Source: Candidatus Bathyarchaeia archaeon
Lineage (GTDB): Archaea; Thermoproteota; Bathyarchaeia; Bathyarchaeales; Bathycorpusculaceae
DNA: 57,088 bases
Direction: 5' to 3'
Assembly: GCA_050012755.1 (NCBI GenBank)
Contig: JBEKGO010000016.1
Span: 1-57,088, forward strand
Part shown: positions 1 to 57,088 of the stretch, piece by piece
How positions within the stretch are numbered: position 1 is the first letter of the stretch
Layout of the letters: every line of letters starts with the position of its first letter
Made by a program: the position numbers and the translations under genes
The notes under the pieces: generated by a model
The model's input: only the letters and a program-made list of their open reading frames with translations
Databases searched by the model: none
Told to the model about the DNA's origin: nothing

Positions 1-116
1 TGTTTCGGAAATGAAGATCCAAACGGCCTTCGGCGCCTCATCCGCAGATGTCAGCCCGTCGTATAGAGGGTTTACGGTACAATGGACCCCTACCCCACCG
101 CCTAAGATCCACCGCC
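1..116 (-). ncRNA. ffs: SRP (7S) RNA, 5' Alu-domain portion; runs off the window start
   Basis: Minus strand reads GGCGGTGGATCTTAGGCGGTGGGGTAGGGGTCCATTGTACCGTAAACCCTCTATACGACGGGCTGA, resembling the archaeal SRP Alu domain (TAGGC..GGGG.TAGGGGTCC..TGTA...AAA.CCC.TATA). BRE/TATA-like GAAAAGACTTAAA lies about 25 nt upstream (141-153). Confidence 0.78.
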
Positions 117-211
117 GAAAACTAAAGACACCTAACACACTTTAAGTCTTTCGCAGATGTAGACGCTGATTATCTGGATTTTTTTGCGGCAAATTTTTTG
201 TTTGTGTTTTG

Positions 212-365
212 GGTTGCTTTTTCAATTTAGGACTTAAAATGTTTGTAGGTTGCGTCAAGAAAAGTCAAAATAAGTTAAAATAAGTCAAGAAAAGTCAAAA
301 TTCGTCAAAATAAGTCTAAAAAAGTTCAAGAGAAGTCTTTTCACAAGAAAAGTAGTTTCAGAAGC
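212..365. repeat. Dispersed element copy A: conserved ~43-bp head plus seven or more 10-bp phased GTCAARAWAA units
   Basis: Units from 254: gtcaagaaaa gtcaaaataa gttaaaataa gtcaagaaaa gtcaaaattc gtcaaaataa gtctaaaaaa. The head GGTTGCTTTTT..TTTAG..CTTAAA...TTTGTAGGTTGCG is shared with 51495-51536. Confidence 0.85.
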
Positions 366-465
366 CTTTTGAAAATTAAAATAAAATGCAGATCCCAAAA
401 TTACCCAACGGCGAGGGCTGATTTTGAAAGAAAAAAGAGGAAAGAAACAAAGCGAAGGAAGTTGG

Positions 466-759
466 CTATTGCTTCACATGCTCTTTAAGCATGGTCATCG
501 GTGACGTACTGGTTTCGGCGATGCCAGGTATCGCTCGCAAGACCTCGCCTACGAAGTGCAGGCTATTTTCATTGCTGTCGGCTTTAAAGAAAATAACGAA
601 ATCCCAGTATCCAAACAAGCTCCATGAAGACTCAATCATTACTCCTTTCATTGGTTCGGTAGGCATCTTTTTGAACGCTTCCCAGAATTCGCCGCCCTTT
701 CCAGAAACCGTTTTGACCAAAACTTGATATTTCATCATGCTTTTCTCCAACTTAAACAC
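466..759 (-). CDS. Small ferredoxin-like fold protein (GYD / Lrp-AsnC ligand-binding-like); real start may be a few codons later
   Basis: SWSLFGYWDFVIFFKAD...LRAIPGIAETSTSP resembles the GYD/AsnC C-terminal pattern. Confidence 0.6.
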   Translation of the reverse strand: MFKLEKSMMKYQVLVKTVSGKGGEFWEAFKKMPTEPMKGVMIESSWSLFGYWDFVIFFKADSNENSLHFVGEVLRAIPGIAETSTSPMTMLKEHVKQ

Positions 760-945
760 CGTTCTTGATTCTGTATAGTCGCGCCTTTAAGACTCTGTGA
801 CTGCATAACCACAACCACAATCGCCCAACCGCTCCAACGCCAACTTCAACTTAATACCAAAGAATATCGTAAACCATCCCAGGACTTCTAGCCGGTAGAT
901 AAACAGGAAAGTTGGGTGATACTCTTCATAGGTTTTTGTGTCACT

Positions 946-986
946 GTTTTTCAACATAGGTGAACATAGTTTCATGAATCGGGGGG
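946..986. repeat. Dispersed motif copy C (TTTTCAACATAxGTxAACATAxTTTCATGAAxCGGGGG)
   Basis: Near-identical to 11858-11896, same orientation. Confidence 0.8.
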
Positions 987-1096
987 CTATTCGCCCTAAA
1001 CCACTTCAAATAAAAAAGTGCAGTGTAGGTGATATCTCCACTGGTGAAGGAGTTCAAAAATCAATCTTATGAAAACTAAACAAGGTCTTGAGCACA

Positions 1097-1315
1097 CTAA
1101 ATCTCAATCTTAGCGTCGGGTTCAACCTTGACGGTGACTTTTGGCCCTTTTATTCCAGCTAAAGGAGGAAGGATATGAGAAATGAATTGTTCTGCAGTGC
1201 ACGAACGAACTGTACCGTTCCGACTGTATTCTTTCCAACCATCTTTTTCCTTTCTGAACTTCTGTATCCAACTATCTTTGAACATGATGTAGATTGTGCA
1301 TTCAGAATTTTTCAT
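1097..1315 (-). CDS. Small hypothetical protein
   Basis: 72-aa ORF with an AAGGGG SD-like sequence just upstream and normal composition. Confidence 0.6.
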   Translation of the reverse strand: MKNSECTIYIMFKDSWIQKFRKEKDGWKEYSRNGTVRSCTAEQFISHILPPLAGIKGPKVTVKVEPDAKIEI

Positions 1316-1390
1316 GATTACCCTTTTGTGCAGATAATTAATTTAATCTATTGTTAAAATTCCGAAAAAAAGCCACTAAGTAGCTATAGA

Positions 1391-2803
1391 TTAAGTTTTT
1401 TGAACGTTTTCTCGCTTGAATAGCCGCTGGAGCTTATGTCTACACGTCCATAATAGTCCAAGCAAGAGTCCAGACAACACAACTGCGAACCCCAAATATT
1501 GAAACGTTATGAGAGAACTGCTGGCTGTTAGCGGTGTAGTGGTCGACAGCGCATATCCGTAATTAACTTGCGGCTCAACTCTGTACTGCAGGTAATCGCG
1601 TGTCGAAAGCGCATTTGTATAAAACATGCTTGAAATCAACGATGCAGCAAACAGTATTACCGCTGACGCGGCAACCAAATAGAGCATATGTTTTTTCAGG
1701 TGGACCGTTGATTTTGCTGCTCTAAATGTTGCAAGGCTCTTTGTTATTAGGGAACCCACTAACAAAACAAGAAATGGCAAAGCTTGAAAATCATATTTAA
1801 TGGCGCTAAAATATGGTACGTTAAGCTTGAAAACTGCTCCCATAACAAAATTGACGCTTAAAATAAAGGCTATTGTCGCTAAGCATATCAAATCAACAAT
1901 AACTACTTTTGAAAAATATCTTTTAAGCGATAAAACCAAAACCAGGGAGAAAGCAGCTGCAACTAGAAAGTACAATCCTACCCCATAATTCAAAAGAAAA
2001 TTAGTCACAAAAAAAGGAGAAGGAACAACATGAGTACTTGCAGGAATTACGCTGGTAACATTGTTGTTATCAAAAATCGAAAATAACGAGCGACCAAGAA
2101 AAACTTGATACCAGAAAAGAGAAAACACAAGCGCTGGAATAAAAAATGCAGCTAGTTGGCTAAGTACCTGCTTTGTTCTTTTCGGTCGGGAGTAAATGTA
2201 GAATAAGAGTAAGGGGATGAGTACGAAAACAGCAAAAAACTTTGTTAGGACAGCGGCGGCAAAAACCAGTCCTGCAACCAAAGTAAGCTTAACTGAAACT
2301 TTGTTGATAGCCAAAATGCCTATGTACAAACAGAGTAGGCTCAAGAAAAGACATTGCGAATCGATAAGGAAGCTTCTTGATAGTACGACTTGCCATGGGT
2401 TCAAACCAAACAGGGCGGCAGCAAGCAATCCTGTGGATTTGCCGTAAAATCGCTTTCCAATTACATACAATAAGGCGACAGATCCAAGCCCAAAAAGAGT
2501 CACTAGGGCTACGCCTGTGTTTGTTGACAAACCAAAAATTCTGAAGAATGCCGCTTCCGTGTAGAATCCTAGGGGCGGCTGGTCAATCACAGTCCCGAAA
2601 ACTTTCACAAATGGAATCCCCATTCTAAGTACATTTGACGCAGCTTCGAATTCCATTTGCGTGTCATAAGTTTGATATGGCCCTAGTGAAAATGAAACGA
2701 ATGCAACTCCAATTAGAATTATAGAGAGGGGCAAGCCTTCAATTACCAATTTTGTGAAGCTAACCTTATTGAGCAATTTACCCCTTCTATTGGTTTTATA
2801 CAT
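1391..2803 (-). CDS. GT-C (ArnT/PMT_2 family) membrane glycosyltransferase
   Basis: DQPPLGFY motif, SRSFLIDS, AVLTKF and many transmembrane segments. Confidence 0.85.
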   Translation of the reverse strand: MYKTNRRGKLLNKVSFTKLVIEGLPLSIILIGVAFVSFSLGPYQTYDTQMEFEAASNVLRMGIPFVKVFGTVIDQPPLGFYTEAAFFRIFGLSTNTGVALVTLFGLGSVALLYVIGKRFYGKSTGLLAAALFGLNPWQVVLSRSFLIDSQCLFLSLLCLYIGILAINKVSVKLTLVAGLVFAAAVLTKFFAVFVLIPLLLFYIYSRPKRTKQVLSQLAAFFIPALVFSLFWYQVFLGRSLFSIFDNNNVTSVIPASTHVVPSPFFVTNFLLNYGVGLYFLVAAAFSLVLVLSLKRYFSKVVIVDLICLATIAFILSVNFVMGAVFKLNVPYFSAIKYDFQALPFLVLLVGSLITKSLATFRAAKSTVHLKKHMLYLVAASAVILFAASLISSMFYTNALSTRDYLQYRVEPQVNYGYALSTTTPLTASSSLITFQYLGFAVVLSGLLLGLLWTCRHKLQRLFKRENVQKT

Positions 2804-2876
2804 GCGCCAACTGACTGCTACTGCTATCTAAAAGGTTGGATACATAATCCTTTCCTCAAAAGGGCAAAAGAGGCTA

Positions 2877-3689
2877 TTATTGAAATTCTGTCGCCTTTTT
2901 GAGTTCAGAAGCGGTTGCCTCTAATTCCTTAAGCAGCTTGTCGATATTTTCCTGACAATTCTTGATCACATTAATGAATGCGCTTCCAACGATAACGCCG
3001 TCAGCCCCTGCTCCGATAATTCGTGCTACATGTTCAGGCTTCGAGACGCCGAACCCTACCGCCAACGGAATCTTGCTGGACGTGAAAGGCAAAACCCGCT
3101 TGATTAGCTGAATAGTTGAATCCTCAACCGCTGACTGCGCACCCGTAACGCCGAAGTGGGACACAAGATAAAGAAAACCTGAAGAGCACTCAACAATTTT
3201 CGCAAGCCGCTCATTAGAGGTAAATGGCGCTGCCAAAAAAATTGTGTCTATCCCAGATTTGTTTGCTGCTTTTATGTAATCAGCGGCTTCTTCAACTGGT
3301 AAATCTGGAACGATAACGCCGTCAACCTTGCTTTTTTTGGCTGAGTTGAAAAACTTCTCCAGCCCCATCCTGAATACTGGATTGTAATAGGTCATTATTA
3401 CGATTGGTACGTCGTGGCTTTGTCGAATCTGCTTAGCGATCTCCAGCACTTTTGCAGGCGTTGTTCCTGCGGTTAAGGCGCGTACGCTTGCCGCTTGAAT
3501 TGTTGGTCCATCAACAATCGGGTCAGAAAAAGGCAAACCCAGCTCCAAAACATCAACACCGCCCTTGATTAGGGTATCAGTAATTTTGGGCGTCAGCTCA
3601 GGTTTTGGGTCTCCAGCCATGATGTAGCCAACGAGCGCCCCGTTGCCTTTTGCTTTGGCTTTTTGGAATGCTTTACTTATTGCGTTCAT
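2877..3689 (-). CDS. trpA: Tryptophan synthase alpha subunit
   Basis: [42 protein letters not shown]. Confidence 0.97.
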
Positions 3690-4882
3690 ATTCTTGCCCC
3701 TATGTAGTCTGCTATGGTTTCCACGTCTTTGTCTCCGCGCCCAGACAGCGTCACCACAATTGACTGGGTCTTCTTCATTTTAGGAGCGAGTTTCATTGCG
3801 TAGGCTACCGCATGTGACGATTCCAATGCAGGAAGAATCCCTTCTTCTTTACATAAGACCAAGAATGCGTCTACGGCTTCCTTGTCCGTAGCTGAAACAT
3901 ATTGAGCCCGCTTAAGCGTTTTTAGAAAGCTATGTTCGGGTCCAACACCAGGATAGTCTAAGCTTGCAGAAACGCTGCTTGTGTTCTGTATTTGCCCATT
4001 GCTGTCTTGGAGAACATAGGTTAGCATGCCGTGAAACACACCTTCGGCTCCTGCACCAAGAGAGGCGGCGTGTTTACCTGTTTCTAAGCCTTCGCCAGCA
4101 GCCTCGACACCATAAAACTCAACTGCCTCGTCGTTTTCGAAGGGATAGAAGGTGCCCATGGCGTTGCTTCCGCCTCCCACACAAGCAACTAACGCATCGG
4201 GGAGTTTGCCTTCTTTTTTGCGGAATTGCGCCTTAAGTTCTTTGCCGATTACGCTTTGGAAATCCCTAACAATCATCGGGTACGGGTGAGGACCAACGAC
4301 TGAGCCAATTAAGTAATATGTGTTTTCAAGGTTTGTAACCCAATCGCGAAAGGCTTCGTTTATGGAGTCTTTAAGGGTTTTTGAGCCAGTGTCCACAGGA
4401 TGCACTTGCGCATTGAGAAGTTTCATTCGGAAAACGTTAAGCCGTTGCCTTTCGCAGTCTTCTATGCCCATGTAAATCTCAGCTTTCAAGCCTAAAGCTG
4501 CACAAGCGATGGCTGTAGCTACGCCGTGTTGACCTGCACCTGTTTCGGCAATAACACGGGTTTTACCCATCCGTTTAGCCAAGAGCGCCTGCCCGATGGT
4601 GTTGTTTATTTTGTGTGCTCCGCCATGGGCTAGGTCTTCGCGTTTGAGGTAAATTTTGGCACCTCCAAGCTTTCGGGTTAGGTTCTCAGCGAAGTAGAGT
4701 GGGGTTGGCCTGCCTACGAACTCCGCGAGATAATAATCGAGTTCTTTCTGGAAACTGGGATCTTTACATGCCTTGTCGTATGCCTCTTCTAGTTCCTTAA
4801 TTGTCTCCATCAAGACTTCGGGAACAAAGCGACCACCATATTTTCCGTATTTGCCATTAACTGGGTAATTGGTTATTTTCAT
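3686..4882 (-). CDS. trpB: Tryptophan synthase beta subunit
   Basis: [15 protein letters not shown] (PLP lysine), [24 protein letters not shown]. Confidence 0.98.
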
Positions 4883-5658
4883 TTTGCATTCACAAACTCC
4901 CTAACTTTTTCTTCAAGATTATCGCTTAACATTATGGCTGAACCAATTAGGAAAGCTGATGCACCGCTTTCACGAAGGAAATGTACGTCGGATGGAGATT
5001 TTATTCCGCTTTCGCTAACAACAATTTTGTTTTTGGGATTTATTGATTGAATGATTGTTTTTGTCACGTTCAAATCCACCTTTAATGTTGCCAGATCACG
5101 GTTATTTATTCCAATTAAGTCAGCATCTGATTGTAGAGCAGAAACAAATTCGGAAAGCGTGTGGGTTTCAAGCAAAACCTCAAGCCCAAGCATGTGAGCA
5201 CCCGCAATCATTTCGTCAACAGTCTTTTCGCTGTAACCTCGATCAAAAAGCGCCTGAATTAACAAAACGGAACTTGCGCCGATTTTTGACGCTGCTTGGA
5301 TTTGTATAGGGCTTAAGACAATGTCTTTCATGAGGATTGGAAGCTTTACTGATTGTCGAGCTTGAGCCAACGCTTCTAAGGAACCGTCAAACTGTTTTGG
5401 TTCGGTTAACACAGATAAGGCTACAGCTCCGCCCCGTTCCATAGCTTTTGCAATCATGCTTGGTTGAACATTTCTTCTGATTACACCTGCCGACGGGGAA
5501 GCAGCTTTAATTTCTGTTATGATTGGGTTGACTTTGCAATCTAAAATCGATTTTTTTAGACTTACACAAACGCCGTCCATGGATTTTATCTCGTCATAAT
5601 ATTCGCTATCAATAGTTATTTGAGCAACACGGGCCAATACATCCAGAAAATCACTCAT
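4879..5658 (-). CDS. trpC: Indole-3-glycerol phosphate synthase
   Basis: [29 protein letters not shown]. Confidence 0.96.
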
Positions 5659-6721
5659 ATTTTATTTCCAACTCCTCAAGTTTTGAAAGGCTGCCGCCTG
5701 ACGCTTTAATCAAATCTTTAAGCTTCTTGTAAGCCGCTCCGTTATCGATTGATTCTCGAGCTAGCTCCATGCCTTCTTCAAAGTTTTTTGCTTTTCCACC
5801 GACAATTATTCCTGCTATGCTGTTAACAAGCACAAACTCCATTTTAGGATCACCGTGGGTAAGGTTGCCGCTAAGAATTTTAAATAAGGTTTCAGCGCTT
5901 TCATCAGGAGTTGCCACCTTTAAGTCATCGATACAGGCTGTTTTTACTCCAAAATCGTCTGGAGAGACTTCAAGTTCAGTGACTTCGCCACCTTTTAAAT
6001 GCGCAATCACTGTTTTGCCAACCGTTGACACTTCATCCAAGCCATCTAAGCCATGCACAACCATGGCTTCTTCGCATCCCAACCGTTGAAGAGCATAAGC
6101 CATTGGCGCCGTAAGTTTAGCATCGTAAACGCCAAGCAGTTGAGCATTAGCGCATGCAGGATTAGTTAATGGACCCAGAAGGTTGAATACGGTTCGGATA
6201 CCGATTTCCCGTCTTGTTTCAGCCGCATACTTCATAGCTGGATGAAAAGCTGGGGCAAACATGAAACCTATGCCAAAATTTTCTATGATTCTCTCCACCG
6301 CCTTCGGTTCCAAGTTTAGGATTAAACCAAGTTTTTCAAGTACATCAGCACTTCCGCTTTTGCTGGTAACCGCCCTGTTTCCATGTTTAGCAACAGCAAC
6401 TCCAGCACCAGCAATGACAAAGGCGGCTGCAGTGCTGACATTGAAGGTTTTTATCTTGTCACCGCCAGTCCCGCAAGTGTCCACAAGACGATTCCCCACA
6501 TTGGGATGTATTTGGTTACAATGCTCACGCATAACGCGGGCAAAAGCGATTAGTTCCTCAACCTCCTCGCCTTTCATTCGCAACGCAGTTAGAAAAGCGG
6601 CTGTTTGCGAGTTTGTTGCTTTGCCAGACATGACTTCACGCATGATTTCACCCGATTCGACTGTTGTTAAGCTTGAGCCTTCGATAAGTTTCTGTATGCC
6701 TTCCCTAATCATTGCGGTCAC
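5651..6721 (-). CDS. trpD: Anthranilate phosphoribosyltransferase
   Basis: DTCGTGGD, KHGNRAVTSKSGSAD, RTVFNLLGPLTNP. Confidence 0.97.
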   Translation of the reverse strand: MTAMIREGIQKLIEGSSLTTVESGEIMREVMSGKATNSQTAAFLTALRMKGEEVEELIAFARVMREHCNQIHPNVGNRLVDTCGTGGDKIKTFNVSTAAAFVIAGAGVAVAKHGNRAVTSKSGSADVLEKLGLILNLEPKAVERIIENFGIGFMFAPAFHPAMKYAAETRREIGIRTVFNLLGPLTNPACANAQLLGVYDAKLTAPMAYALQRLGCEEAMVVHGLDGLDEVSTVGKTVIAHLKGGEVTELEVSPDDFGVKTACIDDLKVATPDESAETLFKILSGNLTHGDPKMEFVLVNSIAGIIVGGKAKNFEEGMELARESIDNGAAYKKLKDLIKASGGSLSKLEELEIKYE

Positions 6722-7299
6722 CTGCCTTCCAAGAAATTCTTAATTATGATTTTGCCGTCTTCGCAGAGAATCGATTCAGGATGAAACTGCACTCCATCAA
6801 TCGGGAACTTCACATGCCGGACGCCCATGATTTCTCCATCTTCGATGGATTCTGCGGTGATTTCTAGGCATGAAGGAATAGAGCAGCGTTCTCCTGCAAG
6901 CGAATGATATCGTGTTGCCGTGAAGGGATTTCGTACGTCTGTGAAGATGCCTTTTTGGTCATGTTTTATTACACAGGTTTTGCCGTGCATAAGCCGTTTT
7001 GCATGGATAATTTTTCCGCCGTAAGCGTTGATTATGCCTTGGTGGCCCAAGCAAACGCCTAAAGTGGGAATTGTCTGGCTCATCGTTTGCAGGATGTTTG
7101 TGCAGACGCCAAAGTAGCGTTCATCTTCAGGTGTGCCTGGCCCAGGCGAAATCACGATGCGGTCGGGTTTAAGCTCAGCTATTTGTTTCAGATTTACCTG
7201 ATCGTTTCTGAAAACGATTGTTTCTGCACCAAGTTCACCTACGTATTGGACAAGATTGTAAACAAACGAATCATAATTATCAATAACAAGAGCCTTCAA
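6718..7299 (-). CDS. trpG: Anthranilate synthase component II (glutamine amidotransferase)
   Basis: IDNYDSF, SPGPG, GVCLGHQ, RYHSL, QFHPES. Confidence 0.96.
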   Translation of the reverse strand: MKALVIDNYDSFVYNLVQYVGELGAETIVFRNDQVNLKQIAELKPDRIVISPGPGTPEDERYFGVCTNILQTMSQTIPTLGVCLGHQGIINAYGGKIIHAKRLMHGKTCVIKHDQKGIFTDVRNPFTATRYHSLAGERCSIPSCLEITAESIEDGEIMGVRHVKFPIDGVQFHPESILCEDGKIIIKNFLEGR

Positions 7300-8709
7300 T
7301 TTTTTGTGCCTCCTGATTTTTCAAGCGCCTGCATCAGCGCCTTTGCTTTATGGTCGGTTTCAAACCACTCGCACTCTGGAACCGAATCCGCCACAATTCC
7401 GGCGCCAGCCTGAATGTACGCTTGGTTTTGGTCGGCGAAGAGCGTGCGAATTGTTATGGCGAAGTCTGCATTGCCATTGTACGAGAAATAGCCGACTGCA
7501 CCAGCGTAAGGACCACGCCTGTTTGGTTCAAGTTCATCAATGATTTCCATCGCGCGCACTTTTGGTGCTCCAGAAACGGTTCCGGCTGGAAAAACGGCTC
7601 TCAACGCATCATAGCTTTGCAGGTTATCCTTAAGTTCACCCACAACTTGCGACACAATGTGCTGAACGTGGCTGTACTGATGAACTTTCATGAATTCAGG
7701 CACGCGAACGCTGCCATACTTGGAGATTTTGCCAATGTCGTTCCGCGCTAAATCTACAAGCATTACATGTTCGGCTCGTTCTTTTGGGTCAGATAGCAGT
7801 TCATGGGATAATTTGCTGTTTTCCACTGGGTTTTCAGAAATGGGTTTGGTTCCGGCAATTGGGAAAGTCTCCACCATTCTATTTTCAACGCGGACAAGCA
7901 TTTCTGGGCTGGATCCGACAATCTGATGATCGTCTGACTTGTAGAAGTACATGTAGGGAGAAGGGTTAATGGTGCGCAAAGACTGGTAAAACGGGATTAA
8001 GCTACCTTTTATTTGGAGTTGGAAACGTTTTGAGAGGACAACTTGGAAAATGTCTCCTGCAGTTACGTATTCTTTTGCTTTTTCTACTGCTTTTTCAAAA
8101 TTCTCTTTTTTGGTGTTTATTTTGAGTTGAGTGCTAATTAATTCTTCAGTGTCAGTTGGTTGTTTGAGAAGGCTTTCTATTTCGGATAGGCGGTTCTCGG
8201 TTCGGTAGTAGTAGAATACTTGTTTTTGTGTGTGGTTGAATATGAATCCGTCGTCAAATATGCCCATTTCTAAATCAGGGAAACCCAAATCAGACCGTGA
8301 TTTTTCAGGCAGTTTTTCCCAATAACGGACTGCATCATAAGAAATGTAGCCGACTGCTCCGCCTATAAAACGGAATTTGCTGTTTGTGACCGCTTCGTAT
8401 TTCAGGAGTTCTTCTATGAGTTGCAGTGGATCACTTGTTTTCTTCACAACAGTTTCGTTTGTTCTCTCATTTTTTATTCTGGCTTCTTGTTTTTTTGATT
8501 GAATTGTTATTTTTGGGTCGAACCCGATGAAGGAGTATTGCGCAAGTTTTTTTGGTCCTTCAATGGACTCCAAAAGGTAGGTTGTTTGGTATTGTTTTTG
8601 GAGTTTTGAGAATATTTCGAGTGGTTGTTGGGTGAATGTGACTTTCTTGATTTTTAGGGGATTAGCTGGTTTGGTGGTTGTTGTTTGTGCCCCAAAGGCG
8701 ATTCCCCAT
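7296..8709 (-). CDS. trpE: Anthranilate synthase component I; start uncertain (ORF track starts at TTG 8573, but TrpE-like sequence continues upstream in frame with no ATG/GTG/TTG)
   Basis: GDIFQVVLS, SSPEML, KERAEHVMLVDLARND, FPAGTVSGAPK. Upstream in-frame PLEIFSKL...YLLES matches the TrpE N-terminus. Confidence 0.93.
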
Positions 8710-8750
8710 TTGTCATGCTTCCTTATGGTTCAGAAGCATACTGCAATGCA

Positions 8751-8760
8751 TTATTTAAGG
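8751..8760 (-). promoter_or_regulatory. Putative TATA box of the trp operon
   Basis: CCTTAAATAA on the minus strand. SD-like AAGGA at 8724-8720 lies 10 nt before ATG 8709. Confidence 0.5.
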
Positions 8761-8782
8761 CTTATCAGTGCAGAAATGTACA

Positions 8783-9103
8783 TCATTGAAGGACAGCGCT
8801 CATCCAATCAAGATAAGTTTTCGAACCATCAGCAATCGGAAGCGCCAAAATCTCAGGAACCTCATAGCTATGCAAGCCCTTCACGCGTTCAGTAACTTGC
8901 GCGAACAGGTCCGTACGCGATTTCATAACAACTAAACATTCCTCAGACTTCTCAATTTGGCCCGACCAATGAAAATAAGACGTGACCGGACCAGTGATGT
9001 TCCCACACGCAATTAAACGTTCATTCAAAAGCGCCTTTGTTATTTTTTCCGCTTCTAATTTATCTTTAGTGGCAACTAAAATGAGTATGTAATTCTTTTC
9101 CAA
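8783..9103 (-). CDS. cutA: Divalent-cation tolerance protein CutA
   Basis: RLIACGNI, SYFHWSG, HSYEVPEILALPI, YLDW. Confidence 0.95.
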   Translation of the reverse strand: MEKNYILILVATKDKLEAEKITKALLNERLIACGNITGPVTSYFHWSGQIEKSEECLVVMKSRTDLFAQVTERVKGLHSYEVPEILALPIADGSKTYLDWMSAVLQ

Positions 9104-9250
9104 CAGTTCTCACCATAACGTTGTTAGTTTTGAGAGCTAAATAAGGTTGTTATTATTCGAGTGTTTGCTTTTGCGCTAACAATTGCTAAGAGACTTAAAT
9201 TTCCGTTCAGCAATATTAAATGTAGAATAATCATCGATTGAGGGACCCCA

Positions 9251-9751
9251 TTGAAAGAAGAACAATTCAAAGTTTTAAAGGCCTTAAGTGAAGCCACAAG
9301 CCGCATGGACATAAACATGTTTGCTAAAAAAGTAAATTTGGATCCAAACCAAACAATCCAGAAAGTCCAAGAACTAGCGAAAGAAGGCTTTCTACAAAAA
9401 GTTGGAAACGGATTTGGCATAACTACCAAAGGAAAAGCAGCCCTAAAAGCGTTCGTGACGGTTCCGGAAGGGATGGGTTTTCACTTTTATTACGGCATTA
9501 ACCAGCCGACAGACCTCACCGCAAAAACGCTTGGTGAATTCTATGAAAATACAAAACAGATCAGCGCTGATTCTCTTGAATTTCACCTCTACCGAGGTGA
9601 TTTTGAAAACTGGCTGAAAGATGCTTGCAAAGAGCCAGAATTTGCGCAAGAAATTGGTGTAGTTAAAGATGCTGACTTAAAGGGTGAAGAACTTAGAGCT
9701 GAGCTGCTGAAAGTTCTTGATGCAAAATACGGCATCCAAGAGCTACTATAG
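9251..9751 (+). CDS. wHTH plus DUF5752-like domain protein
   Basis: N-terminal wHTH; FHFY...A.TL.EF...SLEFHLYRGDFENWL pattern. Confidence 0.7.
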   Translation: MKEEQFKVLKALSEATSRMDINMFAKKVNLDPNQTIQKVQELAKEGFLQKVGNGFGITTKGKAALKAFVTVPEGMGFHFYYGINQPTDLTAKTLGEFYENTKQISADSLEFHLYRGDFENWLKDACKEPEFAQEIGVVKDADLKGEELRAELLKVLDAKYGIQELL

Positions 9752-10216
9752 ATTCTTTGGTTTTTCCTCGTTTAGTTTAATCCACCACTCAGGAACTCTG
9801 GCTATCTCAGCATTGTCCCAAGAATCAAAAGGCTTAAGGTCCAAAATTGGTGTGCCATCGAAAGCGTCAAGACCGCGAACAGTCAAAATATTATCTTCAA
9901 CTTTCAGCAGCTCAACAAGTGTCAGCCCTATAGGGTTGGGTCGAAGGTTCGTTCTTGTAGCGAAGACTCCAAGCAGAGGCATATCCATTCTGCCTCGCGG
10001 ATGAACTTTAAGAATCAAGCGTTTATCCTCTGGAATTTGACTCATCCAAAAAATAACAAACACATGCGAAAAACCAGTAATGCCATCTAAAGCTGGAACT
10101 AACTCATCATTAAGGACGATCTGTGATACCCTCGATTTATCTTTAACTTCGTCGCCAACAGCTTCGGTTTTGACATAACCTATTGGATTTAGAACAACTT
10201 TTTCGTGAAAATGCAT
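9746..10216 (-). CDS. tsaA: tRNA m6t6A37 methyltransferase TsaA/TrmO family
   Basis: PIGYV, GVFATRTNLRPNPIGLT, LDAFDGTPILDLKP. Confidence 0.9.
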   Translation of the reverse strand: MHFHEKVVLNPIGYVKTEAVGDEVKDKSRVSQIVLNDELVPALDGITGFSHVFVIFWMSQIPEDKRLILKVHPRGRMDMPLLGVFATRTNLRPNPIGLTLVELLKVEDNILTVRGLDAFDGTPILDLKPFDSWDNAEIARVPEWWIKLNEEKPKNL

Positions 10217-10379
10217 CGGGCACTCCTCAATCTTTCAGTTGAGCTGTAAATAATATATAAGCGTTCAACACTACCAACCCTCTTTTTTGACCTTTCCTCA
10301 TTGTCTAGGAATTTATCTATCCTTGGTCTATTTAGTGCCTTAACAAAACGTATTATTCTATCGATGAGAAGAATTTGTT

Positions 10380-10661
10380 ATGTTGCGCATTGGTCACAGG
10401 GGCGCTAGAGCTTATGCGCCTGAGAATACGTTAACGAGTTTTAAGAAAGCGCTAGAAATCGGTGTAGACGCAGTTGAGTTAGACATAAGAAAAACCAAGG
10501 ACAGCCAATTTGTAGTTATTCATGATGCGGACGTCAAGCGCACGACTGATGGCGAAGGCTTAGCGAGTGAGCTTACGCTTAAGCAAATCAAAGATCTTGA
10601 TGCGGGCAGTGGCGAGAAAGAGGAAATAGCAAACGAATACTCACTACCTAGGATTTATTAA
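10380..10661 (+). pseudogene. Truncated glycerophosphodiester phosphodiesterase (N-terminal third only)
   Basis: IGHRGA..APENT, ELDIRKTKD, VIHD are present, but similarity stops at GSGEK, where IPTLEE is expected. Confidence 0.8.
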
Positions 10662-10774
10662 TAACAAAAGAGTTTATGAAAAACACTCTCTGGGAGTAAA
10701 TGACATGGGAAATGGGAATAAGAGCATGGAAATAAATAACCTGTCTTTAAGTCCCATTTCGATAAAGACACAGC

Positions 10775-10849
10775 GGGCCCGTGGCTCAGTCAGGCTAGAG
10801 CGGCGGACTCTTAATCCGTAGGTCGCGGGTTCAATTCCCGTCGGGCCCG
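10775..10849 (+). tRNA. tRNA-Lys(CUU), no encoded CCA
   Basis: Acceptor GGGCCCG/CGGGCCC, anticodon arm GCGGA-CTCTTAA-TCCGT, T-loop GGTTCAATTCC; TTTAAG about 25 nt upstream. Confidence 0.97.
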
Positions 10850-11139
10850 CCTAATTCTAACTCTGAAAAAGCAAGAAAAGTCGCAGAACGAGACCGAGGC
10901 TTAGTCTGAAAGAAGCTATTTTATGTTCAACGACTTTTTTCCCATAAACGCCTCATGAATGGCAAAAACAGCGGGACCATCCAAAGCGGGAATCTTAAAG
11001 GAACGCTAATTTGGTTGTTGAGACAATATAGGTTTAAGCACTTTCTCTTTCGCTATGCCTCTCGGCTGCTTTAGCCCGTTCACCCAAACTTACTCAAAAT
11101 CATTTTTAAGGGGGAAAAGTTTAAGGGCAATAGTTTCTT

Positions 11140-11727
11140 ATGGTTTTCGCGTATTCCATCTTTGAGGTTTATAGTTTGAGCGCTAAAATTGAAACAATAG
11201 AAGAACGCAAAGCTGAAGTCCTAATTAAACTACGAAAATACAAGTTAATTAAAAAAGAAAAATCTGAAGGCGCAGTCGGCTACATAATCGATATTCCACA
11301 GGACAAGGAGAAAGCGCTCATCTGGTGCATACTTGGCGAGGCAACTGTCGGCATCGCAGCCATGAACACACTCTACAAAGTGATGAAAGAAAAAGAAATC
11401 GACCGTGCAATCGTAGTAACCGAAGGACGCTATACACATGCTGTTAAGCTAGGCGCTAAAAAGAAACAAGTCGAATTACTTCCCAAGTCATTCCCAGTTT
11501 TCGACATTTTCGAACACGCACTTGTTCCATTCCATGAAATCCTGCCTGAAAAAGAAAAAAACCAGCTTCTCGCTCAATTTAAGGTTAAGCCCTACCAAAT
11601 GCCACAGATAAAGTCAGGCGACCCCGCAGTGAAAGTCATTGGCGCAAAGCCAGGCGACGTATTGAAAATTACAAGGAAAAGCTCAACTGCAGGCGAACAT
11701 GTCACTTACAGGTACGTTGTCGAGTAA
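11140..11727 (+). CDS. rpoH: RNA polymerase subunit Rpo5/RpoH with an RPB5-like N-terminal domain; likely start TTG 11176
   Basis: C-terminal HALVPFHEIL...QMPQIKSGDPA...GDVLKITRKSSTAGEHVTYRYV, plus about 110 extra N-terminal residues. GAGGT SD at 11164. Confidence 0.93.
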   Translation: MVFAYSIFEVYSLSAKIETIEERKAEVLIKLRKYKLIKKEKSEGAVGYIIDIPQDKEKALIWCILGEATVGIAAMNTLYKVMKEKEIDRAIVVTEGRYTHAVKLGAKKKQVELLPKSFPVFDIFEHALVPFHEILPEKEKNQLLAQFKVKPYQMPQIKSGDPAVKVIGAKPGDVLKITRKSSTAGEHVTYRYVVE

Positions 11728-11857
11728 ACGCTGAACTCTCTCATTCTTATCCCTTTACCCATAGTGCATAAGAAAGGGGTCAAAGTTTCTTGAATTCGCT
11801 ATGCGCCCTTCAACTGAATTCAATTGATATTTGATTTTTCTCATGTACAAATTATTG

Positions 11858-11896
11858 GTTTTCAACATATGTCAACATACTTTCATGAACCGGGGG
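11858..11896. repeat. Dispersed motif copy D
   Basis: gttttcaacatatgtcaacatactttcatgaaccggggg matches 946-986. Confidence 0.8.
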
Positions 11897-12052
11897 AGGT
11901 CTACCCAGTTATCTTGATGGAAGCACTAACAAATATGAGTGCTTAGTTTTAAATTATTTTGCTTAGTATTTTTGAATCAAAAAGAGGTTACCCTACTTTG
12001 GGAAACGAAACTCTAAAAAAAATAATTATTAAAAACTAATAGAGAAAAAGAA

Positions 12053-12610
12053 TTATTTAGCAATCATTACTTCTGTTGACTTCACGATTGCTTCGACTTC
12101 ATCACCGACTTTAATGTCCAAGTCTTCAACCGCATCCTTTGTTATGACTGCTGTAACCGTTACGGGCATTTTTACTTCGACCTTAACTTTGGCTGTAATT
12201 ACGCCTTTTTCAACAGAAACGACTTTTCCTTTAAAACGATTCCTTGCACTCAACTTCACATCTTTCACCTCCAATTTTCCTGAACTTGACAAAACTTTAT
12301 CCATGTAACCCTCAACTTGCTTATATTCCGCAAGTAAATTTCTACCTAAATCAGTCAGCTTTGCTCCGCCGCCACCTGATTTCCCGCCCTTGTAGGTTTC
12401 GACAATTGATTGTTCTAGAGTTTTTTGAATATCATCAATGTAATTCCAGACGTAACGGTAGGACATTCCTAAGGTTTCGGAAGCTCTAGAAATTGAGTTT
12501 TCCTTTTCAATAGCTTCCAGAATTTCCGCTCCGCCCTTGCCGATTACTGGTTGGTCTTTGTATTCTATCCAGACTTTGCAGGAAAGCTTATGTTTTTTGT
12601 TAGGAAGCAT
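12053..12610 (-). CDS. modE: ModE-family molybdate/tungstate regulator (wHTH plus TOBE/Mop)
   Basis: SISRASETLGMSYRYVW, GGKSGGGAKLT, LSARNRFKGKV. Confidence 0.9.
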   Translation of the reverse strand: MLPNKKHKLSCKVWIEYKDQPVIGKGGAEILEAIEKENSISRASETLGMSYRYVWNYIDDIQKTLEQSIVETYKGGKSGGGGAKLTDLGRNLLAEYKQVEGYMDKVLSSSGKLEVKDVKLSARNRFKGKVVSVEKGVITAKVKVEVKMPVTVTAVITKDAVEDLDIKVGDEVEAIVKSTEVMIAK

Positions 12611-12694
12611 CTAGAATGGTTATGTCTTAAAACCCATATAAACTAATCAGGGACAGAGAAATGGTATTTTTGCCAATAAACTGTGAGAAAGCAA

Positions 12695-13411
12695 CTAAAA
12701 TTCTAGTTCTCCGTTGACAAATTTACGGGATATTTCACTTTTGGGCTGTTCAAAGAAATCTTCCGTTTTTGCCACTTCAACAATATTCCCATTGTATATA
12801 TGGACAATTTCATCTGCTATACGTCTTGTTTGGGTAAGGTTATGAGTGGCCATTACTATAATGCGGTCAGGGCTTTTTCGGCTGACAATTGCCTTTTCAA
12901 TAATAGAAGCGCTGTTAGGATCCAAATTCGCTGTCGGCTCATCCAAAAGCAAAACATGAGATTCAAGCAAGAATGCTCGAGCCAAAGCTAATCGCTGCTG
13001 CTCACCGCCTGAGGTTTTTCTGGCCTTGCGTTTCTCGAAATCTGAAAGTCTTACTGCTTGTAGGGCTTCAGCGACTTTCTTTTTGATTTCGTTTTTTGGC
13101 TCTTTTCGTATTCTCAGACCATAAGCCAGGTTATCATAGACGTTAGTGCTGAACATAGCAGTTTTCTGAAAAACCAATGTGGCTACTTGACGTAAAGCTT
13201 TACAATCGATATTTTGGTGGTTAAAGAGTAATTGTCCGCTGTCAGCGCTTTCTAAACCAGCCATTATGCGCATAAGCGTTGTTTTACCTGCTCCGTTGAC
13301 TCCTAAGAGAACGATTATTTTACCGCCCTGCAGTTCTAAGGACACTGAATTTAATGTTTTTACATTGCGGTAGCTTTTTTTGATATCTAGTAGTTGCATT
13401 TGAACGCTCAT
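12695..13411 (-). CDS. tupC: Tungstate ABC transporter ATPase
   Basis: GVNGAGKT, SGGEQQR, LLDEPT; in operon with tupB and tupA. Confidence 0.8.
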   Translation of the reverse strand: MSVQMQLLDIKKSYRNVKTLNSVSLELQGGKIIVLLGVNGAGKTTLMRIMAGLESADSGQLLFNHQNIDCKALRQVATLVFQKTAMFSTNVYDNLAYGLRIRKEPKNEIKKKVAEALQAVRLSDFEKRKARKTSGGEQQRLALARAFLLESHVLLLDEPTANLDPNSASIIEKAIVSRKSPDRIIVMATHNLTQTRRIADEIVHIYNGNIVEVAKTEDFFEQPKSEISRKFVNGELEF

Positions 13412-13415
13412 GTCA

Positions 13416-14171
13416 TTAATTCCCGCCTAAACCTCGCCATAAGGATAGCCTATTCCATCCTCCTTCATCTTGTCTGATGCGCTCGATTAGAGCGATGGTT
13501 AACGCTAAAGCTATCACTATTGCTATAAGGATTAACGCATATGCCATTGCAGTATCGAAACTTCCAAAATTGATTTCCAAAGCAATAGCAGTGGTCAAAA
13601 CTCTTGTTTCTCCCAGCAGATTACCACCAACAATTGTCGCGATGCCAAGTTCTCCAAAACCCCTGTTAAAACCCGCCGTAATAGAAAGCACCATCGACCA
13701 AATTGTCTCGCGAATAAGAGTTAAATTAGTTCTGAAACCTGATGCTCCAAGGGTTTTGGCTAGGTCTCGAAGTTGAGTATCGGCTGCTCCAAGAGCATTT
13801 GCCGTGAAACTTACAATTATTGGCGTAACTAGTATGGCTTGTCCGATTGCGATGCCATTGAGTGTATACAACAGGTGAAAGGAACCAAATTCACCCTGCC
13901 TTGATAAAAGCAAATACAAAAGCAGCCCTAAAGCAACGGTCGGTATGCCTATTAACGCGTTAAAGAGACCTTTGATAAACCATTTTCCCTTGAAATTGTA
14001 TAAGCCTAAAACTACGGCGATTGGAATACTCCAAACGCATGACAATAATGTTCCTAAGCCTGCAACATAAATGGTTCTGTAAACTGTAGCGTAGACTTCA
14101 GGATTGCCGCTTGTTATCAAATTGATTGCTTGCTTAAAGGCTGGAACGATAATATCAGCCATGCATATCAC
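13416..14171 (-). CDS. tupB: Tungstate ABC transporter permease
   Basis: GIPTVALGLLLYLLLSRQG, GFGELG..IVGGN...TRVLTTAIALE. Confidence 0.85.
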   Translation of the reverse strand: MICMADIIVPAFKQAINLITSGNPEVYATVYRTIYVAGLGTLLSCVWSIPIAVVLGLYNFKGKWFIKGLFNALIGIPTVALGLLLYLLLSRQGEFGSFHLLYTLNGIAIGQAILVTPIIVSFTANALGAADTQLRDLAKTLGASGFRTNLTLIRETIWSMVLSITAGFNRGFGELGIATIVGGNLLGETRVLTTAIALEINFGSFDTAMAYALILIAIVIALALTIALIERIRQDEGGWNRLSLWRGLGGN

Positions 14172-14212
14172 AAAAGAAAATAAGGGAAATTTTATTTGAG
14201 CTTTTCCTAAGA

Positions 14213-15622
14213 CTATGCCTTGTTCACTTTGCTGCTACTTTGAATCGGCACTGGCTGCGCAAATGTGATTTGTTGGCCGTCCGTAATGTAGTAGTTTGGA
14301 AGGCTTATTGAAGCGCTAAGGTTCATGTTTGCTACCACTGTATCGTAAGTTTGGGCGTACAAGTTGCCTGCATTGTATCGGTATTGTGTTGGACATTCAG
14401 TTCCACTAGCGTTGATTATTGCTGCGTTGGTTGCCGTATTATAGTTCATATAAGAATAGCTTTGAATCCAACCGAGCAATGTGGCGTTAGATGCAGTACC
14501 GCTAGCTAATGGTACAAACGGGAGAAACAGTTGCTGTCCGTAAGTTGAAATTCCATAATTTGCAATCAATTGTTGGCCTTCGGCGGAAACTAGATAGTTG
14601 ACGAATAAGATCGCAGCGTTAAAGTTAATATTGGTCAAATTGGCGTTTTGTGGGTTGTCAATTATTGCGCTGTACACATTTAGCAGAGCTTGTTGTGCTT
14701 GAATCTCAATTTTCAGTTGTATGGGTTGTATAGCACTGGAACTGGAATAGGCAAGGTAGGTGCCCATATCTGAAAGGATGTACCCGTTTAGTTGGTCAGC
14801 GACCAGTAGTGAAGCGCCCATGCCTGAACCCGTAGATTTGAACCAAGTTGTATTCTGAACTAGTGTAGTGTAGGTGTAACCTGCGGCCTTCCAAAGATTA
14901 CTCTCTGCGGTGGCTGTTCCTGAACCATCGTTTCTAGTGACCCATACGACTTGACTATTTGTTTGTGCTGCATTGTAGAGATTTCTCAGAGCTTGGCTCA
15001 CATTAGTCATACCTTTGATGCCTGCTGGGTCACTTGCTGGTCCAAGGATTACAAAGAAATTGTATGCTATGATTTTGCGGTCTACTCCATATCCGCCTGA
15101 TAAGAAAGTGGCTTCTTGCGATGGGGAATGAACAAGTATCATGTCTGCATCCCCTCTTTGGGCGGTTTGTATGGCAGCGCCGGTTCCTTGTGCAAGAAAG
15201 TTCACTGTTATCCATGGATATTTAGTTTGGAAAGCATCTTTTATGTTGCCTGTTCCATTGTCCTCCAATCCCGTGTCATGGAGACTTGTAGTTGAAGAGA
15301 CTGTTAACGTTGTTGGGCTAGGGGTTGGAGTTGGTGATGGTGACGGCGTAGGGGAAGACGAAGGAGTAGGGCTTGCAGCTGATGATGGAGTTGGCGATGG
15401 AGTTGGCGATGAGGTTGCTGTAGGGGATGATGATGGTGAAGGGCTGGGAGATGCAGAAGGCGAAGAACTTGGAGATGCAGATGGTGTAGGTGAAGGTGTC
15501 GGTGTTGGAGTTGGCTGACTGTTCGTTTTTGTGTTTTGTTCGTAAATGTATGCAGCTGCACCTATTGCTGACACAATTATGATGATTAATACGACTGTCA
15601 GTATTTTTCTTGTTAGATTCAT
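14213..15622 (-). CDS. tupA: Tungstate-binding protein with N-terminal membrane anchor and long Pro/Ser/Thr linker
   Basis: [16 protein letters not shown]...[35 protein letters not shown]. Confidence 0.85.
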
Positions 15623-15646
15623 TTTTTTTACCTATTTTTTATGGAA

Positions 15647-15670
15647 CGATATGCACATATAAATATAACG
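15647..15670. promoter_or_regulatory. Putative ModE operator upstream of tupA
   Basis: Minus strand CGTTATATT-N6-TGCATATCG fits the ModE consensus CGnTATATA-N6-TATATAnCG and overlaps a TATA-like TTTATAT. Confidence 0.75.
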
Positions 15671-15739
15671 GTGCCTAACCGCTTCAAATAATATACCACT
15701 TGAACAAAAAATAAGAGCGTTAACAGGAAAAACCAGCAT

Positions 15740-15970
15740 TCAAACAGGCGCTTGACTTTCTTGAATGAGCTCGTTGAGGATTACCAACGCTTCACCAAGT
15801 GGCATTCCCAGTCTTCCTGCAAGCTCAACTGCCGAAACATCGGCTTCCTGCGGCAAAATGGTGTCGCGGGTGTAGGCTTTATGGGTCGGATACATAACGG
15901 AAGCATGAACCGTTTCTACAAGTAGCTGCCAAAGCCTCTCTTTAGTGTACTCATCCAAATTCATAGGCAC
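15740..15970 (-). CDS. Small hypothetical protein with HTH-like C-terminus
   Basis: SAVELAGRLGMPLGEALVIL resembles a helix-turn-helix. Confidence 0.6.
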   Translation of the reverse strand: MPMNLDEYTKERLWQLLVETVHASVMYPTHKAYTRDTILPQEADVSAVELAGRLGMPLGEALVILNELIQESQAPV

Positions 15971-16097
15971 TCAAACCATCCATGCGCTATTATAGTTATT
16001 AACCTAACGCAAGACAATTCAATCCTGTTACCACAAAGTATATTTCTACTAGGACAAGTGTTAACCCAGTTTCACCATCAATAACGGAGGGATAAAT

Positions 16098-16778
16098 GTG
16101 CCAGTAGATGCAGTAATCTTTGATTTAGACGGAACACTTGCCCACTTCAACCTAGATTACAAAACACTTCGCTCAGAAGTAAGAAGCTACCTTATAAGAA
16201 TGGGCGTTCCTACGTCCCTCGTAGATGTTAATGAAAGCATTTTTGAAATGCTGAAAAAAGCAGAGATTTTCCTGAAAAATAGTGGTAAACCCGCTGAAAC
16301 CTTTGCTGATGTTCGCAGTCAAGTATTATCTATCGCAGAGAAATATGAGATGGAGGCTGCTTCATCTACAAATTTGCAGGTGGGAGCCAATGAAACGCTA
16401 AAGGAGTTGAAGCGGATGAACCTGAAGATAGGTTTATGCACTACCAGCGGTGAAAAAGCCGTAAATTACATCCTTAAACGTTTCAAGATTCACGATTTCT
16501 TCCAAGTTGTAGTTACCAGAGACAAAGTGAAATATGTTAAGCCCAGCACAGAACAATTTGAAGTGGCGCTTAAAGCGTTAGGTGTTAGCCCGCAAGCCGC
16601 TTTAATAGTTGGAGACAGCATCGTTGACATGCAAAGTGCTCAGGAAGCAAAAGCAATTGCAGTTGGTTTACCAACTGGAATGTCTACCTTGGAACAATTG
16701 AAAAACAACGGGGCAAACTACATCATAACATCATTAAATGATTTGCCAGTTCTAATAAAAGAGATAAATAAAGATTAA
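16098..16778 (+). CDS. HAD-family phosphatase (PGP-like)
   Basis: DLDGTL, KP, VGDSIVD. Confidence 0.9.
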   Translation: MPVDAVIFDLDGTLAHFNLDYKTLRSEVRSYLIRMGVPTSLVDVNESIFEMLKKAEIFLKNSGKPAETFADVRSQVLSIAEKYEMEAASSTNLQVGANETLKELKRMNLKIGLCTTSGEKAVNYILKRFKIHDFFQVVVTRDKVKYVKPSTEQFEVALKALGVSPQAALIVGDSIVDMQSAQEAKAIAVGLPTGMSTLEQLKNNGANYIITSLNDLPVLIKEINKD

Positions 16779-19700
16779 GCAGCGGTAACAACATCGTCTT
16801 TGCAGACGAGTTTTCTGTCCCGTATCAGCCGCTTAAGTATTTCAGAAAACACTACCTTGGCGTCTTGGCCTGAATGGTTTAATCCGAACACTTTTGCAGT
16901 CTCAGCAATCAATGAATCTTCGCTTATTCCTAACGCGTATTGGGCTACCAGTTGCATAGCTGATTCCACTTCTTCAGGAGCAATATATTCGGGTTTGCGT
17001 TTTGATTCAGGTATACCTTGGATTGGAACTCGAATTGGGGTCTGTTTAAGTTCAGGCGGCCAAAGAAAACTGCCTTTAATTACTACTTTTTGTTCTCTCA
17101 GCAAGTTGTTGAGTGCTTCTTTTACAGCGTGAGTTATCTGCGAAGTAACCTGTTTAACGCCCAATGCGGCTGCTAAACGTTCAACTGCGTACTGAAAGTG
17201 AACTGGACCTTCTTTTTGTATAAGTTCAGCTAGGAGTTTTGTTTGGGTTTCTCTGTTTTCTGGAAAATGAAACTCGTTTTTCTGTTTTGAATCATATGTT
17301 TTGTTGGCAGTGGCAACTTTGATGTAAGGATTAAAAGTGGCTTTAAGGGGCTGAATTTTGTAGGGTACGCCGATTTTTTCAACGCCTCCAAATTGGTTTC
17401 TTTGCACATCAGTCTCAGGGGCATTATCCGCCTTAACATCGATTACTGGTTTCAGAGCATCTTTTTCAAGCTGGAACTGCTGTGCTTGTTCAAGAGCATC
17501 TTTTAGCCGCCTGATTTCAGAGTCACGTCTTGCAACCCAAGCTGGTGACCAAATACGGTGAATACGCCATCCCAGTTGCCTTAACACTTGCTCTCGCAGA
17601 CGATCTCGGTCTCGTGCACTGCTGCTGGATTTGTATGTGGCGCCATCACATTCTATGCCAAGCAAGAAGGATCCGGGATTAACTGGGTCAGAAACACCGA
17701 TATCAATTCTGTAACCGCTACAACCTACTTGCGGGACTACTTCGTAGCCCATTTTTTTGATTTCCGCCGCTACGTCTTCGTCTAATGCTGAGTCAAATTC
17801 GCCCTCTTTTGTCTTAACTGATTCTAATGTTTCAGGTCCATGCTCAGCATAATCAAGATAATAGCGGAGTGTTTGTACGCCGATTGCTTTGGTTTCGGGG
17901 TCAATATCAGTAGCTTTGATTGAACTTATCAGTACGACTTTTTCTCGGGCACGGGTGACTGCAACGTTTAAGCGTCGTTCGCCGCCAGGCTTGTTTAAGG
18001 GTCCAAAGTTCATTGTCATCTGTTTCTCCTGATCGTAACCGTAGCCAACGCTGAAGAATATGACATCCCGTTCGTCACCTTGAACGTTCTCTAAGTTTTT
18101 GACGAAAAAGCCTTCGAGTCGATCTTCCTTGAAGAACTGCTCAAAATCTGGCTGCTCTTTGAGGCGGCGGTCTATGGCTTCTTCAACTGTTTCCATTTGA
18201 GCAATGCTGAAAGTCACTACGCCCAAGGTTTTCTTTGGATAAAGGCGAAAATGCTCGAAAACAAGGTCAGCGACTTTCTCTGCCTCAGCAGGGTTATTTC
18301 TCTTGCCGCCGCGGTCATAGATGCCATCTGGGACATAAACGATTTTTACTCCTAAACTGTCAGTTTGAGCTTTTGCTGCTGGAAAAGTTATTAGATTGTC
18401 ATCGTAAAAGCGATGGTTTGAAAATGCAATTAGCCCTTCATGCCTGCTTCGATAATGCCACTTCAAAGTTTTAACAGGCAATCCAATGCCTAAACACTCA
18501 TCAAGTATACTATCAAAGACTTCAACGTCTTCATCACTGAGTTCATCCCAGTCAACATCGTCAATTAGGTTTTTCTGGAAAAATGATGTAGGGGGCAGCT
18601 GTTTGTTATCACCTGCGACAACCAAAGTTTTTCCGCGGTAAATTGAACCGATGGCATCTTCTGGAACTATTTGGGATGCCTCATCAAACAGGACTAAATC
18701 AAATTTGTTGCTTTCTGCGGGAAGGAACTGGCTGACAGTTATTGGACTCATAAGTAGGCATGGTTTTAGTTTTACCAGCAGATTAGGAATTTTTTGCAAA
18801 AGTGTGCGAATGGGCATCAACTGTCTCTTTTTTGCGGCTTCCTTCTGAAGAATGGCTGCTTCTGAATCGGCTGCTTGAATAAGTATGTCTTGTGGTTTTC
18901 GGCTGTTTGCTTGTTCAATAACCATGCTGGAACTGAGCCGTATGAGGTCTTGGTCAATTTTTCTGAAGTCTGCGATTAGTTGTTCGTGGTTTTCCCTTCT
19001 GAACTTGCCCAACTTGGGGTCTTCATTGTAGAGGTTGTTTATCCAATCTTGGTAGACTCCTTTACGAAAAACATCACCTAAATCTACAGCTGCAATTCGC
19101 TCCTCTGCTAGACGATTAAAGAACGGGTCTAAGCCTCGAAGGGCAAAGTGATTTTTGATATCTTTGAAGTCAATCCAAACTTGCAAATCATCTACGCGGT
19201 CTCGAAGTGCCTGAATTCGTTCACCAATCACTTTTATTTCTAAATCTTTCAGTTTCTGGTTTTGATATTTCATTTCAGCCTCAAAACGGGCTCCAAAATC
19301 AGAAAGAACCTTTAATGAAGCATCAAGTCTTTGGTTCAGCTCCAAGCTTGATGGCGCAGAGGTTGGCCCTTGAGCCGCAATCACTGCGAAGATTTCTGGA
19401 ACTGGAATTTCAAGAAAAGCTGCTTGAACTCTCTTTGTCCATTCAAGAACTGCTACGACATCTTCCCAATTTGTTTCCAGTTCATGAAATCGGGAACCGA
19501 ATTTTTCTTGAAGCTGAGCTTTTTCTCCGATTATGGTGGCTTCTTTCTTTCGTATTTCTTCAGCGTTTCTGAGGTCGTCTAATAGTTGCTTGTAGTTTTG
19601 AGGCTCTTGCTTGCAAGTTGACAATGTTTCTTTTGTCAATGCACAAAGTGGGCTAAGCTGTTTTTCTGTTTCGTTTGCCCATTCTTCAAGAAGGGGCAGT

Positions 19701-22462
19701 AGTGTTTGAGTTATGGATGAAGTGGATTTAGGCAAGTCTGTAGGTAAGAGAGGTTCTAAGTCTTTGGCTTGTTGTTCCCATTTACTAACTGACTCCTGCA
19801 GTTCTAACCCTAAATTCTTAATCATCGGAGAAGGATTCGAACCATTAGTAATTAGTTTAAGCAGGTTTTCAGGAATTGTTGTTGCCCATGAAAGTTTGCG
19901 AATCTCATTTGTTAACTCTATGGCTTTTTCCGCGCCTTGAAAGTCTGTTTTAGATTTATGATAGAAGTGACCAAGCAGTGTACGGACTGTTTCAGCTGAA
20001 TCTTCAATCTGAGTCTGCAGCTTTTTGACTTTTCGGGCGTCAATAAGGTCGTTTAATATGGTCTTAGGAACTTTGCCATAATTGGTTACTCTGGCTATTT
20101 GTTTTTGGTCGTTGCGGTAACCTGAGTTGAATATTTTAAGAGAGCCTTGATATTTGCTGCTGTATCTTGCTATGAGGCCGTCAAGGTCCAGTTCGTATAG
20201 GCCATCTGTGTAAGTTTCGTCTAATCTGCTTTTGAGCAAGCTGTGGTCTTGGTAGAGCCGTTTTGCTTTCGTTACTATTTCTTGGACCTGCTCGAAATAT
20301 TTAGCGTCAAACCATTGAGGCTCAGGCTTATCTACAGAAAAAACCAACATTGCCATTTGCGATAGTTCTTTAAGTTGCAGGATGGTCAGGCCATCGCTAT
20401 CTAACCCCAGCATCGTGGCTAACGCCTGAGAGGTTTCACGCCACTTTTTCGAAGCCAACTGCGTGTTTCTTATGAGGGCGAGAAGCCTTTCTTGTTTTTG
20501 TAAGAACTCGCTTTCTTGCAGTTCAACGGCTGGAAGCATCTTGCTGAGAGTGACCAGATGGAGCTTGATTTCTGCTGACCTGTTCAAAGCCAAGTTGAAT
20601 AACGATTCGTTATAACGTTCATTTAGACTAATGCGGGTGTTCTTAATCCATGAGGCAGTTTCGTTGTAACTTTTGGCTTCGCTTAAGAGTTTGTCGACGT
20701 TCGGGCTAGTTAGCCAATAAGCGTCTGGTTTGGGGCTTTCAGATAGAAACTTGCTTACTTCAAGCAGCCAATTTATTTTGGCAAAAGTCTCAGGTGGAAA
20801 CACCCCGAGTTTAGCTGAGAAATCTTCAGTTTCCAACTGCAACTCTCTCAATGTTTCGTTGATGTTTTCAAGTGTTGTTAATACTTCAGAGCGGATTTCA
20901 AGATTGTAGGCGTCGGCGCGGTATCCGAGCCATGGGAAGTCTGGTTCTTCGATTACTTGCCATACCTTGCTGAGTTGAGAGACAAGTGCTTCTAGTTCAT
21001 GCATTTTCTGGGGGGTCAATGTATCCAATTCGGTTAAACCCACGGGAACAAATGGAACTCGCTCAAGGCTTGAAATCAAACTTAAAACTTCATACACGCT
21101 TCTCTGCAAGTACGGTCTCTTCTCATGCAAAGCCGTAACATAACCATTGAGCGCCTCACGATATTCAGTCATTTTTTCAAACTCGTGAGCAGAGGGCAAT
21201 TTGCGGGGTACAAGGTTTTCGTCGAGGCTGCGTTTGAGCTCAGCTACAACTTGCTGTTTGTTGGCTTTGCTGCTGTGAAGTTCAAGGCAGAAATGCGCTA
21301 AACCAACTTCGCTTAAACGTTTGTAAACTACTTCAAGGGCTGCCATTTTGTCGCTGACAAAAAGCACAGATTTTCCGTTGGCTATGCATTCGGCGATCAT
21401 GTTTGCGATTGTTTGGCTTTTTCCTGTGCCAGGTGGGCCTTTCATCACGAAGCTTTGTCCATGCAGAGCATATTGGATTGAGACTCGTTGGCTACTGTCT
21501 GCGTCTAGGACCTGATAGGTTGTTGGAGGCAACTCGATTTTGTCAACATCTTTCTCGTCAGGCAACCCGCTTAAAACCAGGTTGTCTTCTTTGATGCCTG
21601 CGATTGCCCTAATAATAGGATGCTGCGTAACTAAAGCAGCGTTGGCCTCAAGGTCTTTATAGATTACTAGTTTTTGGAATGAGAAAAGTCCAAGGTCAAC
21701 TGACAACTCGGCTTTCCAACCCATCTGAGCAACAGCTTGATTAACCAAATTGAAATAATCTGCTAAATCTTGTGTTTCCCATTCCTCAGGCAAATCGGGC
21801 AAATCAATTTTGTAATCATTTTTCAGCTTAACCTGCAATGCAGGGTTTAGAACAGCTTCTTCCTCAACTGGAGGCACAGCGATTGTGTAAGGTTGGCGAA
21901 TTGAATCTCGTGTTAACTCTAAAGGTACAAGAATAAGTGGCGACGAAACATTTTCTTTGTTTTCCAGGTCAACCCAGTTTAAGGTGCCGAAAGCAGCGTA
22001 TAAAATTCGGACACCACGTTCTCGGTAATCGAGAAGTGAGCGCCACTGCAAGCTTTTGAGGTTTCTTTCAATTTCCAAACGAGTGAAGTTTCCGCTAACC
22101 AGTTGATTTGCTGATGGACGTTTTGGTTCTTCTACAGTGATTTCTTTAACTGCAGCTTTTACATCAACTTTGGCGGTTTTTGCCTTCCCTTTTCCTTTGC
22201 CTTTCACTGGTGTCTTCTCTTGTGGTTCAGGAGTCTTTGTTTCTTCAGGAGGCATCCAAAATTCTAAACGACGCTTTTTCAGCACAAGCGCATTAAAGAG
22301 TGACTGAGGATCAGGCTGCGAAATCGGCATGTTTCCGCGCTTGTTCTTTTTGAAGTATAGAAGATTGTTTTTCCTTGACAAATCAATTAGCCGGGATTTC
22401 CAATCTTCAACTCGCTTCATAGGCTGAGAAGTAACCGTTTCCGTCATCCAGAGCACACCCAA
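16775..22462 (-). CDS. DUF4011 - SF1 (Upf1/Dna2-like) helicase - Vsr/REase-like nuclease - DUF3320 protein (HheA-like)
   Basis: W..RLIDLSRKNNLL (DUF4011), DADSSQ, GPPGTGKSQTIAN, FDEASQ, GDNKQLPP, WHYRS, ENVQGDERD, RRLNVAVTRA, YRIDIGV...GIECDG..Y....ARDRDRLR..VL..LGW. Confidence 0.9.
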   Translation of the reverse strand: MGVLWMTETVTSQPMKRVEDWKSRLIDLSRKNNLLYFKKNKRGNMPISQPDPQSLFNALVLKKRRLEFWMPPEETKTPEPQEKTPVKGKGKGKAKTAKVDVKAAVKEITVEEPKRPSANQLVSGNFTRLEIERNLKSLQWRSLLDYRERGVRILYAAFGTLNWVDLENKENVSSPLILVPLELTRDSIRQPYTIAVPPVEEEAVLNPALQVKLKNDYKIDLPDLPEEWETQDLADYFNLVNQAVAQMGWKAELSVDLGLFSFQKLVIYKDLEANAALVTQHPIIRAIAGIKEDNLVLSGLPDEKDVDKIELPPTTYQVLDADSSQRVSIQYALHGQSFVMKGPPGTGKSQTIANMIAECIANGKSVLFVSDKMAALEVVYKRLSEVGLAHFCLELHSSKANKQQVVAELKRSLDENLVPRKLPSAHEFEKMTEYREALNGYVTALHEKRPYLQRSVYEVLSLISSLERVPFVPVGLTELDTLTPQKMHELEALVSQLSKVWQVIEEPDFPWLGYRADAYNLEIRSEVLTTLENINETLRELQLETEDFSAKLGVFPPETFAKINWLLEVSKFLSESPKPDAYWLTSPNVDKLLSEAKSYNETASWIKNTRISLNERYNESLFNLALNRSAEIKLHLVTLSKMLPAVELQESEFLQKQERLLALIRNTQLASKKWRETSQALATMLGLDSDGLTILQLKELSQMAMLVFSVDKPEPQWFDAKYFEQVQEIVTKAKRLYQDHSLLKSRLDETYTDGLYELDLDGLIARYSSKYQGSLKIFNSGYRNDQKQIARVTNYGKVPKTILNDLIDARKVKKLQTQIEDSAETVRTLLGHFYHKSKTDFQGAEKAIELTNEIRKLSWATTIPENLLKLITNGSNPSPMIKNLGLELQESVSKWEQQAKDLEPLLPTDLPKSTSSITQTLLPLLEEWANETEKQLSPLCALTKETLSTCKQEPQNYKQLLDDLRNAEEIRKKEATIIGEKAQLQEKFGSRFHELETNWEDVVAVLEWTKRVQAAFLEIPVPEIFAVIAAQGPTSAPSSLELNQRLDASLKVLSDFGARFEAEMKYQNQKLKDLEIKVIGERIQALRDRVDDLQVWIDFKDIKNHFALRGLDPFFNRLAEERIAAVDLGDVFRKGVYQDWINNLYNEDPKLGKFRRENHEQLIADFRKIDQDLIRLSSSMVIEQANSRKPQDILIQAADSEAAILQKEAAKKRQLMPIRTLLQKIPNLLVKLKPCLLMSPITVSQFLPAESNKFDLVLFDEASQIVPEDAIGSIYRGKTLVVAGDNKQLPPTSFFQKNLIDDVDWDELSDEDVEVFDSILDECLGIGLPVKTLKWHYRSRHEGLIAFSNHRFYDDNLITFPAAKAQTDSLGVKIVYVPDGIYDRGGKRNNPAEAEKVADLVFEHFRLYPKKTLGVVTFSIAQMETVEEAIDRRLKEQPDFEQFFKEDRLEGFFVKNLENVQGDERDVIFFSVGYGYDQEKQMTMNFGPLNKPGGERRLNVAVTRAREKVVLISSIKATDIDPETKAIGVQTLRYYLDYAEHGPETLESVKTKEGEFDSALDEDVAAEIKKMGYEVVPQVGCSGYRIDIGVSDPVNPGSFLLGIECDGATYKSSSSARDRDRLREQVLRQLGWRIHRIWSPAWVARRDSEIRRLKDALEQAQQFQLEKDALKPVIDVKADNAPETDVQRNQFGGVEKIGVPYKIQPLKATFNPYIKVATANKTYDSKQKNEFHFPENRETQTKLLAELIQKEGPVHFQYAVERLAAALGVKQVTSQITHAVKEALNNLLREQKVVIKGSFLWPPELKQTPIRVPIQGIPESKRKPEYIAPEEVESAMQLVAQYALGISEDSLIAETAKVFGLNHSGQDAKVVFSEILKRLIRDRKLVCKDDVVTAA

Positions 22463-22572
22463 ATGGTATAGTCTGCATTATACGCAGATGGTTCTTTAAT
22501 ATTTGCGGTATCTCTGTGACACAGCAAACAATCAATTTCCTAACTTTTAAGCTGTAAAAGAGTCACTTGGCT

Positions 22573-23199
22573 CTACTTGCATGTTGAAATTGCATCAAAA
22601 ACCACTCGCCTAACGTTCTCGAGTCCCACCTTTCGTGTTTCAATTATCGGCACTTCAAGTCCTGCTTCTTTCAGTTCTTCTTTCATTTTTTCAGCGTTAC
22701 CGCACGTGTCCAACAACACGAAGCCTTTGATGCCGCTAAACATGCCCACAAAAGCCGCCTCATCCATGCCTTGCTTAAGCAATTCACCTTTCATGTGCTT
22801 AAAGAACTCTATCATGCCTGGACCCATAAACATCAAGTTATGTTCAGGGTCAGCCTCTAATGATTTTCCTTTGCCGCCAAGTTGACAGCCAACGCAGTTG
22901 ACGGCGTCAACCTTAACTATGCCGTAGTCATCCGCTAGTTTTTTCATTTCGCCGTTTGGCCCAATACAGAGGTCGCCATAAACCAACACAACTTTCCGCT
23001 TAGAACTTTTCAGAGTATGTTCTAGAACACGGCGCAGGTTTTTCTCCACTGCCTCATATTCAACGTGGAAATATTTGCTGACAAAAACTAAATCTGCATC
23101 GAGTTCGCCCTGATTTACTAAATGCTCGAGTTCCTGTCTTAGAACGCTGCAAGAAACAAGGCAGACCTTGGGTTTTTTGTTCATTTTATTCAGCTTCAA
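22573..23199 (-). CDS. DUF1638-like protein
   Basis: LVSCSVLRQE, LVYGDLC, VDAVNC conserved Cys pattern. Confidence 0.65.
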   Translation of the reverse strand: MKLNKMNKKPKVCLVSCSVLRQELEHLVNQGELDADLVFVSKYFHVEYEAVEKNLRRVLEHTLKSSKRKVVLVYGDLCIGPNGEMKKLADDYGIVKVDAVNCVGCQLGGKGKSLEADPEHNLMFMGPGMIEFFKHMKGELLKQGMDEAAFVGMFSGIKGFVLLDTCGNAEKMKEELKEAGLEVPIIETRKVGLENVRRVVFDAISTCK

Positions 23200-23328
23200 A
23201 TTTAAGCATAGTTATCTATTTGTCAATAAAGCTTTTCTTTAAATCATATTAAGAAATTGATGCAAAAATCATTCTAAAATAAGTAGATTTACTTAAAACT
23301 TATATACTAAACGAGTAAGCACTAAATT

Positions 23329-23426
23329 GATAGGTGAAGAATGCTTGCAAAGCGGTTGGAATCTATTCCCCCTCTCTTCCTAAAAAGAGGTTATTTTTCC
23401 AATCGTTAGTGGGAGACTCACCTATT
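23329..23426 (+). ncRNA. Putative structured small RNA (overlaps a 22-codon ORF, 23341-23409)
   Basis: Nested helices 23329-37/23418-26, 23351-61/23397-407 and 23371-75/23386-90; TTATATA at 23300; T-rich tract downstream. Confidence 0.55.
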
Positions 23427-23475
23427 CTTTTTAACACTTCCAGAAAAAAAATGGCTTACTATTTTCGGGTTAACG

Positions 23476-23874
23476 TTAAGGTTTAAAGCAGTATCTATGC
23501 CACTGCGGCCACGCCTGCGTTGTACTGCATGTCCCGAAATCCAAAGTTAATTCCATACCTATCTTCAGTTGCTCTTGCTTTAAGCCTTGAATCATGCCTG
23601 GAATTTTTAAGCCGCTCTCCAGCTGCACAATGCCAACGGCATAGGGGGTTAGAGCTTGGAATTGCTGCGGTGCCACACTTATAACTGTGTAAGTAAGTAA
23701 TTTGCCCCTCCCTGAAATGCTGACCCACTCGAAATCTTGGGAAAAGCAGTTGTCGCACAGCGGTCTGGGTGGCAGATGGATTTTGCCGCATTTCAAACAT
23801 CTGGCAGCCATGAGCTTTTGCTCTTTGAGGAACTTGTAGAATTGCTCAATGGTGAATGGTTGATGAGTGCTCAT
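23476..23874 (-). CDS. DUF35 Zn-ribbon/OB-fold protein (thiolase partner)
   Basis: CLKCG..HLPPRPLCDNC, G.LLTYT, PYAVGIVQL. Confidence 0.92.
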   Translation of the reverse strand: MSTHQPFTIEQFYKFLKEQKLMAARCLKCGKIHLPPRPLCDNCFSQDFEWVSISGRGKLLTYTVISVAPQQFQALTPYAVGIVQLESGLKIPGMIQGLKQEQLKIGMELTLDFGTCSTTQAWPQWHRYCFKP

Positions 23875-25055
23875 TATTGATCTCTCCTGTAGATGTGGAC
23901 TGCTGCAGTAGCGCCTGAACCTCCAACATTATGTGTTAAACCGACTTTGGCGTCTTTTACTTGGCGTTTTCCAGCTTGCTCAGTAAGTTGCAGATAAATT
24001 TCGTAGGTTTGAGCGGTTCCAGTAGCGCCCACTGGATGACCTTTGGCTTTTAAGCCACCGCTAGTGTTAACGGGGATTCGTCCGCCGAGGCGGGTTTCGC
24101 CGCTTTCTACGAGTTTTCCTCCTTTGCCGATTGGGCAGAATTCTAAGTCTTCGTAAGCCATCAATTCAGCGAAAGTGAAGCAATCGTGAACCTCAGCTAA
24201 GTCGATGTCCCTTGGCTTAGCGTTTGCCATTTCATAAGCAGTTTTCGCCGCAAGTTTGGTGGCGTTGAGTGAGGTGAGGCTTTTGCGCTCATACAATCCG
24301 ATGCTGTCACTGGCTTGTCCGCTGCCAATTATCTGAACAGGCATGTCAGTATACTTGCTGGCCAATTCAGGCTTGCTCAAAATTATGCAGCTTGCCCCAT
24401 CAGTTATCAGCGAGCAATCGAACAGTTTTAATGGCCAAGCTACATATCGTGAAGCTAGAGCTGCTTCAAGAGTGATTTCTTTTTGCATGTGAGCTTTAGG
24501 GTTAAGGCTGCCATGATAGTGATTTTTAACTGCAACAGAAGCCATCTGCTTCTCCGTTGTGCCAAACTCATGCATGTGAGCCGTTGCCATCATAGCAAAT
24601 AACGCTGGAAAAGTGATGCCATGCCACTGTTCAAACGGGTAATCCGACGCCATAGCCAAATACTCAGTAACCTCAGCCGTGGTGCGATGCGTCATCTTCT
24701 CAACACCGCCAACCATAACCACATCAGCAAGTCCAGACATTGTAGCGTAAATTCCTGCTCGTAAAGCTGTTCCTGACGAAGCACAAGCAGATTCGGTGCG
24801 GGTTGCTGGAATGCCGGTGAGCCCTGCCCAGTCAGCGGCGGCTGCTCCCATGTGCCCTTGATGCTCATATGCTTCACCCATATGCCCAATGAACAGTGCT
24901 TTGATGTCGCCTTTTGGGTCAAGTTTAGGGCAGCGTGTGAATGCTTCATGGGCTGCTTCAGAGAAGATTTCTCTTGCAAGTAAACCATCATGCTTGCCAA
25001 ACCTGGACATGCCAGCACTGATTATGCTGACGAGTGGTTTCCCATTCAAACCCAA
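23874..25055 (-). CDS. Archaeal/SCP2-type thiolase (acetyl-CoA acetyltransferase)
   Basis: ESACASS, EVHDCFT, GHPVGATG, HNVGG. Confidence 0.93.
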   Translation of the reverse strand: MGLNGKPLVSIISAGMSRFGKHDGLLAREIFSEAAHEAFTRCPKLDPKGDIKALFIGHMGEAYEHQGHMGAAAADWAGLTGIPATRTESACASSGTALRAGIYATMSGLADVVMVGGVEKMTHRTTAEVTEYLAMASDYPFEQWHGITFPALFAMMATAHMHEFGTTEKQMASVAVKNHYHGSLNPKAHMQKEITLEAALASRYVAWPLKLFDCSLITDGASCIILSKPELASKYTDMPVQIIGSGQASDSIGLYERKSLTSLNATKLAAKTAYEMANAKPRDIDLAEVHDCFTFAELMAYEDLEFCPIGKGGKLVESGETRLGGRIPVNTSGGLKAKGHPVGATGTAQTYEIYLQLTEQAGKRQVKDAKVGLTHNVGGSGATAAVHIYRRDQ

Positions 25056-25234
25056 AGTTCCCTCTGTGATACCTATAGATTTATGTTAAGCCTCAATAAA
25101 AACCATACAATAAAAAACGCGTAATTGCCACTGATAAAAAGAAAATAGGGTTTTACGAATCTGAATAAGAATGCTTTCTGCGCCATGTTAAATGTCGTTT
25201 AGCTTTTACAGAGGAGTTCTAGCAGAGTCTTCTA

Positions 25235-25384
25235 TTATTTTTTCTTTGAGAAACCAAAAAACGAACGCTTAGGTCTTTTGCAATACGGCAGTTTACCTTT
25301 TGCTCCGTGATGTTGAATGCATTCGTCGCATTTGCCGTGCCTTTCACATTTCTTTTTTGGGCAAGGGCAATCTTCTCGAATCAT
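25235..25384 (-). CDS. 49-aa Cys/His-rich small protein (DUF6485-like), below the ORF-track cutoff
   Basis: Manual translation: MIREDCPCPKKKCERHGKCDECIQHHGAKGKLPYCKRPKRSFFGFSKKK. Confidence 0.75.
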   Translation of the reverse strand: MIREDCPCPKKKCERHGKCDECIQHHGAKGKLPYCKRPKRSFFGFSKKK

Positions 25385-25507
25385 AAAGCTAAGTTAGGAG
25401 ATATTCCTTTTAGTTTTTTCCCAAAAAATGTTTCAATCAGGGCAAATCCATGCTGTTTTAGCTAAAGAGTTAAAACATCGTTTTTGCGGTAAGTTAAATC
25501 GAGAAAA

Positions 25508-28393
25508 GTGCAAGTTCAAAGTTCTGTTTTCGAGTTACTCGCTAAACCTGTCCGCAAAGCCTTAGCTGAGCTTGGGTTCTCAGAGCCCACCCTACCGCAG
25601 ACTCTGGCGTTTTCGCCTGTATTGGAGGGCAAAAATGTGCTTTTGATTGCGCCAACGGGTACGGGAAAAACCGAAGCCGTTCTGCTACCCGTCTTCTCAA
25701 AGTTGGTGGAGCAGAAAAATCAGGAGCAAGCGGGGATTCAAGTAATTTACATCACACCTCTTCGCGCGTTGAACCGTGATATGTTTAAACGGTTAACGTT
25801 CTGGAGCGAACAGTTGGACATAACGGTGGAAGTGAGGCATGGTGACACGGAAATGAAAATCCGCAGAAAACAAGCGCTCAAGCCACCCCAAATGCTTGTG
25901 ACTACACCCGAAACGTTGCAGGCGATTCTTTCTGGTTCACAAATGCGTCGGCACCTCAGCAACGTGCAATGCGTCATTATTGATGAGGCACATGATTTGG
26001 CGGAGAGCAAACGTGGCGCGCAGCTTTCAATTGCGCTTGAAAGAATTTTAGAAGTCACGGGAAAAGAGTTCCAAAGAATCGGCTTATCTGCCACAGTTGG
26101 CAATCCTGATGAAGTTGCAAAGTTTATTGCCGGAACGGGCAGGGAAATCAGCATTGTGCAAGCGGTTTTGGCTAAAAACTACCGTTACCGTGTCGAATTC
26201 CTAACGCCAACGGAAAAGGATTATGAATTAGCGGCTAAATTAGAAACTTCCCCTGAAGCATCGGCTAGAATTCGAAGGTTAACCGAACTGATCGACAGCC
26301 ATAAGTCGTCTTTGATTTTTGTTAATAGTCGAACTATCGCCGAACTGCTTGGTCACCGATTTGACCAACTCAATCGAACGGATATAGGTGTGCATCATGG
26401 TTCACTTTCAAAGGAAGAACGCACCAGCGTAGAAGACACGTTCAAAGCGGGAACACTCAAAGCAATCATCTGCACAAGCACCTTTGAGCTAGGCATAGAC
26501 ATTGGCAACGTCGATTTAGTTATTCAATACATGTCACCAAGGCAAGTCAGCAGTCTAATCCAGAGGGTTGGCAGAAGCGGACACAGTCTTGAACGTCTCT
26601 CGGAAGGAGTAATAATCACAGCACATCCTGATGATACTTTAGAGTCAATGGCGGCTGTGCAAAACGCTAAGCAAAACAGGCTTGAACCTGTACTGTTTCA
26701 CAAGAACGCATTGGATGTTTTGGCACATCAAATTGCAGGCATCCTCATGGACAAAGAAACCATTAGCCAAATTGAACTCCTAAAAATCATAAACCGAGCC
26801 TACCCGTATAGCACTCTGACTTTGGAGAAGCTTCAAGATGTGATACAGTTTTTAGAGAGCCTGCATAAACTTAGACTTGAGGAAGAAGGAAAAGTTTTGA
26901 AGAAAACAGGAAGAACACGCGAATATTACTATAGCAATCTATCAATGATTCCCGATGAAAAACGTTACCCAGTAATTAACGTGCTTACTGACAGAAGAAT
27001 CGGCACGCTTGGCGATGAATTCATGACACTACATGCACGGGTCGGATTGCATTTTATCATGCGGGGAAAAGTTTGGCGCATGGTCCAAATCGATGATGAA
27101 ACAGGAACCGTGCACGTTGTGCCAGCCGAAGATCCGTCAGCCGCGATTCCAGGTTGGGATGGAGAAATCCTGCCCGTTCCATTTGACCTGGCGCAGCAAA
27201 CAGGGGAAATGCGGGAGAAAATCGGGAAACTGCTAAAAGAAGGCAAAAAACCTGAGGCTGCAGCTGAAGAGCTAGCCGCCGAATTGAAGACTGATAAGGC
27301 AACACCTGTTGACGCAGCAGTAGAAATTGATGACTACCTGAAAACGGGAGCTCCCTTGCCCACCCAAAACCGAATAGTCATAGAAGTACTGGACCGATAC
27401 ATTGTTGTCCACGCGTGTTTTGGCGAGATTGTTAACCGCACACTCGGCGGGATCTTCGATTCAGTTCTTTCTGAACGAGAAGCCATAACAGGGTGGTGGA
27501 CGGACGGCTACCGCATCTTGCTTGAAACAACTCACAAACTTTCCAGAATGGAGACTGAAGGCTTACCCAAAGAACTATTCAACTTAACTGACGAACGCGT
27601 AGATGAAACATTTTTGAATTATGTGAACTCCAAATTTCCATTTGTAAGTCGAATGAAAGCGGTTGCCGAAAGGTTCGGGGCTCTACCAAGAGGCAAAACA
27701 TTAGCTCATTCTGAACGGGGAGAAAAGCTCCAAGCCGCCTTTAAGGACACACCAATTTATGATGAAACCTTGCGGGAAGCCATGATGGATAAAGTGGACC
27801 TGCAAAAAACCAAGCAGATAATGCATGAAATAAAAGAGGGAAAAATCACAGTCACCGCGCTTGCCCACGAAACGCCATCGCCGCTGGCATATCACATTTT
27901 GATGCAGTACGCTGACACAGCCGAGTTAATGGCGCCTCAACGGGTCATCTTAAGTAACATTGACAGAATGAAACATTCCATTGAAGCGAGAAGCGCCAAA
28001 CTGCTTTGCATGAACTGCGGAACATGGACAACTCAGATGCGCGTAAAAGATTTACCTGAAGAGCCACAATGCGGAAACTGCAACTCACGCTTGCTTACTC
28101 TGCTGTATTTCAGCCAAGACATAGAAAAGTTGAAAGGAGATTTGAAGAAACGTCGTGAAGGCAAAGAACTTACCCCTGAAGAACTCAAAGAACTAAGCAA
28201 CGCCAGACGAAAAGCCGATTTGATTCTCAGCTATGGCAAACAGGCGGTCAAAGCGTTGCAGGTTAAAGGGGTTGGTCCCGAAACGGCTTCGAGGATTCTG
28301 GGCAAAATGCATCCCAACGAGGACCAGTTTTACATGGATTTGCTGAAAGCGAAAATTCAGTATTTGCGGACAAGAGAATTCTGGGACAAATAA
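25508..28393 (+). CDS. lhr: Lhr-like SF2 helicase with C-terminal Zn finger
   Basis: APTGTGKTEA, TTPETL, DEAH, LSAT, HHGSLS, QRVGRSGH, CMNC/CGNC. Confidence 0.9.
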   Translation: MQVQSSVFELLAKPVRKALAELGFSEPTLPQTLAFSPVLEGKNVLLIAPTGTGKTEAVLLPVFSKLVEQKNQEQAGIQVIYITPLRALNRDMFKRLTFWSEQLDITVEVRHGDTEMKIRRKQALKPPQMLVTTPETLQAILSGSQMRRHLSNVQCVIIDEAHDLAESKRGAQLSIALERILEVTGKEFQRIGLSATVGNPDEVAKFIAGTGREISIVQAVLAKNYRYRVEFLTPTEKDYELAAKLETSPEASARIRRLTELIDSHKSSLIFVNSRTIAELLGHRFDQLNRTDIGVHHGSLSKEERTSVEDTFKAGTLKAIICTSTFELGIDIGNVDLVIQYMSPRQVSSLIQRVGRSGHSLERLSEGVIITAHPDDTLESMAAVQNAKQNRLEPVLFHKNALDVLAHQIAGILMDKETISQIELLKIINRAYPYSTLTLEKLQDVIQFLESLHKLRLEEEGKVLKKTGRTREYYYSNLSMIPDEKRYPVINVLTDRRIGTLGDEFMTLHARVGLHFIMRGKVWRMVQIDDETGTVHVVPAEDPSAAIPGWDGEILPVPFDLAQQTGEMREKIGKLLKEGKKPEAAAEELAAELKTDKATPVDAAVEIDDYLKTGAPLPTQNRIVIEVLDRYIVVHACFGEIVNRTLGGIFDSVLSEREAITGWWTDGYRILLETTHKLSRMETEGLPKELFNLTDERVDETFLNYVNSKFPFVSRMKAVAERFGALPRGKTLAHSERGEKLQAAFKDTPIYDETLREAMMDKVDLQKTKQIMHEIKEGKITVTALAHETPSPLAYHILMQYADTAELMAPQRVILSNIDRMKHSIEARSAKLLCMNCGTWTTQMRVKDLPEEPQCGNCNSRLLTLLYFSQDIEKLKGDLKKRREGKELTPEELKELSNARRKADLILSYGKQAVKALQVKGVGPETASRILGKMHPNEDQFYMDLLKAKIQYLRTREFWDK

Positions 28394-28447
28394 GCACTTG
28401 ATGGCTTGCAAGCTTTAATAGGTAATTGTTGAATCTCTGACTTAACT

Positions 28448-29713
28448 GTGATCAGGTTGGAAAAAGAGCCCAGAAAGCTGAAGCGTTCAATCGGTTTGTG
28501 GAGTGCAGTTGCCATTAACGTTGGCGCAATCATAGGCGGCGGAATCTTCGTCGTCACAGGCATCGTTGCAGGCTACGCTGGCTCAGCACTCATCATATCA
28601 ATGATAATCGCAGGCATAATTGCCACAATTACAGCTACAAGTTTTGCAAGGCTTGCAGCTTGGCAACCTGTGGAAGGTGGCGTTTATGAATATGGACGCC
28701 AGCTTGTTTCGCCTTTTTCTGGTTTTTTGGCGGGTTGGATGTGGCTGGTCGCTAACACTTTCACTGGAGCAGCAGTCTCACTTGGGTTTGCATATTACTT
28801 GGCAGCAGCTTTTCCCGGTTTGCCAACCAATTTAGTGGCGGCTACGTTGTGTTTAGGTTTTACAGCGTTAAATTTGGTTGGTGCTAAGGAATCGACTGGA
28901 GTCAACAATGTTCTAGTTAGCATCAAGCTTGCAGTGTTGGCGTTTTTCGTGGTTTTCGGCTCGCTCCATTTCAACTCGGGTAATTTCGTTCCTTTTAATC
29001 CTCTAACCAGCGGTGTTCTATACGGGTCTTTTTTCATTTTCTTTGCTTACGGTGGCTTTGCAAGAGTTACAGTTGTTGCGGAAGAAGTCAAAGATGCCAA
29101 GCGAAATGTGCCTCGTGCCTTGCTTTTGTCGCTGGGGATTTCGATGGTTGTCTATGTTCTAGTTGGTCTAATAGCTGTTGGATTGCTTAATGCGCATGCG
29201 CTGTCGATTTCGCCTTCGCCCTTAAGTTCAGCTATGAGTGTGACGGGTAACTCGGTTGCAGTCCAGATTGTGGCGGTTGGCGGTTTAGTAGCCACGGCAA
29301 GTGTTTTGTTAACTGCGATTTTGGGGGTTTCAAGGATGGCGTATTCTATGGCTCGCCGAAATGATTTGCCCTCTGCTTTGGCGCGTTTGCACAGCAGATT
29401 TTTGACTCCGTATTACGCTATTTTGGGTTCAGGCATTTTAATGGCCGTTCTCGTATTGTTTGTTAATTTAAGTCAGGTCGTTGCAATCAGCACATTTGCA
29501 CTTCTCTTCAACTATTCAATTACCAACATTGCGGCATTCAACCTGAAAGAGAATCATACTCGCCATAAGGTTTTGCCTATGCTGGGTTTGGCAACCTGCA
29601 TAATGCTCTTGGTTTTCATACTCTTAGCTTCAACGCAAGCATGGATAATCGGCGTTGCCTTCCTTTTAGCAGGAACAGCATACTATGCTGTGCAAAAAAA
29701 GCTCAGAAAATAG
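28448..29713 (+). CDS. APC-family amino acid permease
   Basis: GAIIGGGIF, FFAYGGF, AEEVKDAKRNVPRA, about 12 transmembrane segments. Confidence 0.92.
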   Translation: MIRLEKEPRKLKRSIGLWSAVAINVGAIIGGGIFVVTGIVAGYAGSALIISMIIAGIIATITATSFARLAAWQPVEGGVYEYGRQLVSPFSGFLAGWMWLVANTFTGAAVSLGFAYYLAAAFPGLPTNLVAATLCLGFTALNLVGAKESTGVNNVLVSIKLAVLAFFVVFGSLHFNSGNFVPFNPLTSGVLYGSFFIFFAYGGFARVTVVAEEVKDAKRNVPRALLLSLGISMVVYVLVGLIAVGLLNAHALSISPSPLSSAMSVTGNSVAVQIVAVGGLVATASVLLTAILGVSRMAYSMARRNDLPSALARLHSRFLTPYYAILGSGILMAVLVLFVNLSQVVAISTFALLFNYSITNIAAFNLKENHTRHKVLPMLGLATCIMLLVFILLASTQAWIIGVAFLLAGTAYYAVQKKLRK

Positions 29714-29783
29714 AGGGAAAAGAAAATTTAGGCTGCGATAAAGATTTTAACTTTAGATTGTTTTAGCTGTTTGGAAAGATACG

Positions 29784-30503
29784 ATGCCGATTAAAGCAGT
29801 CTTATTTGACATGTTTGATACTCTTATGATGGTTAGAAGAAACCATGATTTCTACAGCCCATCATTGATGCGGACCTACAAGTTTCTCAACAAAAATGGG
29901 ATCGATGTCTCTTTTGACACCTTCGAAAAAGCCTACATTAAAGCGCGTGATGAGCTTTACGCAAGAGTGGATGCTAATCTTGAGGAGCCTCACTTCAATG
30001 TTCGCATTTCTGAAGCACTCAAAAACTTAGGCTACAATTATAGCGCTTCCAGCCAACTTGTTACTGAAGCCACAGCTGAGTTCTGTGATGAATTTATGAC
30101 TTTTGTTTACTTAGACCCCAACACAGAAAAAATCCTACGCACTTTGCATGGAAAATACAAGCTGGGCATAATCTCAAATTTTGCCATCCCCGAATGCGTC
30201 CATGAACTTCTCAAAACTCACGGTTTATCTGAGTTGTTGGATGCTGTGGTGGTTTCTGCGGCAGTTAACAAACGCAAACCTAGCCCAGAAATTTTCTTAA
30301 ACACTTTAAATGCTTTGGGCGTGTCCGCGGAGGAAACGGTTTTTGTAGGGGACACTCTTGACGCTGATATTGAAGGCGCTAAAGGAGCTGGCATAAAGGC
30401 AATATATATTGAGAGGCGAATTGAAAATTCCGAGGGTCTGGTTAAGCCAGATAAAACTATAAAGAGCCTTGGAGAACTTCCGACGGTTCTAAAAGACCTT
30501 TAA
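29784..30503 (+). CDS. HAD-family hydrolase
   Basis: FDMFDTL, ISN, KP.PEIF, VGDTLDADIEGA. Confidence 0.9.
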   Translation: MPIKAVLFDMFDTLMMVRRNHDFYSPSLMRTYKFLNKNGIDVSFDTFEKAYIKARDELYARVDANLEEPHFNVRISEALKNLGYNYSASSQLVTEATAEFCDEFMTFVYLDPNTEKILRTLHGKYKLGIISNFAIPECVHELLKTHGLSELLDAVVVSAAVNKRKPSPEIFLNTLNALGVSAEETVFVGDTLDADIEGAKGAGIKAIYIERRIENSEGLVKPDKTIKSLGELPTVLKDL

Positions 30504-30687
30504 ATCATTCTTGAGAAATAACTTGAGTAAACAAGATTTAGATATTATTCCTTTTGAGTTAACTTCAGCATTTTTGTTAATTCGTTGTGTCTTTGAAGAA
30601 AATCTTTGCTTTTATCGGGTTTTTAATATTTTTCTTACCTTCAACCAAAAAAATAGAAAGCCTTTACTTTGGCAGTGAGAAAAACAC

Positions 30688-31197
30688 ATGGGAACAAACA
30701 TGCTTATTGGCGCAATCTCCGACACCCATGACAACTTACCTCAAATAGAAAAAGCCGTAAAATACCTAAACGAACAAAACGTAGATTTAGTACTTCATGC
30801 AGGCGACTACGTTGCAGGTTTTGTTATCCCAAAGTTCAAAAAGTTAAACTGCAAACTCATCGGCGTATTTGGCAACAACGACGGAGACCATGAGCTCCTG
30901 AAAAAGCGTTTTAGCGAAACCACCAACTGCATCATCCATGACCAATTCGCAACAGTAAATGTTGACGGGTACAGAATCGCGCTGTTGCATGGAACAGAAA
31001 TCGAACTGCTCAACTCAATAATAGACACCGGATACTTCAACGCTGTAATTCACGGACACTCTCACAACAAAAGTATTGAAAAAAGGGGGAAAATCCTCGC
31101 CATTAATCCAGGTGAACTCTGTGGATACCTAACAGGAAAACCTACTTTAGCTCTTCTAGACACTCTCAAGAATGAAGCAAAAATAATCGAAATCTGA
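30688..31197 (+). CDS. MJ0936/YfcE-family metallophosphoesterase
   Basis: SDTHDN, HAGD, GNND, HG, GHSH, NPG. Confidence 0.92.
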   Translation: MGTNMLIGAISDTHDNLPQIEKAVKYLNEQNVDLVLHAGDYVAGFVIPKFKKLNCKLIGVFGNNDGDHELLKKRFSETTNCIIHDQFATVNVDGYRIALLHGTEIELLNSIIDTGYFNAVIHGHSHNKSIEKRGKILAINPGELCGYLTGKPTLALLDTLKNEAKIIEI

Positions 31198-31209
31198 GGG
31201 CATTTTTGT

Positions 31210-32142
31210 TTAAGTACTCTTGTTATAGGGTTCTCTTAGTGAATTAGCTGTTATGAATAGTTGTTTTAGTTGCTCGTCGCTTGCTTCTTGACGTATGGCT
31301 GTTAGGATGTCGGTCAGGTTATCGTTTCTCATGAGGCATGGTTTTAGTTTGCCATCGCTTGTGACTCGCATTCGCGTGCAGTGCATGCAGAAGTCGCTGT
31401 TTTCAATGGGATGAACCACCTCAACTGTTACGTTTGGCAGGTGGTAGATTAGGCGGTTATGCATGAAGGGTCTTTTCTCAATTGTTTCCGCTTTTTCTCG
31501 GAGCATTTGTTCTTGCTCGTCTAGGCTGCGGTGATGTGTTTGGTAGTAGTTGCTGGTGACGTTTATGGGATCAAGCTCTATGAGTTGCAGTACGGTGCCT
31601 GTTTGCCGTGCATACTCTATCATGGCTGGTACGTCGCCTTCGTTCACGTCTTGGAGTATTACCATGTTGAGTTTGACGGGGCAAAATCCTGCTTCGACGG
31701 CTGCTTTAACTCCTTTCAACGCTTGTTGCAGATTTCCGCTGGTTAACTTGCGATAGGTGTCGGGGTTTATTGAGGGTAAGCTGATGTTGACTCGCTTCAA
31801 TCCACGTTTGTACAATTCTTTAGCCATGCCCTTAAGAAGTAAACCGTTGGTTGTTATCGACAAATCCTTCAAGCCCGGGATTGCAGCTATGCCTGAGATG
31901 ATTTCAGGAAGGTCTCTGCGCATTAGCGGTTCCCCGCCTGTCAACTTAATCCTTGCAATACCCAAGCTCACGGCTATTTTGGATATGCGCACTATTTCTT
32001 CAACCGTCATCTTCTCTGCAGAAACGTTGGCTCGTTTCACTTCACCTTCTCTATGGCAGAACAAACAGCGATTGTTGCATCGCTGAGTAATCGATATTCT
32101 CAGATTAAGTAAGGGTCTACCGCAGTTGTCCGTTAAACTCAT
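31210..32142 (-). CDS. moaA: GTP 3',8-cyclase
   Basis: Radical SAM motif CNNRCLFC, TGGEPL, FCMHCTRMRVTSDGKLKPCL. Confidence 0.96.
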   Translation of the reverse strand: MSLTDNCGRPLLNLRISITQRCNNRCLFCHREGEVKRANVSAEKMTVEEIVRISKIAVSLGIARIKLTGGEPLMRRDLPEIISGIAAIPGLKDLSITTNGLLLKGMAKELYKRGLKRVNISLPSINPDTYRKLTSGNLQQALKGVKAAVEAGFCPVKLNMVILQDVNEGDVPAMIEYARQTGTVLQLIELDPINVTSNYYQTHHRSLDEQEQMLREKAETIEKRPFMHNRLIYHLPNVTVEVVHPIENSDFCMHCTRMRVTSDGKLKPCLMRNDNLTDILTAIRQEASDEQLKQLFITANSLREPYNKST

Positions 32143-32144
32143 CG

Positions 32145-32678
32145 TTATTCCCGTGCGTGCTTAACGATGTGAGCAGCCTCGGGCAAAATAAGCATTTCTA
32201 CCGCAACCCGCACAGCATCAGGGGAACCTGGAATACAAAACAAAGCCTTGCCTTTAGCCACTCCAGCAACGGCACGAGACAAAACCGCAGCTGAACCAAC
32301 CCGATCAAAACTTATTCGTCTAAAAAACTCGCCAAAGCCAGGCAAAGTTTTCTCAAAGAATGGAGTTACTGTTTCAATGGTGATGTCTGTTGGGGTAATT
32401 CCTGTGCCGCCAGAGAAGACGGCAACGTCTAAATCGAGCATGTTCAGGGCTTGCTGGACGGCTTCGGAAATCATCGTTTTATAGTCAGCAATTATTTTTT
32501 TGAAGAGCACGTTTTGCCCAGAATTTTTTAGCAATTCGACGATTGTGTCGCCGCCGACATCGCTAATCTCTGATACGCCTTGTTCAATTTGTTTGTAACG
32601 TGAAGTGCTGCAAACGTAGACCGCGAAATTCAGAATTTTAGGCGCTTTGGCCTTATGTGCTTTGGAACTTTCACTCAT
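32145..32678 (-). CDS. moaB: Molybdopterin adenylyltransferase, MoaB/MogA family
   Basis: GGTGITPTDIT, LPGFGEFFR, SRAVAG, PGSPDA. Confidence 0.9.
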   Translation of the reverse strand: MSESSKAHKAKAPKILNFAVYVCSTSRYKQIEQGVSEISDVGGDTIVELLKNSGQNVLFKKIIADYKTMISEAVQQALNMLDLDVAVFSGGTGITPTDITIETVTPFFEKTLPGFGEFFRRISFDRVGSAAVLSRAVAGVAKGKALFCIPGSPDAVRVAVEMLILPEAAHIVKHARE

Positions 32679-32681
32679 ACC

Positions 32682-33128
32682 TTACGCCTGCTTAAACTTG
32701 CGTACAACATGAATATTCGCAATTTCCGTAGAAGGATACTGCCCAGCCGAGTCTTTTTCGTACTGCTTGGTCATGTCCCAAACAGTTAACAACGCCACAG
32801 AAACTGCGGTTAACGCTTCCATCTCAACACCAGTTTGCGCTTTTGTCTTAACGGTGGCTGTAACCGAAACAGTGACTTTATCGGCTACTTTTACGTCGAC
32901 TTCCACGTTTGTTAATGGCAATGGGTGGCAAAGAGGAATCAAATCGCTCGTTTTCTTAGCAGCAAGCACTCCAGCGATTTTTGCCGTGTAAAGCGGGTCA
33001 CCTTTAGCGATTTTTCCAGCCTTGATTAAATCAATTGTTTCAGCCTTCAAATTTATTATTCCAGTTGCAGTTGCTTCTCGGAAAATTTCAGCTTTCCCTG
33101 ATACATCAACCATCGCCATTTTACTCAC
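32682..33128 (-). CDS. moaC: cPMP synthase
   Basis: MVDVSGK, LIPLCHP, TGVEMEAL, DMTK. Confidence 0.96.
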   Translation of the reverse strand: MSKMAMVDVSGKAEIFREATATGIINLKAETIDLIKAGKIAKGDPLYTAKIAGVLAAKKTSDLIPLCHPLPLTNVEVDVKVADKVTVSVTATVKTKAQTGVEMEALTAVSVALLTVWDMTKQYEKDSAGQYPSTEIANIHVVRKFKQA

Positions 33129-33129
33129 C

Positions 33130-33405
33130 TTATTTATTCTGTTCCCACGCTTCTATTAGGTTTTGCACTGCCTTCGCTTTCGCTGAACTTTCGTTAAACC
33201 TGTACATACGAACTCTACCGTAAAGGTGCACTTGCAAAATCCCTTCAGCTTCTAAAAATTTCAAGTGCTCAGCGGTCGATGTGAAGTTAGCTTTGGTTTG
33301 GCGAGCGATATCTGAAATATTAGGCTGACCCGATTTGTAGATTACTTTTAAGATTTTCATCCGAAGCTTGGACGAAAAAACCTCTTCAAATTCCATACTC
33401 TTCAC
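33130..33405 (-). CDS. ArsR-like wHTH protein
   Basis: VFSSKLRMKIL...NISDIARQT..NF.....HLKFLEAEGIL. Confidence 0.8.
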   Translation of the reverse strand: MKSMEFEEVFSSKLRMKILKVIYKSGQPNISDIARQTKANFTSTAEHLKFLEAEGILQVHLYGRVRMYRFNESSAKAKAVQNLIEAWEQNK

Positions 33406-34592
33406 CTGCTCCCTTTTTCCTGCTCTAGTGAGGTACTTAATTCTTTTTCTAACTCATGCGCTGGAATTGAAAGCAAAGAAACTCGGGTAGACCTACCTCT
33501 TGTGGCAGAACTTCCAACTTCTAATTTTAGAATTCTCATTGAAGAAAGAAACTGAGCGTAATTGTAAATTTGCGTGTGGCTGTTGGGCTGCTCGTCCATC
33601 TCTTCGCAGATAACCGCGTAGGTTTTTTCAACATCAGATAGCAAAGCATATGCCTCTTCATTCTCCTTAAAGTAACGGGCGACTGCAAGCAAGAAGATTT
33701 TTTGGTGCAAACCAAGCCCTGCTAACTCACTTCGCCGCATGCCTGGAACAATGTTGGATACTGCCATGCGAACACATTCAGCCTCGACCATTCCCGCTTG
33801 TTCTGCATCAGCATACTTCCCGGCGCGCCAGAGCAGCTCGATTCCGAATCTGGCATTTCCCGTTTCACTGAAAGCCAACTCAGCAATCAAATCAACCACA
33901 TCTTCGACAACTGCTCCTAACTCAAAAGCCATGGAAACTCGTTGGTTTAAGATGTCGACAAGCTGAGGTTTGCCATAACGTTCTAGATTTATGATACTGC
34001 GTTGAAGAGTGCTTCGTGCGCTCTCATCTAACCTTTCAAGCGATTTTAAATCGCGCATTATAAAAATAAATGATAATCGTTGCGGTTTGCCTTGGCGCAT
34101 TTCCTGCAGACGGGTTAGCTTGTAGACGGCATCTGAACCTTCATTTTCGATTAGACTGTCAAACTCGTCGAGCGTTAGCACCATAAAAGCGTTTTCTTCA
34201 TCTAAAACCTGCATCAATGTTGAGAGAATTTCATCTGCAGAATAGCCACGCGCTGGATACTTTGAGCGGAAAACAGTTACTGCATGATGCAAAATCGGCT
34301 GAAGACTACCTCGATACTCACGGCAGTTAACGTGTACATAACGGAATTTTATTGCTCGTTTGTTGGCTTCTGATGTGATGTTGGCTCCGAAATGTTGAGC
34401 AAGAACGGTTTTTCCAGCGCCGACTTCACCTGTTATGATAACCCGTTGAGACATGCGCTCTGGGCAGCGAATAATGAAGCTGAAGAACTCCATCAGCAGA
34501 CGATGTTCTTTTTCTCTGTGAGGCAACTGCTGCGGAATGTAATTTATGTCAAGCTTGCCTTCATCTTTGAACACGCTTTGATGTGACCGCAA
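33402..34592 (-). CDS. cdc6: Orc1/Cdc6 AAA+ replication initiator family protein
   Basis: YIPQQLPHREKE, GEVGAGKT, VNC, LDEFD, GNARFGIELL and a C-terminal winged helix. Confidence 0.92.
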   Translation of the reverse strand: MRSHQSVFKDEGKLDINYIPQQLPHREKEHRLLMEFFSFIIRCPERMSQRVIITGEVGAGKTVLAQHFGANITSEANKRAIKFRYVHVNCREYRGSLQPILHHAVTVFRSKYPARGYSADEILSTLMQVLDEENAFMVLTLDEFDSLIENEGSDAVYKLTRLQEMRQGKPQRLSFIFIMRDLKSLERLDESARSTLQRSIINLERYGKPQLVDILNQRVSMAFELGAVVEDVVDLIAELAFSETGNARFGIELLWRAGKYADAEQAGMVEAECVRMAVSNIVPGMRRSELAGLGLHQKIFLLAVARYFKENEEAYALLSDVEKTYAVICEEMDEQPNSHTQIYNYAQFLSSMRILKLEVGSSATRGRSTRVSLLSIPAHELEKELSTSLEQEKGSR

Positions 34593-34694
34593 ATTTGTTC
34601 CTCAACACCGTTTCTTGCCTGTTTCAACGTATTACTACGTCTTAAAACAAAAGCCTAATAAATGCATTCTGTAATCATTTGTTTCCGAACCTAA

Positions 34695-35264
34695 ATGATA
34701 CCAAAATACTTCTTTTTCACAAAAGGAGTTGGCAAACATAAAGAACAACTCCAATCATTTGAATTAGCCCTCAGAGACGCAGGCATACAGATGTGCAATT
34801 TAGTCAGCGTTTCAAGCATTGTACCGCCTGGATGCGAACTTCTCACACGTGACAAAGGCTTAAAGATGGTGCAGTCCGGAGAGATTACCTTCGTTGTTAT
34901 CGCCCGAAACTCCACCAATGAGCCACACAGGCTTTTAGCGTCATCTATTGGCGTAGCTATCCCTTCAGGCAAAAACCAGTATGGCTACCTCTCAGAACAC
35001 CACTCATACGGACAAACAGACGAAATTGCAGGTGACTACGCAGAAGACCTAGCAGCAACAATGTTGGCAACAACTATGGGTATCCAGTTTGACCCAGAAA
35101 CAGCTTGGGATGAACGCAAACAGCTCTTCAAAACTACAGGGTTAATCATAAAAACAGCCAACATCACTCAATCAGCAGCAGGCGACAAGAACGGTTTATG
35201 GACCACAACAGTTGCAGCAGCCGTCTTCGTTCCAGAAAACCACAACGATAAGCCAAAAGAATAA
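34695..35264 (+). CDS. pdaD: Pyruvoyl-dependent arginine decarboxylase
   Basis: [21 protein letters not shown] (Ser-Ser cleavage site), GYLSEHH. Confidence 0.93.
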
Positions 35265-35372
35265 TCAATATTTTTTCATTCTTATCACAATGTAAAACTT
35301 AGCTGATAATATGTTGTCCTTCTTAACTTCTTATTCTTCTGCAAACATTAAGGCCTGATAGGAAGAGAGAAA

Positions 35373-35827
35373 ATCACCGAAACCATAGAATTCCCAAAAA
35401 AATTCACAATAATTGGCAACAGTTCACTTGCCTTTTGGATTGCATTAGACGCCGTAGCTTTCCTGCTAATCAATATAGCCGTGGGAGTAGTGTTCATTTT
35501 AGTTGCGCTTATCGCCGTTTATGGTATACTCAAGTTTTTGGGCTGCATGCGTCCATGCTATAACTGCAAAAAATGCACTTTTGGGTTAGGAGACTATCGG
35601 CATTGTACTTTGGAAAACGCAGCCTCAAAGACTACAAACTAACTTACAAGTTGCCCACAGCAATCTTTTTCTATGCTCTAATAGGTCCATTTCCAGTAGC
35701 AATTCTGCTCATTTCCACAGTCCAAGCGATTACAATCCCTAAAATAGCAGTTACGCTTGTACTCGCAATATTGTCAGTCTACAGCGCCCTGACTTGGCGT
35801 ACAAACCACAAACTTCAAAACTCCTAA
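35373..35827 (+). pseudogene. Frameshifted membrane protein with a Cys cluster (or sequencing error)
   Basis: One frame gives two TM helices plus CMRPCYNCKKCTFGLG; a shift near 35591 continues RLSALYFGK with two more TM helices. Confidence 0.65.
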
Positions 35828-35839
35828 AATGAACATCAA

Positions 35840-36649
35840 CTAAGTCAGGTCTTTTTCTTTGAAGAACGACTCCAATTTTGAGTTTTCAGTTTTCTTAAGA
35901 ACCTCAGCACAAGTTTTGGGATCCAACGCCTTGTACTCCAGCCCAAGCGTAACAAGCAACCTCTGAACATCTTTGGCAAGGCTTGGAGCAACCAGCACTG
36001 CACGGACTTCACGGTTAACTTTTGCTTTTATGGGCTCAATGTACTTAGCCAATTGCAACGCAGCTTCTTTTGAAGCAGTTTTCCGTTTAACTTCAACTAT
36101 GACGAGTTTACCGTTTTTGTCCTCGCCATAGATGTCTACGAAGCCTGGCTCAACTTTTTTCTCCCAACTAATCGGTTTGAAGCCTTCTTCGAGGAGTTCA
36201 GGTTTGAGGAGGATTGCCCGGTGCATGTCGTCTTCGCTTGCATGTAAAAGGAAATCTCCTGAATCTGACAAGTTGAGGGCAGAGACCATATAGATGTTTT
36301 CGAATATAACGCGGACGCTTTCATGTGGCTTTTGCCGAATCCCATGAACCTCCAACTCCTCGCCTTTTACTTGGACGTGGAAAACGCTGCCTGCAGGTTG
36401 CCAGTTGACTGGTTCGTAACCGACTGGACGGTGAACAAGAAGAGAGCCGTCAGATTTGATGATTAGGATGCGTTCGCCAAGTTCAAGAGTTGAGCTTGCC
36501 CTGCCAACATAAAGCACACGACATGTGCCTGCAACGATGAGGGTTCTTCTTTGGGCAAATGATTTCTCAATCAACCTAGCAGCTTCAGCTAATGTAGGTA
36601 GGGTAAGCACCGAGAGTTTGTTTGATTGTTGCAATTTGTTTTCAGCCAA
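35840..36649 (-). CDS. nucS: Endonuclease NucS/EndoMS
   Basis: YVGRASS, KSDGSLLVH, PVNWQP, GFVDIYG, IVEVKR, QLAKY, PIP-like KLESFF tail. Confidence 0.95.
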   Translation of the reverse strand: MAENKLQQSNKLSVLTLPTLAEAARLIEKSFAQRRTLIVAGTCRVLYVGRASSTLELGERILIIKSDGSLLVHRPVGYEPVNWQPAGSVFHVQVKGEELEVHGIRQKPHESVRVIFENIYMVSALNLSDSGDFLLHASEDDMHRAILLKPELLEEGFKPISWEKKVEPGFVDIYGEDKNGKLVIVEVKRKTASKEAALQLAKYIEPIKAKVNREVRAVLVAPSLAKDVQRLLVTLGLEYKALDPKTCAEVLKKTENSKLESFFKEKDLT

Positions 36650-36683
36650 CTATTTTAGTCAGTGCTTGGGTACATAAGATTTC

Positions 36684-37259
36684 TTGAAGGAACACCGTTT
36701 GGCTGGTTGGAAAGACAAGCGCAGAGTCATGCAACGTTACGATTTAACTGCTGAAATGTACGAAGAACGGTACGCTGAGGAACAGAAAGCAAAATACAAA
36801 GCGGCATTAGAAAAAGAAGATGTCACAGATGGCATGGTTTTGGATGTGGGTTGTGGTTCAGGCTTATTTTTCAGGGAGGTCACGGCTCAATCGGGGATGA
36901 TTATTGGCGTTGACATCTCACGAAAACTATTGCTGAAAGCTAAAAAGCAAGCGGATAGTTTAACGAATGTTTCGGTTTTGCAGGCTGACGCAGATCATCT
37001 GCCGTTTAAGAATGCTTTTTTTGATGTTGTTTTTGCCTTTACCGTGCTTCAAAATATGCCCAAACCCGTTGAAACGCTAAAGGAATTGAATCGAGTTGTC
37101 AAGCCGAACGGCAAAGTTGTGGTGACTGGGTTAAAGAAGGCTTTTTCTCTTAACATATTTATGGATGCCCTTGAAGGCTCGGGCATGAAGATAATTTCTT
37201 TTGTTGATAATGAAGATTTGAAATGTTACGTTGCCACACTGGCTGCCTCGGCCAACTAA
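36684..37259 (+). CDS. Class I SAM-dependent methyltransferase
   Basis: VLDVGCGSG, GVDIS, ADADHLPF...FDVV. Confidence 0.9.
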   Translation: MKEHRLAGWKDKRRVMQRYDLTAEMYEERYAEEQKAKYKAALEKEDVTDGMVLDVGCGSGLFFREVTAQSGMIIGVDISRKLLLKAKKQADSLTNVSVLQADADHLPFKNAFFDVVFAFTVLQNMPKPVETLKELNRVVKPNGKVVVTGLKKAFSLNIFMDALEGSGMKIISFVDNEDLKCYVATLAASAN

Positions 37260-37288
37260 ATATCCCGCAACGTTAGTTTAAGCTATAA

Positions 37289-37690
37289 ATGAGGCGAAAT
37301 ACAAAATATTTCTTGGTGATCAGTTTGGTTTTAGCGAGAATGTCTTTATGGCACTTTAAAAAAGGCCAACGAGAAAAGGCTTTCTTAGAACTCGATCATA
37401 TCCTAAACACAGCGACACGAAATTCAAATGGATTTCGCGGTTACATTTCACTGCTCTCCTATGAAGACTCAAATTTAGTAACGATCCTGACATTATGGCA
37501 AGATGAAGAATCACTGAAAGCTTCTGAAAAAGCAGTATTCGCCCAAGCTAAAGAAAAAGTAAAAAACTCACTCAAAGGCTCTGCAAAAATAGAAAACTAT
37601 CAAATATTTTCAGCGGTATTCCCGGCAGAAGGCGAAGTTAAAGGCGTGGAAATAGGCGGTACGCCAAAATTTGTTTTCCTAAAAAAATAA
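37289..37690 (+). CDS. ABM-like (dimeric alpha/beta barrel) protein; start probably later (TTG ~37326)
   Basis: ARMSLW.FKKG...GFRGYISL...TILTLWQDEESL. Confidence 0.7.
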   Translation: MRRNTKYFLVISLVLARMSLWHFKKGQREKAFLELDHILNTATRNSNGFRGYISLLSYEDSNLVTILTLWQDEESLKASEKAVFAQAKEKVKNSLKGSAKIENYQIFSAVFPAEGEVKGVEIGGTPKFVFLKK

Positions 37691-37914
37691 TGTTGAACAG
37701 CCGTAATTTCTATACCTATAATCAAATCCAATTTTTTTCTTTCAAATTTAAATCGAAAGCAAGAAGCAAGCGTTGTTTAAATTAAAAATGAATGGACGAA
37801 AATGATTCAATTCAGCAAGTTTGCAGGATTAATCGGCACAAACATGTCAAATTGTTTTAATAAGACGTTTTTCCATTAGTTACGAACGCTCAATTTAGAG
37901 GCTAAGAAACTTTA

Positions 37915-39840
37915 ATGTTAATTCAAGAGGTTATACTTGAAAATTTCATGAGTTACGAGTACGCTAGAGTACCGTTTAAACAAGGCGTAAACGTAATCGG
38001 AGGACCCAATGGCGCAGGAAAATCCTCTTTGCTTTTAGCAATTTCCGTCGGTTTAGGACAATCGTATACGGAACGCTCAAGGAAACTCAGCGACTTAATT
38101 CGCTGGGGACACGACCAAGCAAGAGTAACACTCATTTTGGACAACAGCAAACAGGGAAACAAACGTCCAGTCCCAAAATACTCAAAAGACCAACTTTTCC
38201 TAACCAGAGTATTGCGCAAAGACGGCAAATACGGATTTGAACTGGAAAACCGAGCCGTAGGCAAACAAGATGTTGAACGGCTACTTGGCAGATTTGGCGT
38301 TGACCCAGACAACATGCTAATTATCATGCATCAAAACATGGTTGAACAATTCACTGTTCTAAGCAACTCTGAAAAACTGCGCATTGTTGAGGCAGCTGTT
38401 GGCTTAGAGCCTTTCCGCGGAAACGTCCTGCAAGCAAAAACAAAATTAATGCGCATTCTAACGCAAGAGGAATCCGTCGGCAAACTTTTGGAGCAAGCAC
38501 AGCAAACCCTCAACTATTGGCGTGAACAATACGAAAAATACCAAGAGAAAAAACAACTTCAGATTAAACGTCGATTTTTGGAACGTGAACTATCTTGGGC
38601 AGAAGTTGAAAAACGTGAAACCACAGTTAAAGGCTTACAAGCCAACCTAAATAAAAACCAAGATACACTGAGCAAAATTGAAGAGGAAAAAATAGCCATA
38701 ACCAACAAGCTGAACAGCCAACAAAATGAGCGTGAAACACTCAAAAAAGAAACCCGAGCAGCTTTTGATGAACGCTTAAATCTTGAACACGAAATCGCCC
38801 AAAACCAATCAATACGATCACTCATTGGTCAATTCCTTGAAGAGGCAGAGGTTTTACAACAGACAATTCAAGGCAGCAAAAGTCAACTTAAACTGTTCAG
38901 AACTGAAAACCTCAAAGAAATGTTCGAAAACTCACAACGCCGTATCACGGAGGCAACCGAGCAAATTAAAGAAAATCAAGCAAAAACGGTCATTCTGGAA
39001 GATTCATCTGACAAGGTCACTGACGAATTGTTGGATAAACAGGTAACCCGTGCCATACTTGATTATAAGCGTGCAAACGCCATCGTGACCTTAAAGGATA
39101 TTGAGAAATCGCTGAAAGAAGCGCAAGAAAATCTGACGGCAACAACTCAAAAGGCAATGCTGTCTGGCGAAAGAATTGCAGTCCTAAAAAACGCTCCTGA
39201 CATCCAAGATGAAATCCGGTTAACTGACGGCCATTTAGCAGCCCTAGCTGATGTTTCAGAAGACATCGAACGCCAATACGAATCTTACTCTAAACTTTAT
39301 CTGGAGCTGAAAGAGAAAGCGCAGGTTGTAGCTGAAAACCGCGAGAAAACCCTTGAAGAAGTCAAAACTCGAATGGAATCATGGAAAACAGTTATGGAGA
39401 ACCTGCTTGACCGCGTAAATGTTGAGTACCAGCGGATTATGAGTCAGACTTTGGCAACTGGCGAAGTGAAACTATCAAATGCCCAAGACATTGAGACTGC
39501 TGGATTAGAAATATTCGTTGGGTTCAAAGGTGGAAAACCTGTGGCTCTTGACGCTTTCACGCAAAGTGGGGGCGAACGAACCACAGCTACCATGAGTTTT
39601 CTGTTAGCCCTACAACAGCATGTGCGCTCCCCATTCCGAGCGGTAGATGAATATGACATTCATATGGACCCTAAGAACCGAGAAATGATTGCGAAAGTTC
39701 TTCTTTCCACAATTAAAGATGCGAACGTCCAATACGTCGTTATCACTCCTAGCCAAATCACATTTGCCATGCAAGACGCTAATGTGATTACAGTCCAAAA
39801 CTTGGAAGGAAAATCAGTTGTGAGTGAGGTTGTGGCGTAA
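37915..39840 (+). CDS. Short SMC-family ATPase, SMC5/6-like (ClsN/Arcadin-4-related), no evident hinge or Zn hook
   Basis: LENFMSY, GPNGAGKSS, Q-loop MHQN, coiled coil, QSGGERTTATMSFLLALQ, SPFRAVDEYDIHMDP. Confidence 0.9.
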   Translation: MLIQEVILENFMSYEYARVPFKQGVNVIGGPNGAGKSSLLLAISVGLGQSYTERSRKLSDLIRWGHDQARVTLILDNSKQGNKRPVPKYSKDQLFLTRVLRKDGKYGFELENRAVGKQDVERLLGRFGVDPDNMLIIMHQNMVEQFTVLSNSEKLRIVEAAVGLEPFRGNVLQAKTKLMRILTQEESVGKLLEQAQQTLNYWREQYEKYQEKKQLQIKRRFLERELSWAEVEKRETTVKGLQANLNKNQDTLSKIEEEKIAITNKLNSQQNERETLKKETRAAFDERLNLEHEIAQNQSIRSLIGQFLEEAEVLQQTIQGSKSQLKLFRTENLKEMFENSQRRITEATEQIKENQAKTVILEDSSDKVTDELLDKQVTRAILDYKRANAIVTLKDIEKSLKEAQENLTATTQKAMLSGERIAVLKNAPDIQDEIRLTDGHLAALADVSEDIERQYESYSKLYLELKEKAQVVAENREKTLEEVKTRMESWKTVMENLLDRVNVEYQRIMSQTLATGEVKLSNAQDIETAGLEIFVGFKGGKPVALDAFTQSGGERTTATMSFLLALQQHVRSPFRAVDEYDIHMDPKNREMIAKVLLSTIKDANVQYVVITPSQITFAMQDANVITVQNLEGKSVVSEVVA

Positions 39841-40667
39841 TGCAGATTGCAAAACAAGCTAAGATATTGGGCAAGGAAAGGCTTGAACGCATAATTGAAA
39901 TGTGCATCGCCATCGAAAACCAGACCGTCGAACCTTTCACATTAAATATTGATGAAATCATCAAAGTGGTAAGAGAATATTTTCCTCATTGGCAAAATCC
40001 TGACGAGTTGAGACTTGACGCCGAAGCGCTCCACCATTTAGCCACTGTTATCAAGATTCAAAGTGAGTGGGTTAAGCAGAGGTCATCTTTGCTCTATACT
40101 GATCCGTTTCTTTTGGAGGAAAAAATCCTTCAAATCGGCAAACAACAAATGGTTAATGCATTTCTTGAAGCTTGGAACCCACTAATCGAGTTTGAGCAAA
40201 TAAGCCTCAACAGTTTAGCACAGGGACTGCTTTATTGGGAAGCGTTGTCTCCTCTTGACGAAAGATGGAAAGAATTTGAATCAATCGAGGTTTCAAATGC
40301 TTTTGCAAGTAGAGAGGAATTGATCAAACAGCGAGTGCTAAGTGATAAGGAATTTTCTGATGAACTGAATATTTACTGGCAGGAACTCAAAGCCTGTGCA
40401 GCCAATAGGGGAATAGATGGCAAAATTCATTACTGGGACTTTATAGGTGCAGACACCTACGTACAAACAGTGCAAAATGCATTCCTAACAAGTTTTCTAG
40501 TCACCTATGGCTACGCAACATTAGAGATTGACAGGTTAGAGGAAGAGGTCTTCATAAAACCCTTCAGCCAGCCCAGAACAGAGCTGCTAACTCAGCAGTC
40601 AACATCGGTTCCAATAGCCATCTCACATGAAGATTGGCAGAAATGGAAAAGAGGCGAATTAGATTGA
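39840..40667 (+). CDS. Kleisin-like (ScpA/Nse4-type) subunit
   Basis: N-terminal VEPFTLNIDEII...LRLDAEAL..LATVIKIQS resembles the ScpA N-domain; C-terminal AFLTSFLVTYGYATLE...EEVFI resembles the kleisin winged helix; translationally coupled to the SMC gene. Confidence 0.7.
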   Translation: MQIAKQAKILGKERLERIIEMCIAIENQTVEPFTLNIDEIIKVVREYFPHWQNPDELRLDAEALHHLATVIKIQSEWVKQRSSLLYTDPFLLEEKILQIGKQQMVNAFLEAWNPLIEFEQISLNSLAQGLLYWEALSPLDERWKEFESIEVSNAFASREELIKQRVLSDKEFSDELNIYWQELKACAANRGIDGKIHYWDFIGADTYVQTVQNAFLTSFLVTYGYATLEIDRLEEEVFIKPFSQPRTELLTQQSTSVPIAISHEDWQKWKRGELD

Positions 40668-41296
40668 GCAAGAAAAAGGGTGTTTACGGCAGCAAAATCA
40701 AAAAGGCAACCCAGATGCTTTTCTACAAACGGCATCAGAAACCTGGAATTAAGGGCTGGGAACTGCATAAAGCGTTAGGTTCCGACTATATCAAAGTGCT
40801 CGATCTACTTGACGATTATCTGAAACCTTTGGATTTACAAGTTAAGACAATTTTTGAAGAAGAAAAAACGCCAGAAAAACCTACAGTAGAGGAGCTTGAT
40901 AAAGCGAGGTTCTATGTTGCTCTGCGCGGCAACTTGCAGACAAAGGATAAGCTGATGGGTTGGCGAATCGACGATTTAGCAGGCTTAGCCATAACAATCT
41001 CATATATAATTAGCAAGAAAGGGCAAACATCCCGAAAAGATGTCGAGAAACTCCTCAGTGAGAAAATGCCAAACTGGAAAATCGGCTTAAACATCGAACG
41101 CTACATCCGCTACGGCTACATTGGGCAAGATGATAATGGGCTGTTGTTTCTGGATTGGAGAACAAGGGCAGAAGTGGACCAGAAAGCACTGATAACGATG
41201 ATTTTGTCGAGTGACGCACAAAAAACAGAAACTGCTGAACCAGAAGAAGAAGCCCAGGACGAAGAGCCAATAGAAAAAGAAGAAGAAAACAAGTAA
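40634..41296 (+). CDS. KITE-like (ScpB/Nse1/Nse3-type) tandem winged-helix subunit; likely start TTG 40664
   Basis: Two WH-like halves; L.LDWRTRAE recalls the Nse1/MAGE GPRA..E motif; acidic tail; TTGA overlap with the upstream stop. Confidence 0.62.
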   Translation: MAEMEKRRIRLSKKKGVYGSKIKKATQMLFYKRHQKPGIKGWELHKALGSDYIKVLDLLDDYLKPLDLQVKTIFEEEKTPEKPTVEELDKARFYVALRGNLQTKDKLMGWRIDDLAGLAITISYIISKKGQTSRKDVEKLLSEKMPNWKIGLNIERYIRYGYIGQDDNGLLFLDWRTRAEVDQKALITMILSSDAQKTETAEPEEEAQDEEPIEKEEENK

Positions 41297-41380
41297 ACTG
41301 TCACATCATTTTCCCTTTTTGTCGTAGAGTTAATATTCACGAAGAACTCAAAAAAAATATTTTTAGGCTCCAATTTCTGT

Positions 41381-42673
41381 CTATGTTCCTGCGCTGCCAC
41401 TCAACATCTGCACATCTGACACTTTACCTGTATCAGCATAAATTCCGACCGTAACTTCATTTATGCCTCCGCCATAAGTAGCAGTAAGTTGCATTTCCAC
41501 ATACCAATACGGAATCAACGCTATTGAATCACCTCGGGTATGAGGCACGAGTTGAACGGAAAAAGGTTGACCCTCCACGCTAAAATGAGAAACCTGTTGG
41601 CCCTCAATAGTCCAGGTCAAAGTTTTCACGTAGTTTTGAGCAATATCTATCGCCTGTTGCCTAGAAGTAGCCAAGTCAGTGCTTCCTACGGTGAATAGGA
41701 AATACCCGTCTGTCATAGTAGTTAAGACATTATTTTGGAAGGTCATTTGTAAGCCTTTAGCTTGATAATCAATGCCATCTTCCGTATACATCCAAAGAAG
41801 CGTAACGCTTCCGCCTGAAACGGTAATCTGTAGTTTCATGTTACCCTGAACTACCTGTGTATTTTGTGTCGCGTTAACAGTGTCCAGAAGATCACTCATA
41901 TTTGTCAGGTATGCATCACCAGAATAAGCTTTGTAGCGGGCAAGTACACCTTTAGCGTTTTGTAGGACCTCGTTAGGTTGGATCTGGGCAAAAATAGGTG
42001 AGCTTTCAATCATGACAAGCTGATAAAGGGAGAAATGATTGTTCCTAAAACGAAAATCGATGTTCAAGTTGCTTTTAGAACTCGTAAGAGAATACTGTAT
42101 CCCTTCTTCAGCCACACCACCGAGATATGTTTGCCACTGCATTGTGTTACTAAGTAAAGAAATTGTGTAATTCGTAGTGTCAATTTGTGTTACGTTTTGA
42201 AGAAAATTAGCTACTTTATCTTCGCCCATTCCATAAGACAACAGCTGCTGGTTTTCCATTGAAAGCGACTGCTTGGAGTTCGAGAGTTGGCTTATTGATA
42301 CGAATTGAAGAGCAGCAATGCCAGATAAAACTAATACTGCTATCAACAATACTCCGACAACGGCTTTCCACCTAAAAGTCACAATACGACGCTTGGGCTC
42401 AATTTCGTGAACTTCTTCTACACCCTTCATAGCGCTTACAGTGGCTACGCCAAAAGTCGAAAGCTTGTACTGTCCATTATCCATTTTAGAAACCAGTTCG
42501 CCAAGGCTTTCAAGATGGTATGTCAAATGAGGAGTTGAAACGTCAAGTTCCTCGACCATCTCCATGAAAGTCATAGGTTTCATCGCTAGCATTCGTAGAA
42601 TCTTGCGTCTAACAGGATGCTTTAGCGAGCTAAACATAGTTGAGTAAATTTCATCTTCGTGCGAGTCAGTCAT
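41381..42673 (-). CDS. Membrane-anchored ArsR-type regulator (wHTH, one TM helix, large extracellular domain)
   Basis: FSSLKHPVRRKIL...LTYHLESLGELV, TM segment AVVGVLLIAVLVLSGIAAL, Ser/Thr/Gln/Asn-rich C-terminal domain. Confidence 0.8.
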   Translation of the reverse strand: MTDSHEDEIYSTMFSSLKHPVRRKILRMLAMKPMTFMEMVEELDVSTPHLTYHLESLGELVSKMDNGQYKLSTFGVATVSAMKGVEEVHEIEPKRRIVTFRWKAVVGVLLIAVLVLSGIAALQFVSISQLSNSKQSLSMENQQLLSYGMGEDKVANFLQNVTQIDTTNYTISLLSNTMQWQTYLGGVAEEGIQYSLTSSKSNLNIDFRFRNNHFSLYQLVMIESSPIFAQIQPNEVLQNAKGVLARYKAYSGDAYLTNMSDLLDTVNATQNTQVVQGNMKLQITVSGGSVTLLWMYTEDGIDYQAKGLQMTFQNNVLTTMTDGYFLFTVGSTDLATSRQQAIDIAQNYVKTLTWTIEGQQVSHFSVEGQPFSVQLVPHTRGDSIALIPYWYVEMQLTATYGGGINEVTVGIYADTGKVSDVQMLSGSAGT

Positions 42674-42816
42674 TCAAATCCCAGCTAACTAAATACATCA
42701 TTACCTATAAAATTTACATAAAAACAGCCTCACAAAAAAGAAAAAAAGGATTGCATAAAAATATAGTTGAATAATAATATGGCTTGAGCTATATGCCGTT
42801 TAGGTCTAACAATATA

Positions 42817-42840
42817 CGATGAAGCAGCGACGTTTCATCG
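42817..42840. terminator. Hairpin downstream of nusA
   Basis: CGATGAA-N10-TTCATCG inverted repeat. Confidence 0.35.
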
Positions 42841-42861
42841 CCTAATAGCCTGCTGGGCTGC

Positions 42862-43299
42862 TTAGGTGATGCTTACGTTCTGGATGTCGAAATACCGTTT
42901 TGCTAAAAATCGCAGACGTTCAGCGTTTTTGCCGTTCTTACCTATTGCGACGCCCTTGTCTTTGGGATTGACGGTTATAACTGCCATTTTCTTGCCATCA
43001 GTTCTTTCTGTTACGCGTATTTCTCTGACTGCTGCTGGTTTCAGGGCGTTTTTCATGAATGTTACTGGGTCTTCGCTGTATTCGATGATTTCGTGTTTTT
43101 TGCCTGTCATACGTTCAAGCGTGTGGATGTTTCTGCCGCCTTTTCCTATTGCAACGCCCACTTGGCCTTGGTTTACAATGAATATTGCTCGTTGCTCTAC
43201 CTCGTCAACAATGCAGTCTTTGACGCTAGCGCCGCTTATGCTTTCAAACAAAGCAATGTAACGCATTTCGTCGCACGTGATCTTTATGCCGGTTGTCAG
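42862..43299 (-). CDS. nusA: Archaeal NusA (KH domains); probable CTG start at 43299
   Basis: IKIT.DEMRYIALFE, two AIGKxGxN motifs; GGAGG SD precedes an in-frame CTG. Confidence 0.93.
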   Translation of the reverse strand: MTTGIKITCDEMRYIALFESISGASVKDCIVDEVEQRAIFIVNQGQVGVAIGKGGRNIHTLERMTGKKHEIIEYSEDPVTFMKNALKPAAVREIRVTERTDGKKMAVITVNPKDKGVAIGKNGKNAERLRFLAKRYFDIQNVSIT

Positions 43300-43316
43300 T
43301 TTTTTTCCTCCATTTT

Positions 43317-43631
43317 TTATTCTTCTTTGGGTTCTTCGGTTATTTTGAGAATATCTGAATCCCCCGTTTCCCTGATGCTTAAAGCTGATATAATGAAGAG
43401 TTTCTTGCAGACTTCGGCTAAATCCATTGAGCCACCTTTGTAGGTCACTACCGGGACACTTGAGATTTCTCCATAGTATTCTATTTGTTCTTTTATGTTT
43501 TTGGGACAGTTAGAGGCTAAAACAATCATCTTAGCCTTTCCGGTTTTAGCGGATTGCAATGCGACATTGGATCCGAAGGATACTTTGCCCGTTTTCACTG
43601 CGGTCGCTAACGCCTTATCTATATCTATCAT
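43317..43631 (-). CDS. rpl30e: Ribosomal protein L30e
   Basis: AVKTGKV.FG, IVLASNCP, GDSDIL; canonical position in the operon. Confidence 0.96.
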   Translation of the reverse strand: MIDIDKALATAVKTGKVSFGSNVALQSAKTGKAKMIVLASNCPKNIKEQIEYYGEISSVPVVTYKGGSMDLAEVCKKLFIISALSIRETGDSDILKITEEPKEE

Positions 43632-46600
43632 GCTTCTGTTTTTCCTCCTTGTTTTGCTTGTTTATCAAATGTTGACATGTACAATTCAACTAAGCCAGTG
43701 CCGATTGGTATTGACTGCCCCACTATAACGTTTTCTGTTACGCCAGCTAGAGGATCACTTTCACCTTTCACGGCTGCTTCAACAATGTTAGGTACGGTAA
43801 TTTCGAATGCGGCACGAGCTAAGACACTCGCTTTCTTGCCGCTTATGCCGTGTCGACCAATCTGCTGCACATCTCCTGTTGTTGTCATCATGTCTGCTAC
43901 GAGCATTACGTGGCGTACATCTACGTCTAAGCCTTGATCTTCCAAGACACCTTTAGCTTCGTTAACTAATGCGTTTCTTGAAGCCTCTACACCGAGAGTT
44001 TTGGCGATTTCGTGAATATTATTAGTTGTTGTCCTTGATGTGTCTACACCGATAACTTCTAAGACTTTTGAGAGGTTTGAGCCGTCAGTGCGTATTACCC
44101 ATTCTCCGCTTTCTTCAGTCACCAACACACGTTTAATGTCTGGTACACCTTTAACTTGGAAGCCTGGAATCTTGCCTAGCATTCGTTTTAGCTGTTCAGC
44201 TTTCTTGGGTTTAATTTGCACCGTGTAATCTGTGATTGTAACTGTTGCGTTTTGCAATTCTAACCGTTCTTTAAGCTCATCCATTGTTATTGCTCTGTCG
44301 TCCATCATGGATTTGCTTAGTTCCACAACAATTTCTTCGCGAACTGGATCTTCGTAGATTGCTGAAGCCAAGTTTTCAACTGAAGTGTAAATTATGTTTC
44401 TTGCAACTTCAACGGCGCTTTCTTTGCTCTTTGCATGTTCGCCCATTAAGTAGATGGTCATGATTGGTGTAGATGGAATTCTGCGTGCATCGACTATTTC
44501 GATGAGTCTTGGTAAGCCTAAGGTGACGTTTTGTTCTTTGACACCAGCGTAGTGGAAGGTTCTAAGAGTCATCTGTGTACCTGGTTCACCGATTGATTGA
44601 GCAGCGACAATTCCTACCGCTTCTCCTGGCTCCATCAGAGCTCGCTTGTACTGCTCAGCTGTTGAAGTTGTTGCTTTTACTACTGCTTTTTTGGTAAGTT
44701 TGTTTTTGCCGAAGCCTATTTTTAGCTGATTCAGCAAAATCGGAGTAAGCTGGTTCTCAACGATTTTCAGCTGCTTCTTGATTTCCTCTGAAGATGCTGC
44801 TTCACCTTTTTCTTCACCGATTTTTATTTGATCAATAAGTCGGCTTACGTTGACTGCTTTGCCGTGATCGCTTTTTGCTGGGTCGACCCCGTCTTCTCCA
44901 TATCGGAATTGGATGATGTCGCCTGCGGAATCGCGTACTGTGCTGTCGTATTCAAGACGGATGTGCTCTAAAGCGTTAATGAGTCTTCTCTGCATGTAAC
45001 CGCTTTGTTGTGTGCGGACGGCTGTGTCGACTAGACCTTCTCTGCCACCCATAGCGTGGAAGAAGAATTCAATTGCGTCCAGACCTGACTGATAAGAGTT
45101 ATAGACAAAGCCTCTTGCTCTGGGACTTGGATCGCCAACAACAAAGTGCGGCAATGCTCTTCCAGCATAACCTCGCAAAATACGTTTGCCTCGGACTGAT
45201 TGTTGACCAACGCAAGCAGCCATCTGACCAATGTTCAAGCTTGAACCTCTTGCCCCTGCTCGAGTCATGACAATACCGGCGTTATCCAACGTGAAGTCGT
45301 CATCTGCTATTTTGCCTGATTCATCTCTGGCAACTGCAAGTTCATGCATAACGTAGATTTCGAATGATTCTTCTAAGGTTTGTCCTGGCAAGCGTGGGAG
45401 GGTTCCGTTGCGGAAGTTTTCTATGTGTTCATCAATTTTCTTTTGGATGCGTTCCATGGTTTTTGCCATGCGACTACGTGCTCGTGGCGAGAGAACTAGT
45501 TGGTCGTAGGTGTAGCTGAAGCCTCGCATTGAGATGTATAGTTTTAGCAGATGGGTGATTTTGTTTAGGAATTCTCGTGCTGCTTGTGTGCCATAGTCTT
45601 TGATTATTCTGTGAAGAAGACTTTCAGATTGTTCAGCACCGATAGATTTTCTATCAATGATGCCTGAGACCAACTGGCCATTCCTGACCACGACGTAAGC
45701 GTCGTGTTTGCATTCTTCTTCCAGACATTTTGTGCAGCCTTGGCAAATGTTGGCCTTAAGAACGTAATTCAATGTTTTTGGTAGAAACAGGCTAAAGATT
45801 TGTTTGCCTGACCACATAGGTTGTGGCTCTTTAATTTCAGGGGGTGGCAATTCTCCAGTGTATCCTGTTGAGGTAAGTAGTCTGTTAACTTGGCTTCTGG
45901 TCAAGTAGTTTCCGGTTTTCGTGAAGTAATATGCGCTTGTGATGAAGTCTCTGATGGCGCCGATGATTGGTCCGCCGAATCTAGGTGAGAGGATTTGGTC
46001 TTGCACCTGCATTAGCAGAAGTGCTTCGGTTCGTGCCTCTTCACTTTGTGGAACATGTAGGTTCATTTCGTCGCCGTCAAAGTCTGCGTTGTATGGTGGA
46101 CAAACGCATAGGTGTAAACGGAAAGTCTTGTATGGCAACACGCGAACGTAATGTGCCATAATTGACATGCGGTGGAGTGAGGGTTGCCGATTAAAGATTG
46201 CGATGTCGCCATTCTTTAGGTGGCGTTCAACGATGAATCCTAATTCTACGGCTTCGGCGATTTTTGTCCGGTCTACAACGAATTCTAATCTGATACGTTT
46301 GCCGTCTGGGCGAATAATGTAGAGCGCGCCTGGATAAGTTTCTGGACCGTTAATTACAAGTTTCTTCATTTCGTCAATGTTCCAAGCGGTGATTTTTTCT
46401 GGAACAGATAAGCGCATGGCAACATCGACTGGAACTCCAACCTCGTTGATGTCAAGGTTTGGATCTGGAGAAATGACAGTGCGTGCGGAGAAGTCAACTC
46501 GTTTGCCTGAAAGGTTGCTTCTGAAGCGTCCTTCTTTTCCTTTGAGTCTTTGCGAGAGAGTTTTTAGAGCTCTGCCGCTACGGTGCCTTGCTGGTGGAAT

Positions 46601-47461
46601 GCCTGATGCTTCATTGTTGAAGTATGTAGTAACGTGGTATTGCAATAGTTCTGAAAGATCTTGGATGATGAGTGTTGGTGCGCCTGCTTCCATGTTTTCT
46701 TTCAAGCGTTGGTTAATTCGGATGATGTCTACGAGTTTGTGGGTTAAATCGTCTTCAGAGCGAATGCCTGATTCTAAAGTGATGGATGGGCGAACATAAA
46801 CTGGGGGTACAGGCAAAACTTGTAGCACCATCCATTCTGGGCGTGCAACTTTTGGGTTGAAGCCTAAGATTTCTAGGTCTTCATCTGAGACGCGTTCAAG
46901 CCTTTCACGAATCATGCTTGGTGTGAGAGGTTCTGAGCCTAGTTCAGTTTGCTCAATAAACTTTGTTGGTTTTTCAAAAGTGATTTTGAATTGGGCTGAT
47001 GCACAATAGGGGCATTGTTTGGCTTTGATTTCAGTCATTATTTCCTTGTAAATTTCATCTGGAATTGTCCCTAAAAGCTCCATATACCTATCAATTCTTT
47101 GGCGCGCCTTCTTAGAACCATCTTCGGACAAGAGTATGCGACCGCAGCTTCGGCATGTTGCTTTAAGAAGGTCAAAGATGATTTTTGTGAATTCAATATG
47201 AACTATGGGTACGGCTAATTCGATGTGTCCAAAGTGTCCTGGGCATCGGATGGCGGTATTTCCGCAGGTTTTGCATCGTTGTCTTGGCTCAAGAGTGCCT
47301 AGTCTGCCGTCCATTAAGCCGGCTGTAATAGGTGCACCATCTTCGTCGTAAGTGTCTGGGGTTTGGATTTCAACGACCGATTGTTTACGGAGATCTTTAG
47401 GTGAGATTAAACCGAATGAAATTTCATCCACTATTTTATGAATATACTCTTCCTGCGCCAT
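43628..47461 (-). CDS. rpoA1: RNA polymerase largest subunit, fused A'/A''
   Basis: CPGHFGH and NADFDGDEMN, then in the same ORF AAQSIGEPGTQMTLRTFH and TLGLPRLIE. Confidence 0.97.
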   Translation of the reverse strand: MAQEEYIHKIVDEISFGLISPKDLRKQSVVEIQTPDTYDEDGAPITAGLMDGRLGTLEPRQRCKTCGNTAIRCPGHFGHIELAVPIVHIEFTKIIFDLLKATCRSCGRILLSEDGSKKARQRIDRYMELLGTIPDEIYKEIMTEIKAKQCPYCASAQFKITFEKPTKFIEQTELGSEPLTPSMIRERLERVSDEDLEILGFNPKVARPEWMVLQVLPVPPVYVRPSITLESGIRSEDDLTHKLVDIIRINQRLKENMEAGAPTLIIQDLSELLQYHVTTYFNNEASGIPPARHRSGRALKTLSQRLKGKEGRFRSNLSGKRVDFSARTVISPDPNLDINEVGVPVDVAMRLSVPEKITAWNIDEMKKLVINGPETYPGALYIIRPDGKRIRLEFVVDRTKIAEAVELGFIVERHLKNGDIAIFNRQPSLHRMSIMAHYVRVLPYKTFRLHLCVCPPYNADFDGDEMNLHVPQSEEARTEALLLMQVQDQILSPRFGGPIIGAIRDFITSAYYFTKTGNYLTRSQVNRLLTSTGYTGELPPPEIKEPQPMWSGKQIFSLFLPKTLNYVLKANICQGCTKCLEEECKHDAYVVVRNGQLVSGIIDRKSIGAEQSESLLHRIIKDYGTQAAREFLNKITHLLKLYISMRGFSYTYDQLVLSPRARSRMAKTMERIQKKIDEHIENFRNGTLPRLPGQTLEESFEIYVMHELAVARDESGKIADDDFTLDNAGIVMTRAGARGSSLNIGQMAACVGQQSVRGKRILRGYAGRALPHFVVGDPSPRARGFVYNSYQSGLDAIEFFFHAMGGREGLVDTAVRTQQSGYMQRRLINALEHIRLEYDSTVRDSAGDIIQFRYGEDGVDPAKSDHGKAVNVSRLIDQIKIGEEKGEAASSEEIKKQLKIVENQLTPILLNQLKIGFGKNKLTKKAVVKATTSTAEQYKRALMEPGEAVGIVAAQSIGEPGTQMTLRTFHYAGVKEQNVTLGLPRLIEIVDARRIPSTPIMTIYLMGEHAKSKESAVEVARNIIYTSVENLASAIYEDPVREEIVVELSKSMMDDRAITMDELKERLELQNATVTITDYTVQIKPKKAEQLKRMLGKIPGFQVKGVPDIKRVLVTEESGEWVIRTDGSNLSKVLEVIGVDTSRTTTNNIHEIAKTLGVEASRNALVNEAKGVLEDQGLDVDVRHVMLVADMMTTTGDVQQIGRHGISGKKASVLARAAFEITVPNIVEAAVKGESDPLAGVTENVIVGQSIPIGTGLVELYMSTFDKQAKQGGKTEA

Positions 47462-47463
47462 GA

Positions 47464-50400
47464 TTACGCCTTCTCTTTTAATCTTAATTTTGGAGTGATG
47501 CAGAGGCTTTGAAGCTCTTGCAGTAAAAGCTTGAATGCGTAGGAGACGATTACTGGTGAAATCTTTGCCTTCTCGTCACATATTCTGCAGACATAACGTC
47601 TTTGTTTCATGTCAAAGTAAGCGATTTGCCCGCAGTTTTCGCATATGTAGAGCGTGTACTTGTCTGATTCTTCCAGAAGTCTGTCTCTAAGCAGCATGGC
47701 TGCGCCGTGTCCAATTAAGCAGTCTCGCTCCATTTCTCCGAATCTGAGACCACCACCTCGGGCTCTACCTTCAGTTGGCTGTCTTGTTAACATTTGAACT
47801 TGTCCGCGGGCTCTGGCATGTATTTTGTCAGCGACCATGTGGTGAAGTTTCTGGTAGTAAACTACGCCGACGAAAACGTCTGCAACGAATTTTTCGCCTG
47901 TTGTGCCGTTGTAGAATACTTCGCTTCCAGTGTGGCTGAAGCCAAGTTTTACTAGGCTCTTGCGTATTTCGTCTGGCCCTTCATTTGAGAATGGAGTTCC
48001 GTCTGCGGGTCGACCTCTTGCCGATGCTGCTTTTCCTGCGAGTGATTCGATGAATTGGCCGATGGTCATTCTTGACGGGATTGCATGTGGGTTGATTATT
48101 AGGTCAGGTACAATACCTTCGTCGGTGAAAGGTAAGTCTTCTTGTGGAACAATTAAGCCTATGACTCCTTTTTGTCCGTGGCGTGAAGCGAATTTGTCCC
48201 CGAGTTCTGGAATTCTTTGATCGCGAACGCGTACTTTTACAAGTTGGCTTCCTTCGCCAGACATTGTTATGAAGATGCCGTCTACGGTTCCTGTTTCTGA
48301 GGGACGCATATCAACTGATGTGTCTCGCATTGAGGGTCCCTTAACTTCAAATTCTTTGTATTCTTCAAGGAATCTGGGTGGGCTTATTCTTCCAATTAAT
48401 ACATCTCCGCCGACGACTTGTGATTCTAAACTGATTATTCCGTCAGGTTCCAAAAGTCTGTAGTATTGTTCGCCTCTGTAACCACGGGTTCCTGGTTCTG
48501 GAACAGTGAATTTGTCTTTTAATCCTCCTAAGTATTGGCGGCATTCAGCTTCGTAAATTCGGTAAAATGTAGATCTGGCTAAGCCTCGGTCTATTGATGC
48601 TTTGTTAAAGATTAATGCGTCTTCCATGTTATAGCCTTCGTAACTGAGCACGGCAACGACACAGTTCTGTCCTGTGGGGCGCTGTTTGTACCCCATGACT
48701 TCCATTAATTCTGTCTCAACCATTGGAACTTGTGGGTAATGCAAGATGTGTGAACGTGAATCGACTCTGTGATGGAAATTTGTGCCGTAAACACCTAAAG
48801 CTTGCTTAGCCATGGCTGCTTGGTATGAATTTCTGGGTGACTGATTGTGTTCTGGATAGGGGATTGTTGAAGCGCATATGCCGAGGATTGTGTAAGTGGC
48901 TATTTCAACATGGGTGTTTTCTTTGTTAATGTTGTCGAATGTTAAGGCAATGTACGCGTTCTCTTCTTCTTCAGCGTCCAAATACTCAATTAATCCATTC
49001 TTGACTACGTCTTCCCAAGTCCATTCACCTAAACCGATTTTTTCGAAATGTTGTGGTTGAAGTTTTGGCTCGCCGTTCTCAACGATTATGAGTGGGCGTC
49101 TGACTCTGCCTTCGTCACAGTTAGCATGGACTTCTTCAGTTTCGGTTTGCTGCTTTGAGAAGTAAGTTATATTAGCTTCAGTTGAGATTTCTCCAGCTCG
49201 CCTCTTCTCGCGGAAAGACTTCACTATGTCTTGAGGGTTATTGCAGTAGCCGATTATGTTTCCGTCAACGAAAACTTTGGCTCCCGAAATACGAAGTTCG
49301 CGGCTGGCTTCTCCTGCTGGAACAGAGCCCATTTCAAAAAGCAGTTGTTTAACTTTGTCAGGGTTCACGCCGACGGCAATAGAAGCTGATAGTGCGAGGT
49401 TTTTGACGAGACCGCAGTTAGAGCCTTCAGGTGTCTCGTTTGGACAGAGGCGTCCCCAGTGAGTTGGGTGTAAGTCTCTGGCTTCGAAGTTAGGTTGGCT
49501 TCTGCTAAGAGGAGATTGAAGTCTACGTAGATGACTTAATGTTGAGATGTAGTTTGTTCTGTCTAAGAGTTGGGTGATTCCGACTCTTCCTCTTCCCCAG
49601 TTGCCAGTTGCCAATGCATGCTGAAAACGTTCAGTTATTATGCCCGGGCGGACTGCAGCTGAAACAGTTATGATTGGGCCTTTAACGCCTATGCGTTCAA
49701 GCTGATATTTTATGTCTCTTGTCAAGTTTCTAAATGAAACACGGAAAAGGTCTGCTAGAAGTGGACCACCGAGGCGCAGACGTTTATTCTTAAAGTGGTC
49801 TTTATCATCTGGTTGTCTTCTTCCAGTTTTCAATTGAATGACGCGGTATGCCATTTCGCCGAGGAAAATTGCTTTTTCCTTGCGGTTTGCTTCACTTCTC
49901 CCAAGATGAGGCAGGAAGTTTTTGTCAAGGGCTGTTTCAGCTTTCTGTAAACGGTATTCCTCAACTTGTCCATGAGCAACACGATTTCCAATGAAAAGGA
50001 TTGCGTCTGAAGGTGTGTCTACACCGATGGCTTTTTCAAAGGACGACGCAAGTTGGCTTTGCATCTCGCTGTCAAGCGAAACAGCTTCTGCAATGTCCTT
50101 GTCTTTTTCCAAACTTAAGGCGCGCATAATTACTACGAACGGAATTTCTGTTGGCACACCAGGCATGGTGACGTAGATTGCGTCGTCTGATTTCAGTTTA
50201 AGTTCAATTCTTGCTCTGAAGCCTACCGTCGTTGAGAAGATTTTTGCTTGGAAAACAGGGGAGGTGCCTTTCTCGTCTATGTCAACTATTACGCGGTTAG
50301 GTGCCAGGTCTTCCATGGCTACGATGACTCGTTCGGAACCGTTAACCACAAAGTATCCGCCTTGATCATCTGGGTCTTCTCCAGCCGCGATTAACTCTTC

Positions 50401-50832
50401 TTTAGAGAGTTGAGATAAGAAACAAAGTTTTGATTTGAGCATGACTGGAATGTTTCCGATGTAGACAAGCTCGGTGTCTTGCTCTCTTCCGTCAATGACG
50501 GGAGTCATTTCTAGTGCAATGGGAGCCGAATAGGCTAAGTTTCTCAGTCGGGCTTCCATTGGATAAATTTCATGTTTTGTGCCATCAACTTCGGTCACGT
50601 ATGGACCGGTTATTCGTGATTGGGGGTCAATTACCCATATTTGTCCAAGTTTTACCTTGTATGGGCTTTCTGGCACTTCAATGGGAATTTCAGCGACTTC
50701 ATCAACAACTTCTTGTAAGCCGTGGTCGATGAATTCGTTGTAGCTGTCAAGGTGCTGCCTGACCAGGCCTTTTTCTTGGAAAAATGTCTTCAATAAATCA
50801 TGGATGTCTTCTTTTTGGATAAGGGTGGTCAA
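47464..50832 (-). CDS. rpoB: RNA polymerase subunit B (unsplit)
   Basis: GYFVVNGSER, ETPEGSNCGL, GDKFASRHGQKG, RFGEMERD. Confidence 0.98.
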   Translation of the reverse strand: MTTLIQKEDIHDLLKTFFQEKGLVRQHLDSYNEFIDHGLQEVVDEVAEIPIEVPESPYKVKLGQIWVIDPQSRITGPYVTEVDGTKHEIYPMEARLRNLAYSAPIALEMTPVIDGREQDTELVYIGNIPVMLKSKLCFLSQLSKEELIAAGEDPDDQGGYFVVNGSERVIVAMEDLAPNRVIVDIDEKGTSPVFQAKIFSTTVGFRARIELKLKSDDAIYVTMPGVPTEIPFVVIMRALSLEKDKDIAEAVSLDSEMQSQLASSFEKAIGVDTPSDAILFIGNRVAHGQVEEYRLQKAETALDKNFLPHLGRSEANRKEKAIFLGEMAYRVIQLKTGRRQPDDKDHFKNKRLRLGGPLLADLFRVSFRNLTRDIKYQLERIGVKGPIITVSAAVRPGIITERFQHALATGNWGRGRVGITQLLDRTNYISTLSHLRRLQSPLSRSQPNFEARDLHPTHWGRLCPNETPEGSNCGLVKNLALSASIAVGVNPDKVKQLLFEMGSVPAGEASRELRISGAKVFVDGNIIGYCNNPQDIVKSFREKRRAGEISTEANITYFSKQQTETEEVHANCDEGRVRRPLIIVENGEPKLQPQHFEKIGLGEWTWEDVVKNGLIEYLDAEEEENAYIALTFDNINKENTHVEIATYTILGICASTIPYPEHNQSPRNSYQAAMAKQALGVYGTNFHHRVDSRSHILHYPQVPMVETELMEVMGYKQRPTGQNCVVAVLSYEGYNMEDALIFNKASIDRGLARSTFYRIYEAECRQYLGGLKDKFTVPEPGTRGYRGEQYYRLLEPDGIISLESQVVGGDVLIGRISPPRFLEEYKEFEVKGPSMRDTSVDMRPSETGTVDGIFITMSGEGSQLVKVRVRDQRIPELGDKFASRHGQKGVIGLIVPQEDLPFTDEGIVPDLIINPHAIPSRMTIGQFIESLAGKAASARGRPADGTPFSNEGPDEIRKSLVKLGFSHTGSEVFYNGTTGEKFVADVFVGVVYYQKLHHMVADKIHARARGQVQMLTRQPTEGRARGGGLRFGEMERDCLIGHGAAMLLRDRLLEESDKYTLYICENCGQIAYFDMKQRRYVCRICDEKAKISPVIVSYAFKLLLQELQSLCITPKLRLKEKA

Positions 50833-51403
50833 TTTTTCAATTCTCCATAAATTTTATGTTTGTTTGTGATTTTGTTAGTGTTTTCAAACTTCCATCTCCT
50901 TCAATAATGGGATCATCCAATTTGAAAAAGGGTTTGAGTTAACTTTTCTAAGAGCACAACAAACAGCTACATAGCCCACTAATAAACTTTTTCTTGCATA
51001 TCCAGACTAAATTGAAGGTTGTCTAAACTTTCCTGTAGCTAAACCATCCAAAAAATTTTGCGTTGTTGCCGTTGCAAAGAGCAAAAACCAAAACAAAGCA
51101 AAAAAACAACTGTAACCTGCAAATAGTCCACCGCTTGGTTTAAGCAAGCTAAAGAGAAGTGAGAAAACGCTTTTTACCTAAAAAGAACCAGTTTAAATTG
51201 TTATAAGAAGAACAACAAAAGTTTTTTGCATTTGTCATGTGCAGCTTGTTTTGCGTTGCTTTTTTATCAGAACTTGCAGGTGGTGTGTTGCGAAGGCGGC
51301 AAAGAAATAAAAAAATTTTCAGCGACTACCTATAGGTCAAAATATATACATTTTGTCAGTACATTTGTATATACAAAAGTTAATTGGCGATTTTTATCAC
51401 GAT

Positions 51404-51485
51404 TAAAAGAAAAGTAACAACATTTGTGTTGCCATTTTTGAACATAAAAGAAAAGTAACAACATTTGTGTTGCCATTTTTGAACA
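51404..51485. repeat. Exact 41-bp tandem duplication
   Basis: TAAAAGAAAAGTAACAACATTTGTGTTGCCATTTTTGAACA at 51404-51444 and 51445-51485. Confidence 0.95.
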
Positions 51486-51494
51486 GGCTCTTCA

Positions 51495-51640
51495 GGTTGC
51501 TTTTTTGTTTAGAGCTTAAATCTTTTGTAGGTTGCGGTTTAAAACGGTTCGGAACGGTCCAAAAAGGTCCGACACGGTCTAGAACGGTCTGGAAAGGTCT
51601 GTTAAGGTTGCCGCTAAATCAAAAAGTGGTCTTCAAAAAT
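51495..51640. repeat. Dispersed element copy B: conserved head plus seven 10-bp phased units
   Basis: Units from 51537: gtttaaaacg gttcggaacg gtccaaaaag gtccgacacg gtctagaacg gtctggaaag gtctgttaag. Head shared with 212-254. Confidence 0.85.
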
Positions 51641-52258
51641 AACCAAACCTTTCGATATTCCTGTAGGTCCTGAAGATAATAATAGTATCCATGCAAAGAG
51701 TATAGTTTTTGATATTGGCGAAAATCCAGAAACCAGTGGAAAACTATTTATCAAAAAGCTAATTGAAAATATGAAAAATGGCACTGCTTTAAGAGCCTAA
51801 AAGAGTAAGCCATTAGAGAACCAGTCTAAACTTCGGTATGGGAATCAGTCACCAGCTTACTAATCAAGCAATAATAATAGATACATTGAACAGACCATAT
51901 GTATTCTAGACTCAACAATATTTTCCCGCAAAACAACCAAGACAGCACTTGGAAAACGTTTACTGGCAACGAAAGATTGGCAAGCCCAACCCTGCAGATT
52001 ATTCGTCGAAAACCACCTAAGCGAATTACTCACCTGCAGCACAGAACTCCCAAAGAAATTGACGATAGACGTTTCATCTAATAAATTCAGGGGTTTTTAA
52101 ACTTATAGAAAAACTTTTAGGTAAAAATTGCAATAAATTGATATTAATTAAGCGAGCGAATTTAGCTAGTCAGTTGCTAGAATTCACCATATTAGTCTAG
52201 GCTAATGTCCAAATAGAAATGCTTAAAGCCTAGCAAATGTATAAGGTCTAGATTAGAT

Positions 52259-53152
52259 ATGGTTACTGCATGCGCCACCACAACTGCTCCTAAGCTAAGG
52301 TATAATACAAAGCATAAAATTTATTTTAAAGATTCTCAAAAGATGCCAGAGATCGAAACTAATTCCATCCAATTGGTAGTTACCTCACCTCCCTATTGGA
52401 ACATAAAGGATTATGGCCATCCTAACCAGATAGGTTATAGAGATAGCTTAGATGAGTACTTAACGAAACTTAGTAACGTTTGGACCGAGTGTATAAGGGT
52501 ACTCCAACCAGGTTGTAGGTTATGCATAAACATTGGTGACCAATACCTTAGGGCATCAGACAAAGAACCCTACCACATTGTACCGCTACACGCCCATCTA
52601 GTAAACAGCATATTACTTGAACACAAGAAAAATATATTCTATCTGGGGAGCATTATTTGGAATAAAATTTCAAACACAAAAACAAGTGGGGGCGCTTCTG
52701 TAATGGGTTCTTATGGTTACCCAAGAAATGGGTATGTTAGCTATAACTACGAATATATTGCAATTTTTAAAAAGAAGGGTTTAGCGCCTAAACCTTCTAA
52801 TCAAATTAAGGAAAAAGCGTCAATCAATCTTCGACAATGGCGAAAATTGTTTACAGGCATTTGGCGTTTTAATGGCGCTCGACAAATTGGTCATGTTGCC
52901 ATTTTTCCTGATGAGTTACCAAAAAGATTGATCCAAATGTTTACTTATGAAAACGACATAGTGCTTGATCCTTTTCTAGGAAGTGGAACCACAACACGCG
53001 TTGCTTACAAACTCCAAAGAAATAGCGTAGGTTATGAGATTGGATTTAAATCGCCAAATATAGGCGATACCGTAGAAGCAATAAAGGAAAAAATTTACTA
53101 TTATCAAACGCCGAGTAAAAAAAGGAAAGATGTCTTTCCTACCTTGAATTGA
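52259..53152 (+). CDS. Beta-class DNA methyltransferase (N4-C/N6-A), no cognate nuclease seen
   Basis: VTSPPY precedes VLDPFLGSGTT; H.A.FP.EL. Confidence 0.93.
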   Translation: MVTACATTTAPKLRYNTKHKIYFKDSQKMPEIETNSIQLVVTSPPYWNIKDYGHPNQIGYRDSLDEYLTKLSNVWTECIRVLQPGCRLCINIGDQYLRASDKEPYHIVPLHAHLVNSILLEHKKNIFYLGSIIWNKISNTKTSGGASVMGSYGYPRNGYVSYNYEYIAIFKKKGLAPKPSNQIKEKASINLRQWRKLFTGIWRFNGARQIGHVAIFPDELPKRLIQMFTYENDIVLDPFLGSGTTTRVAYKLQRNSVGYEIGFKSPNIGDTVEAIKEKIYYYQTPSKKRKDVFPTLN

Positions 53153-53154
53153 GA

Positions 53155-53535
53155 TCAAATAATATCTTCATCTTCTTCAAATTCGTCAGTTTCCTCAAAG
53201 TCTTCTTTATAATAGGTTTCGAAAAAAACAATAGCACGGGCTTGTCTTGTTGATAATCCTCTTGCTCGTCTCTCAAGCGTTTTCACATATGAATTTAGTT
53301 CTTCCTGGTTTTCTATCAAGAAATATCCTTTATTGTCTAGAGCACCAATTGGTAAATGTTTATTCTTCATAAGTGTTCTAATTAGCATTCTCGTATTTAC
53401 AAAAGTATCATTGTCTTTTATTCCCACTGTTTTTGCTATTTCACGCGCAGTAATGGCGTTCTTTCTCCCAATGCGCTTCATTAGTATTGCTTCAATTTCT
53501 GCCATTTGCTTCTCTTGGCGTTCCATCTTTATCAC
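53155..53535 (-). CDS. wHTH DNA-binding protein of a type common on mobile elements, acidic tail
   Basis: GRKNAITAREIA...LPIGA...KGYFLIENQEE. Confidence 0.65.
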   Translation of the reverse strand: MIKMERQEKQMAEIEAILMKRIGRKNAITAREIAKTVGIKDNDTFVNTRMLIRTLMKNKHLPIGALDNKGYFLIENQEELNSYVKTLERRARGLSTRQARAIVFFETYYKEDFEETDEFEEDEDII

Positions 53536-53655
53536 CTCATTGTTTTATCTTATTGGTTGTTTTGCGCTTTTACTTTTGCGGTAGCCAGACAGCCTCTATC
53601 CGGTTTATAAAAAACTCAAATACTTAGTCAGCACAAAAAGAGATTTGGGATAAAA

Positions 53656-54036
53656 ATGAGCGAAAGAATTGAGAACAATTCAGCTGCAAGCTTGATTGGT
53701 TTTTGTGGGGCAGATTGCGGTGAATGCAAGGCTTTTATTGCCACAAAGAAAAATGACTCCGAAATGAAGAAAGCAATCGTTGAAGAATGGTCAAAGCAAC
53801 TGGGTGTCCAGTTGAAACCTGAGGACATGACCTGTGTTGGATGCGCAGTCGTTGATGGGCCGCATGTGGGCTACTGTGCTGTCTGCAAAATAAGGACTTG
53901 CGGAGTGCAAAAAAAGGTTCAAAACTGCGGATATTGCCTTGAATACGGATGCGACAAACTGAAAGTCGTTCATGATCGCTCGCCTAAAGCAAAAGCCCAG
54001 TTGGAAGAGATACAGAAACTGACCAAGAAAAAATAG
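53656..54036 (+). CDS. DUF3795 Cys-rich protein
   Basis: CGADCGEC, CVGC, CAVCKIRTC, NCGYC.EY.C. Confidence 0.85.
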   Translation: MSERIENNSAASLIGFCGADCGECKAFIATKKNDSEMKKAIVEEWSKQLGVQLKPEDMTCVGCAVVDGPHVGYCAVCKIRTCGVQKKVQNCGYCLEYGCDKLKVVHDRSPKAKAQLEEIQKLTKKK

Positions 54037-54114
54037 GCAGTTTATCACTCGAAGAACAGTTTATGCCAAAAAGCAAGCTCAAAATAGCCCAACGAGTTTA
54101 AACCTAAGGCGAAA

Positions 54115-55905
54115 TTGATGACCAGCAAGGAACAGGAAATCACTTGGGATTTATCGGAACTTTTTCCCAGTATAAATGATCCATCCATCGAAAAAACAGT
54201 TGCAGAAATGAAAGTTTTTGCGAATGATTTTGAGAAGAAATACCGAGGAAAAATAGCTTCTTTTAACTCAGTCAGTCTATTTCAGTGCATCCAAGAATTG
54301 GAAGCTTTTGAAGTTAAGTCAGGAAGCATTTCGCTTTTTGCGGGATTATCATTCGCAGCTAACATGACATTGCCAGAAACTCAAGCACTCTACGATAGGA
54401 CAAGCAAACTTGAGGCGCAGCTTGGGAAACAGTTAGCGTTCTTTTCACTGGAACTCGGTGCACTCGTAAAGGCCAAACCTGAGATAATCCAAGAACCTGC
54501 TTTGTCAGGCTACAAGCATATGTTGGAGCGGGTTCAGCGGCGTGTACCACATCAGCTTTCGGAGGTGGAGGAACAGCTTGTTATCGAGAAGGATCAGTTT
54601 GGGGTGCAGGCTTGGGAGGAACTGCAGAGCAAATGGCTCAACACTCGCATGTTTGATGTTATGGTTATAGGAGAAAAGAAGACGCTTAGCTACGGAGAAG
54701 CAAACGGGCTTTTGCCTCACCCCGATAGGGCAACAAGGGAATCCGCGAACCGCTCAATTTACGGGTTACTTGGCAGAGACGGCGAAATCTTCGCCTCAGC
54801 CTTACGGAGCATCTGCAACGACTGGGTAACCGTTTCACAGCGCAGAAAGTACGCGTCGCCCATGGAGTCAAGCCTCATAAACAATGACACCGAGGAGGCA
54901 ATAGTTGACAACTTGCTACGCTCAATGGAGGCTAACGTGGGCACATATCGGCGCTACCTTAAAGTTAAAGCTAAACTGATGAACCTGCCATTACTTGGGA
55001 ACCATGACATCGTTGCCCCCTTGTCTAATACCCCTGAAATGAAGTTTACGTTTGAGCAAGCCAAATATCTCATAATTAAGACGTACAGTCACTTTGATGC
55101 TGATTATGCAACTGCAGCTGGGGACATGTTTGCCAGACGACACATTGATGCTTCACCAAGGTTTGGCAAACGCAACGGAGCCTTCAACGCTGACTGGTAC
55201 AATGGAAAATCAGCATTCGTCTTGCAAAGTTTCACGGGGACACTAAATGACGTCTATACATTAGCGCATGAGCTTGGGCATTCAACACATGACTATTATG
55301 CTTCACGCAAGCAGACGCTAATGAACATGAACGTTCCAGCCATAGTCGGCGAAACAGCATCAATATTTGGCGAGCTTTTGCTAACAGATCTGCTTCTCAG
55401 TGAGGCAAAATCTGACGCGGAGCGAAAAGCTGTTCTTTGTTTGGTGTTGGATGAGGCTGGCATGACAACGTTCCAAGTTACCGCCCGCGTCTGGTTCGAA
55501 CAAGCACTCTACAAATCCATTCAGCAAAGTGAATACCTCGATTACAAAACAATCTGTAGTCACTGGACCGAAGCGCGCGACCGCATCTACGGCAACACAG
55601 TCGCATGGTTCCCTGAAATGGAAGCCGAATGGACCATGAAACCCCACTATTACATGGCAAACTACCGCTTCTACAACTATCCCTATGTCTACGCTCAAAT
55701 GTTCGTCTACGCACTCTACGAGCGTTACTTGGAAGAGGGCAAAGCGTTTGTGCCTAAACTGGTGAAGGCTTTGTCTGCGGGCAGTAGTGTGTCGCCGTTG
55801 GAAATCGGCAAAATCGTGGGCTTAAACGTGGCAGACCCAAGCTTTTGGATGGGCGGCTTGAAGGTGTTTGAACAGTTCATTGCTGACCTTGAAAAAGTTA
55901 TCTAA
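54115..55905 (+). CDS. pepF: M3B oligoendopeptidase F
   Basis: WDLSELF, GKRNGAF, LAHELGH, ETASIFGE, PHYY...FYNYPY. Confidence 0.92.
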   Translation: MMTSKEQEITWDLSELFPSINDPSIEKTVAEMKVFANDFEKKYRGKIASFNSVSLFQCIQELEAFEVKSGSISLFAGLSFAANMTLPETQALYDRTSKLEAQLGKQLAFFSLELGALVKAKPEIIQEPALSGYKHMLERVQRRVPHQLSEVEEQLVIEKDQFGVQAWEELQSKWLNTRMFDVMVIGEKKTLSYGEANGLLPHPDRATRESANRSIYGLLGRDGEIFASALRSICNDWVTVSQRRKYASPMESSLINNDTEEAIVDNLLRSMEANVGTYRRYLKVKAKLMNLPLLGNHDIVAPLSNTPEMKFTFEQAKYLIIKTYSHFDADYATAAGDMFARRHIDASPRFGKRNGAFNADWYNGKSAFVLQSFTGTLNDVYTLAHELGHSTHDYYASRKQTLMNMNVPAIVGETASIFGELLLTDLLLSEAKSDAERKAVLCLVLDEAGMTTFQVTARVWFEQALYKSIQQSEYLDYKTICSHWTEARDRIYGNTVAWFPEMEAEWTMKPHYYMANYRFYNYPYVYAQMFVYALYERYLEEGKAFVPKLVKALSAGSSVSPLEIGKIVGLNVADPSFWMGGLKVFEQFIADLEKVI

Positions 55906-55971
55906 TCAAAAAAACGAAGGGCAAATGATTAATAAGAAAGAAAACGGAAAGTCCTTAGCCGAAAACTGTGT

Positions 55972-56093
55972 GCTGCGGTAACCAAGCCAGGTCAAAGGTG
56001 AAGGACTCAAGATCAAACATTTGGCCTGAAATGGGCTCATGATGGGAAATCCTTTCCCGCAGGGGTTCGCAGGTTCGAATCCTGCCCGCAGCA
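55972..56093 (+). tRNA. tRNA-Leu(CAA) with a 37-nt intron (56012-56048) at position 37/38
   Basis: Acceptor GCTGCGG/CCGCAGC, arm AAGGA-CTCAAG|A-TCCTT, BHB (CTCA/TGGG helix, AGA and AAA bulges), long variable arm, GGTTCGAATCC. Confidence 0.95.
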
Positions 56094-56350
56094 CTTTTAG
56101 TCTCATTATGAGCTTGTTTTGGTAAATACACTAAAAATAGGCTTTTTAAAATATGCCTTGCACAAGACAGCACACGAATTTTAAGCAAGGAAGAATGTTG
56201 CCCTCCTCATCGCGGGACGATACTGGTTGGGCGACTTATAAGTGAAGATCATCTGTGGTTAATTAAAAATCAGCCTGCCGAAGTCTGGGTTCAAATCCCA
56301 ACGTGCTACTAATTTGTTTCTTAAGACGCGCACGATATAGGTTTGCTTGT

Positions 56351-57088
56351 TTATTGCCTGACGTAGTTGCCAGTGATAGCTCCAGTGCCTGAGACTGTGA
56401 TTGTTGCTGTTTGCAGTGTGGACAGGCCTGTGGTTGATTTCCACACGTAGTGGCTGTTACTCCCTGTTAGTGGCGAAAGGAATTGGAATGTATGCGTGGA
56501 GCTTTTGTCCCACCAGAAAGACGAAGACAAAGCGTTGCTGGCATAGCTGGTGCCGTCTATTTTAACAACCGTTCCTTTGAAGTCAGAACCGATGCCTGAT
56601 TGGCTGAACGTTACTTTGTACTGTGTCTTGTAGTTTGCAGTTAATGTTTGCGGCGCGTTCATCGTTATCGAGGAATGCGAATTTGCACTAGAACCGTCAC
56701 TCCACGATGTGAAAACGTATCTTACGCCTGACCCGTCCGAGACTGTTGAGTCTACGCCAATCGACCCTGTGGAACTGCCTGCATTGATCCACGTTGTGAA
56801 CGAGGAGGCATCGGATGCGTGGCCTAAGTTGTCACCTCCGAGATTAACGTTGGTTGAATAGGGTGAAGGCACTCCGTTGGTTTTTATCGTTAACTGGAAC
56901 TGATGACCCCAGAATGCATATTCCATTATTGGACCATTCATAGTTACTGCGTTAGATGCTGGGTTGCTCGTACCTGTGTAACTGCCGCTGCCAAATCCTA
57001 TCCAGAAGTACCATAGATATCGTTCGCCTGCTACAGTGGTCGGTGCAGTCGCTGATATCGTTACCTTGGAACCCGCGTTGAACCAGCC
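56351..57088 (-). CDS. C-terminal part of a large surface protein with beta-rich repeats; starts outside the window
   Basis: The frame stays open upstream of ATG 56941. Repeats of RYxFxxW-x-G...ITMNxPxTxTANY; Ser/Thr/Gly rich. Confidence 0.8.
   Translation of the reverse strand, partial: GWFNAGSKVTISATAPTTVAGERYLWYFWIGFGSGSYTGTSNPASNAVTMNGPIMEYAFWGHQFQLTIKTNGVPSPYSTNVNLGGDNLGHASDASSFTTWINAGSSTGSIGVDSTVSDGSGVRYVFTSWSDGSSANSHSSITMNAPQTLTANYKTQYKVTFSQSGIGSDFKGTVVKIDGTSYASNALSSSFWWDKSSTHTFQFLSPLTGSNSHYVWKSTTGLSTLQTATITVSGTGAITGNYVRQ

Follow-up and report, generated by a model that had tools for sequence, protein, structure and literature searches.

The trpE gene in a 57,088-nucleotide stretch of DNA from a Candidatus Bathyarchaeia archaeon (contig JBEKGO010000016.1; the whole stretch is called the window here) appears to be translated by way of a programmed +1 ribosomal frameshift, in which the A-site codon is a tryptophan codon. 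Such a shift would couple the expression of trpEGDCBA to charged tRNA-Trp; we give this full reading a probability of about 0.7. The frameshift itself is strongly supported by the comparison of related loci, and the sensing of tryptophan is suggested by an A-site UGG that never varies, taken together with the known kinetics of +1 slippage.

The trp operon and its two overlapping frames

The elements of the locus are the following.

8751 to 8758, minus strand: TATA-like box TTAAATAA (inside CCTTAAATAAT), read directly, about 45 nt 5′ of the leader ATG
8718 to 8724, minus strand: initiation Shine-Dalgarno (SD) sequence AAGGAAG, 8 nt before the leader ATG
8662 to 8709, minus strand: leader ORF (frame A), ATG GGG AAT CGC CTT TGG GGC ... 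TAA, translated as MGNRLWGTNNNHQTS and then the stop, with one Trp codon
8700 to 8707, minus strand: internal SD-like block GGGGAAUC, which ends 2 nt before the P-site codon, its GGGG core lying 6 nt before
8691 to 8697, minus strand: candidate shift site CUU UGG G, P-site CUU to UUU (8696-8694), next codon GGG (8693-8691)
7296 to 8696, minus strand: TrpE coding sequence after the shift, with FG, a T/K/P/Q-rich linker of 15-28 codons and then the anthranilate synthase component I domain
within 2877 to 7299, minus strand: trpG (7299-6718), trpD (6721-5651), trpC (5658-4879), trpB (4882-3686) and trpA (3689-2877), from NCBIfam matches and ORF coordinates

Read from the sequence, the TrpE frame on the minus strand is open from 8729 and is preceded by a TGA (8732-8730). 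The first ATG, GTG, TTG or CTG of this frame in the window is the TTG at 8573, which already falls within the TIGR01820 (TrpE-arch) profile, 17 positions from its beginning at residue 36 of the translation from 8729; trpE thus has no in-frame ATG, GTG or TTG ahead of its conserved domain. The product is anthranilate synthase component I: it matches TIGR01820 with 545.5 bits (cut-off 512.05) over profile positions 1-449 of 449. Downstream, the starts of trpG, trpD, trpC, trpB and trpA each overlap the stop of the gene before, as judged from the ORF coordinates, and these overlaps suggest that translation may be coupled from trpE to trpG-D-C-B-A.

The leader ATG (8709-8707) is one base out of the TrpE frame. 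The ORF that it opens ends at a TAA (8664-8662) after 15 codons, and a TGA (8715-8713) closes frame A two codons 5′ of the ATG. The sequence AAGCCTTAAATA at the TATA-like box is kept in nearly all loci of the genus; the position of the box points to a short leadered mRNA, with a transcription start near 8730-8725. The TrpE frame, the out-of-frame ATG at 8709, the overlap of CUU and UUU and the G-rich element upstream, all described in an earlier note on this DNA, are found on the minus strand as it had them, and direct reading also bears out its remark that the UGG at the shift is the sole Trp codon of the short ORF.

The initiation SD is, in all lineages, the first peak of complementarity to the 3′ tail of 16S rRNA, and GGAG or GGAA is kept at positions -14 to -11 among the genus sequences. 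The tail was taken from a 3′ fragment on contig C11 of the genome, where it was located by motif; a search of the window's own genome with RF01959 gave no SSU rRNA match. An ATG further upstream, at 8716 in the third frame (MTNGESPL...), was rejected as a start: its ATGA lies 1-2 nt past the SD core, and relatives place this ATG in differing phases to trpE (offsets of -8, -11, -29 and others). This ATGA is better read as part of an extended SD, in which UGAU would pair with the 16S tail.

The earlier note had offered as a strong alternative that a single nucleotide was lost from a homopolymer, and the G4 run (8693-8690), the C4 run (8660-8657) and the third-frame TTG at 8695 that it involves are all present in the window. 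An indel could plausibly have arisen in the G4 run of the window, and trpE is broken internally in some related MAGs, as would be expected of a sequencing or assembly error or of a decaying pseudogene. Against this, three DNA runs, each independent of the others, gave contigs that agree with the window throughout 8592/8612-8950 (0 differences, 0 gaps), and the G4 run differs from the closest relative by two substitutions and no indel. The rest of trpE is intact and scores above the family cut-off, and the same phase relation recurs in 106 of the 110 loci of the genus and in 207 of the 222 loci of the class. The lost-nucleotide alternative does not survive these comparisons, and an error or a pseudogene is extremely unlikely.

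Conservation of the out-of-frame layout

The ATG-N9-CTTTGG type of layout, whose alignment in the trpE 5′ regions of relatives the earlier note had proposed as a check, is conserved in the form NTT-TGG. Scored as [ATG]TG-N9-NTT-TGG at the +1 offset to TrpE (a start, three codons, NTT and TGG), it occurs in those 207 of 222 trpE loci, which belong to 47 genera and 17 families of the class; the same pattern at two control offsets is found in 2 and 0 of the 222 loci. The start codon of the leader is ATG in 192 of the 207 loci, GTG in 11 and TTG in 4, and no other codon is used. The ORF in frame A is 7-51 codons long in relatives and contains exactly one Trp codon in 203 of the 207 loci.

As a negative control, 77 anchored TrpE loci from a collection of named genomes, mostly bacterial, were scored among the matches listed: the pattern is present only in two Nitrososphaerota MAGs and is absent from 73 bacterial and other loci. 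The window's own genome has 605 loose sites, of which 13 are followed by a long +1 ORF and 2 have no upstream in-frame start; the second of these two genes is rpS3Ae, with an ordinary TTG start, which leaves trpE as the only gene of this genome that needs a shift.

The TrpE frame has a stop at most four codons upstream of TTT in 90 of the 207 loci. In one genus (g39, 8 loci) a TAG or TAA stands immediately 5′ of TTT, which excludes an in-frame start further upstream there. No canonical in-frame start is found anywhere before the domain in 107 of the 207 loci; the other 100 have one, at places that are not conserved, and these count against the frameshift. Downstream of the site, the linker behaves as coding in the TrpE frame only: it keeps its phase across a length that varies between 15 and 28 codons, and it has stops in each of the two other frames in 195 of the 207 loci. 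Two overlapping frames thus appear both to be needed, with the start in the upstream one, as in +1 frameshifting. What the comparison of sequences shows is that the locus has a leader start, a shift site and an internal SD-like block, and that the frame must change.

Nature also provides fusions in which no shift is needed. In three relatives the same leader ATG continues in frame into TrpE (MRNHL-DNQ... in G006, MKECF-RTQ... in G062, and G100, which has one G fewer), and the lineages that lost the site have plain in-frame starts instead. A UUU-UGG version of the site also occurs in 32 of 35 loci of a second order, a distant one to which a Methanobacteriaceae MAG belongs. In these 32 of 35 motif-bearing loci an in-frame GTG is always retained as well, three codons 5′ of TTT, which counts against the frameshift.

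This GTG belongs with a reading in which there is no frameshift at all. TrpE would start in its own frame, at an AUC, AUU or AUA codon (position +7) or at a nearby GTG or ATG, and the out-of-frame, overlapping ORF would encode a Trp-containing leader peptide that tunes this start. The +7 codon is always Ile in the genus (ATC 90, ATT 14, ATA 1), and some distant lineages have an ATG or GTG 1-3 codons from TTT. The variation within the genus points the same way. Among 105 distinct genus sequences, positions +4, +5, +7 and +8 are invariant, and the 19-nt block varies at +3, +6, +9 and +12, which are third positions of the TrpE frame; over the block this frame encodes G-I-A-F-G, and its Gly and Ile codons change only synonymously. 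Such a pattern is also expected if the TrpE frame is translated from +4, which counts against the frameshift.

Other features of the same sequences do not fit an in-frame start. Position +9 is never G in the 105 genus sequences, though C, T and A all occur. The ATG or GTG near TTT is not conserved inside genera (in g16 the position is M, I, V or K), and the g39 loci allow no start of TrpE upstream of their stop. The initiation SD stands at a distance that suits the leader ATG and is 15-18 nt away from +7, and the natural fusions begin at the leader ATG. Finally, stalling at UGG would place a ribosome over +7, so that the regulation would have the wrong sign. Initiation at a non-AUG codon of the infC type (AUU) was rejected as well, as the SD spacing fits the leader ATG and the g39 stop lies between +7 and TTT. 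On balance, a start of TrpE in its own frame is improbable. The prfB-like +1 shift at CUU-UGG which the earlier note had put forward is supported by the variation of the leader start among start codons only, the g39 stop, the in-frame fusions and the conserved block complementary to the anti-SD.

The slip site and the proposed mechanism

In the window, the leader frame reads CTT (8697-8695) and TGG (8694-8692), and the TrpE frame reads TTT from 8696 and GGG from 8693. Across the class, the P-site codon is only CTT, ATT, GTT or TTT, and the A-site codon is TGG in 207 of 207 loci. The sequence is thus NUU followed by U in every case, which means that the P-site tRNA could re-pair in the +1 frame. 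tRNAs with the anticodons GAG, GAU, GAC and GAA are found in the window's own genome, and re-pairing would be the step that changes the frame. The site is also constrained beyond the protein that it encodes. Phe is always TTT at this place and never TTC, with TTT making up 45% of the Phe codons elsewhere in trpE genes, and GGC is used at the site in 96% of the genus loci, compared to 40% elsewhere in trpE. The constraint at synonymous positions exceeds that on the protein, as in programmed frameshifting. On the other hand, tRNA-Trp is single-copy in the window's own genome like most tRNAs, so UGG is not intrinsically a codon with a rare tRNA, and this counts against the frameshift reading.

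The internal SD-like block is the second peak of anti-SD duplex energy in every lineage (-5.5 to -10 kcal/mol); the peak falls at window starts -15 to -9 in all of them, as for a stimulator of the prfB type. The sequence of the block changes among genera (GGGUGAUC, GAGGGAUA, GAGGUAUC) and its complementarity to the 16S tail is retained. The block probably promotes the slip, by analogy with prfB. Its spacing to the slip codon, 2-6 nt compared to 3 nt in prfB, counts against this likeness. RNA structure was rejected as a stimulator: the fold of 8620-8730 is no better than that of shuffled sequences (z = -1.05).

The frame could also be corrected at the level of RNA, if transcriptional slippage or editing added or removed a base in the T or G run. 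Known transcriptional slippage sites need much longer homopolymers; here both runs are short, with three Ts in most loci and two Gs everywhere except in the window, and their length is not conserved, as the P-site codon varies between CTT, ATT, GTT and TTT. In a correction of this type, neither the conserved leader start nor the initiation SD nor the internal SD-like block would have a role, and we consider it very improbable. Two RNA contigs from one RNA run cover 8526-8676 and 8759-8950, both outside the shift site, and are 92-95% alike.

Another reading retains the frameshift and denies the regulation. The +1 shift would be obligatory but constitutive, an ancient 1-nt change that became fixed, with efficient slippage and an incidental Trp codon. 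The Gly that follows Phe in the TrpE frame is invariant, so that UGG could be a by-product of TTT GGN, and one paralogue (L276, the only one of its kind) has CUU-UAG-C at the same place, with a stop in the position of the slow codon as in prfB, which also speaks for the frameshift itself; UAG at its A site is, or once was, functional. However, UGG occupies the A site in 207 of 207 loci although the linker just after it is highly variable, and trpE is the first gene of the Trp pathway. The lineages that lost the site took plain in-frame starts, so that repair of a mere defect would have been easy. Moreover, where a P-site slip and decoding at the A site compete, the kinetics of the slip depend on how much cognate aminoacyl-tRNA is supplied, as is described for hungry codons in part of a review (PMC5009743). 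Constitutive slippage is therefore unlikely.

The regulated frameshift that we favor would proceed as follows. The ribosome would start at the ATG at 8709 by means of the upstream SD and make M-G-N-R-L, which would place peptidyl-tRNA-Leu(GAG) on CUU in the P site and present UGG in the A site. When charged tRNA-Trp arrives fast, the leader frame would continue and end after 15 codons, and no TrpE would be made. When the A site stays empty, the P-site tRNA would re-pair in +1 on UUU; the GAN anticodons of Leu, Ile, Val and Phe would all retain two pairs with U after the slip. A Gly-tRNA would then read GGN and the ribosome would go on into TrpE, from which it may pass through the overlapping stop/start junctions into trpG-D-C-B-A. 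The output of TrpE would thus rise as Trp-tRNA falls. Such a translational feedback loop would take the role of leader-peptide attenuation, TRAP or T-boxes in bacteria. We lean toward the view that the whole archaeal class (Nitrososphaerota, by the nearest named records) and the second order regulate Trp synthesis in this manner, with a +1 frameshift of the hungry-codon type placed 5′ in trpE.

Significance and comparison with known systems

To our knowledge, no attenuation-like system is established for archaeal trp operons, and the translational sensing of amino-acid supply in archaea is largely unknown. A literature search, with subscription journals, supplements and the GeneTack and Recode databases outside its scope, found no description of a trpE frameshift. 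In the relevant part of a 2016 review, it is said of hungry-codon frameshifting for starvation-specific products that "no examples are known" (PMC5009743), and part of a 2021 review counts only one programmed frameshift reported in archaea, in the -1 direction (PMC8211752). Both gaps would be closed by a NUU-UGG gate on trpE that is conserved throughout the class. If the proposal is correct, it would be the first natural sense-codon frameshift that senses the amino acid of the pathway it gates, and no conserved programmed frameshift in the +1 direction would have been known before from a cellular gene of archaea. The gate would be the archaeal counterpart of attenuation, and it may predate the split of the class and the second order.

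There are practical consequences as well. Where gene calling depends on an in-frame start, trpE will be truncated or flagged as broken in hundreds of genomes, including those of relatives of ecologically important ammonia oxidizers, and this distorts the inference of Trp auxotrophy. The model is directly testable, with a 19-nt element, one codon and one amino acid, and the natural revertants (the in-frame fusions, the families with plain starts and the UAG variant) are ready comparators.

The bacterial release factor 2 gene, prfB, is autoregulated by a +1 frameshift at CUU UGA C, where an SD-like element lies 3 nt further 5′. The trpE site resembles it in the proposed slip from CUU to UUU in the P site, in a slow A-site codon that begins with UG (followed by C in most of the order to which the trpE host belongs), in the SD-like block just 5′ and in a short 0-frame ORF that ends if the A-site codon is decoded. 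In both cases the reader of the A-site codon would report on the product of the pathway. However, prfB has a stop in the A site, which its own product reads, and trpE has a sense codon there, which is read by a tRNA; with UGG in 207 of 207 loci, autoregulation of the prfB type does not apply. The trpE site also differs by its place at codons 5-6, right after initiation, by an SD-like spacing of 2-6 nt, by its archaeal host and by a P-site codon that may be AUU, GUU or UUU, and trpE is unrelated to prfB.

The +1 frameshifting of yeast Ty1, ABP140 and EST3 at CUU_AGG_C, as presented in part of the 2016 review (PMC5009743), also relies on a hungry sense codon. The likeness to Ty1 lies in the heptamer of CUU, a slow sense codon and C, and in the mechanism proposed for trpE, in which a P-site tRNA-Leu would re-pair on the overlapping codon while a scarce tRNA is awaited. 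The A-site tRNA of Ty1 is constitutively rare, which fixes the ratio of products, whereas the codon at trpE is that of the operon's own amino acid, so that the rate of shifting would report its supply. A putative SD-like stimulator is additionally present at trpE.

Like trpL and other leader peptides, the trpE leader is a short ORF with a cognate codon before the first biosynthetic gene, on which the ribosome would sense charged tRNA. It differs from them by a single Trp codon (203 of 207 loci) in place of tandem ones, and by a fold that gives no terminator/antiterminator structure (z = -1.05); the tandem codons and alternative hairpins of trpL-type attenuation were thus not found at this locus. 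In addition, the trpE leader overlaps the enzyme, to which it would be fused by recoding, and the output would be a change of frame, not of transcription. Frameshifting in the pheL leader is termed apparently incidental in a title cited by the 2016 review (PMC5009743).

Recoding is known in archaea from the -1 frameshift of fucA1 in Saccharolobus solfataricus and from predicted shifts in Mg-chelatase genes, according to parts of two reviews (PMC8211752, PMC5009743). These cases share with trpE an archaeal cellular gene that is split over two frames. The trpE case differs from them by its +1 direction, its type of site, its extreme 5′ position, its proposed regulatory logic and its phylogenetic breadth.

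The 5' end of trpE and its surroundings

The window carries a tryptophan operon on its minus strand (about 8709 to 2877). Its six genes, trpE-trpG-trpD-trpC-trpB-trpA, are all identified by NCBIfam; the ORF coordinates give a stop/start overlap at every junction. The features around it and three tRNA genes are the following.

cutA, ending at 8783, upstream of trpE (NCBIfam)
TATA-like element CCTTAAATAAT, after the end of cutA and upstream of the trpE leader (read from the sequence)
10775-10851, plus strand, tRNA-Lys(CTT) (ARAGORN)
55972-56094, plus strand, tRNA-Ser(CGA), intron-containing (ARAGORN)
contig C1, 34084-34254, tRNA-Trp(CCA), the single one in the window's genome, with an 80-nt intron

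The TrpE frame is open from 8729, and its first ATG, GTG, TTG or CTG is the TTG at 8573, which falls 17 positions within the TrpE-arch profile. An ATG at 8709, one base off this frame and preceded by AAGGAAG, opens a 15-codon leader (ATG GGG AAT CGC CTT TGG GGC ... TAA, MGNRLWGTNNNHQTS) whose frame is closed by a stop two codons upstream. A one-base forward move from CTT (8697) to TTT (8696) enters the TrpE frame. An earlier note, made from the sequence alone, had described this 5' end and proposed a tryptophan-sensing +1 frameshift; all its coordinates are confirmed on the minus strand.

The strong alternative considered in that note, a 1-nt homopolymer deletion, is contradicted by independent data. 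Logan contigs from three DNA runs (different studies and years) span 8592 or 8612 to 8950 with 0 differing letters and 0 gaps. The site region aligns without indel with that of the closest relative (89% identical in the N-terminal part), from which the G4 run differs by two substitutions, GG for CA. Sequencing or assembly error at this site is rejected on the basis of this agreement.

In the whole genome, a loose pattern finds 605 sites, and at 13 of them a short leader frame is combined with a +1 ORF of at least 150 codons. Only trpE and the gene of ribosomal protein S3Ae lack an upstream in-frame start among those 13. S3Ae was rejected as a second case, since its ordinary start, a TTG, lies six codons downstream, and so was a look-alike site on contig C22, in a membrane protein gene with an in-frame ATG.

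Conserved non-coding blocks surround the trpE promoter, both in the window (8725-8775 on the minus strand) and at the corresponding place in relatives: a TGTAC/GCACT-GATAAGCC box lies immediately upstream of the TATA-like element, and GTATGCTTCTGAAC between this element and the SD of the leader. These blocks may represent a site for a regulator, or an initiator. A conserved ATGA, whose phase varies among relatives, adjoins the SD core. Directly downstream of trpA, a 470-residue ORF (1391-2803, minus strand) has no match at E <= 1e-20 in an NCBIfam search.

Conservation of the leader layout

Of 120 species genomes in the genus, 111 have the N-terminal part of TrpE, and the 5' ends were fetched from these. 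The succession ATG, 9 nt, NTT and TGG, with the ATG one base off the TrpE frame, is found in 106 of 110 genus loci (a count that leaves out three second copies, L198-L200). An even draw from the order gave this part of TrpE in 96 of 201 genomes; the other genera provide 76 loci, 72 of them anchored, and the layout is seen in 70 of these 72. Three of the four unanchored loci have the motif and the fourth, L274, has a plain in-frame ATG. In the class draw, TrpE was found in 121 of 301 genomes; the layout occurs in 31 of 40 loci from other orders, chosen by hand to spread across families, and in the remaining nine (from families f24 and f34 and from a single genus of f31), TrpE begins at an in-frame start with an ordinary SD. 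Overall, the layout is present in 207 of 222 loci, from 47 genera and 17 families, and the same pattern in the two other phases in 2/222 and 0/222; these tallies are counts and not probabilities, because related genomes are not independent. The out-of-frame ATG-N9-CTTTGG envisaged in the earlier note is conserved, in the form NTT-TGG. As a negative control, among the 77 anchored TrpE loci listed from a named genome collection, mostly bacteria, the strict pattern occurs only in two Nitrososphaerota MAGs.

Among 105 distinct genus sequences, a 19-nt block, ATG-RGG-NAT-NNN-NTT-TGG-C, is conserved far above its flanks. The conservation of ATG, TT and TGG is uninformative, because the search pattern demanded them. 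Positions +4, +5, +7, +8 and +18 (with the first base of the leader start codon as 0) were not demanded; the first four are invariant and +18 is C in 96%. TTC never replaces TTT at the site in any genus locus; elsewhere in 21 of these trpE genes, Phe is encoded by TTT in only 45% of cases and Gly by GGC in 40%.

The exceptions in the genus include fused frames. The leader ATG is in the TrpE frame in G006 (ATG AGG AAC CAC CTT GAC...), in G062 (ATG AAA GAA TGC TTT CGC...) and in G100, which has one G fewer; an assembly error is possible in G100 because this MAG is 66% complete. The same ATG therefore acts as an ordinary start in the fused loci. Frame fusion is likewise found for prfB in some bacteria. 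In G113 the motif is present with a disturbed phase, and trpE is broken elsewhere in the same assembly. One genome of genus g39, G188, has two trpE copies: L276 reads ATG GGT GAT CCA CTT TAG C, with a stop at the A-site position, and L274 starts at its ordinary in-frame ATG, with no leader.

A similar arrangement is seen in a second archaeal order. A Methanobacteriaceae MAG of the named collection shows it, as do 32 of 35 loci examined in its order (together L095, L325, L327-L334, L338-L355 and L358-L362): an SD (AGGTGA) and ATG are followed by five codons and TTT TGG C. The leader peptide is M-K-x-S/C-E-C/Y-F-W and the TrpE frame runs on from TTT GGC. The frameshift is not obligatory there, because an in-frame GTG, which also belongs to the GUGA pairing with the 16S tail, is always present three codons before TTT. 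L335, L336 and L337 have neither the motif nor an ATG, GTG or TTG at the trpE 5' end; in these loci an ATT, possibly used as a non-canonical start, stands 3-4 nt after AGGTGAT.

No TrpE was found in many families of the window's order and class (f6, 0/25; f3, 0/5; f5, 0/4 in the order sample), and f24 has it in only 8 of 71 genomes of the class sample. Many of these families include genomes that are more than 90% complete; Trp auxotrophy may be widespread among them, or their enzyme may have diverged strongly. In six genus MAGs (G004, G010, G012, G020, G022, G113), trpE is split by internal frame breaks or stops, yet the 5' leader layout is kept; the assemblies are probably error-prone. Open frames of 655-668 codons in L011 (G021), G102, G069, G060 and G055 suggest TrpE-TrpG fusions. 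L198 (G057:C16:179694-180154) combines a partial second leader copy (ATGGGGAATCGCCTTTGG) with an N-terminal TrpE fragment, about 82 kb from the intact trpE on the same contig.

Frameshift or unusual start

TrpE could instead begin in its own frame, at an AUH codon at +7. This is a serious rival, because variation in the genus block falls on third codon positions of the TrpE frame, read as G-I-A-F-G, and the +7 codon is always Ile. However, the leader start is only ATG (192), GTG (11) or TTG (4), an initiation-codon signature that is meaningless in the TrpE frame, and anti-SD complementarity peaks at the correct distance for this start, 15-18 nt from +7. Genus g39 has the block ATG GGT GAC TTA GTT TGG C, which reads TGG GTG ACT TAG TTT GGC in the TrpE frame; this frame is open and in phase from TTT onward, yet initiation upstream of TTT is impossible there because, in 8 loci, a stop immediately precedes it. 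An in-frame ATG or GTG near TTT is not kept even inside a genus (M, I, V or K in g16), and the natural in-frame fusions start at the leader ATG.

A linker of 15 to 28 codons, rich in T, K, P and Q, separates the site from the folded domain. Its phase with the site is always kept, and each of the two other frames has stops in 195 of 207 loci (an open TrpE frame across the linker was a classifier condition, which removed at most one locus). In the 60 nt upstream of the leader start, all three frames contain stops, in 181-187 of 207 loci. Coding therefore starts at the leader and goes on in the TrpE frame from TTT. Comparison between genomes thus shows, at the level of sequence, the need for a frame change at trpE, and the frameshift itself is highly probable.

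The P-site codon is CTT, ATT, GTT or TTT, always NTT. The window's genome has tRNAs with anticodons GAG, GAU, GAC and GAA, each of which would retain two pairs on UUU after the +1 move. UGG occupies the A site in 207/207 loci, and 203 of these leaders have no other Trp codon. It is followed by C in 161 of 176 loci of this order and by a variable base in other orders. The 16S 3' tail used for the pairing, …GGAUCACCUCCU, was read on contig C11. Anti-SD complementarity peaks a second time in every lineage, at -5.5 to -10 kcal/mol in 9-nt windows, which equals the initiation SD in strength; this peak ends 2-6 nt upstream of the P-site codon. The sequence of this internal block varies by genus (GGGGAAUC, GGGUGAUC, GAGGGAUA, GAGGUAUC) and the pairing is preserved. 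RNA folding around the site gave no structure standing out.

Proposed mechanism and known systems

While UGG awaits Trp-tRNA, the peptidyl-tRNA on NUU would slip to UUU, and GGN would then be captured by Gly-tRNA. When UGG is decoded quickly, the ribosome would meet a stop 7-51 codons further. Since slippage would compete with UGG decoding, a fall in charged tRNA-Trp should raise the proportion of ribosomes that enter trpE, and the overlapping junctions could relay the effect to trpG-D-C-B-A. What we infer here is the chemistry of slippage, the part played by the SD-like block, the response to Trp and the coupling to downstream genes. We put the probability of the whole reading, a Trp-responsive +1 frameshift at the trpE 5' end with coupled downstream genes, at about 0.7.

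A literature search outside subscription journals, supplements and frameshift databases found no published use of a sense-codon frameshift as a sensor for its own pathway, no frameshift in trpE and no conserved +1 shift in any cellular gene of archaea. A 2016 review states that hungry-codon frameshifting for starvation-specific products has no known examples (PMC5009743). The abstract of a 2021 review of archaeal recoding gives just one case, a -1 event, and the text of this review has no mention of trpE, tryptophan, anthranilate, Thaumarchaeota or Nitroso- (PMC8211752).

Frameshifting by +1 at a slow A-site codon, together with an SD-like stimulator, is already known as a class of mechanism. 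The yeast element Ty1 uses CUU_AGG_C, according to the 2016 review (PMC5009743), and the trpE site has the same form, with a Trp codon as the slow codon. In prfB, an SD-like sequence is followed by CUU, UGA and C; the trpE site has the same architecture, in which the slow codon is replaced by that of tryptophan.
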